In this document: piece by piece, positions 1 through 64,000 of the stretch
Numbering within the stretch: position 1 is the first letter of the stretch
How the letters are laid out: every line of letters begins with the position of its first letter
Source of the DNA: Rhynchocyon petersi
Lineage: Eukaryota
Direction of reading: 5' to 3'
NCBI GenBank assembly: GCA_043290085.1
Contig: CM091797.1
Location: 22,238,880-22,302,879 of the forward strand
DNA length: 64,000 bases
Made by a program: the position numbers and the translations under genes
The notes under the pieces: generated by a model
What the model was told of the DNA's origin: nothing
What the model saw: only the letters and a program-made list of their open reading frames with translations
The model's database searches: none

Positions 1-229
1 GAACAACAACAGCACAAACTTCAAACTCAGTAATGTCTTAAACTCAGCTCATTATGTATGGTCCTGTTTCCCCAACCACAAGCCTCCCTGAAACGTACTC
101 CTTGGCACTTGGAAATCCCCCTCATTTCTCAGATGGCAGCTCCATCCACCATCTCTCCCACAGTCAGACTTTGGATTCCTCCTGGGGGGCACAAAAGGAA
201 ACCGTTTCAACCTCAGGGCCATAGCGAAG

Positions 230-930
230 TGGCTCAAGGTCCAGTGACAGTCCCCACTAGGGGCGCGGGGCGCGCGCGGTCCGGGGGCGCGGCCTCGGAG
301 CGCGGGGCGCGGCCTCGGAGCGCGGGGCGCGGCCTCGGAGCGCGGGGCGCGGCCTCGGAGCGCGGGGCGCGGCCTCGGAGCGCGGGGCGCGGCCGGGCAG
401 GGTAGAGTTGCCGTAGAGCTCGGCAGAGTTGCGGCCAGGGCGGAGGTCCTGGAGCGGAGGCCCGGAGCGGAGAGGTCCGGAGCTTTGCTCTCAGCCAGGT
501 GCGTGGGGCCCGGGCCCCGGCCTTGCGTCTGGGTGGGACTCGGGCGCACTCTCCGCCCGCGCTGCTGGTAGGACGACACCTGTCTAGTTTCTCGGGTTGG
601 AAACAGCCCCGCCGTGCTTCCGTGTGGCGCGCTTCCTCCTGCCATTCCCTGTCCGCAGTTTGGGGGCCTGTAGGCGTCGCACCGAGCCGGGTGGCGAGTG
701 CGCAGCAAGCTCGGCTGCTCAGCTCGGGTCAGCTACTGGAAGCCACCAGCTGCTCCCGGGAGGGAGGTGGGCAGTTACATACAGATTTGCAGCCCCGGAA
801 ACCCACGGTGGCCTCTGGAACTTGGTGGGGTCGGTGTGGGGTTCCGCGACCTCCGGGAACTTGCACGGGCGGCCCGGGGACTTCCTCTTTAGAGAACTGG
901 CGCTGGTGTCAGCAGGATGAAATGCCTGCT
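230..930 (+). promoter_or_regulatory. PARP4: CpG island, the putative PARP4 promoter and non-coding first exon (exact TSS and donor not resolved). A candidate exon-1 donor 'cag|gtgcgt' lies near 497.
   Basis: Very high GC and CpG density (cgcg runs) that contrasts with AT-rich flanks. It lies ~8.6 kb upstream of the ATG-containing exon on the same strand. Human PARP4 likewise has a non-coding exon 1. Confidence 0.5.
281..400. repeat. 20-bp GC-rich tandem minisatellite (gcgcggggcgcggcctcggagc) x6 inside the CpG island
   Basis: Six perfect contiguous copies are visible directly. The ORF track shows the matching periodic peptides (…SERGARPRSAGRG… / …APRPRPALRGR…). Confidence 0.9.
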
Positions 931-1228
931 TTCTGAGCTAACTCTCTTCTGAGAGCTGGATTTGAAAGGAAACTTGTACAAGTGTGATGTTTTGATGAAT
1001 GATCAGGAGATGGCGTCGGACAATTGGCGAACAGTTGGGAAAACAGCAAGGAGGCCTTCTAGGTGCAGTCGAGATCCACAGTTGAAAAGCGTCTCTGCCA
1101 GGAACAGTGTGTGACTCACCTCTGGCTGGGACTCAACCCTGGGGCTGGACTTACCGGAAAAACTCAGCTTAGCCGGGTGTCAAGCCTAAGCACTGGACAG
1201 CAGAACCGCAATAAATACATTAAAACAG

Positions 1229-1700
1229 TCACAATGTGAGTGTATAAAGTCCTAGTGGTACAGTAGCTATCAAGGCACTGGCTGTTCTCCATAGTGGTTG
1301 TACCATCTTGCATTCCCACCAGCAGTGCAAGAGAGTTCCGACCTTTTCACACCCTCGCCAGCATCTATTGTTTGCTGTTGTGTTAAACTTTGCTATTGTT
1401 GCTGGGGTGAGGTGGTATCTCATTGTTGTTTTGATTTGTATCTCTCTGATTGCTAGTGATTTTGAGCACTTCCTCATGTGCTTGTTGGCCATTTGTATGT
1501 CCTCTTCAGTGAAATGCCTCTTCCTATCATTTGCCCACTTGGTTATTGGGTTAACTTCATTTTTCTTGTGTAGGTCCTGAAGTACTCTGTATATCCTTGT
1601 TATGAGTCCCCTGTCTGAGATATCATTGCCAAATATTTTCTCCCAGTCTGTGCATTCTCTCAAATACCATTTGACCCAGCTATTGCTCTCTGGGAATCTA
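1229..1700 (-). mobile_element. L1 (LINE-1) ORF2 C-terminal fragment, the inverted segment of a twin-primed insertion
   Basis: The minus-strand ORF has the L1 ORF2 C-terminal signature (…[30 protein letters not shown]…[25 protein letters not shown]…). Confidence 0.75.
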
Positions 1701-2236
1701 TCCTAAAGAAATTAGAGATGGAGTACAAAGAGATATCTGTACACCAATGTTCATCGCAGCACTATCCACAATAGCAAAGAATTGGAAGCAACCCAAATGC
1801 CCATCAACAAATGAATGGGTGGAGAAGTTGTGGTACATCCACACAATGGGATACTATGCAGCTTTAAAAAACAATGATCAATTCTTCAAATATTGTACAA
1901 CCTGGTCTAGGTTAGAGGATATTATGATAAGCAAGCTATCTCAGTCACACAAGGACAAGTACTGCATAGGTCCACTATTGTGAGACTGGGGAGATGGGAG
2001 ATGAAGGGGTTTAGGAAGGGGGATCAATTTTTTGGTTTTTTTGTTTGTGTTTTTGTTTGTTTATTTGCCTTTGCTTTTTTATGATGATATGCTTGTTTGG
2101 TATTTGGGTGGTTTGATTTATTTGTTGCTGTATGTTTATTTTTATTCTGTTGTTTTTGAGGGTATGGGGTTTGTTTTGTTTGGGGGGAGGAGAGGGTGTT
2201 TAAAAAAATTAAAATAAAAACAACTTAAAAAAAAAA
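1700..2236 (+). mobile_element. L1 3' end (ORF2 extreme C-terminus plus 3'UTR) with an A-rich tail
   Basis: The plus-strand ORF (…NEWVEKLWYIHTMGYYAALKNND…) is the L1 ORF2 end. It is followed by T/G-rich 3'UTR and poly-A at ~2196-2236. Confidence 0.7.
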
Positions 2237-2526
2237 AGGCACTGGCTGTTAACCAAAAGCTGGGTAGCTGGAACCCACCAGCCTCCCCTGGGAAGCCAAA
2301 TGTGTCAGTGTACCTCGCTGAGATTGGAACTACCTGCAAGTAGTTCCACTTTGTCCCGTGAATTGCTGTGTCTGAAACTTCTCCAAGCCATCGTGGCTTC
2401 TGTTTTGCCTTTTTGAAAAGTCTTCCATTGCATTTGACTAGATTCAGTAAGAAATACCGTCTGTGGATCATGGCGTCGGTAGTGTAACACCGGCTGATGA
2501 CTTTGCCTCTTATGGATTTCCCGGCC

Positions 2527-2735
2527 CCCTGAGCAGCTGGCATGGCCTAGTGGTAAGAAGCTGCGCTGCCAACACAGACACAAGCGGGTCAAATCCGACA
2601 GCCACTGCACGGGAGAAAGAGTGGCATCAACTCCCGTGTGCTATACTGCCGTGTGCTATACTGGAAACCCACAGGAGGGTCACTATGAGTCGATTACAAC
2701 TGGACGGTACCCCATCATCATCATTGGTGGGGTAC
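2527..2735 (+). mobile_element. tRNA-derived SINE with an RTE-type tail (AfroSINE-like), full length
   Basis: tRNA-like head 'ggcctagtggtaag..gctgcgctgccaac…' and tail '…gggtcactatgagtcgattacaactggacggtacc'. Confidence 0.8.
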
Positions 2736-2830
2736 TATCGAGTCGTGAACGACTCATAGTGACCCTTCCAAGGGTTTCCCGGAGGCAGTATCTCGCATGG
2801 GAGGGGAAGCCACTCTTATAGTGACCCACC
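2736..2830 (-). mobile_element. Truncated SINE tail fragment, directly abutting the previous SINE in inverted orientation
   Basis: 'ggtactatcgagtcgtgaacgactcatagtgaccc…' is the reverse complement of the SINE tail. Confidence 0.7.
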
Positions 2831-3159
2831 ATTATATTTGAACTGCCAGCCTTTCCATCTTCAGGGAGCTCTAAGACAATTGGGGGGGGGGTTGCGGTGG
2901 GAGAGGGAACATAGTTCATAGGGAGTTGCATTTACTAACCTAAAAGTGGTGCCGCTTGGCCACTTCAAAGATGAGTAGTCCCCTCCCTTTTATACCTCTG
3001 ATTTATGTTGTTAGGTACCCTCGTGTCCAGAGCGACTCACAGCTGACCCTCTGGCAGGTAGTCAGAGGTGTTTAATCAGGACTGACTCATAGTGTTGAAG
3101 TAGTTGAAAATAGTTATTTAAAAAGAGGAAGGCACTGGTGGCCATAAGCCTTTTGTTTT

Positions 3160-3860
3160 TAGTTGGTGTTAGGTGCCATTGAGTTGGTTGCCACTCAGCA
3201 ACCTTCTGTACACCAGAGTGAAGCCCTGTACCATCTTCCTAATTTCTGCAATCATTCCATCAGTCCTTTTCATTCTGGGTCTTCCTCTCATTCACTCATA
3301 CTCTACTTTTCCAAGGTTGATGTCTTCACCTTTTCAGGGACTGATTCTCCTGAAAGTATGGACAAAGTATGTGAGATGAGGTCTCAACCATTCTTGCTTC
3401 TAAGAAGCACCCTAGTTACAATTCCTCCAAGACAGATTTCTTTGTTCTTTTGGCGGTTCAGGGTACAGTCAGTACTCTTCACGAACACCACAATTCAAAG
3501 GCATCAGTTCTCCTTCAGTCTTTCTTATTCATTGTCCAATTTTAATCTTCATATGAAAAAATTAAACACACTATGAAAAAAAATTTAAAAACCAAAAAAC
3601 ACTGTGGCTTGGATCAGGCATTCCTTAATCTTTAAAGTGACATCCTTGCGGTTCAGCACTTTAAAGAGGTCTCTATTTGCCCAGTGCAATATGTAGTATG
3701 AGTTCTTAATTGCTGCTTCCATGAGTGTCGGTTGTGGATCCAAGTAAAATGAAATCATTGTCAGCTTTTCTCTTATTTAGGATAGGCTTGCAGTGTTGAC
3801 TCCAATACACACCTTTGAGGGGAAAACAATCTCCTTGGAAGATGTGAAAACTGTGTTAAT
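3160..3860 (-). mobile_element. RTE (BovB-like) non-LTR retrotransposon 3'-region fragments
   Basis: Nucleotide similarity to the minus-strand RTE copy at 6660-7300 (…gcaatcattccatcagtcc… / …gatccaagtaaaatgaaatcattg…). Confidence 0.55.
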
Positions 3861-3894
3861 AGGACCCCCTATGTTTTGAAATAAATTTACTGTC

Positions 3895-4615
3895 ACTATG
3901 CACTTCAATCTGAAATACGGATTGTGACTGAACCTCAGGAAAACCAAGATCCTTCACACAGGGCTGGTAGGAGAAATAACGGTTGATGGAGAGAAAGTTG
4001 AAACTGTCAGTGATTTTATATTGCTTGGATTCACAGTCAACACCCTTGACACTAGCCGTCAGGAGATCAAAAGACGTATTACGTTGGGAAAGGTTGCGGT
4101 TAGAGACCTTGCCAAGGTTCTGAAGAGTAATGATGTCAGTTTGAGGACAAAGGTGCATCTGATCCAAACTATGGTCTTCTCAGTCACTACACATGCATCT
4201 GAAAGTTGGACGATGACTAGGGGCGACAGAAGAAGAACTGATGCTTTTGAGCTGTGGTGTTGGAGAAGAGTGCTCAATATTCCATGGATGGCCAGGAAGA
4301 CAAACAGATATGTCCTGGAGAGGGTCCAACTGTAGTGCTCCTTGGAGGCAAGAGTGGCAAAGCTCTGCTTACATACTTTGGATATGTTGCTAGGAGGGAC
4401 TGGTCCCTGGAGAGGGACATCATGTTTGGAAAAGTGGATGATAGGAGAGGGGGAAGCAGACCCCCAACAAGATGGTTGGACACCCTTGCTGTGGCGATGG
4501 GCACGAGTGTGTCAGGGTTGGTGACAATGGCACAGGATAGGGGACATTTCAAGTCTGTGGTTTATAGGGTCGCAGTGAGTCGTTGTCAACTTGATGGCAC
4601 ATAACAACAATGACA
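3895..4615 (+). mobile_element. RTE C-terminal RT/3' fragment with the characteristic tail
   Basis: ORF 4021-4335 (…RTKVHLIQTMVFSVTTHASESWTMT…ELWCWRRVLNIPWMARKTNRYVLERVQL) is RTE-type. It ends '…gatggcacataacaacaatg'. Confidence 0.8.
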
Positions 4616-4624
4616 ATATGCACT

Positions 4625-5760
4625 TCAAAGCAAAGAATACCAGAAGAATGTCTACTTATGTTTCATTGATTATGCAAAGGCATTTGATTGTATAGATCAC
4701 AGCAAACTATGGCTACATTGAGGAAGATGAGAATTCCACAACACTTATTTATACTCATGCAAAATCTATACCTAGATCAAGAAGCCGTGGTCCAAACAGA
4801 GTATGGGAATACTGCATGGTTCAAAATCAAGAAAGGAGTATCTCAGGGCTGTATCCTATCCCCATACCTATTCAATCTGTATGCAGAACAAACGATTCAG
4901 GAAGCAGGACTCTAAGAAGAAGAGGGTGGCATAAGGATTGGAGCAAGATGCATCAACCGCTTGTGATAGGAAGATGATACAACCCTGCTTGCTGAGAGTG
5001 AAGAAGACTTGAAAATTATGCTGCAGAAGCTAAAGGACTGCAGTCTTAAATATGGATTGCGGTTGAACCTCAAGAAAACCAAGATTCTCATTTCAGGGCT
5101 AATAGGTGATATGATCGATGGAGAAAGGATTGGAATTGTCAGTGATTTCATCCTACTTGGATCCACAGTTAACTCCCTTAGCTCCAGTACTCAAGAAATC
5201 AAAAGATGCATCACATTGGGAAAGGCTGCTGTTAGAGACCGCTCCAAAGTACTGAAGAGTAATGATGTCAGTCTGAAGACAAAGGTACTCCGATCCAAAC
5301 CATGGTCTTCTCAATCATTAGCCGTGCATGTGAAAGTTGGATGATGATTAGGAATGACAGACAAAGAATTGATGCCTTTGAGCTGTGGTGTTGGAGAAAA
5401 GTGCTCAATATCCCATGGATGGCCAAGAGAACAAACAAGTATGTCGTGGAGAGAGTCCAGCCAGAGTGCTCCTTGGAGGCAAGGATGGTGAAACTTCGTC
5501 TCACGTATTTTGGACATGTTATGAGAGGCCAGTCCCTGGAAAAGGACATCATGCTTGGAAAGGTGGAGGGTCAGAGAAATAGAGGCAGACCCTGGGCTAG
5601 ATGGATGGACACAGTGACTTCAGCGATGGGTGCAAGTGTGTCAGGGATGGTGAGAATGGCGCAGGACATGGCGTGTTTTAGGTCTAGTGTTCATAGGGAC
5701 TCTGTAAATTGTTTTTTACTTGATGGCACATAACAACAACAACAACAACATGCATTTTTA
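4625..5760 (+). mobile_element. RTE reverse-transcriptase to 3' end fragment, frameshifted
   Basis: The ORFs carry RT motifs (…QGCILSPYLFNLYAEQ… / …ELWCWRKVLNIPWMAKRTNKYVVERVQPECSLEAR…) and the tail '(caa)n'. Confidence 0.8.
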
Positions 5761-6654
5761 GCTGCACTGCCAATCCAAAGGCACGTAGTTCCTATCTGCC
5801 AGCTGCTCCATGGGAAGAAAGAGTGGTGTCAACTGCCACGCAATTTACTGCCTCTGACAACCCACTGGTGGATCAGCTCTAAGTTGGTCCCAACTCAACA
5901 GTACCTAACAACATGCATTTTACAGCTTACTTTGGGAAGTTTTGTCAGAGAAAACACAAATAACTACTAGGAATTCTGCCTAATATCTTTGCTAGTTCAT
6001 GGTTAACCAAGAAACATTTCTTATTATTTGAAATAGGCATCATTTTCTTGGAACAAATTCTTTTCTACATGTGAGACTATATGCTCATGGTAAACTATAC
6101 TGACTTTGAATATATTCTAGTATGTGTATCTTTCTATTTAAACGTTGTTGTTATGTGTTGTTGAGTCAGAACCAACTTGTACTTGACCCTCAACAGTTGG
6201 TTGTATTAGGTATTGTGGACTGACCCTCTGATGGGTTGTTAGAGGCAGTTAATCACATGGAAGTTGATGCCATTCTTTCTCCCATGGAGCAGCTGGCAGT
6301 CTCGAACTGCATGCCTCTGGGTTGGCAGTACAGTTCCTTATCACTAGGCCATCAGTGCTTGATTTTATTATTGTTCAGTTTTTATCCAGAATGGCATAAA
6401 AGAAGCCCACATAACTAACTAATGAGAAAGGTTCCCCCAAAAATTTATATAAAAATTATACTTAAAAATCCGTGGTTTCCATATCACTTAATGGTAAGTT
6501 TTTGTTTAGAAGCACATGACTGTTTAGCCTTGAGCTATATATTCTACCCTGGAATCTGTCATCTTTTTTATATCATATATATTTTGAGTTCATACAAAGG
6601 AATTTTTGGTATCATCATGTCTGCAATAAAAGCTAAAAATTATTCTAAAAGCAA

Positions 6655-9430
6655 TGTTGTTGTTGTTATATGCCATCGAGTCGAGGACGACTCATAGTGA
6701 CCCTATGAACCACAGACCTAAAATGTCCTCTATCCTGTGCCATCCTCACTAACCCTGACACACTGGCACCCATCGCTGCAGTAACTGTGTCCAACCATCT
6801 TGTTGGGGGTCTGCACCTCCTTCTTTTACCCTCCCCCTTCCCAAACATAATGTCTTTCTCCAGGGACCTGTCCCTCCTAGCAACATGTCCGAAATATGCG
6901 AGGTGGAGCTTTGTCACCCTTGCCTCCAAGGAGAACTCTGGTTGGACCCTCTCCAGAAAATATCTGTTTGTCTTCCTGGCCATCCATGGAATATTGAGCA
7001 CTCTTCTCCAACACCACGGCTCAAAGGCATCAACTCTTCTATCTTCCCTAGTCATTGTCCAACTTTCAGATGCATGCGTGATGATCGAGAAGACCGTAGT
7101 TTGAATCAGATGCACCTTTGTCCTTAGACTTACATCATTATTCTTCAGAACCTTGGCATGGTCTCTAACCATGATCTTTCCCAATGTGATACGTCTTTTG
7201 ATCTCCTGGCTGCTGCCGCCAAGGGTATTGACTGTGGATCCAAGCAGTATAAAATCACTGACAGTTTCGATTTTCTCTCCATCAATCATGATATCCCCTA
7301 TTGGCCATATGGTAAGGATCTTGGTCTTCTTGCGGTTCAGCTGTAATCCGTATTTCAGACTGCATTCCTTGAGTTTCTGCAGCACAGCCTTCAAGTCTTC
7401 CTCACTTTCAACAAGCAATGTTGTATCATCTGCATATCGCAAGTTATTGATGCACCTTCCTCCAATTCTGATGCCACGTTCTTCCTCATAGAGTTCTGCT
7501 TCCCAAATAATCTGTTCCGCATAAAGATTGAATAGATAGGGGGAGAGGACGCAGCCCTGCCACACACCTTTTCTGACCTTGAACCATGCAGTGTTCCCAT
7601 GCTCTGTTCTTACCACAGCTTCTTGGTCTAGGTACAAATTTCTCATAAGCACGATCAAGTGTTCTGGGATTCCCATCTTCCTCAAGGTTAGCCACAGTTT
7701 GTTGTGATCCACACAATCAAATGCCTTTGCATAATCTATGAAGCACAGATATACATTCTTCTGTTATTCTTTGCTTTGAACCAGGATCCATCTGACATCT
7801 GCAATGATGTCTCTAGTGCCCCGGCCCCTTCTGAACCCAGCCTGGCTTTCTGGAAGTTTTCTCTCAATGTGTTGCTCCAGTTGTTTTTGGATAACCCTCA
7901 AAATAACTTTGTTTGCATGTGATATCAGTGATATAGTTCAGTAATTTCCACATTCTTTTGGATCGCCTCTTTTAGGGATTGGGACAAATATGGATCTTTT
8001 CCAATCAGTTGGCCAGGTGGTTGTCCTCCAAATTTCTTGGCACAGCGTGGTGAGCACATTTAGGGCTGCATCTGTTTGTTGAACTAGGTCTGTAGCTATG
8101 CCATCAATTCCAGGTGTCTTGTTTTTAGCTAATGTCCTCAGCACTGCTTCCACTTCCTCCCTCGTTACTGTTGGTTCTTGCTCATAGTCTACTTCCTGAA
8201 ATACTTCCATGTCATTCAGATCAGTACAGTGAATCTGTGTATGCCTTCCATCTTCTTTTGATGCTCCTTGGGTCATTCAATATCTTGCCAGAAATGTCTT
8301 TCAGTAGTGTTACTCGATTCTTGAACTTGTTCTTCAGCTCCTTCAACTTGAGAAATACTGAACAGGTTTGTCGCGACCACGAGGTTTTTCCTTGGACAAA
8401 ATCAGCACACCGACCTCCAGAAAGGTGTAGGCGAAAAGGGCAGGAATTTCCGGCCCTGCCGTTTTTATTCGTTTTGGGGGGGAGTGGTTTAGTGACGTCT
8501 TTTAATCATAAACAAGAGTGACTACTTCCTGTAACTCTCTCCAGAGTCTGCTCTACACACCGGAAAAACTCTGTGGTAAGACATAGTCGGCCAACTCATT
8601 AACTCTTTACAGGCTGGTATTACAAACAGAGCGTCATTAAATCTTATACCAGGAATCCTCAATATTTCTCAACTACTGCAAGGTTCTTCCATTTTTATTT
8701 TCCAGCTCCATTTCTTTGCACATTTCATTGTAGTACCTTGCCTTGTCTTCACGAGCGGCCCTTGGAAACTTTCCATTCAGAGCTCTTACATCCTCTTGTC
8801 TTCCCCTTGCTTTGGCTTCTTGTCACTCTATTGCAATCTTCAGAGTTTCTGCTGACATCCACTTAGGTCTCCTTTTCCATCGTTGTCTTTGTAAAGATCT
8901 TTTGCTTTCTTCATGAATGATATTCTTTATGACTTCCCACACCTCCTCTGGTCTTCGTTCAGTAGTGTTCAGTGCCTCAAACCTATTTCTGAGGTGGTCT
9001 TTGAATTCTGGTGAGGTAGCCTGAAGGTCATATTTTGGCTGTTATGGAACAATTTTGGTTTTCTTTGGCTTTAGCTTGAATTTGCAGAGAAGAAGTTGAT
9101 GATCTGTTCCACAGTCAGCTTCTGGCCTGGTCTTGACTGCTGCTATTGAGCTTCTCCACCTGTGCCTTCCACAGATATAGTCAATTTGGTTCCTGTGCTT
9201 TCCAAGTGTATAATCTCCGTTTGTGTCTTTTGAAGAAGGTGTTTGCAATGAATAAATAATTTATTGTGCAGAATTCGACCATTCTATCTCCAGCTTCATT
9301 TCTGTCACCAAGCCCATACTTTCCAACTACCATTCCTTCCTCTTTGTTTCCAACTTTTGCATTCCAGTCACCAATTATGAGCAGTGCATCCTGATTGCAA
9401 GTTTGGTCAACTTCAGCCTGTATATACTGG
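6655..9430 (-). mobile_element. Near full-length RTE (BovB-like) retrotransposon, ~2.8 kb, with EN, RT and 3' tail. It carries an intact 348-aa RT ORF.
   Basis: The minus-strand ORF 6666-7712 has the full RT motif set (…YADDTTLL…, …QGCVLSPYLFNLYAEQ…). Upstream ORFs 7938-8276 and 9042-9248 continue the same element. The reverse complement of ~9250-9400 encodes EN motifs (…LIIGDWNAKVG…). The 3' end carries the RTE tail and (caa)n at ~6655-6700. Confidence 0.85.
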
Positions 9431-9552
9431 AATTATGTTCATTTTTCTGTTTACATGTAGAACAGTTCCAAAGTCACTGTCCATTAGATTCACTAATAGA
9501 AGAGACCTTAAAAACTATGACTTGACATTTGCTTTTTGTTTGTTTTCTACAG

Positions 9553-9685
9553 GATGACTGTGGGAATCTTTGCAAATCGTACCTTTTGTTTGAAAGTCAA
9601 GTGTCTGCCTGGTCAGCAAAAGAAAAAGCTACAAACTGACATTAAGGAAAATGGGGGTACTTTTTCCTTTGCATTAAATCCCCAG
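9553..9685 (+). CDS. PARP4: PARP4 start-codon exon (ATG at 9554), encoding MTVGIFANRTFCLKVKCLPGQQKKKLQTDIKENGGTFSFALNPQ (BRCT domain N-terminus)
   Basis: Acceptor 'ttttctacag|g' and donor 'ccccag|gtatgt'. The peptide is near-identical to the human PARP4 N-terminus as I recall it (MVMGIFANCIFCLKVKYLPQQQKKKLQTDIKENGG…). Confidence 0.85.
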
Positions 9686-11639
9686 GTATGTGCCAATTTT
9701 ACAAGAACTGTATGATTTATATTCTGCATTATGGGAACATGATCAAGTTAAGAGGAGTGAGCAGAGGACATGTGTCAGTTGGAGAATTGTCATAGCTGTG
9801 ATATTTAATGATGTGGAAGTTGGGCCAGGGTGAGCCAGTAGAGAGAAGACTATCTTCTCGCTGTTTGAGTTTGTTGCAAGATAATTTAATATTATTAAAG
9901 TACAGCTGAAGATATAGAGAGAAATCATCTCAGGCTAGCCAAAAATGAAAGGAGAAAAGCCATAGGGCCCAGATTTTTTTAAAAAGATAGAGTCACTGGT
10001 CAAAATGCCAACTTGATTGGTTCTTTTTTCCCCTTTCTAAAATTGGTTTTCAGATATTCACACATTCATGTCATTCGTGTACATGAAGTCTCAAACAATA
10101 GGTTGTACTTGGTCAATGGATTCCATCCCTTTGTCCCCTCCAGTCCTCGTCTGTTCTTAATCCCCTTCCATCCATCTGTCAGTTTCTGCTGCTCTGGTCT
10201 TTGCTACACCCCCATCCTCCTTGCCTCTCACCCTTTCACTCTTTAAAGTGCTACTCACAGAGGGTTGTTGTTATTGCTACTCACCGAGGTTAGACCGAAT
10301 AATGTATGCTGGGAGCGGCCTTACCGGAAACTGTTTTGTTTAAGGTGGAAGGGAGCTACCTTCTGTTTCTTCAAATGAACTGTAGACCGAACAATTTAGA
10401 TCCAAGATTTAGCAAGTAGTTGAAATCATGAAAATAATCAATAAAATAATAAATCATAATCAATTAAAAAACCTTTTTAAACTGGTGGCGTGGTTTGTAA
10501 GGGGGTTGCACTGCTACCTCCATTTGAATCCGCCAGCTGCTCAGAGGTAGAAAGCTGGACAATCTCCCATGCCATTTACAACTTACAAAACATCTGGGGA
10601 GAGTCAGCTTTGGATAAGTTCTGACTTGATGATAAGGTGAGGTAAGAAGTGAAAATTGAAGTCTAGAAGTATTTTATAGAGCCAGGTAGGTTATCTGCCC
10701 TGCCCTGGAACATACACACACACACCCCCAGCCCTAGGAGGAGGGAACTGGTGGACAGTTTTGTCCTGCCTGGCAAAGTTGAAGTTCATGAATGTTCCAC
10801 TGGATGCTGGGTTTGCCTGTGTCATTTAGTTGGTGGTGATTCTGTGAATATCAGAATGAGAATGTTCTATTTACCTCTGGTTTAGGCAGAAGTGTGTACA
10901 GGAAATCCCTGGGTTAAGAACAAATCACTTTTGCACGACTACAGTTATGAACTAACCCTCGTAAAGCCAATCATACTAAAATTTGTTATTATGGTTCATA
11001 ATAACAAATCAGCGCTACTCTGTGATGCACACGCAGCTGTTATTCTTGCTAAATCTTTCTGTTGAAGATGCTGCAGTGTGTGTCTGAAAAGAAAAGGTTT
11101 CTTTCATGTTTTTATGCAAGAAAAGCCACGCACCATAGAGTGTGTCTACTAAGAAACAATTGACTAAAATGAGGTACAAGCAAATTGTTCCAATTTACCT
11201 ACAGATGCAATTCAAGGACAGATTTAGGAATTAAATTGGTTTTTAAACTGAAGATTGCCTGTCTATTTCTCTCATCTGGCCTCCTTCACTTATCTGTTCT
11301 TACCATTTGTGTGGATGGATAATTCCTATTATTCTGATCCTTACCTGTTAGGACTTTATTTTGTTGGTGGAGAATGCCAATATGATTTCCAATATTTTAG
11401 AACTCTTTACCCACCACCAGTGCAGTCTGTTTGGAAGTTTGCGTGCTAGCTATTATAAGGGGTTCTCCTGGCTCAGTGCATTATATGTGGCACTATTAAT
11501 CCAATGGTCAGTGGTTCAAATCCACCAACTGCTGTGCTGGAAAAAGATGGACAAATTCCTCCCATAAAAATGCATAGCCTTGGAAACTCACTGGAGGGGT
11601 GATATGAATCAGAACCAGTTTGGAGTTTTGTTTTGTTGT

Positions 11640-11880
11640 TTGTTATAACCAAGCTAGTCGGCCTACCAGTAATGGTACCATCGAATGGTGGCCGACTCAA
11701 AGCTGACCCTCCTGTTAGTTTCTGGAGGCAGTGAATCTCATGGGAGTTGATGCCACTCTTTCTCCTGTAGAGCAGCTGGTGGATTTGAACAGCTTGCTTT
11801 TGGGCTGGCAGCACAGCTTGCTACCACAAGGCCATGCTGGAAACTCAATAGAGGGTTGATGAATCAGAACGAGTTTGGAG
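11640..11880 (-). mobile_element. tRNA-derived SINE (AfroSINE-like)
   Basis: Reverse-complement SINE tail 'ccatcgaatggtggccgactcaaagctgaccc' and head '…ctaccacaaggccatgctgg'. Confidence 0.6.
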
Positions 11881-12572
11881 GGTTTTTTTGGTTCAAACAA
11901 GTAAGTCTACCAGTAATGATGAATAATGATCTACTTAGCAAGAGAAATGGTTAAGTGAAAAGCAAGTATAGAAGATCGTGCACAGTACGCTGCTCCTTGT
12001 GTTTAAAAGTGTTTGCATGTGTTTGGTCTGTGCTGGGGATTCCCCTAGAAGGACACATGAGGGACAGGCTACAGGAAGGTGCTGTGGAGAATGGAACTGG
12101 GAACAACGTTGGGAGAGACCTTTGTATATTATTGTCACCTTAATTTTTAAATAGTGTAAAATGTGCATGTATTAGTTATTTAAAAATAAATTAATAAAAT
12201 GACAACAAAACAAATTAAAATAAAGAAATAAGTGACACTCTTTGAACTTCCCTTTCCGCTCCTAAGGGAATAATGGAATAACACAAAGAAGGATGTTTGA
12301 GGGTGCTCATCACTGCACTGTTTATCAAAAATGTGGAAACAACTTCTAGGGTGGCTGATCAATTAGGGTACAGCCATGCTAAAAACTCATGATGGTTTAA
12401 ACTTTCCATGTCACTAGGAATGATATTATTTATGAAAGTTTTAGCCATCTGAGGAAAATGAATGCCAGTTGATTGCAAACAAGGCTTTTGAAGGGTGACG
12501 TTTACAGTGACACATCATTGTTTGAAACGTGTTCGTTGCCAATGTACATGGATTGCTTCTTCTCATTTGCAG

Positions 12573-12774
12573 TGTACACACGTTGTCTTAGACAATGCGG
12601 GTGTTCTGAGTCAGTATCAAATGAAGTCTATCCAAGAGAAACATATCCCTATTGTAAGCCCAGATTTTATATGGGACTCTGTCAAGGAAAGAAGACTTTT
12701 GGATGCAGAGCATTACAGTCCTAAAAAGTCACTGGATCTCACAACACTGTCTGGTCAAAAGGAAAGCTGTTCTG
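12573..12774 (+). CDS. PARP4: PARP4 exon (BRCT domain): CTHVVLDNAGVLSQYQMKSIQEKHIPIVSPDFIWDSVKERRLLDAEHYSPKKSLDLTTLSGQKESCS, ending in phase 1
   Basis: Acceptor 'ctcatttgcag|tgt' and donor 'ctg|gtaagt'. Continuous with the previous exon in phase 0 and collinear with human PARP4 residues ~45-111. Confidence 0.85.
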
Positions 12775-12780
12775 GTAAGT

Positions 12781-12840
12781 GGTGGTGGTGGTGTGTACCG
12801 TCGAGTCGTGAACGACGCATAGTGACCCTCCCGAGGGTTT
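12781..12840 (-). mobile_element. Truncated SINE 3'-tail fragment ((tgg)n plus 'gtaccgtcgagtcgtgaacgacgcatagtgaccctcccgagggttt') inserted at the exon donor site and flanked by a 9-bp direct repeat 'gtaagtggt'
   Basis: The sequence matches the minus-orientation tail of full SINE copies, for example the one at 32276-32340. 'gtaagtggt' appears at 12775-12783 and again at 12842-12850. Confidence 0.75.
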
Positions 12841-13510
12841 CGTAAGTGGTAGTTTCCTATAAACAGTTAATTTATCACGAGTGACCTGTGGGAAAATCAA
12901 ACTTGACCTCTCACACCAAATTGTAAGCATCAGTTCAACTTTGTGTCCCTTCTGTTCTGATTGCTGCTACACAATCACGTCTTCTTCCTCTGACTTTAAC
13001 CACCTGGGCTGGGTCACACCTCGCAAGTTGTAGAGCACAGTCCTCCAGGTCAGTCCAAGACCCAGGAAGTCAAGTGTCTCTGAGGCCTCCAGACCACACC
13101 TAAGGATCTATGATTCATGTTGGGTGGGGCCTGACTATGCCAAAAAGACTTACTGTGTGACATCAATCTCATGATGTCAACTGACTTCAGGACATGGGCT
13201 GGAATTTCTGTTACTTTGAGATTATTGATAAATGGTTGGGACCCATAATTCCAAGAGCTTTGTGGCTGCACATGGGCTCTTGGGAAGCATGCCCCTTCCC
13301 TTTCACCCTCTGTGTTTCTTTACGTGTGTGCTTTTTACTGTAACAAACCTGTAGCTTTAACAAACCTGTAACTTTCCCAAGTTCTTCTGTGAATCATTCT
13401 TAGCAAATTACAGAAACCAAGGAAGTAGTAGGAGCCAGAAGGTCAGAGGTCAGGAGTAGTATGTCCGGGGACCCTTCAGGTATAGTAAAAAAATCCTGAA
13501 TTTGTAGTTA

Positions 13511-13680
13511 GTGTGGCCTAGTGGTAAAGGAGCTACACTGCCAACCCAAAGGCACGTGGTTCGAACCTGCCAGCTGCTCTGCGGGAGAAAGAGTGGCTTC
13601 AACTCCCGTGTGAGATACTGCTTCCGGAAACCCTTGGGAGGGTCACGATGAGTCAGTCACGACTCAACGGTACCCCCCCC
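13511..13680 (+). mobile_element. tRNA-derived SINE (AfroSINE-like)
   Basis: 'gtggcctagtggtaaaggagctacactgccaacccaaaggcacgtggttcgaacctgccagctgctc…gggtcacgatgagtcagtcacgactcaacggtacc'. Confidence 0.85.
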
Positions 13681-14796
13681 ATGGCAAAAGTGAGGGTGCC
13701 CTTTCAAGTATGGAATTCAACCCACATTTGGGATCACCTTTCAATCAAGCAGTGGTCAGACCTATAACGTCGATAATAACTATTTGAGGAACACGCTCCT
13801 CATAAAAATAATCCGAGTGAGATGAAAAGGGAGCATGTACCAATAACAAAGGCTGGAAGACAGGAAAGATGTACAAACAGAAACAGGGAGCCCAGGAAGT
13901 GGGAAGAGTGTGTTACAAAGTTTTAGCGCTTACCTCTCAAGAAGCAAGAACGAAGCCCAGATTCTATGTGTAAAACTAACCCCACAAAGTACTGTATGTA
14001 GCAAGCATTTTTGGTTTGTTGCAATTATGTTAAAATGAAAGATGGCCCATAAATCTACAAAATTAACCAGGCTTCTTGTTACCTCAGAAAACAGCAAAAA
14101 TAGTAAAGGGCAAAAAGCTGTGTTAGTAATACAAGTGGCTTCCTCAGTCTCTCATCGAGCATCACCTGTCTCAGAGCAACCCTGGTCTCAGAAACCTTGA
14201 TTTATCACTCTAACTGGAGTGGAGGAACCCTTTGTTTTAAAAAATTGTTAGCACAGCTTGATGACTGTGGAGCTTCACAACTAACATTGTACAGAGAAGT
14301 TGTTCTCAAAAACAGCATATCTCTTTTTAAAATTTCATTTTACTTTTAAATCAGCCAAGAAGAAGGGTTTCTGGTGCATCCCTCATAATAGGCTCAAACA
14401 TCAAGCAGTTCTAATAAACATCCATTTATAGGAGACAGATAAACACTCTGGTATGGTGAAACCCTGTTAGCCCAACACTGTCCAGAAATGATGCTGTTCT
14501 CACCATCCTGTCTCGTTGTCTTTTTGCTAACAGCAATGCAGAGAACACTAGACTTCTTTTTCATTGAAAACATCATTTTCCTCATTCAGAACCATGCAAT
14601 CCGATTTGAAATGACTACATATACACTGAGATGGTGTAATTCAGAAGCCATGCATTTAAAGAGTTACTCCTACATACCATAATGTATTAATACATTTACA
14701 TAACTGACTCATAGCAACCATCCATCAGGTGTCCAGAGCTGGAAATCTTTCTTGAAGACTGCCCATTTTTGGTCTTACAGAGCAGCTGATGATGAT

Positions 14797-14985
14797 GATG
14801 ATGCGTACCATCAAGTTATGGCCAACTCATAGCTGACCGACTCTCCTTTGGGTTTCAGGAGGCAGTATAGCACATGGGAGTTGACACCACTCTTTCTCCC
14901 TCGGAGCAGCTGGCAGATTAGAACCATGTGCCTTTGGGTTGGCATCGCAGCTCCTTACCACTAGGCCACGCCAACAGCAGAAGTT
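14797..14985 (-). mobile_element. tRNA-derived SINE, minus orientation
   Basis: '(gat)n gcgtaccatcaagttatggccaactcatagctgacc…ccactaggccacgcc'. Confidence 0.8.
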
Positions 14986-15023
14986 AGTGGATTTAAAGTA
15001 CTGCTCTTTTAGTTAGCAGCTGG

Positions 15024-15185
15024 TATGGCCTAGTGGTGAAAGAGCTGCGCTGCAAGCCCAAAGGCACGTGGTTCAAACCTGCCAGCTGCCCCGTGGGAGA
15101 AAGAGTGGTTTCTACTTCCGTGTGAGATACCGCCTCCGGAAACCCTCGGGAGGGTCACTATGAGTCGTTAACGACTCGATGGTAC
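15024..15185 (+). mobile_element. tRNA-derived SINE, plus orientation. It forms an inverted pair with the preceding copy, ~38 bp apart.
   Basis: 'gcagctggtatggcctagtggtgaaagagctgcgctgcaagcccaaaggcacgtggttcaaacctgcc…gggtcactatgagtcgttaacgactcgatggtacacc'. Confidence 0.85.
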
Positions 15186-15230
15186 ACCACACACACACAC
15201 ACTATGAGTCGTTCACGACTCGATGGTACA

Positions 15231-15274
<44 letters not shown>

Positions 15275-15283
15275 TTAGTTAGC
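15185..15283. repeat. (CA)n microsatellite, ~25 units, with a small duplication of the SINE tail ('ctatgagtcgttcacgactcgatggtacacc') embedded in it
   Basis: Direct reading: 'cacacacacacactatgagtcgttcacgactcgatggtacaccacacacacacacacacacacacacacacacacacac'. Confidence 0.9.
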
Positions 15284-16395
15284 AGTTCCACCACCAGGGC
15301 TTCATGATTCTGAAGAAAAGAAAACAGAATATCCAGCCTCAAGTAGGAGCCCTTGCAATTCCTCTCTCTAAAATCAGAACATGCAGGTCCCTTCTTTATG
15401 ACTCGGTGCTGGGAACCTCGTTCTGACCCTGTAGTGCACACACTGCATTTTATACTATTCACGGAAGGAAAGTGATAGTCAAATACATTTACATCTATCA
15501 GTGAATTCCAAACAATGTCAAGGACATTGGAATTTCCATTATGATGCCTATTTGAATACCATGTTCTTTCCACCTTACATACCTTCCTTTTTTTCTCACT
15601 TGTATTTCCTTTGGATGCCCAAGAACTGAAAGTTATTTTCAGAAGGACCTAGTCCTTGGAGGGAGAGACATAATGCTGGGGAAGGTAGAGGGTCAGTGGA
15701 AGAGAGTAAGACCCTCAATGAGATGAACTGACACAGTGACCATGGCGATGGGCTTGAGCATGACAGAGATTAGAGGAGGGTGGGGGATAAGGCAAGGTTC
15801 AGAACTGTGCACAGGGTTGCTCTGAGTCATAGTTGACTCGACAGCACCTAGCAGCACCAACATAACTAATTTGAGGAGCTTTAGGGATGCAGGTCACGGT
15901 AAGTTGTGCTGCTAGCTGAAATGTTAGGGATTCGAATCCGCCAGCCACTCCAAAGGAGATGGCCTGTCTCCTCCAGTAAATATTCCCAGCCTCAGAAACC
16001 TGGCGTGGGGTGGTGTCTATGCATCAGAATCAACCTCATGGCAGTGAATTTTATAAAAAAATTTTAGAACTCATTTAAGGTGGCTTGAGGGCACAATGGT
16101 TAAATGCTCAGCTGCTAACTGAAAGTTGGGTGGTTTGGACCCAAACAGCGTTCAAGGCAGAAAGAGCCAGCAACCTGAAAACCCTAAGGAGCAGTTCTAC
16201 ACTGCACTATGGGCTCACTGTGAGTCAAAATAGACTCCAGAGCACCTAACAACAACAATATAGCTAAAGGGCATCCGCGTGCACTCACGCTCAATATGGT
16301 CCATGCTAAGAATCTTTAACAATGCTGGCAGTTAACTTACTAGCTAAAGGAAATCGTTGATTGGTAAACAAGTGTTTTCTTTCTTTTCCTTCTAG

Positions 16396-16459
16396 AAGTG
16401 GAGACAGATGAGCTACCCCTGGACAATGCCACAGAGGAGAACACTGTGGAATTCACTAA
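16396..16459 (+). CDS. PARP4: PARP4 exon: (E)VETDELPLDNATEENTVEFT, phase 1 start and phase 2 end
   Basis: Acceptor 'ttccttctag|aag' and donor 'cactaa|gtaatc'. Phase is consistent with the neighbouring exons. Corresponds to human …EVKTEGLCPDSATEEEDTVELTEF…. Confidence 0.7.
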
Positions 16460-16977
16460 GTAATCTATTTCTGATTGTTACGCAGAGTTTGCAAATTTGT
16501 TCAAAACCTCAAGCATGGTATTAAATAGTCTGTCCATCATAGGCTTTTTCCCCCAGAGTTTTAATTTTTTCTAAGTGTTATGTAATGAGATATTGAATTT
16601 TGTCTCATTCTCTTTCCTGGTGCTTTTATTTCTTTTGCTTATCTAATTCTTTATGAAAATTTTAAAGACCTTTTACTTCAATGATTAAGTCCATTAAATG
16701 GTAATTTCATTATTATTAAATCTGGCTTGGAGGAAGTGCAACCAGAGTGCTCCTTAGAGACAAGGATGGTGAGACATCATCTCACATACCTTGAGCATAT
16801 TATCAGGAGGCACCAGGCCTTGGGAAAAGACATCATGCTTGGAAAGGTCAAGTGTCAGTAAGAGATAGGAGGACCAACAGGATAGATTGACACCGTGACT
16901 GCCACAATGGGCTAGTTCATGACAGGGATGGTGGGGACAGGGTAAGGTTTCAACCAAAGGTTAATAGGATCTCTGGG

Positions 16978-17165
16978 CAGCTGGTATGGCCTAGTGGTGA
17001 AAGAGCTTCACTGCAAGCCCAAAGGCATGCGGTTCAAACCTGCCAGCTGCTACGCGGGAGAAAGAGTGGTTTCTACTTCCGTGTGAGATACTACCTACCT
17101 CGGGAAACCCTCGGGAGGGTCACTATGAGTCGTTCACAACTCGACAGTACCCCACCACCACCACC
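16978..17165 (+). mobile_element. tRNA-derived SINE
   Basis: 'gcagctggtatggcctagtggtgaaagagcttcactgcaagcccaaaggcatgcggttcaaacctgccagctgct…gggtcactatgagtcgttcacaactcgacagtacc'. Confidence 0.85.
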
Positions 17166-17800
17166 ATGGAAGAGAAGATTGAAAATGTCAGGGATTTCAT
17201 ATTGCTTGGATCCACAGTCAACACCCTTGGCACTAGCAGCCAAGAGGTCAGGAGACGTATCACACTGGCAAAGGCTACAGTTAGAGACCTCGCCAAGGTC
17301 CTGAGGAGTAAGGACATCAGTTTGAAGACAAAGGTACATCTGATCCAAACTATGGTCTTCTCAATCGCTACCCATGCATCTGAGAGTTGGACAATGACTA
17401 AGGATGACAGAAGAATTTATGCCTTTGAGCTGTGGTGCTGGAGATGGGTTCTCAATATCCCATGGATGGCCAAGAAAACGAACAAGTATGTTCTGGAGAG
17501 GATCCAACTGGAGTGCTCCCTGGAGGCAAGAGTGATGAAGCTCCGCCTCACATATTTTGGACATGTTGCCAGGAGAGACCAGTCCCTGGAGAAGGACATC
17601 ATGTTTGGAATGGTAGAGGGTAGGAGAGGAAGGGGTAGACCCTCGACTAGATGGATGGACACGGTTACTGCGGTGATGGGCGTGGGTGTGTCGGAGATGG
17701 TGAGGATGGCACAGGATAGGGCGTATTGCAGGTCTGCTGTTCATAGGGTCGCTATGAGTCATCTTCGACTCAATTGCACATAACAACAACAAATGGTTTA
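17166..17800 (+). mobile_element. RTE 3' fragment (RT C-terminus plus tail)
   Basis: ORF 17166-17783 (…TKVHLIQTMVFSIATHASESWTMTKDDRR…ELWCWRWVLNIPWMAKKTNKYVLERIQLECSLEAR…) ending '…aattgcacataacaacaacaa'. Confidence 0.85.
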
Positions 17801-17886
17801 AGGCACGTGGTTCAAATCCGCCAGATGCTCCATTCCCGTGTGAGATACTGCCTCCAGACACCCTCGGGAGGGTCACTATGAGTTGT

Positions 17887-18280
17887 TCATGACTCGACAG
17901 TACCCCACCTCCACCACCGTGGTTGGAGAAGAGTACTCAATATCCTGTGGATGGTCAAGAGGACAAACAGATATGTCCTGGAGTTCAGCAGGAATGCTCC
18001 TTGGAGGCAAGGATGGTGAAGCTTCATCTCACATATTTTGGACATGTTGTTAGGAGAGGCCAGTCCCTGGAGAGGGACATCATGCTTGCAAAGGTGGAGG
18101 GCCAGAGAGGGAGAGGCAGACCCTCGACTAGATGGATGGACACAGTAACTGCAGCAATGGGCTCGAGTGTTTCGGAGATGATGAGGATGGTGCAGGATAG
18201 GGCAAGTTTCAGATCTGCTGTTCATAGGATCGCTATGAGTCGTTCTCGACTCGATGGCACATAACAACAACAACATGAGT
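17887..18280 (+). mobile_element. RTE 3'-terminal fragment
   Basis: ORF 17923-18264 (…VQQECSLEARMVKLHLTYFGHVVRRGQSLERDIMLAKVEGQRGRGRPSTRWMDTV…) ending '…gatggcacataacaacaacaacatg'. Confidence 0.85.
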
Positions 18281-18626
18281 TACATGCAACTCTCTGGCAC
18301 GTTAACAAACAATAACTTTAATTCCTATAGTATCTTAGTATCGTGTGAGATAGGATGTAATTGTTAGCTAGCTGAATTAAAAAAAAAAAAAATCCCCAGA
18401 GACAATATTTAGGAGGCTGATGGTCTTTGTCAGCCTTACTAAATAATACCCTAATACAGTAAATACATTTACTCACTCTTAGATCTTTTTTTTTTTTTTT
18501 TTTTTTTAAAAGGAAGTAACAACAACTGCCCTCAGTGGGGTATGTGATTCTGAAGTTCTTTGTTTTTAAAAATTTCCTCATTTTCCTGAGCTTACCCTTA
18601 TGAAAATGCCTGTGGTAGGCTATTGG

Positions 18627-18806
18627 GTGGGGGGGGTACCATCGAGTTGTGACTGACTCATAGTGACCCTCCTGAGGGTTTCCAGAAGCAGTATATCACA
18701 CAGGAGTTGAAGCCACTCTTTCTCCTGAGGAACAGCTGGTGGATTCAAACAGCGTGCCTTTGGGTTGGCAGGACAGCTCCTTTACCACTAGGCCACACCA
18801 GCTGTT
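18627..18806 (-). mobile_element. tRNA-derived SINE
   Basis: 'ggtaccatcgagttgtgactgactcatagtgaccctcctgagggtttcc…ccactaggccacaccagctg'. Confidence 0.8.
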
Positions 18807-19134
18807 TTTTAAAAACATACCCCAAATAGAGCAACTGGCATTGCTAACCAGGTCAGTGGTTTGATTTCACCAGCATTCTGTGGGGGAAAGATGGACGACC
18901 TTCTTCCATTAAGATTTAGTCTCAGAAACCTTTTAGAGGGTCACTATGAATTCGAATTGGCTGATGACCGTGGGTAATCAGGCCTCACATCTCAAGCTCA
19001 CATCTGGACTGGCTTTATTTGTGAAAAGCTCACCACTTACTGCCATGGAGGGATTGCCCTTCTTTCTGCCACAGAGTCACTGGTGGATTCGAATTGTCAG
19101 AGAGGCTCAGCCCTTGTATTAGCAGCATCAATTT

Positions 19135-21245
19135 GCTGTGGGCTATGATACAGACTATCAACTACTCCTGTGTAAATTCAAACTAAAACCAAAGAAAACC
19201 AAAATAGTTCCACAACAACCAAAATATGACCTCCAGGATATACCACTAGAGTTCAAAGACCACCTCAGGAATAGGTTTGAGGCACTGATCAACATTGAAC
19301 AAAGACCAGAGTTGCTGTGGGAGGACATCAAGGAGGTCATCCATGAAGGAAGCAAAAGTTCATTGCAAAGACAGCGAAGGAAAAGGAAACCAAAATTGAT
19401 GTCAAAGGAAACTCTGAAAATTGCAATGGAGTGACGAGAGGCCAAGGCAAAAGGAAGACAAGAAGATGCAAGAGTTCTGAATGGAAGATTTCAAAGGGCC
19501 ACTCGTGAAGACAAAGCAAGATAATATAATGAAATGTGCAAAGAACTGGAGCTGGAGAACAAAAAAGGAAGAACCCACTCAGTATTTCTCAAGCTGAAGG
19601 AGCTGAAGAACAGATTCAAGCCTCGAGTAGCACTACTAAAAGATATTTCTTGCAGGATATTGAATGACCCAAAGACCATCAAGAGAAGATGGAGGGAATA
19701 TACAGAGTCACTGTACCAAAAGGATTTGAATGACACAGAAGTATTTCAGGAAGTAGACTATGTGCAAGAACCTACAGTAATGAGGGAGGAAGTCAAAGCA
19801 GCACTGAAGGCATTGGCAAATAACAAGGACCCTGGAATTGATGGCATACCTATAGACCTGTTTCAGCAAATTGATACAGCCCTGGATGTGCTCACCAAGT
19901 TGTGCCAAGAAATCTGGAGGACAACCACCTGGCCAACTGATTGGAAAAGATCCATATTTGTCCTGTTCCCTAAAAAGGGAGATCCCAAAGAATGTGGAAA
20001 TTACTGAACAATATCACTGATATCACATGCAAGCAAAATTCTGTTGAGGGTCATCCAAAAACGATTGCAGCAGTACTTTGAGAGAGAACTGCCTGGATGT
20101 CAGGCTGGTTTTAGAAGGGGCCAGGGTACTAGGGACATCATTGCAGATGTTAAATGGATCCTGGCTCAAAGTAAAGAGTACCAGTAGAATGTGTAACTGT
20201 GCTTCATTGACTATGCAAAGGCATTTGATTGTGTGGATCACAACAAACTATGTCTCACATCAAGGAAAATGGGAATTCCAGAACGACTGTGCTCATGCAA
20301 AATCTATACCTAGATCAAGAATCTATGGTAAGAACAGAACATGGGAACACTGCATGGCTCAAGGTCAGGAAAGTGTGTGCCAGGGTTGTATCCTGTCCCC
20401 ATACCCATTCAATCTGTATGCAGAGCAGATTGTATGGGCAGCAGGACTCTACGAGGATGAGTATGACATTAGGATTGGAGGAAGATGCATCAACAACTTG
20501 GGATATGCAGATGGCACAACCTTGCTTGCTGCAAGTGAGGAAGACTTGAAGACTCTGCTGCATAAAATTAAGGAATGCAGTCTGCAATATGGATTGAAGC
20601 TGAATCTCAGGAAAACCAAGATCCTTGCCACTGGGCCAATAGGGAATATAATAATCAATGGAGAGAAAATTGAAAACTGTCAATGATTTTATATTGCTTG
20701 TATCCACAGTCAATAGCCTTGGCACTATCAGTCAAGAGGTCAGGAGATGTATCACATTGGCAAAGGCTGCAGTTAGAGATCTCGCCAAGGTCCTGAAGAG
20801 TAAGGACTTCAGTCTGAAGACAAAGGTACATCTGATCCAAACTATGGTCTTCTCAATCTCTACCCACACATCTGAAAGTTGGACAATGACTAAAGACGAC
20901 AGAAGAAGAATTGATGCCTTTGAACTGTGGTGTTGGAGGAGAGTTCTCAATATCCCATGGATGGCCAAGAAAAAGAACAAGTATGACTGGAAAGGATTCA
21001 ACCAGAGTGCTCCCTGGAGGCAAGCATGGTGAAGCTCCACCTCACATATTTTGGGCATGTTGCTAGGAGAGACCAGACCCTAGAGAGGGACATCATGTTT
21101 GGAAAGGTGGAGGGTAGGAGAGGAACGGGTAGACCCTCGACTAGATGGATGGACATAGTTACTGCTGTGATGGGCGTGAGTGTGTCGGAGATGGTGAGGA
21201 TGGCACAGGATAGGGCGCATTTCAGGACAGCTACCAACTCATAAC
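19135..21245 (+). mobile_element. RTE retrotransposon copy, ~2.1 kb (EN C-terminus, linker, RT, 3' region), with several frameshifts and stops
   Basis: A series of collinear plus-strand ORFs: 19138-19434 (…DYQLLLCKFKLKPKKTKIVP…), 19534-20007 (…DGIPIDLFQQ…TWPTDWKRSIF…PKKGDPKECGNY), 20078-20686 (RT core) and 20658-21244 (C-terminus). Confidence 0.85.
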
Positions 21246-21400
21246 TGACCCTCCTGAGGGTTTCCAGAGGCAGTATATCACACATGGGAGTTGATGCCAG
21301 TGTTTCTTCTGCGGAGCAGCTGGCGGATTCAAACCGTGTGCCTTTGCAGTGGCAGTGCAGCTCCTTACCACTAGGCTACGCCAGCTGCTCTCTTTGTTAC
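21240..21400 (-). mobile_element. tRNA-derived SINE abutting the RTE 3' end, followed by a second partial copy to ~21470
   Basis: 'ctcataactgaccctcctgagggtttccagaggcagtatatcacacatgggagttgatgccagtg…ccactaggctacgccagctgctc'. Confidence 0.7.
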
Positions 21401-21891
21401 CGTGTGGTATGTTGTGGGGTACCGTTGAATCGTGACCCTCCCGAGGGTTTCCGGAGGCCGTTGTTACTAGTAGTGTTAAAAATAGAAGAACAAAATCTTT
21501 TCACATGTGAAGAATTATGAGACGTGATCGATTTCTTTTGAAGGAAGTTTTGGCTGTGCTCTAATGAGTAATGGTGGCTTGTCTATAGCTACGTGTGTGT
21601 CTAGACTGTACATGCAAAATTTTCCTGTGTGTTGCTCCCTCCAGGATGGCCCAGGGCTTTTGTATCTCTGCGTCTACCCCATGCAGTCCCTCTGTCCAGG
21701 GCACACAGTCACAGAGCTCTAGAATCCTGGGGAAAAAAGGCTTCTCATTTCTTTGCTAGAGTACCTAACAGTTTGGCATTAGGCAAAGACATACAGTGTA
21801 TTTTGTAAGGAGTTAGATCTATAGGAAAGAAATTTGTGAAAATTCTGTTTTGTTTAAGAATCCACATTAACTGTAATATTTTAAATTTCAG

Positions 21892-21958
21892 GTTTTATAC
21901 CGAAAATGTTGAAATTCCTCAAGAATTTGAAGTTGCAAAATATAACACCCTGGAAAAA
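21892..21958 (+). CDS. PARP4: PARP4 exon: (K)FYTENVEIPQEFEVAKYNTLEK, phase 2 start and phase 0 end
   Basis: Acceptor 'ttaaatttcag|gtt' and donor 'gaaaaa|gtaagt'. Matches human …VEIPHLPQDFEVAKYNTLEK…. Confidence 0.8.
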
Positions 21959-23664
21959 GTAAGTGTTCTATGCTTGTTTGGGAAAAAGAACCAACACAGA
22001 CAAATTTCCTAATTGCTTTCTTATTCCATGTTTTTTTATTCGTTTGGAAAATTTGTAAATATTCTGCATAACAGTTACTTATGAGTGGCTTTCAAGGTCA
22101 GGACATTTTTACATTTTAAATTTAATGTCCGTAGCAACCAACCAGTTGGAACAGGCAGTGCATGGTGGGGGTGCAGGAGAGGGGAAGCTGGTGGAGATGC
22201 CCGTCTGAATGTATGAATGAGGGACCAACTTCACTGTGTATTTCTGTTTAAATTTTTTATACATAGAAAAGGGGGGTGGGAGTAATAATAATAGTAAATA
22301 AAAAAATAACAAATAGATTTTCTGTTCTAGAAAATAATGTCTGTTTTTAAATGTTTTATTATAAAAGTAATGTATGACCATAATAAAATGCAATTCTATG
22401 ATTAGTATAACAACAAAAAGAAAATTTCTCCTTGTAATTAATTACCAGTTTCTTGAATTTTATAAGGACAGGTTTGACATCATTTTTTTTTTTTCCAACA
22501 AATATTTATACCATGTTAAATTTCTGCTGCTTTTGTGTTAAAAATTAGGAGGGAGAAAAACACCCCCCCACACACACACTTTTTCTCTGGCTTTATACAA
22601 ATGAAAACCAATACTAGCCTTCCAAAGTACACTGCGTTAGTAATTTTTAGAGATCTCTGTGGGGAGGGGGAGTTTTCATTTAAAAATTTTTTAAAAAAAT
22701 TTAAATGCGTATGTACAACATTCAATACAGTATGTTACGCATGGCACATAACAACAACAACATTCAGAACAGAATATTAGGTGTTCAATGGTTTACAATA
22801 GAAGTCCAGTACATTTTACATTGTGCTTCCCTTCTCTCATCCCTCTAGTCACTAGATTTTTTTTACCCCCTTTACACCTTCTCCCCACTTCCACCACTTG
22901 GTGCCCGGCATTTTTTTTTTTTTTTTAAATTTCCCTCTCCTTCCCCTTGGGGCTCAGGTTTTAAATGAAAACATACAGACAAAACAAATCAAATTAAAAT
23001 CTCCAGAGAGCAACAAAAGAGAGAAAAAATAAAACAACCCATGACACAATGGGGTGGGGGGGAGGCCCAAACAAATCAAACCCAGTAACTCCCAAATACG
23101 AAACAAGCAAGCTGACCAAAAAAACCAGAGACATGTTCTTCAAATCTGCCAGCTGCTCCATGGGAGAAAGAGTGGTGTCAACTCCCAGGTGATTTACTGC
23201 TTCTGATAACCCACTAAAGGGTCAGCTTTGAGTTGGTCCTGACTTGACGGTACCTAGCAACAACAACTATATCTGTAGTTAAGAGAAATGTTGTTAAGTA
23301 CTGCTAGGTCAACTCTGACTCTGCTACCCATAAGGACCCTATGGAAGGACGACACCCTGCCTGACCCTGCGTCCACACAGTCTCTACTGTGCTTGTGGGC
23401 ATCAGCACGGTCCATCTGGTTGAGGGGCTGCTGCTTTTTTGGCTAACTCTCTACTTTTCCAAGTTTGTTGTTCTTTTCCAAAAACTGGTCCCTCCTCATA
23501 ACATCTGTGTGAGAGGAAATCTCATGGCCCTGCATGAGGTGATACTTTTTCCTATTTTAAAATGACATCTCCGAATGACCACGTGTTACTTTCACAGGCC
23601 AGTTTCAGGGTGCAGTTTGTTGTTTAAGTGATGCAGTTTCTAACAGACTGTATTTTTTTCCAGA

Positions 23665-23778
23665 TTGGGACAGAGGACCGGAAGGACATTGTGGTGGTGG
23701 AACTGCAGTGCTTCCAGGAAGGCCTGGACTCTCCCTTTCTAATCAGCGCACACTTTCTCCTGGCCGATGGCGTCGAGG
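23665..23778 (+). CDS. PARP4: PARP4 exon: IGTEDRKDIVVVELQCFQEGLDSPFLISAHFLLADGVE
   Basis: Acceptor 'tttttttccag|att' and donor 'gtcgag|gtatgc'. Matches human …VGMEGGQEAVVVELQCSRDSRDCPFLISSHFLLDDGME. Confidence 0.85.
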
Positions 23779-23854
23779 TATGCCGTTTATGTTGATTCCT
23801 ACCACCTTTCCACCATGGCTGTAATCAGGTTCTCTAACATCCAATTCCCAAAAA

Positions 23855-25350
23855 AGGTGATCCCAAAGAACGTGGAAACTACCGAACAATATCACTGATA
23901 CAACATGCAAGCAAAATCCTATTGAAAGCTATTCAGACACACCTGGAGCAGTACATCGACAGAAGGCTGCCAGAAAGTCAGGCTGGATTCACAAGGGGCC
24001 ATGGCACAAAGGATATCATTGCAGATGTCAGATGGATCTTGGCTGAAAGTAAAGAATACCAGAAAAATTTCTATTTATGTTTCATTGACTATGCAAAGGC
24101 ATTTGACTATGTGGATCACAACAAACTATGGCTAATATTGAGGAAAATGGGAATTCCAGAGCACTTAATTATACCCATGTGAAATCTATACCTACATCAA
24201 GAAGCCATGGTCTGAACAGAGCATGGGAATACCATATGGTTCAAAATAAAGAAAGGCATGCATCAGGGCTGTATCCTATCCCCCATACCTATTCAATCTG
24301 TGTGCTGAGCAAATTATTCAAGGAAGCAGGACTCTATGAGGAAGTGTTTGGCATCAGGATTGGAGGAAGGTGCATCAACAACCTGCGGTATGCAGATGAC
24401 ACAACCCTGCTTGCTGAAAGTGAAGTTGTTGTTAGGTACTGTCGAGTTGTGACCAACTCACAGCTGACTCTCCAGTGGGTTTTCAGAGGTATTAAATCGC
24501 ACTGGAGTTGACACCACTCTTTCTCCAGTGGAGCAGCTGGTGAACTTGAACTGCAAACCTTTGAGGTTGCAGTGCAATTCCTTACCAATTAGCCACCAGA
24601 GCTCCCTGCTGAAAGTGAAGAGGACTTTAAAGTTTGCTGCAGAAGCTCAGACTGCAGTCTTCAAAATGGACTATGGCTAAACCTCAAGGAAACCAAGATC
24701 CTCACCACAGGGCCAATAGGGAACATCATAATTAACAGAGAAAGGATTAAAATTGTCAACAAGTTTGTCTTACTTGACTCCACAGTCAACACCTGTAGCA
24801 CCAGCAGTCAAGAAATCAAAAGACAAATCACTGGGAAAGGCTGCTATTAGAGACCTCTCCAAAGTACCAAAGGGTAATGATGTCAGCTTGAAGACAAAAG
24901 TACATCTGATCAAACCATGGTCTTCTCAATTACTAGCTATGCGTCTTAAAGTTAGATGGTGACTAGGGATGACAGAAGAATTGATGCCTTCGAGCTGTGG
25001 TGTTGGAGAAAAGTGCTTAATATCACACCACTGGCCAAAAGAACTAACAAATATGTCCTGGAAAGAGTCCAACCAGAGTGCGCCTTGGAGGCAAGTGTGG
25101 TGAATCTTCATCTCACATATTTTGGGCAAGTTGTTAGGAAAGGCCAGTTCCCTGGAGAGGGACATTATGCTTGGAAAGGAGGAGGGTCAGAGAGGGAGAG
25201 GCAGACCCTTGACTAGATGAATGGACACAGTACCTGCAGTGATGGGTTCAAGTGTGTCAGATGGTGAGGATGGTGCAGGATAGGGCAGATTTCAGATCTA
25301 CTGTTTATAGGGTTGTTGTGAGTTGTCCTTGGCTCAATGGCACATAACAA
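23855..25350 (+). mobile_element. RTE copy (RT to 3' end), degraded, interrupted by a SINE
   Basis: ORFs 23922-24182 (…GIPEHLIIPM), 24128-24511 (…GIRIGGRCINNLRYADDTTLLAESE…) and 24956-25216 (…ELWCWRKVLNI…), with the tail at ~25320-25350. Confidence 0.8.
24425..24605 (-). mobile_element. tRNA-derived SINE nested inside the RTE copy, flanked by a ~15-bp target-site duplication (…tgctgaaagtgaag)
   Basis: The RT ORF is interrupted right after '…DDTTLLAESE'. The flanking 'ctgcttgctgaaagtgaag' repeats as 'ccctgctgaaagtgaag' after the SINE. Confidence 0.75.
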
Positions 25351-25799
25351 CAACGGTGGTTAGTGAACAAATCAATTTGTTTACCTGGAAATGTGTTCTG
25401 TTTGGAGATGTTGCAGGTGAAGAGAGCAGGATGATTTCCACAGTAAATCACTTCCTGAGCTGCAGGCCTTAGAGATCCCATGCTCACGTTCCAAACCACT
25501 TGTGAAATATTTTTCTGTTTCCGTCGCTAAAAGCATTTACCTTAGCACACTGTGTTCTCCAGCAGTTTGTTACATACCAAACAAGAGCCAAACCAACAAT
25601 AAAAAAATATGCCACACCCTGGCCTTCAGAAATTGCCACCTGGGTGAAAAGAAACGTTAATAATTACAATCCATTGTGAGAGGCACTGATCCTGACGTTA
25701 AAGTGATTGTGGCCTCGGGACGGTCAGCTGACCTAAGAGAGCAGGCTTTGCTATGGCTGTCAAACCAAGAACTCCGTTAGTTCCGCTGTAAAATGATCA

Positions 25800-26225
25800 T
25801 TATTTGTTCTTGCTGTGTGCCGTCAAGTCAGAACCCTTGACCCTCCAGCAGGTTTTCAGAGGCTGTAAGATACATTGGAGAAGAGTGCTCAATATCCCAT
25901 GGATGGCCAAAAGGACAAACAAATATGTCCTGGAGAGAGTCCAGCCAGAGTGTTCCTTGGAGGCAAGGATAGTGAAGCTTCGTCTCACATATTTTGGACA
26001 TGTTGTTAGGAGAGACCAGTCCCTGGAGAGGGACATCATGCTTGGGAAGGTGGAGGGCCAGAGAGGGAGAGGCAGACCCTTGACTAGATGGATGGACACA
26101 GTGACTGCAGTGATGGGCTCAAGTGTTTCAGGGATGGTAAGGATAGTGCAGGTTCGGGTGGGTTTCAGATCTGTTCTTAGGGTCGCTAGGAGTCGTCCTC
26201 CACTTGATGGCACATAACAACAACA
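25800..26225 (+). mobile_element. RTE 3'-terminal fragment
   Basis: ORF 25804-26217 (…RRVLNIPWMAKRTNKYVLERVQPECSLEARIVKLRLTYFGHVVRRDQSLERDIMLGKVEGQRGRGRP…) ending '…gatggcacataacaacaacaaacc'. Confidence 0.85.
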
Positions 26226-26349
26226 AACCACGCAGAGGAGACTGCCGGTCTTTTCCACTACAGAGCAACTGGCAGATTCAAACTGTCTGCCTTTGGGTTG
26301 GCAACACAATTTCCTACTCACTAGGTCTATAGAGTACCCTCTGAAGTGA

Positions 26350-26690
26350 TTGATGATGATGAGGGTGCCGTTGAGTCATGACCGACTCATAGTGACCCTC
26401 ATGGCCTAGTGGTGAAGGAGCTTCGCTGCCAACTCAAAGGCACATGGTTCATATACACCAGCTGCTCCATGGGAGAAAGAGTGGCTTCCACTCCCGTGTG
26501 AGATACTGCCTCCGGAAACCCTTGGGAGGGTCACTAGGAGTCGTTCACGACTCGACGGTACCCGCCCCCCCATCATATCACACAGGAGTTGCTTCACTCT
26601 TTCTCCAGTGGAGCAGCTGGAAGATTTGAACCTTGTGCCTTTGAGTTGACAGCGCAGCTCCTTATGACTAGGGTACACTAGCTGCTCCTC
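26350..26690. mobile_element. Nested SINE cluster: a minus-orientation SINE (26350-26400 tail; 26575-26690 head) split by a plus-orientation full SINE (26400-26575)
   Basis: The minus tail '(gat)n gagggtgccgttgagtcatgaccgactcatagtgaccctc' is immediately followed by the plus head 'atggcctagtggtgaaggagcttcgctgcc…'. After the plus tail '…cgactcgacggtacccgcccccc' the minus body resumes '…cacaggagttgcttcactctttctccagtggagcagctgg…'. Confidence 0.7.
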
Positions 26691-27705
26691 TGAAGTGATA
26701 AGCGAACAGAAATAGATTCAAAATGCTTCATGCTGATGTAAGTATCCAGACCAAGAAGTACCTTACTCTGGCAAGGAGGTAGTGGTCTTCACAAAAGTTC
26801 TTATCGGTTCCTGGTCCAGGTATCAGTCTGGAGAGGTGAGAAGGAGGTTCATGTCAGGTGGACCCAGGATGCAGGTCTTATCCCAGAGGAGTCAATAGCT
26901 CTTGGAATACCTGCATGGATTTTGGATGCCCTCACAGGGACATTCCCAGTCATTAGAGTCATTGTTCTCAGAAAAAAAAAAAAAAAAAATAGCTAAGCCT
27001 CCCCGGTAGGGAGCTCTGGTCTGATTTACAACCTCTGAAAACCCAGTGGAGAGTCAGCTAAGAGTCAGGTCTGATTTAACAACATGCAAAAACAACAAGG
27101 GTCCTCACTAGTGTGTATAGCTCAGTTATTGAATTCCCAGTCCATATTCACTTTACCAAGCTCCAAAGCCCCTGTTTTGCCTACTACTAAGCTGATATTT
27201 CATCTTTATCAGGTGTCCACGAGAATAGAATGAGAGTCAATCCGACGCTCGATTCGTGTAGGAGAGAGAAGGGATTCTCCTAACTTTTTACCCAGGCTAT
27301 GGGCAATCTCCTCCCATGTGAGTGATAGCTCCTCAAAACCTGATGGAGGGTCAGCTTTGAATTGGATCCCACTGGAAAGCATTAATTGATTGAGTGAGAA
27401 GGTTAATTAACAGTAACACCAAGGAGCCACTCATGATTTAATATAACCAGGCTTGTCAGCTTCAAAGAGCAGCACTTGCCCAAGGGTAAAGTCCCCAAAG
27501 CAGAAAGGGCTAGGAGAGACGGATTCATGGAAATCAGAATCACAGGGAGGAAATGGGAAAGTGTCATTACGATGTGGATGTTGTAATTAACGTTATAAAA
27601 CACGATGTGTATGTATGAAAAACCAGTGTTTCAAACTTCACTCTCATCACAATAAAAATAGGAATTTAAAAAAAAATGCATGCTATGTTTTATGGCGCAC
27701 TATGG

Positions 27706-27885
27706 GCAGCTGGTATGGCCTAGTGGTGAAAGAACTGCGCTGCAAGCCCAAAGGCATGTGGTTCAAACCTGCCAGCTGCTCCGCAGGAGAAAGAGTGGTT
27801 TCTACTTCCGTGTGAGCTACTGCCTCTGGAAACCCTCGGGAGGGTCACTATGAGTCATTCACGACTCGACAGTACACCACCACCA
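27706..27885 (+). mobile_element. tRNA-derived SINE
   Basis: 'gcagctggtatggcctagtggtgaaagaactgcgctgcaagcccaaaggcatgtggttcaaacctgccagctgctc…gggtcactatgagtcattcacgactcgacagtacacc'. Confidence 0.85.
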
Positions 27886-27924
27886 TTGGTCTGGTAGTAT
27901 TTTTATTTTCCTGATGTTGAGATA

Positions 27925-28375
27925 TAATCCATATTGTAGATGGTAGTCTTTGCAAATCAAAACAACAATGAGATATCCTATCATCCAGCACCAAAGGCAA
28001 AGTTCAATGGAACAGCAAATAATAAATGATGCTGGCAAGGATACAGAGAGATTGGAACTCTTGTGCACTGCTGGTGGGAATGTGTCTAATGGTTGTATAG
28101 TAGTACTACCACTATAGAAGGCAGTTCAACATTTCTTCAGAAAGTTGAAAATAGAAGTACCATTTGATCTAACTTTTCCACTACTGGGAATATACCCTAT
28201 AGAAATAAGAGCTGCAACACAGATACATGCACATCCATGTTTATTGCAGCATTATTCACAGTAGTGAAGAGATTGAAACAGCCCAAGCGCCCATCAACAG
28301 AGAAACTATGAACAATTTACACAATGGAGTATTATGCAGCCTTGAAAAACAATGACAAAGTGTGAAACACAGCAC
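27925..28375 (+). mobile_element. L1 3'-end fragment (ORF2 C-terminus)
   Basis: The translation contains L1 ORF2 end motifs (…LELLCTAGGNV…FPLLGIYP.EI…MEYYAALKNNDK). Confidence 0.65.
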
Positions 28376-28394
28376 AACATTGATGAGTCTAGAG

Positions 28395-29110
28395 GACATT
28401 GTTGTTGTTATTATTGTTCTGTGCTATCAAGTCGAGAACAACTCATAGGATGTACCCTATCCTGTGCCGTCCTCACCAAACCCGACACACTCACACCCAT
28501 TGCTGCAATAACTATGTCTATCCAACTAGTCGAGGGTATGCCCCTCTTTCTCTTACCATCCACCTTTCCAAGCATAATGTCACTCTCCAATGATTGATCT
28601 CTCCTAGCAACATGTCCAAATATGTGAGGCAGAGCTTTGCCACCCTTGCCTCCATGGAGCACTCTGGTTGGACCCTCTCCAGGACATATTTGTTTTCCTC
28701 GCCATCCATGGGATATTGAGCACTCTTCTCCAACACCACAGCTCAAAGGCATTAATTCTTCTTCTGTCATACCTAGTCTTCATCCAACTTTCAGATGCAT
28801 CGGTAGTGATTGAGAAAATCAGAGTTTGGACCAGATGTACCTTTGTCTTCAGACTGACATCATTACTCTTCAGAACCTTGGAGAGGTCTCTGACAGCAGC
28901 CTTTCCCAACGTGATAAGTCTTTTGATCTCTTGACTGCTGGTGCCAAGGGTGCTGGCTATGGACACAAGTAATATCAAATCACTGACAGTTTCAAACCTT
29001 TCTCCCTCAATTATTATAACCCCTATTGGTCCCATGGTAAGGATCTTGGTTTTCCTGAGGTTCAGCTGCAGTCTGTATTGCAAACTACAGTCTTTGAGTT
29101 TCTGCAGCAT
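28395..29110 (-). mobile_element. RTE 3' half (RT C-terminus plus tail)
   Basis: Minus-strand ORF 28604-29110 (…ILLVSIASTLGTSSQEIKRLITLGKAAVRDLSKVLKSNDVSLKTKVHLVQTLIFSITTDASESWM…ELWCWRRVLNIPWMARKTN…). The reverse-complement tail sits at 28399-28450. Confidence 0.85.
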
Positions 29111-29590
29111 TGTTGTTGTTGTTGTTTGTTATGTGCCATCAAGACAAGGACAACTCATAGCAACCCCATGAACCATAGACCTGAAATGCACCCTATCCTG
29201 TGCCATCCTCACCAACCCAGACACACTCTCCCCATCGTTGCAGTAACTGTATCCACCTATCTACTTGAGGATCTACCTGTCCTTCTTCAGCCCTCCACCT
29301 TTCCGAGCATGATGTCCCTCTCCAGGGACCAATCTCTTCTAGCAACATGTCCAAAATACATGAGGCGGAGCCTTGCAACTCTTGTCTCCAGGGAGCACTC
29401 TGGCTGGACCCTCTCCAGAACATAGCTATTTGTGTTCTTGGCCATCCATGGGATGTTGAGCACTCTCCTCCAGCACCACAGTTCAAAGGCATCAATTCTT
29501 CTTCAGTTATCCCTAGTCATCGTCCAACTCTCAGATGCATGGGTAGTGATCGAGAAGACCATAGTTGAGATGATGCACTTAGTTGTTTCC
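29103..29590 (-). mobile_element. RTE 3'-terminal fragment, adjacent to the previous copy
   Basis: The reverse-complement tail 'tgttgttgttgttgtttgttatgtgccatcaagacaaggacaactcatagcaacc' lies at 29103. Minus-strand ORF 29193-29495 is RT C-terminus-like. Confidence 0.75.
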
Positions 29591-30224
29591 AAATCACTTG
29601 TAACTATTTTTCTATTTTTTCTCTAAAAGCAGTTCACTTAACACAAAAATAAATAAAATTCAAGTAGAAAACCATAACAGAATATACAATGTTTTAAAAT
29701 TGTTTTCTTCCGTTAAAAATGAAACAGTGAGTCATCGTGTTTCTTCATAGTCAATGTAACAGAGCCTTTCCCTCCTGGGGATTGCAGAAGTAGAATGTGG
29801 TGCTTCCTGCACCACACTCCAAGAGGAGGGTCCTATGCACCTTGAGGGGAGGTGTCCTTACCTAACCACCGTGGTTGGGCTTTTCTGTGGATAAGGGTCT
29901 TCTAACCTCTTCTCCTTTTTAAAGCCAATTTGATGGAAAGATCATACTCTTCTTAGTGGAAAAACTTAACTACAGGGTAGAGATATCTGTCCTGACCTGC
30001 AGAGCTGGTTTTCACAGTGTGCCAGAGGTCACGAGTGGCCTAGAGCAATATCTGTTTGGCTGCACACACAGAGCCATTGACCCTGGGATTAACACTAGAA
30101 TCCCTGGTCACATAAGGGCAGAGGTTCTGAAGACAAGGGAGTGTCATGTCTCTAGTCAGGCTGGAACCAGGGAGGAGAGAGGTTTGAGGTTGGTGCTTCC
30201 ATGTATCTTCGTTATGTCAGAGTA

Positions 30225-30760
30225 CTACCACCAGCAGTCAAGAAATCAAAAGACTAATCACATTGGGAAAGGTTGCTGTCAAAGACCTCTCCAAAGTACC
30301 GAGGAGTAACGTCCGGACAAAGGTATGCCGGATCCAAACCATGGTCTTCTCAATCACTAGCCATGTATCTGAAAGTTGGATGATGACTATGGGCAACAGA
30401 AGAATTGATGCCTTTGAGCTCTCGTGTTGGAGAAGAGTGCCCAATATCACATGGATGGCCAAAAGAACAAACAGATATGTCCTGCACAGAGTCCAACCAA
30501 AATCCTCGTTGGAGGCAAGGATAGTGAAGCTTCACCTCACATAGTTTGGACATGTTATTAGGAAAGGCCAGTCCCTGGAAAGGAACATCAATGGAGGGTC
30601 AGAGAAAGAGAGGCAGACCCTCAACTAGATGGATGGATGCCATGACTGCAATGATGGGTTCAGGTGTGTCAGGGATGATGAGGATGGCACAGTATAGGGC
30701 AAGTTTCAGATCTGCTGTTCATAGGGTTGCTGTGAGTTTTACTTGATGGTACATAACTAC
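30225..30760 (+). mobile_element. RTE 3' fragment
   Basis: ORF 30263-30544 (…CRIQTMVFSITSHVSESWMMTMGNRRIDAFELSCWRRVPNITWMAKRTNRYVLHRVQPKSSLEARIVKLHLT). Confidence 0.8.
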
Positions 30761-30867
30761 AACAATTGTAACAGAGCTCTCTGGTGTCCTAGTGGTAACC
30801 CACTGAGGGTCAGCTATGAGTCAGTCCTGACTCCACGGTACTTCACAACAACTATAAGAGAGAGGGC

Positions 30868-31050
30868 TGGTGTGGCCGAGTGGTAAAAAGCTGCGCTGCC
30901 ACCACAAAGGCATGGGGTTCAAATCCACCAGCTGCTCCACGGAGAAAAAGTGGCGACAACTCTGGTGTGTGATCTACTACTGCCGGAAACCCTCCAGAGG
31001 ATCACCTATGAGTCAATTACGACTCGACGGTACCTCATCATCCCATGATC
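30868..31050 (+). mobile_element. tRNA-derived SINE
   Basis: 'gctggtgtggccgagtggtaaaaagctgcgctgccaccacaaaggcatggggttcaaatccaccagctgctc…cgactcgacggtacctcatcatc'. Confidence 0.75.
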
Positions 31051-31189
31051 ATAACAGAGAGGGAGCTCTGGTGCACTAGTGGTAAGGAACTATACTGCCA
31101 ATGCAAAGCCACATGGTTGTAATCTACCAGCTTCTCTATGAAAGAAAGATGGGCAACCAACTCCCATGCGATTTACACCCTCTATAAAC

Positions 31190-31370
31190 CCACTGCATGG
31201 CCTCATGGTAAAGGAACTGCACTGCCAACCCAAGGGTGTGTGGTTCGAATCAGCCAGCTGCTCCTCGGGAGAAAGAGTGGCTTCAACTCCTGTGCGAGAT
31301 ACTGCCTCCGGAAACCCTCGGGAGGATCACTATGAGTCGGTCACGACTCAAAAGTACCCCACCACCACCA
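31190..31370 (+). mobile_element. tRNA-derived SINE
   Basis: 'ctgcatggcctcatggtaaaggaactgcactgccaacccaagggtgtgtggttcgaatcagccagctgctc…gggaggatcactatgagtcggtcacgactcaaaagtaccccaccaccacc'. Confidence 0.8.
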
Positions 31371-32275
31371 ACCTAAACCCACCGCAGCGTCAAAGTATGA
31401 GTTGGCTCCGATTCAATGATACACAACCAAACTAAAACAGAGATACCACAAGTAGATAGCTTTAACAAACTGGAAACTGTTCTTTTAGAATGAGGAGGCT
31501 GGAACTCCAAATTTAGACTGCCAGCTCTGTGAGACATTCTCTCTGTTGATTCTGGAAGAAGACCCTCATTTGCTTCAGCATCCGTAGGCCTGGTGTTCCT
31601 TGGAAATCTCCATGTGTTGTGGAACTTCAACATGTAGGGGCCTGTGTCCAAAAGGAGGAAATCCACACAGACACCTGACCCCTAGAGAAGAAAGAGGATG
31701 GATCAAGGAATTGCCCTGAATGCCTGAATTGGTGAGAAACCACATTTTATTTTGAGTCTGGAAAAGGATGATGAACTTTGTGCCCATTGAGATGCCCTAT
31801 GTGGCTCTGGTGACTAATAAGTGGCATGAACATACAATCATGTCGAGAATTGTGATATATTTTATGGCACTTTTAAGAAAAGGAGACTTGAAATGGACAT
31901 TTTGCCAGAAGGGGCAGAGAGCAAAATTGTGAAAGACTTTGAAACATGTGCGGAATTAAGAAACCAGGTCGGGGGCTGATGATGAATTATGAGCAGCAGA
32001 GAGACTGAAACCCCTCTGTTTGGTGACAACCCTACCTGGTTTTCTACACCTGGCTGTTCTTCCCTGTTGGTACTGAGATGTGGGCTTGTTTTTCCTCCCT
32101 TTTTAACTCTTGTAAGACAAAAGGTGTTCTACATCAGACCCTAGAGAAACTCCCCTTACATCATCAGATCAAAGCTGTGGTAGTGTTAAGGGACAGTTGC
32201 ATTCTAACGTTAACATTTGTACAGCAACTTATCAGATTATGGGGATCATTATGTAGCTTCTACATTGTATCATGG

Positions 32276-32460
32276 TGGTGGTGGTGGGGTACCGTTGAGT
32301 CGTGAACGACTCATAGTGACCCTCCCGAGGGTTTCCGGAGGCAGTATCTCCCACAGGAGTGGAAGCCATTCTTTCTCCCGTGGAGTAGCTGGCGGATTTG
32401 AACCACATGCCTTTGGGTTGGCAGCACAGCTTCTTCACCACTAGGCCACGCCAGCTGCTC
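32276..32460 (-). mobile_element. tRNA-derived SINE
   Basis: '(tgg)n ggtaccgttgagtcgtgaacgactcatagtgaccctcccgagggtttccggaggcagtatctc…ccactaggccacgccagctgctc'. Confidence 0.85.
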
Positions 32461-32829
32461 ACATTGTATCATACATACATGTATTTGGGGGAGAGGGCAC
32501 ATCTCAATCCATGATACTGTGCATTCAGGAGTACAGTGTGGTCCTTTGCAGACTTGGTGCCGTTTCCTTGTGTTCTTTTATAATGAGTGAGTGTTCCTAA
32601 CAGTGCCTTCTTTTGGAAAAAACGTTTACTTCCTCTCTTCTGATCTGTTTTTCTCAGTTTCAAAAAGTTAGAAACTTTTAGTAGACTTCAAATCTTAGTA
32701 GGATGCTAGAAGTAAGAACAGAAGCTGGAGTGAGTGTCTAACGCATCAAGTGCCTTCTTTCTACTGTTGTGTCTTTTCAAATACCCACGTCCATGCTTCC
32801 AGGTCGTAGGCGGTTTTGTGAAGAACTAA

Positions 32830-33330
32830 TGACTTAAGTAATGATGTCAGTGTGAGGACAAAGGTGCATCTGATCCAAACTATGGTCTTCTCAGTCACTA
32901 CACATGCATCTGAAATTTGGACGATGACTAGGGAGGACAGAAGAATTGATGCCTTTGACCTGTGGTGTTGGAGAAGAGTGCTCAATATTCCATGGATGGC
33001 CAGGAAGACAAACAAATATGTCCTGGAGAGGATCCAACCGGAGTGCTCCTTGGAAGCAAGGGTGGCGAGGCTCTGCCTCACGTACTTTGGACATGTTGCT
33101 AGGAGGGTCCGGTCCTTGGAGTAGGACATCATGTTTGGGAAGGTGGAGGGTGGGAGAGGGAGTGGCATACCCCTGACAAGACGGTTGGACACCGTTGCTG
33201 CGACGATGGGCGCGAGTGTGTTAGGGTTGGTGAGGATGGCACAGGATAGGAGACTTTTCAGCTCTGGTTTATAGGGTCGCTATGAGTTGTACTCAACTCG
33301 ATGGCACATAACAACAAACAACAATGACTT
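32830..33330 (+). mobile_element. RTE 3' fragment
   Basis: ORF 32852-33124 (MRTKVHLIQTMVFSVTTHASEIWTMTREDRRIDAFDLWCWRRVLNIPWMARKTNKYVLERIQPECSLEAR…) with the tail '…gatggcacataacaacaaacaacaatg'. Confidence 0.85.
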
Positions 33331-33510
33331 AAGTCGTTTGCAGGGATACCAAACAAAATAAGAAGCTAGTTTTTAAATCTTTCATTGCAGGGATCTTATT
33401 TATATTTGTGTTTACCCCGTGGTACACAATGGGTGTCTGTCAAGACTGACATGTTAATAAGTTACTGTGCATTTGTAGCCTAACCCTTTAACATACATTT
33501 TAATATACAG

Positions 33511-33660
33511 ACAAGAAGACAGTTCTTTGGAAAGAAAACCTCTGCCGATGCATGTAAACACTATGAAGAATTCATTGAAGAGCTGAAGGAACAAGGATTT
33601 CTGCTAAGAGACAATTTTACACCTGAAGCAACCCAATTAGCATCTAAACAACTGCAAGCA
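33511..33660 (+). CDS. PARP4: PARP4 exon: TRRQFFGKKTSADACKHYEEFIEELKEQGFLLRDNFTPEATQLASKQLQA
   Basis: Acceptor 'taatatacag|aca' and donor 'caagca|gtaaga'. Matches human TRRQFAIKKTSEDASEYFENYIEELKKQGFLLREHFTPEATQLASEQLQA. Confidence 0.88.
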
Positions 33661-34149
33661 GTAAGATTGAGTTTTTATGTTTGTTCTCCTGCCTGTAATA
33701 ATGGTGCATTATTGACTTTGTATATTTTTACATTGTGTTGAAAGTTTATACAACAAAAGATAAGGCAGTTCAATAATTTCTACACACATATCACAGTGAT
33801 GCTGACTACATTCTTCAAATCCTGCAAGTACTTTTGCTATCTTCTACCAAATTGTCCACCACTGCTAATAAAGAATCACTGCCCTTAAAGTCATAACTTC
33901 CCTTTCTTCCATCTCCTTACCTCTGGTAACCACAACTACTTTTTTGTTTGTATATATTTGCTTACTTCATGTAAGTAAGACAATTCAGTATTTGCCCTTT
34001 TGTGACTTATTTTGCTCAATGTCATGTTTCAAGTTTTATCCATGTTACGGCATACATCTGGTTCCTTTCTCTTTCTGGCTGAGTAATATTCCATTTTATT
34101 TCTATGGAATTTGTACATTTTATCTGATTATCCATTTATCTGTTCATGA

Positions 34150-34333
34150 TGATGATGATAATACCGAGGCGTCATGACCAACTCATAGCAGACCCTCCCG
34201 TGGGTTTCCAGAAGCAATATATTGCACGGGAGTTGACACCACTCTTTCTCCCACAGAGCAGCTGGTGGATCTGAACCGTGTGCCTTTGAGATGGCAGTGA
34301 AGCTTCTTACCACTAGGCCAGTCCAGCTGCTCA
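34150..34333 (-). mobile_element. tRNA-derived SINE
   Basis: '(gat)n aataccgaggcgtcatgaccaactcatagcagaccctcc…ccactaggccagtccagctgctc'. Confidence 0.8.
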
Positions 34334-35867
34334 TCTGTTCATAGACATTTAAATTGGCTCCACCTTTTTTTCTACACTGAAAAGTGCTGCAGTGAACGTT
34401 GGTGCACAGATTTGTTTGAGCACCTGCTTGGCTTCTTGTGAAAATGTGCCTAGATCAGGGTGTAAGTCATATGGTAGTTCTGTGTTCAGCCTTTGAGGAA
34501 CTGCTAACCTGTTTCCCACTGTGGCTTTGCAGATTTACATCCCCACTAGCAATGGCTAAAGAGTTCCAGGTTCTCCATAACCTTACCAACAAACTGTTTC
34601 CTAATTTTGAGGTTATTCAAATTTATGGATTTTAAAAAAGACTTAAGTATCACTCTCTGCCTCTTCACTGGAGCATTTTCCATCTATATTCAGAGTAACT
34701 AGCAATAAGGAAGACTTCTTCCATTTTGTTACTAATTTTTTTTGTCTTAGAGCCTCTTTAGGGAGCTCTGGTGACATAGTCCATAGGGAGTTCCTCTGAT
34801 AACCCAAAGGTTGTGCTTCTCCGCTGGTGAATCCACCAGCAGCTCCACGGCAGAAAGAAGGACGGCCGGCCTCCTCCCGATACTCTTCACAGCCTTGGGA
34901 GCCTGCTGGAGTGTTGCTGAGCTGAAACAGACTTGACACCAGTGAGCAAATGAACATAGCTTCTTTGGCTCTCTGTTCCTTTGGTGCTGACGTTTGTGTG
35001 TCTTTTTTCTCCTCTCGACTGACTTCTCGTTTTTATTTCTTACTCCTTATATTTGTGTGAGATACTGCTTCCGGCAACCCTCGGGAGGGTCACGATGAGT
35101 CATTCACGACTCGACGGTACCTCACCACCACCACCACCATTCCTTATATTTAATACCTTATTTTTTAAACAGTCTGATTTATATTTATACTTGCTTAACT
35201 TTAGTAACAGACAAAAACTATGCCTGCCCTGATCTTCCTGCACCACCATTGATATTGTTGCTATCCCCAATTGCATCTTCTTAACTTGACTACCCTTTTA
35301 TTTTGGGAGCTCTGGTGGCCTAGTGGTAAGTCATACCTAGTGGTATGACTTACACCCTGATCTAGGCACATTTTCACAAGAAGCCAAGCAGGTGCTCAAA
35401 CAAATCTGTGCACCAACGTTCACTGCAGCACTTTTCAGTGTAGAAAAAAAGGTGGAGCCAATTTAAATGTCTATGAACAGATGAGCAGCTGGAGTGGCCT
35501 AGTGGTAAGGAACTGTGCTGCCAATACAAAGGCAGGTAGTTCAAATCTACCAGTTGCTCCGAGGGAGAAAGACAGTCTGCCACCATGCGATTTATAGCCT
35601 TTGAAAACCCACCGGAGGGTAAGCTATGAGCTGGCTCAGACTCAACGGCATATCACAACTCTGTAATTTAAAATTACATATATATGCTGTATCATTTTCA
35701 TGTGTGTGGGAGTTTCTATGCCTCTGGCACTAGAAAGCACAAGGGACACATCATTTTTTATCTGTCAACCAAAAGTATTTTAATTCTATCTTTATACTTG
35801 TCAGGAAATTCCTTTAAAGTGAAACTACCGCCACCCCCTGCCCTGTACTCACGGTGTTAATTTGTTG

Positions 35868-36050
35868 CATGGTGGTGGGGTACCGTCGAGTCGTGAATGA
35901 CTCATAGTGACCCTCCCGAGGGTTTCCGGAGGCAGTATCTCACACGGAAGTAGAAACCACTCTTTTTCCCGCGGAGCAGCTGGCAGTTTTGAACCGCATG
36001 CCTTAGGGCTTGCAGCGCAGCTCTTTCACCACTAGGCCATACCAGCTGCA
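35868..36050 (-). mobile_element. tRNA-derived SINE
   Basis: 'ggtggtggggtaccgtcgagtcgtgaatgactcatagtgaccctcccgagggtttccgg…ccactaggccataccagctgc'. Confidence 0.85.
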
Positions 36051-36499
36051 TAGTATCCTACTTTCCATCCTGGAGGACTTCTCCCTTTACGGATTCATGC
36101 AGGGATGACAGTAAGACTTACTTGCAGTAAGACTTCCTCAGCTTTTGGTTATCTGCAAATGCCTTAATGAATCTCTCATTTTTGAATGAATGGTTGTTTT
36201 CTTGAGTATGAAATTCTTGACTGAAATTTCTTTTCTTTCATTATTTAAACATGTCACCCCACTGTGCCTTCTTTCTTGCATCACTCCTGAAGAGATGCTG
36301 AGACTCTGTGCTCAGGGACTCTGTGCTATTTTACTTCTCTTGTGCTGCTCTTAAAATTTTCTACTTATCCTTGATTTCATTGTGCCTTTTATTATAGCTA
36401 AGTACTTTTAGAAGTTTGTAACTTCTGACCCTCTTAGAGAAAGGCTTCCAACCTACCGAACAAATGATTTTACCTTTTTAATTATGTCTAATTGCGATT

Positions 36500-36688
36500 G
36501 ATGATGATGATGATGGGCTACCGTTAAGTCATGACCAAACTCATAGTGACCCTCCCAAGGGTTTCATGAGGCAGTATATCACATGGGAGTTGATATGACT
36601 CTTTCTCCCGTGGAGGAGCTGGCAGATTTGAACCACATGCCTTTGAGTTGGCAATGCAGCTCCTTACCACTAGGCTACACCAGCAACT
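36500..36688 (-). mobile_element. tRNA-derived SINE
   Basis: '(gat)n gggctaccgttaagtcatgaccaaactcatagtgaccctcc…ccactaggctacaccagcaac'. Confidence 0.8.
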
Positions 36689-37243
36689 AGAAGAGCAAAT
36701 TAAAGAGCATACCAGTTTTAATGGTATGTCTTGTGCAACTAACTACTTTCACTAACCCTCAACGTTACCCATAAGGCTGTGTCTTTTTCTAGTGAGTGGT
36801 CTTTTCTGATGCTAAGTCCAAGAAAGAGCATCATCGTTTCACGAACCTTGTTTCTAAGAAGTGTTCTGATTGTATGTCTTCTAAGATAAGTTTATTGGTT
36901 TTCCTGGTTACCCTTGTTATGATTAATCCAGTATTCTTCACCAACATCACAATTTGAGTATATATAACTGACTGCATGCATAATGCCACTGGCAGAACTC
37001 AAATTTACAAGGTAAAGTTTGAAGGCAAGCAGAAAAATACAATGGGAAGGAAAGAGAAATTAGAGCTGAGTGTACAGAGAAGACAAAGGGAGCGATCAGA
37101 AAGAGGGGGAATCAAAAGCGGAGCCATTTCGTGGTTGGGGTGACTCTTTCCTGAGATACTGTTTCTTTCTACACTTCTCTTCATCTCCCTGTGTTGGATT
37201 TAAACTCTCTCTCACGATAACCTTTTGATTTCTGTTGCCACAG

Positions 37244-37381
37244 TTGCTTTTGGAGGAGGTAATCGATTCAGATACTCTGAGCCAGGAGGTGACTGATTTG
37301 GTGGAGATGATTTGGGCAGAAGCTCTCGGCCATCTGGAGCACATGCTCCTCAAGCCAGTGAATAGAATTAGTCTGAATGAT
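37244..37381 (+). CDS. PARP4: PARP4 exon: LLLEEVIDSDTLSQEVTDLVEMIWAEALGHLEHMLLKPVNRISLND
   Basis: Acceptor 'ctgttgccacag|ttg' and donor 'aatgat|gtaagt'. Near-identical to human LLLEEVMNSSTLSQEVSDLVEMIWAEALGHLEHMLLKPVNRISLND. Confidence 0.9.
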
Positions 37382-38626
37382 GTAAGTCTGCATGTCCTTG
37401 AAACATGACCTCTCACATGATGAGCCTGCGTCATGGCTTAATAACGCCGTGTTGTTAGTGTTGGTCAGATCACACTGATTGTTGACTGTCCTTCCTTAGG
37501 CCCTGAGGAAAGGAGCTTAGAGAGCACGAAGAGGAAAATCACCTTCCGAGAAAACCAGATATGACCGTCAGGCACTAGAGCTAATCAAAGAGAGCACTTT
37601 TATTTTAATTTTTTTAGTTTAAAAAAGCTCTTTAAACTAAAAAAAAAAAAAAAAATAAATAAAAAGCTCTTTAAACTACAAAAAAAAAAAAAAAAGAGAG
37701 AGCACTTTTAAGTCTTGATCTAATAGGCTGAGAGGTTAGAAATAGACTTGAGGGGTGTAGATGGTCCTGATTATCAGTTAATACCCAACATTTGCCTTGT
37801 TCTTTCCAATTTTTACAGTCTAATAACTTCTAAGCCTCTCAGGTTAATGCTTCCAACCACCAGAAAATGTTCTTACATTCTTAAATATGTCTGCTTGTAT
37901 TTGAAAGAGGAAATGAAAGGAACCGTTCTTGACAGTACAATTTTTCTCTGGAGTTAAATACATTTATTTCATAGAGATGACATTTTCTGTGGGTTTGAAG
38001 CCCATAAAGTGCAAGTTTAAAGCTCATAATGTACATTTGTAATTAGACACAAATTCTAGAGATTTTTGTTCCTCATTCTATTCTGACATTGAAAGTAAGT
38101 ATAAAAAAAAAAAGAAAAGTAAGTCTCTTATAATTGCATTAGGGACTTCCGGTGAAGACAGTGGCATGGGTTTCTGGGTAGAACGCACTTCTACTCAGCA
38201 AACTCACAGAAATAGAATTTAAAATCCCCAGGAACCCCTGAGGGATCCTGATAGGGTCCCCCAGGCCTTAGGACCCTATCAGAATAATTTCATTAGCATT
38301 AGTTCCTCTATGTATAGCTCTAGCTACGTCTAAAGCCATCTTTCTGCATATGTCATATGTGCGTGGATACATGAGAATTTGGTTCTTTGCTCGAGTAAAG
38401 CCGAGTCCAGTTTTGGAACAGTCCTAATGCTATTGCCTTTACAGTTGAGATACATTTAAAATAAAGATCAGCATATGTTCTTAACAAATGCCCAAAAGGA
38501 ACTGTTAGTTGTGACATGTCTCACAATTATTTTAGATACTTTCGTATGTGTAGATATTTTTATATATGCCACTTCATGTTGTCATTGATATAATTTTGAT
38601 AATTCTGTATTGTTTTATATTTGAAG

Positions 38627-38800
38627 GTGAGCAAGGCAGAGGGCATTCTCCTCCTAGTAAAGACAGCACTGAAGAATGGAGAAACAGCAGAACAATTGCA
38701 AAAGATGATGACTGAATTCTACAGGTTAATACCCCACAAAGATAAAAATAGGGAAGATGTTAACCTAAGATTATTATCACAGAAAGAAGACCTCTGCCAG
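38627..38800 (+). CDS. PARP4: PARP4 exon: VSKAEGILLLVKTALKNGETAEQLQKMMTEFYRLIPHKDKNREDVNLRLLSQKEDLCQ
   Basis: Acceptor 'tatatttgaag|gtg' and donor 'ctgccag|gtaaat'. ORF 38621-38812 matches the human PARP4 PARP regulatory region. Confidence 0.9.
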
Positions 38801-39523
38801 GTAAATCTCTGAAGTGTATAACTCAATTGAAAATATTTTCAGGCGTACTAATCTGATAAATAAGGTAACACTGAACCTCAGAAGTTGTCTCATGAGTTGT
38901 CTAACATAAGTTGTGTACAACACCAAGTTATCAAACCATTTTAGAATGCTTGAGGCTTTGGAAAAGTTCTCCAAGATTCTAGTTAACAAAGTTCTCTAGT
39001 CCCAACCATGAATGTGTGTCCCACCACTGTCTGTCAATTTGTTGTACTGTGGGAACTTGTGTGTTCCTATGATATTGGAAACTGTGCCTTCAATATTTCA
39101 AATACTAGGAACATCTCTCATAGTAGACAGATTTCAGTGGGGTTTCCAAACTAAGACAGACAAGGAAGCAGGTGAACAGTAACTCTAGGGAGGTTCACAC
39201 TCCTTAGAACAATCAACTCTACAAGATCCAAAGGGCAGCGTGAGCCCAGTGATAAAGCTCTGAGGGTCAGAAAGGACAGGAGAGAAGTTTCAAAGTTTCA
39301 GTGGAAACAGTGACCACAGAGAGGAAAGGGGAAGAGTGCTATTGCATTGTGGGAATTGCAGTTAATGTCACAGTGCAAAAGATGCATGGATTTTTGTTTG
39401 GAAAACCGATTTGTTCTGTTAACTTTCACCCAAATCACAACAAAAAGATTATTAAAGAAGATAAAGAAATTACACAGAATCACTGTACCAAAAAGGATTT
39501 GTTACTATTAAGCCATTGAAAAG

Positions 39524-39705
39524 CAGCTGGCATAGCCTAGTGGTAAGGAGCTGCGCTGCCAACTCAAAGGGATATGGTTCAAATCCGCCAGCTGCTCTGT
39601 GGGAGAAAGAGTGGCGTCAACCCCCATATTATATACTGCCTCCGGAAACCCATGGGAAGGTCACTGTGAGTGGTATCCCATCATCATCATCATCATCATC
39701 ATCCC
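39524..39705 (+). mobile_element. tRNA-derived SINE with a (CAT)n tail
   Basis: 'gcagctggcatagcctagtggtaaggagctgcgctgccaactcaaagggatatggttcaaatccgccagctgctc…' followed by (catcat)n at 39677-39703. Confidence 0.8.
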
Positions 39706-39739
39706 ATCCAGGGATATGATCAGAAACTAAGGTAAAGAA

Positions 39740-41290
39740 GATGTCCAAGGTGCACTAAAGGCATTAGAGAGAAACAAGGCTCAGGGAACGCCAGCGGAGC
39801 TGTTTCAACAATTGGTGCGATGCTGGAAGTACTCATCTCCTGATGTCAAACAATTTGGAAGACAGCTGCCTGGCCTGCTGTCTAGAAGAGATCGACATTT
39901 GTACTCATGCTAAAGAAAAGTGATCCAATAGAATTCTGAAATTATCCAATAATACCATTAATATCGCAAACACAAGTAAAATCTTACTGAAGAACAACTG
40001 GAAAATGGTTGTAGCGGTACATTGAGTGGAACAGCAAGAAATTCAAGCTGGATTTAGGAGAAGACATAGAACAAGGGATGGTATTGCTGGTGTATCTTGG
40101 CTGAAAGCAGAGAGTACCAGAAAGAGGTTTACATGTGTCTTATTGATTGTGCAAAGGTGTCTGACTGTATAGATCATAATAAATTATAGGTAATACTGTG
40201 AGAGACGAGAATTCCAGAACACTTAATTGTCATCATGTAGAAGAACATGTACATAGACCAACAAGCAGTGTTTAGGATAGAACAAGGGGATACAGTGTGG
40301 CTCAAAATCAGAAAAGGTGTGTGGCAGGCTTCTGTCTCTTCACTGTCCTTATTCACTTGGTGTGCTGAGTAAATAACTTTGCAAAACAACTAATAACTAA
40401 ATAACTGAGAAGCCGTGAAGCAGACTGTAAAGAAAAAACGTAGCCTCAGTTCTGAGGAACACTCATCAACAGCTTGTTTCAGCAAACACAGCTGTGCCTG
40501 CCAAAATTGAAGAGGACTTGAATCCAGCATTTCCTGATGAAGTTCAAAGACGGTAGCCTCGGTATGGATTACACCTCAACGTAGGGAAATACTGTTTTTC
40601 ACAATGACTAGTAAGCGATACCATGATAAATGGAGAAAAGTTGTCAAAAATTTTCTTTTACGTAATCAACGTCTTAGGAAGTAACAGTCACGAAATGAAA
40701 CAACATGTTGCATTGGGCAGATCTGCAAATGACCAAGTGTTCAAGAGTGCAGATGCCACTGTGAGGAATAAGATGTGCCGGAGCCAGGCCAGGATATTTT
40801 CAGTCACCTTGAATGTATTTGAAAGTGGGACGACACCTGAGAAAGACTGAAGAGGAATGGTGAGTTTGAATTATATAGTGTGAGTGAAGGATGTTGACTG
40901 TCCCGTGTGTGGACTGCCAGAGGAACAAACAAATCCTCCTTGGAAGACGTACAAGCAGAGTGCTCCTTACAGATGAGGGTAGCGAGCCTTCATCCATCTC
41001 GTGTGTTTTGGACGTGTTACCAGAAGGGAATAGTTCCTGGAGAGGGAAGGGACATCATGTGTGCTAAAGTGGAGAGTCAACAAGGAAAGCGAGGGTCAGT
41101 CAACAGAAACAAGAAGACCCTCAAAGAGATGGATTGACACAGTGATGGCAAGAAACTAACGATAAGCGTAGTAATAATGGTGAAAATGGCACAGAACTGA
41201 GCAGTTTTGCGCTTTGTATATTCAAAGCCGAAGTCATTGGTGTTGAGTCATAACCAACACAGAGCAGACCCTCCAGTGATTATTTTTTCC
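39740..41290 (+). mobile_element. Ancient, heavily degraded RTE copy
   Basis: Weak but collinear RTE similarity at the nucleotide level (…ccagaaagaggtttacatgtgtcttattgattgtgcaaaggtgtctgactgtatagatcataataaattatag…) and in ORF 40907-41137 (…GIVPGEGRDIMCAKVESQQGKRG…TLKEMD). Confidence 0.5.
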
Positions 41291-41924
41291 AGAGGCTTTG
41301 AATTACGTGGGAGGAGGGTGCTCATCTTTGTCTCGGACATTGGCCTCTGGTTTTGAACTACCAGGGAGGCGTGACCTTTTGACTAGCAGTTCAGCTCTCT
41401 CTGTGGACTACGCCTGCAGTGGCCCTTCACATGTGAAGGAGCACTTACGTGTTTGTGAGCGTGGTGGCACAGAATCAAATTTTCAAATAATCTTCCCGGT
41501 TTTTAAAAAATCTTTTAACTTACGTTGCTTTGTCTGTTTCATTGTTGGTTAGCTTTTCTGTTTCTGCATTTGAAATTTTTTTAAACTTTTCTACAGCACC
41601 ATGCATCAGTCTTTTGTTTTAAGGCTGGTGAGTTTTAAACTGTAGTTAGAAAGGCCCGTGCGAAGGACTCAGAGTACTTTCAACCCTGGAAGGAGATTGG
41701 CTAGTGCCCTGTTTGAATGTCTCTTACACGCCTAGACTGGAGATCTGTAAGAACTCCCTCAGGATAGTGTAGATTCTGATGGAGTGGATCTGAGGTGGAG
41801 TGCAGATTCTCAAAGGAGGTCCAAGACTTGGTTTAGTCTCTGTCCCCTACTAATGGTCAGATCTTAAGCAATTGATTGACCTTCTCAGAGCTCACTTTCC
41901 TCACTCATACAATGAAGACAGGGA

Positions 41925-42090
41925 GCTCTGGTGGCCTAATGGCAAGACAGTTCCACTGCCAACCCAGAGGCAGGTGGTTTGAATCTACTAGCTGCTCTGA
42001 GGGAGACATATGGGCAGTCCCCTGCCGTGCAGTTTACACCCTGTGAAAACCTGCTGGAAGGTCAGCTCTGAGTTGGTTCTCACTTGCCAG
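41925..42090 (+). mobile_element. tRNA-derived SINE (older subfamily)
   Basis: 'gggagctctggtggcctaatggcaagacagttccactgccaacccagaggcaggtggtttgaatctactagctgctc…'. Confidence 0.7.
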
Positions 42091-42261
42091 CACACAACAA
42101 AAGCAATAAACAGGGACCTACTTCACAGTGCTGCAGTGAGGATTAAATTCAATGATGCATTTGGAAGCCATTTACTCACACTGATGTGCTATGACAATGT
42201 GTACTATTATTTTATGTTGTTCTTGGAGGAATCTTACTGGCTATACTATGCCACCAACAAG

Positions 42262-42430
42262 GGAGCTCTGGTGGCCTAGTGGTAAGGAGCTGTACTGCAA
42301 CCTCAAAGGCTTGCAGTTCGAATCCACCAGCTGCTCCGAGGGAGAAAGAGTGATTGTTAACTCCTGTGCGATTTAATACCTCTGAAAAAACCTCTGGACC
42401 GTCAGCTATGAGTCAGTCATGACTCAATGG
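42262..42430 (+). mobile_element. tRNA-derived SINE
   Basis: 'gggagctctggtggcctagtggtaaggagctgtactgcaacctcaaaggcttgcagttcgaatccaccagctgctccgagggagaaagag…'. Confidence 0.8.
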
Positions 42431-42569
42431 TACTTAATAGCAGATCTTGAGATCAATAGCTTCATGAAAAATCTAGGTTTTCCAAACTCTCTGATGAAGT
42501 GTTAATATAGTACAGATATTAGTTTTAATCATACCAAGTCTAATATTTGTGTACCATTTCTATCTACAG

Positions 42570-42730
42570 CTAATAAGAGACATGGTGAATGTCTGTGAAA
42601 CAAATTTGTCCAAACCCAACCCACCCTCTCTTGCTAAATACCGAGCTTTGAGATGCAAAATTCAGCATGTTGAGCAGAACACGGAAGAATTTTCCAGGGT
42701 TAGAAAAGAAATTTTGAAGAACCATCACAG
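42570..42730 (+). CDS. PARP4: PARP4 exon: LIRDMVNVCETNLSKPNPPSLAKYRALRCKIQHVEQNTEEFSRVRKEILKNHH(S), ending in phase 2
   Basis: Acceptor 'tctatctacag|cta' and donor 'catcacag|gtaaac'. Near-identical to human LIRDMVNVCETNLSKPNPPSLAKYRALRCKIEHVEQNTEEFLRVRKEVLQNHH. Confidence 0.9.
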
Positions 42731-43547
42731 GTAAACATCAAGGAAATATGCCTTCTCGTTGTGATGCTATTTCAGATTCCACTAAAGAGCTGGTTTACCA
42801 AACTAACTTAGCTTTAATAATTAGTAAGAGCTTAACTGCATTGAGATGACAAATTCCTTTCTTCTGTGTTTTTTGATAAGACCTGGGCATATTCTGAATT
42901 TGAAAAGACTGTAATCCCATTCTTGTCTGCATTTTACCCTATCTTGCTTCAAATAAAATTTAAAAGTTTAAAATGTTTGATCTTGTGTTTTGCCAGTTAG
43001 CCACTTAAATTAAGATTTTAAACTTCAAGATGTGTGTGGCAGCTTTTACCAGGGGCACTCGATGGCTTGAAAATAATGAAGTTGGAAAACTTGTCATGAA
43101 TTGTGGCATCCCTACAGAGACAATCTCCTTGTTAACTATAAAAACCAAACACAAACAAAACAAGCCAACAACAAACAAGCTCCTTGACGCAGAGTAGCTG
43201 CCAACATGGGGGTGCTGTGCATTGGAGCTGACTTGAAGACACCTAACAACACAACGTCTAAAATTTTGTTCAGCTTCTCTTGATCAGAAATCCTCAAATC
43301 CTATTACCCTAGACCTTTTATGTATTATCAAATTCTCTTAACTTTTAACCGACCTTGCTCCCAGATCTCCTGCAGCCTGTTACCATGAGTGAGGAGATAC
43401 AAGGAGTCTCCTCATGGTCAAGGTGGAATCAGTAGAAGAGCCAGTCTTAATCTTCTCCTGAGAGTCAGAGGGGAAACAAGTCTTCAAGCTCAGAAATCAT
43501 CTCATCTAACTCAAACAACCTCTTGGTTTTCCCCCCAATTCTTGCAG

Positions 43548-43685
43548 CAAAAGTTCAGTGGACATTTTGCAGATTTATAGAGTTGGCAGAGTGAACGAAA
43601 CCACAGAATTTGTGAGCAAACTTGGCAATGTGAAGTCTCTATTACACGGATCTTCTGTACGAAACGTAGTAGGAATCCTGTCTCG
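43548..43685 (+). CDS. PARP4: PARP4 catalytic-domain exon: (S)KSSVDILQIYRVGRVNETTEFVSKLGNVKSLLHGSSVRNVVGILS(R), containing the H-G-S NAD+-binding motif
   Basis: Acceptor 'ttcttgcag|c' and donor 'gtctcg|gtaaga'. Matches human SKSPVDVLQIFRVGRVNETTEFLSKLGNVRPLLHGSPVQNIVGILCR. Confidence 0.9.
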
Positions 43686-43799
43686 GTAAGAAAATGCTGT
43701 CTTTGTTTTCCAATATTTATCTCCACCAATTTGAAGTGTTTTACATTAGAAATTTTTTCTACACCACATGAACCTTTTCCATTAAAATAAGCCAGTTTA

Positions 43800-44590
43800 C
43801 TGTTGTTGTTGTTATGTGCCATTGAGTCGAGAATGACTCATAATGACCCTATGAACAGCAGATCTGAAACTCGCCCTATCCTGAACCATCCTCATCATCT
43901 CCGAAATACTTGAGCCCATCCCTGCAGTCACTGTGTCTAACCATTTCGTCGAGGGTCTGCCTCTCCCTCTTGGTCCTCCACCTTTCCAAGCATGATGTCC
44001 CTCTCCAGGGACTGGCTTCTCCTAACAACATGTCCAAAATATGTGAGACAAAGCTTCACTATCCTTGCCTCCAAGGAGTACTCTGGCAGGACTCTCTCCA
44101 GGACATATTTGTTTGTCCTCTTGGCCATCCATGGGATGTTGAGCACTCTTTTCCAACTACACAATTCAAAGACATCGATTCTTCTTCTGTCATCCTTGAT
44201 CATTGTCCAACTTTCAGATGCATGGCTAGCAATTGAGAATACCATAGTTTGGGTCAGGTGCACCTTTGTCCTTAAGCTGACATCATTATTCTCCAGTACT
44301 TTGGAGAGGCCCCTAAAGGCAGCCTTTCCCAATGTGATGTGTCTTTTGATTTCCTGACTACTGGTGCTAGAAGAGTTGACTGTAGATCCAAGTAAGATAA
44401 AATCATTGACAGTTTCAATTTTTTCTCCATCAATTGTTATGCTCCCCATTCGTCCAGTTGTTAGAATCTTGGTCTTCCTGAGGTTCAGCCTCAATCCATA
44501 TTGAAGACTGCAGTCCTTGAGTTTCTGCAGCAGACTTGTCAAGTCCTCTTCACTTTCAGCAAGAAGGGTTGTGTCATCTGCATATCGCAG
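43800..44590 (-). mobile_element. RTE 3' half
   Basis: Minus-strand ORF 43937-44542 (…ILLGSTVNSSSTSSQEIKRHITLGKAAFRGLSKVLENNDVSLRTKVHLTQTMVFSIASHASESWTMIKDDRRRIDVFELCSWKRVLNIPWMAKRTNKYVLERV…). The reverse-complement tail sits at 43800-43860. Confidence 0.85.
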
Positions 44591-44606
44591 GTTTACTGTT
44601 TTGTTT

Positions 44607-44975
44607 TTTTTACCATCGAGTCATGAATGACTCATAGTGACCCTCCTGAGGGTTTCCGGAGGCAGTATCTCACACGGAAGTAGAAACCACTCTTTCTCAC
44701 TCGGAGCAGCTGGCGGGTTTGAACTGTGTGCCTTTGGGCTTGTAGCGCAGCTCTTTCACCACTAGGCCACGCCAGCTGCTTTATATTTGTATGGTGGTGG
44801 TGGGGTACCATCGAGTCGTGAATGACTCATAGTGACCATCCCGAGGGTTTCCAGAGGCAGTATCTCGCACAGGAGTGGAAGCCACTCTTTCTCCCGAGGA
44901 GCAGCTGGCGGATTTGAACTGTGTGCCTTTGGGTTGTTGGTGCAGCTCCTTCACCACTAGGCCATGCCAGCTATA
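44607..44975 (-). mobile_element. Two tandem tRNA-derived SINEs in the same orientation (44607-44779 and 44793-44972)
   Basis: Each has a tail '…accatcgagtcgtgaatgactcatagtgacc…' and a head '…caccactaggccacgccagctgct / …ccactaggccatgccagct'. Confidence 0.85.
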
Positions 44976-45394
44976 GCAGGTCACGAAAGGATTTTAAGTG
45001 ACTGTCTTAATTTTGTTTTAATACATGTGGATATTCTGGTTACTTTTTTACTCACATTCCCATTTTTTACCTCTAATCTGTTAGATAATTTAAATTATGG
45101 ATTTAATTAATGTTTTGCATGGGTGTGAATTTATTATTAAAGACAGTATGATATAAATAACCTGATTAGACATCATGAATTTCCCATGTGTATCTGACCT
45201 AGGGATAGCTTGACATTTCAAGAGAAAAGTCTAGAAATTAGAGTGCCCAGGTAGCAGGCACACTTCACCAGATAAAACTGTCTAATTAAACCCGTAACTC
45301 AAATTTGCTTGCTTGCTTACTTTGAATAACCACTTAATCTTAGCATGAAAGTGAAATCACAGGAGACTGGGGGAAATATGGTTAAATTTAGATT

Positions 45395-45560
45395 CTGGCG
45401 GCCTAGTGGGTAGTTGCACTGCCAACCCAAAGGCAGGCAGTTTGAATCCACTAGCTGCTTCAAGGGAGAAAGATGGGCCATCTCCTGTGCAGTTACGGCC
45501 TCTGAAACCCCGCTGGAGGATAAGCTCTGAGTTAGTTCCAACCCAGCAGTAGATAACAAC
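45395..45560 (+). mobile_element. tRNA-derived SINE (older subfamily)
   Basis: 'ggcggcctagtgggtagttgcactgccaacccaaaggcaggcagtttgaatccactagctgcttcaagggagaaagatggg…'. Confidence 0.7.
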
Positions 45561-46244
45561 AGTTCAATACGGAGGAAAACAAGCAAAACGAAACTTGTAC
45601 GCTCCAGCTAAAGAGAATGTCAAACTGTTTGGAAGATATAAAAGACTAATACTGAATGTTATAAAAATGCATTTAAATAAAATAAGAATTTTTTTAAAAT
45701 ACACTTTCCTTAATCGGAACGATTTACATTTTCTCTTAAATTGATACAGGAATTAAGTGTTATCATAATAGTCCAGCAAGATTATTTTTCCCAAGAAATC
45801 AAAAGCTGGTTTTATGGTACATTACCTTTTTTTTTTTTAAACTTTAAAATTACCAGGATAATTATAAAAGAAAAAAAGAATGAGGGAAGATTAACCAGTA
45901 AGACATCAAAATGTCTTATAAAGCTATTTAGGAGCTGCGTTGGTAGAGTGGGTTATGTATTGGGTAGCTAACTGAAAGGTCATTGGTTTGAATACACACA
46001 TCACTTTCTGGGAGAAAGATGAAGTGGTCTGGTTTACAGCATGAGAAACTCAATGGAGGGTCATGATGAGTTGAAATAAACTTGCTGGCAGTGGGATTTT
46101 TTTCTTCTATAAACATCGAGGTGTCTCATAAATAGATAAATCCACAGAATAGTCTAGAAATAAATTCAGAAACATAAAATAAATATATGGTAAAAGATAA
46201 CATCTTCGTTGCAGAAAGGTAAGGTCATTTCTATAACACTTAGA

Positions 46245-46420
46245 GAGCAGCTGGAGTGGCCTAGTGGTGAAGGAGCTGCGCTGCCAACCCGAAGGCATGA
46301 GGTTCAAATCTGCCAGCTGCTCTGAGGGAGAAAGAGTAGCTTCCACTCCCGTGTGAGATATTGCCTCCGGCAACCCTTGGGAGGGTCACTATGAGTTCAC
46401 GACTCTACGGTACCCCATCT
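46245..46420 (+). mobile_element. tRNA-derived SINE
   Basis: 'gcagctggagtggcctagtggtgaaggagctgcgctgccaacccgaaggcatgaggttcaaatctgccagctgctc…gggtcactatgagttcacgactctacggtacc'. Confidence 0.85.
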
Positions 46421-46589
46421 GGTGGGATAAATAGGTAATCCCTGGGAAACAATATCATGTTTAACCCTTACCTGACTCCTCATACTTAAATGAATTTCAG
46501 ATAGAGTAAAAAAATAAAAGAATTAAACATGAAACCAGAAAAGTATTAACTGAAAAACGGAAGAATAATATTAAAAATATTCTTTGAAC

Positions 46590-47000
46590 CAGACTGTTGT
46601 TGTTGTTGTTAGATGCCATTGGGTCCAGTATGACTAACAGTGGCCCTGTGAACAATGGATCTGAACTCTGTCCTATCCTGTGCCAACCTTACCATCCCTG
46701 TTGTGCATGAGCCCATTGGCATGTCACCACGTCAGTCCATCTCATTGAGGGTTTTCCTCTCTTTCTCTGACCCTCTGCCTTACCGAGCATGATGTCCTTT
46801 TCTAAGGCCTGGCCATTCGTAGAACATGCCTGAAGTGTGGGAGATGAAGTTTCACCTTGCCTTACGGAGCATGCAGGTTGCACTCTCTCCAAGACATACT
46901 CGTTTGTCTTTTAGGCAGTCCATGGACTAGGCAGTGCTCTTCTCCAGCACCACAGCTCAAAGGCATCTATTCTTCTGTCATCTTTATTCATTGTCTAACT
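46590..47000 (-). mobile_element. RTE 3'-terminal fragment
   Basis: Reverse-complement tail '(gtt)n agatgccattgggtccagtatgactaacagtggccc'. Minus-strand ORF 46689-46892 reads …LEKDIMLGKAEGQRKRGKPSMRWTDVV…. Confidence 0.75.
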
Positions 47001-47329
47001 TTTAGATGCATAGCAAGTGAGATATAATTCATACCTGCAAATCAAGACTATTAGCTCCAGATTGTACTAGCAGATGAGCCTGTTAGCTTGGAAAATTCAA
47101 CTCACTGCCGTTGAGTTGGAATCAACTCCTAGCTGACTCTCCATTGGGCTTCTGAGGCTATAAATAACAAAGAAAGTGTTTGCTTATCTTTCTCTTGTGG
47201 AATGGCAGGTAGATTCAACCACTGATGTTATTGTTAGCAGCCTAATACCTTACACACTATGTTACAAATCCATAAGACTTGGGGGGGGGTGGTGTTTGGA
47301 ATAACAAAAAAAACCAAACCACGAAACCC

Positions 47330-47720
47330 AAACCGAAGGAGGATTGATGCCTTTGAGCTGTGGTGTTGGAGAACAGTGCTCAGTATCCCATGGATGGCCA
47401 AGAAAACAAACAAGTATGTCCTAGAGAGAGTCCAACCAGAGTGCTCCTTGGAGGCAAGGGTGGTTAAGCTTCGCCTTACATATTTTGGACATGTTATTAG
47501 GAGAGGGCAGTCCCTGGAGAGAGGGATGTCATGCTTAGAAAGGTGTAGGGTTGGAGAAGGAGAGGCAGGCCGTCAACTAGATGGACGGACACGGTCACTG
47601 CAGTGATGGGTGTGAGCATTTCAGAGATGGTGAGGATGGTACAGGACAGGGCGTGTTTCAGGTCTGCTGTTCATAGGGTCACTATGAGTTGAGGGACTCA
47701 AAGGCACGTAACAACAACAA
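47330..47720 (+). mobile_element. RTE 3'-terminal fragment
   Basis: ORF 47259-47606 (…RRIDAFELWCWRTVLSIPWMAKKTNKYVLERVQPECSLEARVVKLRLTYFGHVIRRGQSLER…) and the tail '…ggcacgtaacaacaacaacaa'. Confidence 0.85.
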
Positions 47721-48683
47721 CAATTATAAAAAAATAGGCAAACAAATTTGAGAAAAGAAAGTAGAAATGACTTTTAACACCTGAAAAGTTGTTCAGTATC
47801 ACTAAAAGTACTTTCAATATAACATACACATTGCAATGTGATACTGTTTTCCATAGACCAGAGTGACAGTAACGAAAACATTGATGACATACCATGGTGA
47901 CAAGGAGGAGAAGCTAAGTCAGTAATGCGTAATTGTTGGGGGGGGTGGGTTTGCGATTCTTTTTTTTTTTTTTTTTAATTCAAATGCGCATGTGCAACAT
48001 TCAGTACCATAGATTAGGTGATCAATGGTGTAATTGTTTTTTAAAAAAGAAAAGTCATAAAAAGGATAATGGATATTGCAGTGGGCAACTTGGAACCAGA
48101 TATGCCTCACTATTACTATGGGGCTGGGACAGGGTAGGAGGTGGAAAGTTACAGAAGCTGGCAAAGTCCAGAAAATATTTTTAATAAAAAATTAGTGTGA
48201 TTTTTTTTTTTCTTTACATTTTGAAAATTAACTCAAGTTCATAAGATGAAAATTCAAACAAGTGTTTGTGTAATAAGAAGCAGAAGTTCCCCTTCCCCAT
48301 CTTTCTGGAGATAGATGTAGCCTGCATTGGATTGCAGACCATTCTTTGTATTCAGGAAGCCCAGCCAGGGTCTGAGTCAGTTATTGAGCAAGGGACAGAT
48401 GCAGTCAGTGTAGGGCTTCAAGCATTGTCTTGCAGAGATGGGGAAGGAGGGAAGCTTTTGAAGAAGGTAGTGCCCAGAAGCAGGAAAAATGGTGGTCAAG
48501 ATGATAATGAGTCAGCCATACCTTGCTACATTTTGGTAATAGTTAGAAGTCCTTCATGTTAAAAGGCATTTTTCTTTTAATTTCACGCAGTTTCTATTAA
48601 CATCTGTATCTGCTAGATGTATGAGTCTATGCTAAAAATAAAAATTCTTTTTCTACTGATTCATGAGGCCCTTCTCTTTTCAG

Positions 48684-48779
48684 AGGACTGCTTTTACCCA
48701 GAGTGGTTGAAGATCATGGTGTGAAGAGAACGGACATTGGCAATCTGGGGAGTGGGATTTATTTCAGTGATTCACTTAG
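48684..48779 (+). CDS. PARP4: PARP4 catalytic-domain exon: (R)GLLLPRVVEDHGVKRTDIGNLGSGIYFSDSL(S), containing the conserved Tyr of the GIYFSD motif
   Basis: Acceptor 'cttctcttttcag|agg' and donor 'cttag|gtgagt'. Matches human GLLLPKVVEDRGVQRTDVGNLGSGIYFSDSL. Confidence 0.9.
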
Positions 48780-48782
48780 GTG

Positions 48783-48856
48783 AGTGTCATATCCATAATC
48801 ATGCTACTCGTCATATCCATAATCATGCTACTCGTCATATCCATAATCATGCTACT
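48783..48856. repeat. 24-bp tandem repeat x3 (catatccataatcatgctactcgt/…cac), beginning 3 nt after the exon donor GT
   Basis: Direct reading: 'gtgagtgt|catatccataatcatgctactcgt|catatccataatcatgctactcgt|catatccataatcatgctactcac|acccatc'. ORF 48737-48943 shows the periodic HNHATRHIHNHATRHIHNHATH. Confidence 0.9.
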
Positions 48857-50243
48857 CACACCCATCTCGGAGGAATCTTGACTGAGTACTTACTGTATGT
48901 TGTTCTGTTTGTGAAAGTTTCTTGTTTAAAAGTAGGTCATTGAAAGTAGCCAGTTTTCTCTGTATATTCTAGAAATATGTTTTGTGTAGGAAATGTTCCA
49001 TTTCAGATTTCCTTTGTGATTTACTAGTCTGAAAGCTTTCACACGTGTTTACTCACTTAATACTTTGAACAGCTCTTTGAAGTGGTCTACTGTTATCTTC
49101 ATTTCTCAGGTAAGGAAATTGAGAGATGGAAAGGGTTTTCTTGCCTGAAGGTGACACAGCTAAGGTACAGACAAGGCTGGACTGCGTCTTTCCAGTCTTG
49201 TTTTTCTCCCAAGCCAGAAGTCTTCACGTCTGTACCGTATGACTTCTCTGCTGAACAGTGTATCTATTTTACATTCACTACATAAGGAGCTCTGGTGGTG
49301 TAGACGGTAGCGTGTTGCACTGTGGACCAAAAGGCCGAGTGTCACTGGTGGTTCCAAGCCACTGGTGGCTTTGAATGGAGAATATTCAGTGTCTTCCCAT
49401 TAAGGTTTACAGGCTTGGAAACCCAACTCAGAGCGTCGCTGTGAGTGGGCATCCACTTGATGGCTGTGAGTTTATACTGACTACATAACTTTGGAACAGT
49501 ATGTCTTCGTTAGTTTCCTTGTGAATATGTAAATTTACCTCGGTAATGGTCAAAGAGAACTGAATTGTCAACCCAGTGCTTGGCGCTGGAATGGCTTGTA
49601 ACTGGAGTGGTAGTAACCTGTGAACGGTCAACCCGTGACAGCCTTTTATAGGCACATGTAGGAGGTACATTCAGAGGCGTTCAGTAATGTGCCTAAGGTC
49701 TAATTAAATAATGGGTCCTGAGTTCAAGTCCAGGGCTAAATAAAGATCACTATCCAGAATAAAGATATAGAAAACAAATCACAAAGGAAAATACAACTCA
49801 CTGTGCAGATTGGCAAAAATCATGAAAGAAAAGTGATGAACAAATGGGGAAGAAGAGGGGGCGGTTGGGCACTTTTGTCAAGAGTGTGGGTGAGAGAGGA
49901 AGAAGGACAGGTAACAAGCCAGAGGGGACGAGGTCAAGGAGATTGGACATTGTATGAGAAGGATTTAAGTATGTGTATGCAGTAGAGATTAATCTTCCTC
50001 CAATCCTGATGCCACATTCTTACTCATTGAGCATAATTTCCCAAATTACCTGCTCAGTGTAAAGACTGAACAGGTATCGGTAAAGGGTACAGCCCTGGCT
50101 TACACCTTTGTTGGTTTTGAACCATGTAGTATTCTTATCTAAGTATAGATTGTCCCAACGGAGCATGGGAATACTGCATGATTCAAAATCAAGAAAGGGG
50201 TGCATCCAGGCCTATACCCTATCCCCAAAACTATTCAATCTGT

Positions 50244-50536
50244 GGTGGTGGTGTACCGTCGAGTCGTGAACAACTCATAGTTGGAGCACCTGGTGGGTTT
50301 GAACCGCGTGCCTTTGGGCTTGCAGCGCAGCTCTTTCACCACTAGGCTACACCAGCTGCAATCGGTGGTGGGGTACCATCGAGTTGTGAACGACTCATAG
50401 TGACTCTCCCGAGGGTTGCCAGAGGCAGTGTCTCGCACGGGAGTGGAAGCCACTCTTTCTCCCACGGAGCAGCTGGTGGATTTGAACCACGTGCCTTTGG
50501 GTTGGCAGCGCAGCTCCTTCACCACTAGGCCATGCC
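50244..50536 (-). mobile_element. Two tandem SINEs in minus orientation. The first (50244-50357) is internally deleted and the second (50360-50536) is full length.
   Basis: Repeated tails '…ccgtcgagtcgtgaacaactcatag… / …accatcgagttgtgaacgactcatagtgac…' and heads '…caccactaggctacaccagctgc / …caccactaggccatgccagc'. Confidence 0.8.
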
Positions 50537-52375
50537 AGCAATCTGTAGGCAGAGCAAATTATTCGGGGAGCAGTTCTCTATGAGGAAGAGCTTAGCATCA
50601 GGATTGGAGAAAGATACATCAACATCCTGCAATGTGCAGATGACACAACCCTGCTTGCTGAAAGTGAAGAGGACTTGGAAAGTTTACTGCAGAAACTCAA
50701 GGAATGCAGTCTGCAATATAGATTACAGCTAAAGCTCAAGAAAACCAAGATGCTCACTACTGGGCCAGTAGGGGACATCATAGTCTATTGAGAAATGACT
50801 CAACCTGTCAATGATTTAATTTTACTTGGATCCACAATCAACACCCTTAGCATCAGCAGTCGGGAAATCAAAAGACGCATCACATGGGGAAAGGCTGCTG
50901 TTAAGAACCTCTCCAAAGTACTGAAGTGTAATTATGTCTGTCCGAAAACAAAGGTACACCTGATCCAGACCATGATCTTCTCAATTAATTGCTATGCGTC
51001 TCAAAGTTGGATGTTGGCGAGGAATGACAGAAGAAGTATTGATGCCTTTGAGCTCTTGTGTTGGAGAAGAGTAATCAATATCCCATGGATGGCCAAACAT
51101 ACAAATATGTCCTAGAGTCCAACATGTATGTTCCTTGGAAGGAAGGATGGTGATGCTTCATCTCACGTATTTTGGACCTGTTGTCAGGCGTGACCACCAG
51201 TCCTTGGAAAAGGACATGCTTTGAAAGGTGGAGGGTCGAGAAAGAGAGGAAGACCCTTGACTAGCTGGATGGACACAGTGACAGCAGCGATGGGCTCCAG
51301 TGTGTCAGGGATGGTGAGTCCTGGTGCAAGATAGGGCGGTTTCAGACCTGCTACGAGTCATCCTTGTCTTGATGACACATAACAAGTATTCCCATACTCT
51401 GTTTGGACCACAGCTTCTTTATCCAGGTATAGATTTTGCATGAGTGCTATTAAGTGTTCTGCGATTCAATATGCAGCTGACACAAGCCTGATAGCTGAAA
51501 GCAAAGAAGACTTGAAGTGTTTACTGCAGAAGATCAAAGACTTGGTTTTCAATATGGATTATGGCTAAACTCAAGAAAACAAAGATCCTCACCACTGGGC
51601 CAATAGTGAACATCATAATCCATGCAGAAAGGATTCAAACTGTTGAGGATTTCATCTTACTTGGATCCATAATCAACACACTTGTCACCAAGCAGTCAAG
51701 AAATCAAAAGACATTATATTGGGAAATGTGATGATGATCGATACTGTTGACTTGTGACCAACTCATAGCTGACCCTCCTGAGGGGGAGTTGACATCACTC
51801 TTTCTCCATTGGAGCAGCTGGCAGATTCAAACCTTGTGCCTTTGCAGTGGCAGTGCACCTCCTTACCACTAGGCAGTGCTGGGAAAGGCTGCTGTTAAAG
51901 GCCTCTCCAAAGTACTAAGGAGTAATGATGTAAGTTTGAAGTAAAAGGTACATCTGATCCAAACCATGTTCTTCTCAATTACTAGCTATGCATCTGAAAT
52001 TTGGATGATGGGTAAGGATGACAGAAGAATTGATGCCTTTGAGTTCTGGTGGTAAAGAAGAGTACTCAATATGCCATGGACTGCCAAAAGAACAAATATA
52101 TTCTTGAGAGAGTACAACCAGAATGTTCTTTGGAGGCAAAGATGGTGAAACTTCGCCTCATATACTTTGGGCATGTTGTTAGGAGATGCCAGTCCTTGGA
52201 AAGGGACATCATGCTTGGAAAGATAGTGGGCCACCAAAGGAGAGGCAGACCCTCAATGAGATGGATGGGCACAATGACTACAATATGTCGAGGATGGTAC
52301 AGGATAAGGCAGGTTTCAGATCTGCTGTTCATAGGGTCGCTATGAGTTATACTCAACGCGATGGCACATGATAAC
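50530..52375 (+). mobile_element. Cluster of degraded RTE fragments (RT core to 3' region, at least three pieces), with a short minus-orientation SINE piece at ~51750-51890
   Basis: ORFs 50532-50732 and 50795-51115 (…ELLCWRRVINIPWMAKHTNMS) and 52049-52345 (…ECSLEAKMVKLRLIYFGHVVRRCQSLERDIMLGK…) are RT-like. The tail '…gatggcacatgataac' lies at ~52360. Confidence 0.7.
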
Positions 52376-53312
52376 TACATACAGTAGAGAAGGAGCTCTG
52401 GTGGTGTATGGAGTATGTTATGTGCTGCAATAACAGACGGTCAGTGGTTCAAATCCACCAGTCATTTTGATGGAGAAAAATGGGCAGTGTCTTGTCATAA
52501 ACATTTACAGCCTTAGGAACCCAGTGGAAGGTCACTCTTAGTTGGAATTGAATCCATGAGAAGGGAGTTGGGAAAGAACCTGTGGAAAGGGAGGAGTTTC
52601 TTATAGGGAGGAGCTTCTAGGAAGGACTTGGGGGGGGGGGGGAGATGAATTGCAGAAGATAAAGTCTGACTCTATGGGAGATGAAACCAAGACCAGCCAG
52701 ACAGTACATTGTGGTCTTCTGGATCTTTTCACACAATAGAGGTGTGCTTCAAAACTGATGATCCCAAGTTGTGTCCTAGCCCACTGCTTGTTCCTAATAC
52801 CAACAGTTGCTTCATGCTACTGATTCCCACAACGTGTTAAAATCTACCTGAATTTTGCTTCAAATAACTGTTTGAAACATCTGTTTTGATTCAGAGGCTT
52901 CATGAGAACTGACTCTGCCTTCCCCTTTGATTACTTTTTTCTGAAGTCCAGTGTGGAGAATGAAATAGATTTTTTTCCTAATAAAGAACATTTTCTTCTC
53001 CCTTTCACCTTGTGTTCTATGGCAAAAAAGATATGTTTTCATAAATATATGAGGGATATATACCTGGGAATGAAGTACTGCTTTGCATGATATAAAGGTG
53101 CTGTCCTCTTTGTTAAAAATATTGTGAATGAGTTAATAATACAGGGTTTTTTAAAAATAGTATCGTTTTGAATGGAATATTTGGAGCTGTTTCCAAACCA
53201 GTAAAATTTGGAATGTTCTATCAGGAAAGTCTTTTGAGCAGTATTTTTCTCTATAACTAAAAGCTATGTAACATAAATACGTATGTATGTATTATTTTTT
53301 CCTTCCACACAG

Positions 53313-53496
53313 TACAAGCATTAAATACTCACACCCTGGAGACACAGATGGCAGCAGGCTCTTGGTCATTTGTGATGTGGCCCTAGGGAAGTGTATGGAT
53401 TTGTACAAGAAGGACTTTTCATTAACAGAAGCCCCACAAGGTTATGACAGTGTGCATGGAGTCTCACAAACAGTAACTGTCATCTCAGACTTTGAG
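53313..53496 (+). CDS. PARP4: PARP4 catalytic-domain exon: (S)TSIKYSHPGDTDGSRLLVICDVALGKCMDLYKKDFSLTEAPQGYDSVHGVSQTVTVISDFE
   Basis: Acceptor 'ccttccacacag|t' and donor 'tttgag|gtacct'. Matches human STSIKYSHPGETDGTRLLLICDVALGKCMDLHEKDFSLTEAPPGYDSVHGVSQTASVTTDFE. Confidence 0.9.
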
Positions 53497-53706
53497 GTAC
53501 CTTTATCAAGAAATAGGCAAAGAATGTGGACTTTTTGCTCTTCTTAAAAGCAATATGTTTAAGTGTACATAACTTTGTGTATGTACTGTCTGGATTTACT
53601 GTTTTCCAAATTAGTAAACCTGAAGTTGTTTCATATGACTATCTGTGACAATTGGTTTTAGTCTTATTCCCCTTGTTAACCATCTGTTCCTTTCCCTTTG
53701 GCCTAG

Positions 53707-53863
53707 GATGATGAATTTGTTGTCTATAAAACCAATCAGATTAAAATGAAATATATTGTTAAATTTTCCATTCCTGGAGATCAGAAAAAAGACTTTCATC
53801 CTCAAGGTAATACAGCAGTAGAGGAATTCACTGCTGGGTTTTCAAGTTGTCCCACGTTTGAAG
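53707..53863 (+). CDS. PARP4: PARP4 catalytic-domain exon: DDEFVVYKTNQIKMKYIVKFSIPGDQKKDFHPQGNTAVEEFTAGFSSCPTFE(D), containing the catalytic Glu of the H-Y-E triad in 'DDEFVVY'. Ends in phase 1.
   Basis: Acceptor 'ttggcctag|gat' and donor 'tttgaag|gtaaga'. Matches human DDEFVVYKTNQVKMKYIIKFSMPGDQIKDFHPSDHTELEEYRPEFSNFSK. Confidence 0.88.
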
Positions 53864-54214
53864 GTAAGACCATTTTCTTTACTCTGTCTAGAATTCAAGC
53901 TTGGTGTTTCCTTCAGTTGGGCTTCTCTTCATTTCTTGTAACTATGTCTGCTACCCATGCTGGAATGCTTCCTTTTTATTTTATAGATGTAAAAGCTCAG
54001 ATGAGTGAGAGAGGTTGAGTGCTCTCAAAATTATATGTTATGTCATTAGGACCACGTTCCATTTAATTTGTCATTTCATTTAACTTGTCCATTCTAGAAT
54101 TGTTGTAGTTGTTAGGTACTATTGAGTTGGGACCTACTCATAGCTGACCCTCTAGCAGGTTTTCAGTGGCAGTAAATTGCGCTGAAGTTCATGTGTCATT
54201 CTTTCTCCCATTCC

Positions 54215-54960
54215 AGAATGTTGTTATGTGCCATCGAGTCAAAAACGACTCATAACGACTCTATGAATAGCAGACCTAAAACATGCCCTATCCTGCGCCG
54301 TTCTCGCCATCTCCGACACACTTACACCCATCACCGTAGTCACTGTGTCCATCCATCTATCCCAGGGTCTGCCTCTCCTTCTCTGACCCTCCACCTTTCC
54401 AAGCATGATGTCCCGTTCCAGGGACTGGCCTCTCCTCACAAAATGTCCAAAATACGTGAGACGTAACTTCACTATCCTTGCCTCCAAGGAGCAAGGACTC
54501 CTTGGTGGGACTCTGGCTAGCCTCTCTCCAGGACGTGTTTGTTTGTTCGCTTGGTCATCCACAGGACATTAAGCACTCTTCTCCAACACCACAGCTCAAA
54601 GGCATCAATTCTTCATCTGTCATTCCTAGTCATCATCCAACTTTCAGAGGCATGGCTAGTGACTGAGAAGACCATGGTTTGGATCAGGTGCACCTTTGTC
54701 GTCATAGTGACATCATCAGTACTCTTCAGTACTTTGGAGAGGTCCCTAACAGCAGCCTTTCCCAACGGGATGCGTCTTTCGATTTCTTGAGTACTGGAGC
54801 TAAGGGTGTTGACTCTGGATCCAAGTAGGATGAAATCATTGACAGTTTCAATCCTTTCTCCATTGATCATGACATGCCCTATTGGCTGTAGTGAGAATCT
54901 TGGTTTTCCTCAGGTTCAACCACAATCCATATTGAAGACTGCAGGCCCTTACCTTCTGCA
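54215..54960 (-). mobile_element. RTE 3' half
   Basis: Minus-strand ORFs 54239-54562 and 54613-54870 (…ILLGSRVNTLSSSTQEIERRIPLGKAAVRDLSKVLKST…TKVHLIQTMVFSVTSHASESWMMTRNDR). The reverse-complement tail sits at 54215-54280. Confidence 0.8.
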
Positions 54961-54974
54961 TAGTTAATCCTTAA

Positions 54975-55150
54975 AAAAACAAGCTCTGGTGGCCTAATGG
55001 TAAGGAGCCGTGCTGCCATCCCAAAGGCGCATAATTTGAATCCACCAGCTGCTCCACAGGAGAAAAAGTGGCATCAACTCCCGTGCGATTAACAGCCTCT
55101 GACAAACCACCGGAAGGTCCGCTATGAGTCAGTCCCAGCACGACAGTACC
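54975..55150 (+). mobile_element. tRNA-derived SINE (older subfamily)
   Basis: 'caagctctggtggcctaatggtaaggagccgtgctgccatcccaaaggcgcataatttgaatccaccagctgctc…'. Confidence 0.7.
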
Positions 55151-55564
55151 TAACAACAAAAGCCACAGAGCAGTTTTAAAGATGTTGTTGTTTTACACTA
55201 AGTTCTCTAGAGAAGCTAAAGCAATAAAGCATATCAATGTTGAAGCCTCAACCCTGTCGTACCTTGGTTGTATAATCTTAAATAAATAAATACCTGCCTT
55301 CAGACGGGAATAACAAATACCTGCTTCTCAAGGTAAATGAAGATATACCAGAAATTTTCATGTGTGGTTTATATCTTACTGTACAGATACATGAGAGAGT
55401 GATTACTTCTCAGAAAGTGCTAGCTTGTAACCCTGAAGAATTATAATATTAATTAGCAGGATTGTAAAAATGTACTAACAATTTTTATTTAAAAATAAAT
55501 TTTATATAAAATAATTTTTTATCGTAATGTGTAAGTTCACATATATTCAAAATGACTCCAGATT

Positions 55565-56300
55565 TTTCTTTGTTGTTGTTAAGTGCCATCGAGTCAAGGA
55601 CAACTCACAGTGACCCTACGAACAGCAGATCTGAAACCCGACCTATCCTGCACCATCCTCACCATCCTCACCATCCCTGAAACACTTGAGCCCATCATTG
55701 CAGTTACTTTGTCCAACCATCTAGTCAAGGGTTGATCTCTCCTTCTCTGACCCTCCACCTTTCCAAGCATAATGTCCCGCTCCAGGGACTGACCTCTTCC
55801 AACAACATGTCCAAAATGTGTGAGACGAAGTACAGCCGAGGAGCACTCTGACTGGACTCTCTCCAGGACATATTTGTTTGTCCTCTTGGCCATCCATGGA
55901 ATATTGAGCACTCTTCTCCAACACCACAGTTCAAAGGCATCAATTCTTTTTCTGTCATCTTTAGTCATTGTCCAATTTTCAGATGCATGGCTAGCAATTG
56001 AGAAGACCATAGTTTGGATCAGGTGTACTTTTGTCTTCAAATTGATATCATAACTCTCAGTGCTTTGGAGAGGTCCCTATCAGTAGCCTTTCCCAATGCA
56101 ATGTGTTTTTTTATTTCCTGACTACTGGTGCTAGGGGAGTTGACTGTAGATCCAAGGAAGATAAAATCATTGACAGTTTCAATTCTTTCTCCATCGATTG
56201 TGATGCTCCCCATTGGTCCACTGGTTAGAATCTTGGTTTTCTTGAGGTTCAGCCTCATTCCATATCAAACACTGCAGTCCTTAAGTTTCTGCAGCAAACT
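55565..56300 (-). mobile_element. RTE 3' half
   Basis: Minus-strand ORFs 55594-56040 (MKTKVHLIQTMVFSIASHASENWTMTKDDRKRIDAFELWCWRRVLNIPWMAKRTNKYVLERVQSECS…) and 56037-56258. The reverse-complement tail sits at 55565-55630. Confidence 0.85.
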
Positions 56301-57251
56301 TGTCAAGGAAAGGCATAAATGGTAAGGACAGTACAGGGTCTGGCAGGGTTGGGTCCGTTGTACATAGGGTTCCTATGAGTCAGACTCAACTCGATGCCAC
56401 CGAACAGCAATGACAACATGTATTTAGGTGTCTGTTTAATTTGGTATCTTCAAATTAATCCCATATTTCTGGATGCTCACAATGATGCTCCAAATCTCAA
56501 GATTATAAAAATATCATTGAAAATGTTGCCTCCGTGGTGCCCAATAATTTAACCAAGGTGAACAAATTATTGGGCACCATGGGTAGGGGTGGGGAGAGGG
56601 TGTTAAAAAAAAAATTCAGTCAATGGAGGGATGAAACAAGGGTAATGCAGTGTACAATGTATTAGACCTTTATTGTAAACCATTAATCACCCATTCTATT
56701 ATAGTGAATATTTGAAAGCTACAAATATATGGTTTTTTTTTTAAAAAAAGCTAAGATCATTGACAGTGCAAAGCTACAGAATTGGAGGAGGTGATTATAG
56801 AATTTTGGTTAGGGGGAAATTGTAGAATGGTTAAGGTAACGTTAAATAAAATACTAGTTTTTCCTTAAAAAAAAAAAGGAAAAAAGAAAATGTTGCTTCC
56901 ATTTTTTGTGTGATTTTATGCTTGAAGGGGGTCCCCGGGTGGTACTATGGATAACGTGGTGGCAGCTGAGGAAAAGGCCTGATTATCTACTTCTGAAAAG
57001 TCGGCCATGGAAAGCTCTGTAAAGTAACGTTCTCTCGTGCAGTTGCTGTAAATCAGCTTGATTGCAGCTGGCTGAATAGCGAACTAGCATACTTTTCAGA
57101 GTTTGCTACTGGAATTCAGAAAATGCTGTTTGTCTGCTTGTTATAAAAAAAGAATGTTTAAAGGGAAGGAGAATGAATGAAGATCAAGGTAACAAAAATG
57201 ACCAGGCAGATATGGTTCTAAAAACTAATGCTAACATTTTTTAATATATAG

Positions 57252-57376
57252 ATTACCAGCTACCAGACAGCAAACCTTTCAGCAGCGTCAAAGCTGGACT
57301 TCAGGACACATATGGGAATTTAGTTCCTCTTGAGGCTGTTGACATCAAGGGAAGAATAATGGACATTGTAGCCCAG
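57252..57376 (+). CDS. PARP4: PARP4 exon: (D)YQLPDSKPFSSVKAGLQDTYGNLVPLEAVDIKGRIMDIVAQ, phase 1 start and phase 0 end
   Basis: Acceptor 'taatatatag|att' and donor 'gcccag|gtatgc'. Matches human VEDYQLPDAKTSSSTKAGLQDASGNLVPLEDVHIKGRIIDTVAQ. Confidence 0.85.
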
Positions 57377-58437
57377 GTATGCTGTTGGTGGTCATATGGC
57401 ACTTAAACTAAATGGACATTAAGGATAAATGAGAATCTGATTGCTGCTGTATGAATGAAACAAATTGAGCTTTTCTGAAATTCATGTCCAGATGTTCTTT
57501 GAGCACCTGCTGTGTGCCAGGCACTGATCCAGGCTTCGGATATATACCAGTGAATGAAACAAAACCATTTGCCTTAAGGGCTAGGAATGCTTGCCTGAGC
57601 CCTCCAAAGCTTTTCCCTAGCTCCATTTTTTAAAAAAAATTTAAATGCATATGTATAACTTTCAATACAGTATATTATGCCTGTGTACAATATTCAGTAC
57701 AGTATATTAGGTGATTCATCCTACCCCTTTGAGTGGACTTAGCATCCTTGTCAAAATAAACTTAAAATAGAGATCAAATGCCATTTGGAAAAATCTCCTG
57801 GGAATTCTGCAGCTTAAAGAAACTCAGTAGTCATGTGACTTTAGATCTTTCTGGGGCTGGTTGATTTAATAAGCATTTAATAAGGTCGATTACGAATGCA
57901 TCCGGGATATTGGCCCAGACAGGGCAGCCTCTGATTGGCTGCTGCACTGTGGGGCCATGGTGCAATATCATGGTCAGAAGAGGGGGCAGAAAGACTACAA
58001 CAACCTCCAAATAGGCCCTCTAGACAAATACAAGATTCAGGCGATCAATGCCAGCAACTCTTGTATAATGAATATTGGTTTTGATCACATGGAGGGCTGT
58101 TGAAAAAAATGAAAGTGTGCAAGTGTCATTATATTGAGGACAGCTGTTCCGAGAGACTTGGTCAACTGGAACATTTACAAAACAGCCTCTCAGAAATGGA
58201 AATAATTTTCTATGGGAATGGCACAGACAAAGGCATTATTTGTTGCTTTGCCTCACTTAAGAAATCTTAAATATTTATTACATGATCTTAAAAGAAAAAA
58301 CTGTACGAGTCTTTGAGACATCACAGCCTTCTCTGAACCTAAAATTAGACTTAAAGTAAAAAAAAATCAGTAAGTATGTTATTTCCATATAGTCTGTTGA
58401 AATTGTTAATTGTAAACAACCACAAATATTATATAAA

Positions 58438-58612
58438 TGGCCTAGTGGTGAAAGAGCTGTGCTGCAAGACCAAAGGCACGTGGTTCAAACCTGCCAGCTG
58501 CTCCGCGGGAGAAAGAGTGGTTTCTACTTCCGTGTGAGATACCGCCTCCGGAAACCCTCGGGAGGGTCACTATGAGTCGTTCACGACTCGACGGTATACC
58601 ACCACCACCACC
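58438..58612 (+). mobile_element. tRNA-derived SINE
   Basis: 'tggcctagtggtgaaagagctgtgctgcaagaccaaaggcacgtggttcaaacctgccagctgctccgcgggagaaagagtgg…gggtcactatgagtcgttcacgactcgacggtataccaccaccacc'. Confidence 0.85.
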
Positions 58613-58964
58613 ATAATGATGTGTCAGATAATGGCATTTTAGAAGGGGTCGGACTATCCCATATAGAAAATACTTGTAGTTCACTATGGGTTGTAAGTTG
58701 GAGGTGAGAATTTGCATATATGAAATCATTTTAAAAGTAAGTAATGGCGGGGGAGCCAGAGAGAGAGGGATAGGATATAGGGGAAACTTGAGGGGGCTAA
58801 AATGCATTGACCAATTGTTAAAGTGTTATTAAAATAAAAAAGCAATGCAAAACTTGTTGCATGCAAATGTTGATGTTTCTTATTAAGCATTTCTTGATAC
58901 AGTGATACAGAAGACTCCAAAGTTATTTAAATGTCTGGCAGGTATTTTTAAAAATTGTATTATT

Positions 58965-59150
58965 GGGGGGGTACCGTTGAGTCATGACTGACTCATAGTG
59001 ACCCTCCTGAGGGTTTCCAGAGGCAGTATCTCGCACGGGAGTGGAAGCCGCTCTTTCTCCTGTGGAGCAACTGGCGGACTTGAACCGCATGCCTTTGGGT
59101 TGGCAGCATAGCTCCTTCACCACTAGGCCATGCCAGCTGCTCTTATTGTA
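58965..59150 (-). mobile_element. tRNA-derived SINE
   Basis: 'gggggggtaccgttgagtcatgactgactcatagtgaccctcctgagggtttcc…caccactaggccatgccagctgctc'. Confidence 0.85.
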
Positions 59151-59924
59151 TTATAGCACCATTAATTTACATTGTATACCACCACCACCACCATAACTTT
59201 ACAGTTCTTATAGCATGTCACTATAAATGCACAACTGTGAAGATGTGAAACTGAGTTATAGATTTACTTATGCTAAAAAAACCCACCAAAAATAAACCCT
59301 TTGCCCTCATGGAAGATGTATTATCTTGGGAGAAATAAGTAAAACATATCTAGTAAAACCTACAAAAGCTGGAACCTGTGTGAAAATGAAGAAAAATGGA
59401 ATGGAAGTATTTTCTCCTCGAATGAGGTCTCAAGGTGAAATACGAAGGTCTTAAGGTGGAAATTTTATGAAACTGCAAGGAGGAGGGAAGGCAGGCCTGT
59501 CCGAATCCAGCTCTCACAGGTTCCACTCGAACATGCTATGTATGTGGTGATAGGTGCTGAAGAGAAAAATCAAATCAGCTAGGGGCCAGGCCCCACACAA
59601 GAGGGAAGGGCGCTGACCGTGAAGTCGGATGGCTTGAGAAGGCTCCCCAAGAAGGGGATATCTGAGGACAGACCCGGTGGAAAGTAGAACACTACCCGTG
59701 GGTATCTAAAGGACACTCATTCATTCTGCAACACATGCAAAGGTCCTGAGCTCAGAGTGAAGCTGGCGTGGTCAAGGGATGTCTAGCAGGCCACTGTGGC
59801 TGCAGCAGTGAGGGGGAGAGTGGAAGAAACCAGGGCAAAGAGAAAGGGGGGAGGACAGATTATAAAATTACAAAACCGATTCTAGGATTTTAGCTTACCT
59901 CTGAGTAAAAGTGAAGTTTTGAGA

Positions 59925-61450
59925 AGTTTTTTTTGATGTATTTATTCTTTGTTTTTTGGTAACAATTGGTCAATACATTTTATCCCCATCAAGTCCTCAT
60001 TGTATCTTGTCTATTCCTTTCCCTCACCTACTCATTCTTTAATCTCTGTTGCCCTGGTATTTCTACCCATCCCTTCTCCCCCACCTACCCTTCCCTACCT
60101 TACGAGCAGCTCTGCATATCCAGTTCTACTAATTGCAATGTCCATTTTACTTTTCCTTGATCCTCCCTTCTCCTCGTCCATCATAGTGGTCATTATCTGC
60201 CATAGTGGTCATTCCATTTCTGCTCCCCCAGCCCCTGCTCCTCCCATCACCCCATCCCCATCCTATTTTCACACTAGTGGTCTTACCTTGTCCTTGTCTT
60301 TGTGTGACTGAGTTGTTTCACTCAGCATAATATCCTCTAGACTCCCGCATGTTGTGTAATATTTGGTGAATTTGTAATTGTTTTTTAATGCTACATAGTA
60401 TTCCATTGTATGAATGTACCACAGTTTCTCTGTTTGTTGTTGGATGTGTGAGCTGTTTCCATCTTCTTGCTATTGTGAATAGAACTGCAGTACATATTGA
60501 TGTATATATTTGTGTCAACGCTGATTTCTTTGGGGTATATCCTGAGGAAAGGAACAGCTGGCTCAAATGGTATTTCTATTTGGAAATTTTGGGAGGAACA
60601 AACTGCTTTCCATAGTGGCTGTTCCATTATACATTCCCATCAGCAGAGCATGAAAGTTCCAACCTCACCACATCCTCGCCAACATTTATCGCTTGCTGTC
60701 CTATTAAACTTTACAATTGCAGCTGGGTGAGGTGGTATCTCATTGTTGTTTTGATTTGATCTAATTACTAGTGGTTTTGAGCATTTCCTCATGTGTATGT
60801 TGGCCATATGAACTTCCTTCTTGATTAAGAGTCTTTTCATGTTGCTTGCCCGTTTTGTAATTGGGTTAGCAGTCTTTTTCTTGTAGAGGCTCTGTAGTGT
60901 TCTGTGAATGCTGGTTATGAGTCACTTGTCTGAAATATCATTGCCAAATCTTTTTTAGCAGTCTGTGGTCTTTCTTTTTACCCTGCTACAGTAGTTTTCT
61001 GGTGAGCATAAAGATTTGACTTTTAAAAGGTCCCATTCTTCAATTTTATCCTCTCCTTGTTGTGTGGTTTTGGCTATGCTTGCAAACCTATTCATGCCGT
61101 AGACTAGGGCTTCTAAGGTTGTGACTACTTTTTCTCTGGTGATCTTGATGGGTTTTGGTTTTACTTCTAGGTCTCTGGTCCACTTTGAGTTGGTTTTTTT
61201 TGGGGGGGGGTGGTTTGAGATGTGGATCTTGTTTCCACAGGTGGATGTCTAGTTTTGCTAGTACCACTCATTTAAAAAGACTGTTGTTTCCCTATTTAAT
61301 GCATTTGATTTCTGAGTTATCAATTCTATTCCAATGTTCTATGGCTCTGTCATTATACCAATTGGCCCTTTATTCTAAGTTGATGCAATTGGGCAGGACT
61401 TTGTCCCATACAAGGGCTAATCATAAGATGTGGTCCTCACCGGAGGTGGT
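59925..61450 (-). mobile_element. L1 3' portion (ORF2 C-terminus plus 3'UTR) on the minus strand. A poly-T at 59922-59933 is its poly-A tail.
   Basis: Minus-strand ORFs 60640-60840 (…MANIHMRKCSKPLVIR…CWRGCGEVGT) and 60391-60627 (…PFLRIYPKE…IHNSKKMETA…) carry L1 ORF2 end motifs. Confidence 0.75.
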
Positions 61451-61454
61451 TGTT

Positions 61455-61625
61455 ATGTATCATCAAGTCTGAATTGACTCATAGCTGACCCTCCACTGGG
61501 TTTTCAGAGACAGTAAATTACATGGGAGTTCATTGGCCATTTTTCTCCCATGGAGCAGCTGGTGGGTTCAAACTGCTTGCCTTTGCATTGGCAGCACGGC
61601 TCCTTAGCACTAGGTTACCAGGGCT
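61455..61625 (-). mobile_element. tRNA-derived SINE
   Basis: 'tcatcaagtctgaattgactcatagctgaccctccactgggttttcagagacagtaaattacatgggagttc…cactaggttaccagggctc'. Confidence 0.7.
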
Positions 61626-61739
61626 CACCTGGGAAGAGAGTATAATTTTAGGTGAGACACTTGCTCTTTGGCAAGAACAATGACTTTGTGTGTTCCTTCC
61701 ATCTTCTTTGGATGCTTATGACATCATTCAATATTTTGC

Positions 61740-62760
61740 TCATGTTGTTGTTGTTATTAGGCACCATCGAGTCAAGTACAACTCATAGCAACCCTATGAA
61801 CAGCAGATCTAAAATCTGCCCTATTGTGTATCATCTTCACCATCTCTGATACACTCAAGCCCATTGTTGCAGTCACTGTGTCCATCCATTTAGTTGAGGG
61901 TCTGTCTTTCGCTGACCCTCTTCCACCTTTCTAGGACTGGCCCCTGCTAACAGCATGCCCAAAGTATGTGAATTGGTTTCACCAAAGGCCATGGAGCTCT
62001 TGTGGCCCATTGGTAAGGATCTGCACTGCTAACCCAAAGACACTCAGTTCAAATCTGCTTGCTTCTCCAAAGCAGAAAGATGGACAATCAACTCTTGTGC
62101 AGTTTACTGCCTCTGAAAACCCACTGGAGGCTCGGCTATGATTTGATTCCAACTTAATGGTACCTAACAACTGCCATCTACTTGTGATATTTCCTTCCAT
62201 CTTGCAAATTCAACAGTAATCTTTTCCTCAGTTCTCGAAGCTTGAGAAATATTGAATGCAGTCTTCTACTTTGGTTTTCTCTTTTCAGTTCTTTGCGTAT
62301 TTCATTATAATACATTGCTTTGCCTTCTTGAACTGCCTTTTGAATTCTTCAGTTCTCTTACTTCATTGATTAATCCTTTCGTCTTAGCTTCTCTACGTTC
62401 ACAAGCAAGTTCCAGTATCTGCTGACATGCATTTTGGATTTTTCTCTCTTTCATTTTTAATGACTGTTTTCTTCATGTATGAATGCACCTTTGATGTCAT
62501 CTTACAGCTCATCTTGATTTTAGTCATCAATGTTCACTGCATCATATCAGTTCTTAAGATGGTCTCTGAATGCAGGTGTAACATATTCAAGATTGTAGTT
62601 GGCTTCTCGTGGAATTGTTTTAATTTCCTTCAACTTCAACTTGAATTTGTATATGGACAATGGATGGTCTGTTCCAAGGCCCAGGGCCTTGTTCTGGCTG
62701 ATAGTATTGAGCTTTTCCACCATCTCCTCCCACAAATGTAGTCAGTGTTATTCCTATATA
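61740..62760 (-). mobile_element. RTE copy with an internal deletion (3' tail at 61740-61980; EN/linker region at 62180-62760), interrupted by a plus-orientation SINE at 61980-62170
   Basis: Reverse-complement tail '(gtt)n attaggcaccatcgagtcaagtacaactcatagcaacc'. The 62180-62760 stretch is collinear with the 8520-9250 portion of the large RTE. The SINE head 'ggagctcttgtggcccattggtaaggatctgcactgctaacccaaag…' lies at 61988. Confidence 0.6.
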
Positions 62761-62774
62761 TTCCAGCTGGAGAG

Positions 62775-62930
62775 AGCTCTGGTGGCCTAGTGGTAAGGAG
62801 CTTCACTGCCAACCAGAAGGCACATGGTTGGAATCCTCCAGCTACTCTGTGGACTCCCATGTGATTCACTGCTTCTGAAAAGCTGCTGGAGGGTCAGCCA
62901 TGAGTCGGTCCCGACAGGACTCAACAATAC
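62775..62930 (+). mobile_element. tRNA-derived SINE
   Basis: 'gagagctctggtggcctagtggtaaggagcttcactgccaaccagaaggcacatggttggaatcctccagctactc…'. Confidence 0.8.
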
Positions 62931-62964
62931 CTAACAAATTCCAGCTGGCAAGGTCCATGTTTGG

Positions 62965-64000
62965 GTTGTTGTTGTTGTTGTTGTTGTTATGTGCCATCGA
63001 GTCGAAGACGACTCATAGCGACCCTATGAACCACAGACCTGAAATGCCCCCTATCCTGTGCCATCCTCACCAACCCTGACACACTGGCACCCATCGCTGC
63101 CGTAACTGTGTCCAACCATCTTGTCGGGGGTCTGCCCCTCCTTCTCTTACCCTCCACCTTCCCAAACATAATGTCCTTCTCCAGGGACCCGTCCCTCCTA
63201 GCAACATGTCTGAAATATGTGAGGCGGAGCTTTGTCACCCTTGCCTCCAAGGAGAACTCTGGTTGGACCTTCTCCGGAACATATCTGTTTGTCTTCCTGG
63301 CCATCCATGGAATATTGAGCACTCTTCTCCAACACCACAACTCAAAGGTATCAATTCTTCTTCTATCTTCCCTAGTCATTGTCTAACTTTCAGATGCATG
63401 TGTAGTGATCGAGAAGACCATTGTTTGAATCAGATGCACCTTTGTCCTTAGACTTACATCATTATTCTTCAGAACCTTGGCAAGGTCTCTAACCGCGGCC
63501 TTCCCCAATGTGATACGTCTTTTGATCTCCTGGCTACTGGTGCCAAGGGTATTGACTGTGGATCCAAGCAGTATAAAATTACTGACAGTTTCGATTTTCT
63601 CTCCATCAACCATGATATCCCCTATTGGCCCTGTGGTAAGGATCTTGGTCTTTTTGAGGTTCAGCTGCAATCCGTATTTCAGACTGCATTCCTTGAGTTT
63701 CTGCAGCAGAGCCTTCAAGTCTTCCTCACTTTCAGCAAGCAATGTTGTATCATCTGCATATCGCAAGTTATTGATGCACCTTCCTCCAATCCTGATGCCA
63801 CATTCTTCCTCATAGAGTCCTGCCTCCCGAATAATCTGCTCCGCATAAAGATTGAATAGGTATGGGGACAGGACGCAGCCCTGACGCACACCTTTTCTGA
63901 CCTTGAGCCATGCAGTGTTCCCATGCTCTGTTCTTACCACAGCCTCTTGGTCTAGGTATAAATTTCGCATAAGCACGATCAAGTGTTCTGGGATTCCCAT
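62965..64000 (-). mobile_element. Young RTE copy (3' tail plus RT) running off the window edge. Its RT ORF of at least 205 aa is uninterrupted.
   Basis: Reverse-complement tail '(gtt)n atgtgccatcgagtcgaagacgactcatagcgacc'. Minus-strand ORFs 62987-63379 and 63383-64000 (…GIRIGGRCINNLRYADDTTLLAESEEDLKALLQKLKECSLKYGLQLNLKKTKILTTGPIGD…). About 90% amino-acid identity to the copy at 6666-7712. Confidence 0.85.

What the first reader, a model, noticed from the sequence alone, without database searches (positions are those of the whole stretch)
12771..12850. SINE-tail insertion exactly at the exon-3 splice donor, duplicating the 'gtaagtggt' donor sequence
The PARP4 BRCT exon ends 'tctg|gtaagtggt'. 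A ~58-bp fragment of SINE 3' tail follows immediately: (tgg)n then 'gtaccgtcgagtcgtgaacgacgcatagtgaccctcccgagggttt'. After it comes a second 'gtaagtggt'. The 9-bp direct repeat looks like a target-site duplication. The retroelement therefore landed on the 5' splice site and rebuilt a consensus donor at its own upstream edge, leaving a second, equally strong cryptic donor 67 nt downstream. Using the downstream copy would add 67 nt, which is not a multiple of 3, and read-through hits TAA in-frame. The gene must rely on the first copy. This is a natural experiment in donor choice and a plausible site of lineage-specific aberrant or NMD isoforms.
Basis: seen in the sequence. Interest (0 to 1): 0.6.

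Follow-up and report, generated by a model that had tools for sequence, protein, structure and literature searches.

The report
SINE insertion duplicating a splice donor
A short, young fragment of a mobile element sits nine bases into a PARP4 intron and copied those nine bases as such insertions normally do, leaving a weaker, out-of-frame spare splice signal 67 bases downstream: real, neat, but an ordinary kind of event.

Summary
A 202-nt PARP4 BRCT exon (12573-12774) ends ...TCTG|GTAAGTGGT. A second GTAAGTGGT lies 67 nt downstream (12842-12850). The 58 nt between them are an 11-nt (TGG)n-type run plus 47 nt that match the last 47 nt of a 170-nt SINE (46/47). That SINE gives 49 hits in the window.

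The fragment is antisense to PARP4, 5'-truncated and young: all 5 CpGs are kept. The SINE shares its last ~34 nt with an RT-encoding RTE/BovB-type LINE in the same window. Its other copies carry 10-12-bp target-site duplications. The 9-bp repeat is therefore best read as a target-site duplication spanning intron positions +1 to +9. Four of its bases (TGGT) cannot be told apart from the tail.

The upstream donor is the ancestral one, preserved rather than rebuilt. Two distant outgroup loci end the exon at the same TCTG|GT with a single donor.

The downstream copy is not equally strong: TTC versus CTG at -3..-1, and U1 duplex -6.8 versus -10.2 kcal/mol. It is still within the range of working PARP4 donors. 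Using it gives a stop codon five codons into the next exon.

No afrotherian orthologue or RNA data could be reached, so the age of the insertion and any decoy use remain untested. It is a new example of a known kind, of low to moderate interest.

The parts
12573..12774 (+). PARP4 coding exon (BRCT domain), 202 nt, entering in phase 0 and leaving in phase 1
   Evidence: Acceptor tttgcag|TGT and donor TCTG|GTAAGT are read. Spliced translation continues in frame into the next exon. Pfam BRCT is precomputed for the homologues P0001-P0006.
12775..12783 (+). Authentic 5' splice site (intron +1..+9) and upstream copy of the target-site duplication, GTAAGTGGT
   Evidence: Adjacent to the conserved exon end. 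Octodon degus has tattctg|gtacgt and an unnamed mammal has aggtctg|gtgagtg. It matches 8/9 consensus positions with a U1 duplex of -10.2 kcal/mol. TGGT (12780-12783) is also in register with the tail repeat.
12784..12794 (-). SINE microsatellite tail: ACACCACCACC on the SINE strand, read as GGTGGTGGTGT on the + strand
   Evidence: Other copies of the family end GGTAC + (C)CCACCACCACCA or ACCACCACCA.
12795..12841 (-). 5'-truncated SINE body, consensus positions 124-170 of 170. It includes the ~34-nt domain shared with the partner LINE.
   Evidence: blastn to the window-derived consensus gives 97.9% over 47 nt. It has 1 mismatch and keeps 5/5 CpGs. Aligned with LINE 3' ends.
12842..12850 (+). 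Downstream copy of the target-site duplication and decoy 5' splice site, TTC|GTAAGTGGT
   Evidence: It matches 6/9 consensus positions with a U1 duplex of -6.8 kcal/mol. Its use adds 67 nt and gives ...PRVSSGDR* in the next exon. SINE similarity stops at 12841.
12843..12845 (+). In-frame TAA reached if the intron is retained
   Evidence: Translation.
16396..16459 (+). Next PARP4 exon (64 nt), EVETDELPLDNATEENTVEFT
   Evidence: tblastn with exon peptides of four species. Acceptor ttctag|AAGTGG and donor ACTAA|GTAATC are read. It is in frame only with the donor at 12775.
21892..21958 (+). Following PARP4 exon (67 nt), FYTENVEIPQEFEVAKYNTLEK
   Evidence: It is in frame with the decoy donor only if the 64-nt exon is skipped (+67-64 = +3).
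6666..7712 (-). RTE/BovB-type LINE fragment (RT domain). Its 3' end (6673-6704) carries the same terminal domain as the SINE but a (CAA)n tail. It is the likely class of enzyme donor.
   Evidence: Pfam RVT_1, E=3e-20. The best named relatives are from Elephas maximus at 63-71% identity, then Bos and Anolis at about 50%. 3'-end alignment.
35055..35120 (+). Reference case: another 5'-truncated copy of the same SINE (consensus 105-170), with an 11-bp target-site duplication TCCTTATATTT
35880..36049 (-). Reference case: a young full-length copy of the same SINE (97% identical to the consensus)

Best explanation
A 5'-truncated copy of a lineage-specific, AfroSINE-like SINE inserted in antisense orientation into the PARP4 intron, between positions +9 and +10. 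The copy comprises the last 47 nt of the SINE plus an 11-nt (ACC)n-type tail. The enzymes most likely came from an RTE/BovB-clade LINE.

Inferred mechanism (target-primed reverse transcription):
1. The + strand was nicked after ...GTAAGTGGT.
2. Its 3' end TGGT paired with the ...ACCA tail of the SINE RNA and primed cDNA synthesis.
3. The other strand was cut 9 nt away, exactly at the exon-intron junction.
4. Fill-in duplicated intron positions +1..+9.

Consequences:
- The authentic donor next to the exon is unchanged from -3 to +9 and remains the productive site.
- A decoy with the same intron side but a non-consensus exon side (TTC) now lies 67 nt downstream.
- Using the decoy shifts the frame and gives a premature stop in the next exon, so such transcripts should be degraded by nonsense-mediated decay.

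The insertion is therefore a tolerated, probably neutral or slightly deleterious, recent event with no function of its own.

What is shown: the element's identity, orientation, truncation, tail, flanking repeat, frames and relative U1 complementarity. What is inferred: the order of nicks, the LINE partner's role, predominance of the upstream donor, and neutrality.
For: - Sequence and coordinates.
- Family: 49 hits to a 170-nt consensus. The insert is positions 124-170, on the minus strand, at 97.9% identity.
- Tail: other copies carry the same (CCA)n tail directly after GGTAC.
- Duplications: other copies have abutting duplications of 10-12 bp. One is another 5'-truncated copy at 35055-35120. 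Published RTE-type duplications are mostly 7-15 bp, and tails are proposed to pair with the target (PMC6007223).
- LINE partner: the SINE's last ~34 nt align with the 3' ends of three copies of an RT-encoding LINE in the window. The nearest named relatives of that LINE are elephant RTE copies.
- Exon end: it is conserved and single-donor in two outgroup genomic loci.
- Frames: donor 1 gives ...ESCS|EVETDELPL... in frame. Donor 2 gives a stop after 5 codons of the next exon. Intron retention stops at TAA 12843-45.
- Strength: U1 duplex -10.2 versus -6.8 kcal/mol, and 8/9 versus 6/9 consensus matches.
- Youth: 1/47 mismatches and 5/5 CpGs kept. Only 2 of 31 copies keep all five CpGs.
Against: - No orthologous empty site from a close relative could be obtained. 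The pre-insertion sequence tctg|gtaagtggtagtttcc is reconstructed, not observed.
- The TGGT of the upstream repeat could be tail rather than duplicated target, so the duplication may be as short as 5 bp.
- In vitro and HeLa-cell work shows that when two strong 5' splice sites lie 45 nt or more apart, the intron-proximal (downstream) one is used almost exclusively (PMC3413131).
- The decoy has a perfect intron side (GTAAGT). It is as good as or better than two working PARP4 donors nearby: TAA|GTAATC at -4.0 and AAA|GTAAGT at -7.5 kcal/mol. Predominance of the upstream donor is therefore not guaranteed.
- No RNA data were available.
- The tRNA-like head of the SINE was not recognised by ARAGORN or Rfam.
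Confidence: 0.8

Rival explanations
1. The decoy donor is used to a substantial extent. The insertion would then lower PARP4 output through frameshifted transcripts that are degraded by nonsense-mediated decay. Together with skipping of the 64-nt next exon, it could instead yield an in-frame isoform in which 22-23 SINE-derived residues (GKWWWWCVPSSRERRIVTLPRVS) replace the acidic linker exon.
For: - The decoy keeps GTAAGT at +1..+6. This makes it a 'right-handed' type of 5' splice site, a class described in PMC11842720.
- Its U1 duplex (-6.8 kcal/mol) lies within the range of working PARP4 donors in the window, -4.0 to -10.7.
- Duplicated strong sites 45 nt or more apart splice almost wholly from the intron-proximal copy (PMC3413131). 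Here the spacing is 67 nt.
- +67 nt minus the 64-nt exon equals +3, and the extension contains no stop.
Against: - The decoy lacks G at -1 and any exon-side match, and is 3.4 kcal/mol weaker than the authentic site.
- The cited experiments used equal sites.
- All 13 PARP4 exons found in the window are open, although a young insertion would not yet have allowed decay.
- The in-frame combination has a 1-in-3 prior and needs an extra skipping event.
- There are no RNA data either way.
Confidence: 0.15
2. The true target-site duplication is only GTAAG (5 bp), or there is none. The 9-nt identity would then arise because the SINE's (TGG)n tail happens to continue like the original intron (TGGT).
For: Read from 12780, the upstream copy runs tgg tgg tgg tgg tgt, a perfect continuation of the tail repeat. 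Most other copies start their tail as A|TGGTGG.
Against: - In the downstream copy TGGT is followed by AGTTTCC and is not part of any repeat, so the ancestral intron did read GTAAGTGGT.
- Tail-to-target pairing at the nick is the proposed priming mode for this class of element (PMC6007223), and under that model the two readings are the same event.
- Family duplications are 10-12 bp, so 9 is more typical than 5.
- Either way the donor core is duplicated.
Confidence: 0.25
3. The feature is not a retroposition. It is either a local 67-bp tandem duplication, or a chance repeat next to old SINE-like sequence, or an assembly artefact or rare allele of the sequenced individual.
For: The insertion is seen in one assembly only. 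Exact look-ups of the read-through ORF in public assemblies found nothing.
Against: - The sequence between the repeats is 46/47 identical to the SINE consensus and carries the family's tail at the correct end. A tandem duplication would instead repeat local intron or exon sequence.
- A 9-mer match at fixed flanks has a chance of about 4e-6 per register.
- Similarity to the SINE drops abruptly from 46/47 to about random after 12841.
- An artefact cannot be excluded, but nothing suggests one.
Confidence: 0.04

Closest known systems
Canine merle allele: antisense SINEC_Cf insertion at the intron 10/exon 11 boundary of PMEL, with a 15-bp target-site duplication containing the original splice acceptor (PMC7349775)
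   Same: An antisense SINE landed on a splice signal. The target-site duplication leaves one intact copy of the signal next to the exon. The insertion sets up competition between the authentic site and another site, with frame consequences.
   Different: - Merle affects the 3' splice site and here it is the 5' splice site.
- The merle element is full length with a long oligo(dT) tract that displaces the branch point and activates a cryptic acceptor inside the SINE. Here the element is a 58-nt stub, and the competitor is the duplicated target itself.
- Merle has a proven phenotype. Nothing is known here.
AfroSINE / RTE1 retroposition in afrotherian genomes (Nikaido 2003, Gogolevsky 2008 and Gilbert 2008, as summarised in PMC6007223)
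   Same: - The SINE shares its 3' terminal domain with an RTE-clade LINE.
- The tail is microsatellite-like rather than poly(A).
- SINE and LINE carry different tail repeats.
- Target-site duplications are short (7-15 bp).
- The first bases of the duplication match the tail repeat. Here that is ACCA versus (ACC)n on the SINE strand.
   Different: - The tail here is (CCA)n. The elephant families listed in that paper have (GGTTT)n, (GGTTTT)n or (CAA)n.
- The match of this SINE to the published AfroSINE consensus rests on my memory of that consensus (GGGTCGCTATGAGTCGGAATCGACTCGACGGCA), not on a database test.
- The host species is unidentified.
Engineered pre-mRNAs with duplicated 5' splice sites (C174C, G176G and Ad1CC substrates; PMC3413131)
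   Same: There are two copies of the same 5' splice-site core in tandem on one pre-mRNA. The 67-nt spacing falls in the range (45 nt or more) where position effects dominate.
   Different: - The engineered copies are identical on both the exon and intron sides. Here the exon sides differ (CTG versus TTC), and the productive site is the intron-distal one.
- The engineered substrates have short introns. Here the intron is 3.6 kb.
Disease-causing Alu, L1 or SINE insertions close to splice sites (general knowledge; reviews such as PMC6466679 are listed but were not read)
   Same: A retroelement lies within a few bases of a splice signal.
   Different: Those cases are recognised because they disrupt splicing. 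This one sits in an apparently intact gene and is probably tolerated.

Membership tests
RTE-mobilised SINE (AfroSINE-like) | The 3' terminal domain is shared with an RTE-clade LINE of the same genome | tested here: met
   The last ~34 nt of the SINE (AGGGTCACTATGAGTCGTTCACGACTCGACGGTAC) align with the 3' ends of three LINE copies (AGGGTCGCTATGAGTCGTCTTCGACTCGATGGCAC). The LINE ORF has RVT_1. Its nearest named relatives are elephant and bovine BovB/RTE copies.
RTE-mobilised SINE (AfroSINE-like) | The tail is microsatellite-like instead of poly(A) | tested here: met
   (CCA)n follows GGTAC in the young copies and in the finding.
RTE-mobilised SINE (AfroSINE-like) | Short target-site duplications, mostly 7-15 bp | tested here: met
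   Duplications of 9, 10, 11 and 12 bp were found in four copies. The published range comes from PMC6007223. Several other copies had no clear duplication under the simple exact-match test.
RTE-mobilised SINE (AfroSINE-like) | The 5' head derives from tRNA and carries pol III A and B boxes | tested here: inconclusive
   ARAGORN finds no tRNA. Rfam gives no tRNA match at E<=1. Box A-like TGGCCTAGTGG and box B-like GGTTCAAACC are visible in the consensus. The finding itself lacks the head because it is 5'-truncated.
RTE-mobilised SINE (AfroSINE-like) | Sequence match to the curated AfroSINE consensus (Repbase/Dfam) | not testable with these tools
   No repeat library is available. The resemblance rests on memory only.
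Target-site duplication of a retroposed element | Identical direct repeats abut the tail on one side and the (truncated) 5' end on the other | tested here: met
   GTAAGTGGT lies at 12775-12783 and 12842-12850, with zero offset at both ends. The flanking bases differ, so the repeat is exactly 9 nt. Four of the nine bases are ambiguous with the tail.
Target-site duplication of a retroposed element | The orthologous empty site holds a single copy of the repeat | tested here: inconclusive
   Only distant outgroups could be reached. Octodon degus (L001) has tctg|gtacgtattc and an unnamed mammal (L002) has tctg|gtgagtgcgtcc. Each has one donor and no SINE. Their introns are too diverged to show the 9-mer itself. 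No afrotherian locus was obtainable.
Alternative (tandem) 5' splice sites in use | Both sites carry GT and are credibly complementary to U1 | tested here: met
   8/9 matches at -10.2 kcal/mol versus 6/9 at -6.8 kcal/mol. No other GT between or near them exceeds -6.7.
Alternative (tandem) 5' splice sites in use | Both sites give a productive reading frame | tested here: not met
   The decoy adds 67 nt and leads to a stop after 5 codons of the next exon. It is in frame only if the 64-nt exon is also skipped.
Alternative (tandem) 5' splice sites in use | Transcripts from both sites are observed | not testable with these tools
   No transcript of this species was found. The best transcript-like hits are 72% identical or less.

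The most novel reading that the evidence does not exclude
Because it is intron-proximal and has a perfect GTAAGT, the duplicated donor captures a sizeable share of PARP4 splicing in this lineage. A recent SINE stub would then have turned a constitutive exon into an alternative-donor exon. The result would be either a lower PARP4 dose through nonsense-mediated decay or, with skipping of the 64-nt next exon (+67-64 = +3 nt), an in-frame isoform carrying a 22-23-residue SINE-encoded, tryptophan-rich linker after the BRCT domain.
Probability: 0.12. Interest if true: 0.4.

Novelty: new member of a known kind. Interest (0 to 1): 0.2.

Why it matters
- It is a clean natural example of how a target-site duplication can shield a splice site. 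The staggered cut began exactly at intron +1, so the exon kept an untouched donor while a decoy was created 67 nt further in.
- If RNA from this species becomes available, the locus is a ready-made in vivo test of strength versus proximity in 5' splice-site choice, with a built-in frameshift read-out.
- The insertion is a potential presence/absence marker for relationships among close relatives of the host.
- It is a trap for gene predictors, which could pick the wrong GTAAGT.
- It changes nothing fundamental about retroposition or splicing.

Tried and rejected
1. Afrotherian orthologues.
- Two protein searches with PARP4 segments returned only proteins of about 600 aa or less, and no afrotherian PARP4.
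- The third search, with the LINE RT, gave elephant RTE copies but no route to the PARP4 locus.
- Exact look-ups of the exon plus read-through ORF and of P0005 found nothing.
- A degenerate exon pattern scanned against metagenome contigs found nothing.
- Only two distant outgroup loci were recovered (L001 and L002).

2. tRNA origin of the SINE head. ARAGORN and Rfam were both negative, and the only Rfam hit (HOTTIP_2, E=0.97) is noise.

3. RNA structure that might hide one of the donors. The fold of 12745-12880 is no better than shuffles (z=+1.07), so it was dropped.

4. The idea that the second GTAAGTGGT is a diverged continuation of the SINE (consensus CGGAGGCAGTA). By my own count against the consensus, identity falls from 46/47 before 12841 to at most about 7/14 after it, even allowing a 1-nt shift. 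Rejected.

5. A local tandem duplication. Rejected because the intervening sequence is SINE, not local sequence.

6. Prior description. A literature search for PARP4 plus Afrotheria returned no papers.

7. MaxEntScan-type scores could not be computed because no model tables were available. U1 duplex energies and consensus-match counts were used instead.

Full report
**1. Observation**

The sequence is as described. A PARP4 coding exon runs from 12573 to 12774 and ends ...tgttctg. GTAAGTGGT follows at 12775-12783 and again at 12842-12850, 67 nt later.

The bases next to the two 9-mers differ (g/c before, g/a after), so the repeat is exactly 9 nt. The 9-mer is expected 0.54 times in the window and occurs three times; two of these flank the insert.

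The exon in question is the BRCT exon, CTHVVLDNAGVLSQYQ....

**2. What the 58 nt are**

- The 35-nt core of the insert recurs 10 times in the window at 3 or fewer mismatches, against 0 expected.
- Aligning those copies with flanks gives a 170-nt consensus element. blastn with the consensus finds 49 hits in 64 kb, at 66-98% identity and on both strands about equally.
- The insert matches consensus positions 124-170, the 3' end, at 46/47. It lies on the minus strand, so it is antisense to PARP4 and 5'-truncated.
- The 11 nt between the first 9-mer and the body (GGTGGTGGTGT) are the complement of the family's tail. Young copies end GGTAC + (C)CCACCACCACCA or ACCACCACCA.
- SINE similarity ends abruptly at 12841. 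It is 46/47 before that point and at most about 7/14 after it, even allowing a 1-nt shift, by my own count against the consensus.
- The head shows box A-like and box B-like motifs by eye, but ARAGORN and Rfam do not call it a tRNA.

**3. Which machinery**

Several blastn hits covered only the last ~35 nt of the SINE. Three of them (6673, 18226, 62991) share about 260 nt of further upstream similarity with each other.

The 6673 copy continues into a 348-aa ORF with a reverse-transcriptase domain (RVT_1, E=3e-20). The best named relatives of that ORF are Elephas maximus copies at 63-71% identity, followed by Bos and Anolis BovB/RTE-type copies at about 50%.

The LINE ends AGGGTCGCTATGAGTCGTCTTCGACTCGATGGCAC + (CAA)n. 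The SINE ends AGGGTCACTATGAGTCGTTCACGACTCGACGGTAC + (CCA)n.

A shared 3' domain, microsatellite tails, and different tails for the SINE and its LINE are exactly what is described for AfroSINEs and RTE1 (PMC6007223). The resemblance of the SINE to the published AfroSINE consensus is from my memory only. The species was not identified.

**4. The 9-bp repeat as a target-site duplication**

Other copies of the family carry abutting exact repeats:

| Copy | Repeat | Length |
|---|---|---|
| 32289 | ATGATACAATGT | 12 bp |
| 35055 (another 5'-truncated copy, consensus 105-170) | TCCTTATATTT | 11 bp |
| 58971 | ATAATACAAT | 10 bp |

The published range for RTE-type elements is mostly 7-15 bp. In the finding the repeat has zero offset at both element ends.

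On the SINE strand the structure is ACCACTTAC | GAAACCC...GGTAC | ACACCACCACC | ACCACTTAC. The duplication therefore begins with ACCA, in register with the (ACC)n tail.

The cited paper reports a correlation between the first bases of the duplication and the tail repeat. It relays the proposal (Gilbert 2008) that the tail pairs with the target at priming.

My inferred mechanism is as follows:
1. The + strand was nicked after GTAAGTGGT.
2. TGGT-3' primed on the ...ACCA tail of the SINE RNA.
3. The opposite strand was cut 9 nt away, exactly at the exon-intron junction.
4. Fill-in duplicated intron +1..+9.

One caveat applies. The TGGT of the upstream copy cannot be distinguished from tail sequence, so the demonstrable duplication is 5-9 bp. 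The downstream TGGT is followed by AGTTTCC and is not repeat-derived, so the ancestral intron did read GTAAGTGGT. The donor core is duplicated under either reading.

**5. Which copy is the real donor**

Two outgroup genomic loci were reached:
- Octodon degus (L001) ends the orthologous exon ...agctattctg|gtacgtattc.
- An unnamed mammal from a Logan contig (L002) ends it ...aggtctg|gtgagtgcgtcc.

Each has a single donor and no SINE. The exon end TCTG|GT is therefore ancestral and coincides with the first copy. These outgroups are too distant to show the 9-mer itself.

The next exon is 16396-16459 (ttctag|AAGTGGAG...).

| Splicing outcome | Result |
|---|---|
| Splice from 12774 | ...QKESCS EVETDELPLDNATEENTVEFT K FYTENVEIP..., in frame |
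| Splice from 12841 | adds 67 nt, gives ...PRVSSGDR*, a stop five codons into the next exon |
| Intron retention | stops at TAA 12843-45 |

The donor was not rebuilt; positions -3..+9 are simply untouched.

**6. Relative strength**

| Site | Sequence | Consensus matches | U1 duplex (kcal/mol) |
|---|---|---|---|
| Authentic donor (12775) | CTG\|GTAAGTGG | 8/9 | -10.2 |
| Decoy (12842) | TTC\|GTAAGTGG | 6/9 | -6.8 |
| PARP4 donor at 16459 | TAA\|GTAATC | 5/9 | -4.0 |
| PARP4 donor at 21958 | AAA\|GTAAGT | 7/9 | -7.5 |

The two intron sides are identical. The exon sides differ because the duplication starts at +1. 'Equally strong' is therefore wrong.

The decoy is still not negligible. It is as good as or better than the two bona fide PARP4 donors listed above. 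It also belongs to the intron-side-weighted ('right-handed') class of functional sites (PMC11842720).

Experiments with duplicated strong sites show almost exclusive use of the intron-proximal copy once the spacing is 45 nt or more (PMC3413131). The same paper notes that the distal site is active when the proximal one is weak.

Which regime applies here cannot be decided without RNA data. I judge predominant use of the upstream site more likely because of G at -1 and 3.4 kcal/mol of extra pairing.

No RNA structure stands out around the sites (z=+1.07).

A curiosity: decoy use combined with skipping of the 64-nt next exon is in frame (+3 nt). It would replace the acidic linker by GKWWWWCVPSSRERRIVTLPRVS. 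This has a 1-in-3 prior and no supporting evidence.

**7. Age**

Over the 47 nt the insert has one mismatch to the consensus and keeps all five CpGs. Only 2 of 31 copies covering this segment keep all five. It belongs to the youngest tier of the family. Forty-seven nucleotides are too few for a date.

**8. Comparison with what is known**

- The closest described case is the canine merle allele. There an antisense SINE sits at a PMEL splice acceptor, and a 15-bp duplication contains the original acceptor (PMC7349775).
- The retroposition features match AfroSINE/RTE1 biology.
- The arrangement resembles engineered duplicated-donor substrates.
- No paper links PARP4 and Afrotheria.

This is a new instance of a known kind of event. 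It is not a new mechanism.

**9. Limits**

- No afrotherian orthologue, no second assembly and no transcript of the host could be reached.
- The empty site is therefore reconstructed rather than observed. The date, the fixation status and the use of the decoy are open.
- MaxEntScan and repeat libraries were not available.

**10. Verdict**

Interest is low to moderate. The locus is a tidy teaching example and a possible natural splice-site-choice experiment, not a surprise.

Noticed in passing
window 6666-~9333 (- strand): A long RTE/BovB-type LINE fragment lies here, with a 348-aa ORF containing RVT_1 and further ORF pieces up to about 9333 that resemble endonuclease sequence by eye. It ends about 220 bp upstream of the PARP4 ATG exon (9554). 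Its nearest named relatives are Elephas maximus copies at 63-71% identity.
   Followed up: partly
whole window: The density of one SINE family is very high. There are 49 blastn hits in 64 kb at 66-98% identity, split about equally between strands relative to PARP4.
   Followed up: partly
window 15151-15255: Two partial SINE 3' ends lie in tandem (GTACCATCGAGTCGTGAACGACTCATAGTG...), separated and flanked by (TG)n. The second continues into a full-length copy. This looks like microsatellite-mediated partial duplication of the SINE end.
   Followed up: no
window 26365-26400 (-) and 2662-2731 (+): A related element end carries a (TCA)n tail (GGGTCACTATGAGTCGGTCATGACTCAACGGCACCCTCATCATCATCA). This suggests a second SINE subfamily that shares the same LINE-derived 3' domain.
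   Followed up: no
window 12841 / 16396-16459 / 21892: Frame arithmetic: the decoy donor (+67 nt) together with skipping of the 64-nt next exon restores the reading frame (+3 nt). It gives ...ESCS-GKWWWWCVPSSRERRIVTLPRVS-FYTENVEIP....
   Followed up: yes
window 16454-16467: The donor of the 64-nt PARP4 exon is weak: TAA|GTAATC, 5/9 consensus matches, U1 duplex -4.0 kcal/mol. That exon may be prone to skipping.
   Followed up: no
window 1-2000: This is the highest G+C in the window (0.54, against about 0.42 elsewhere). This was not examined.
   Followed up: no
protein database behaviour: No hit longer than 601 aa was returned in any of the three searches, and no full-length (~1700 aa) PARP4 from any species appeared. 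Long proteins seem to be unreachable through that tool, and this is what blocked the orthologue comparison.
   Followed up: no
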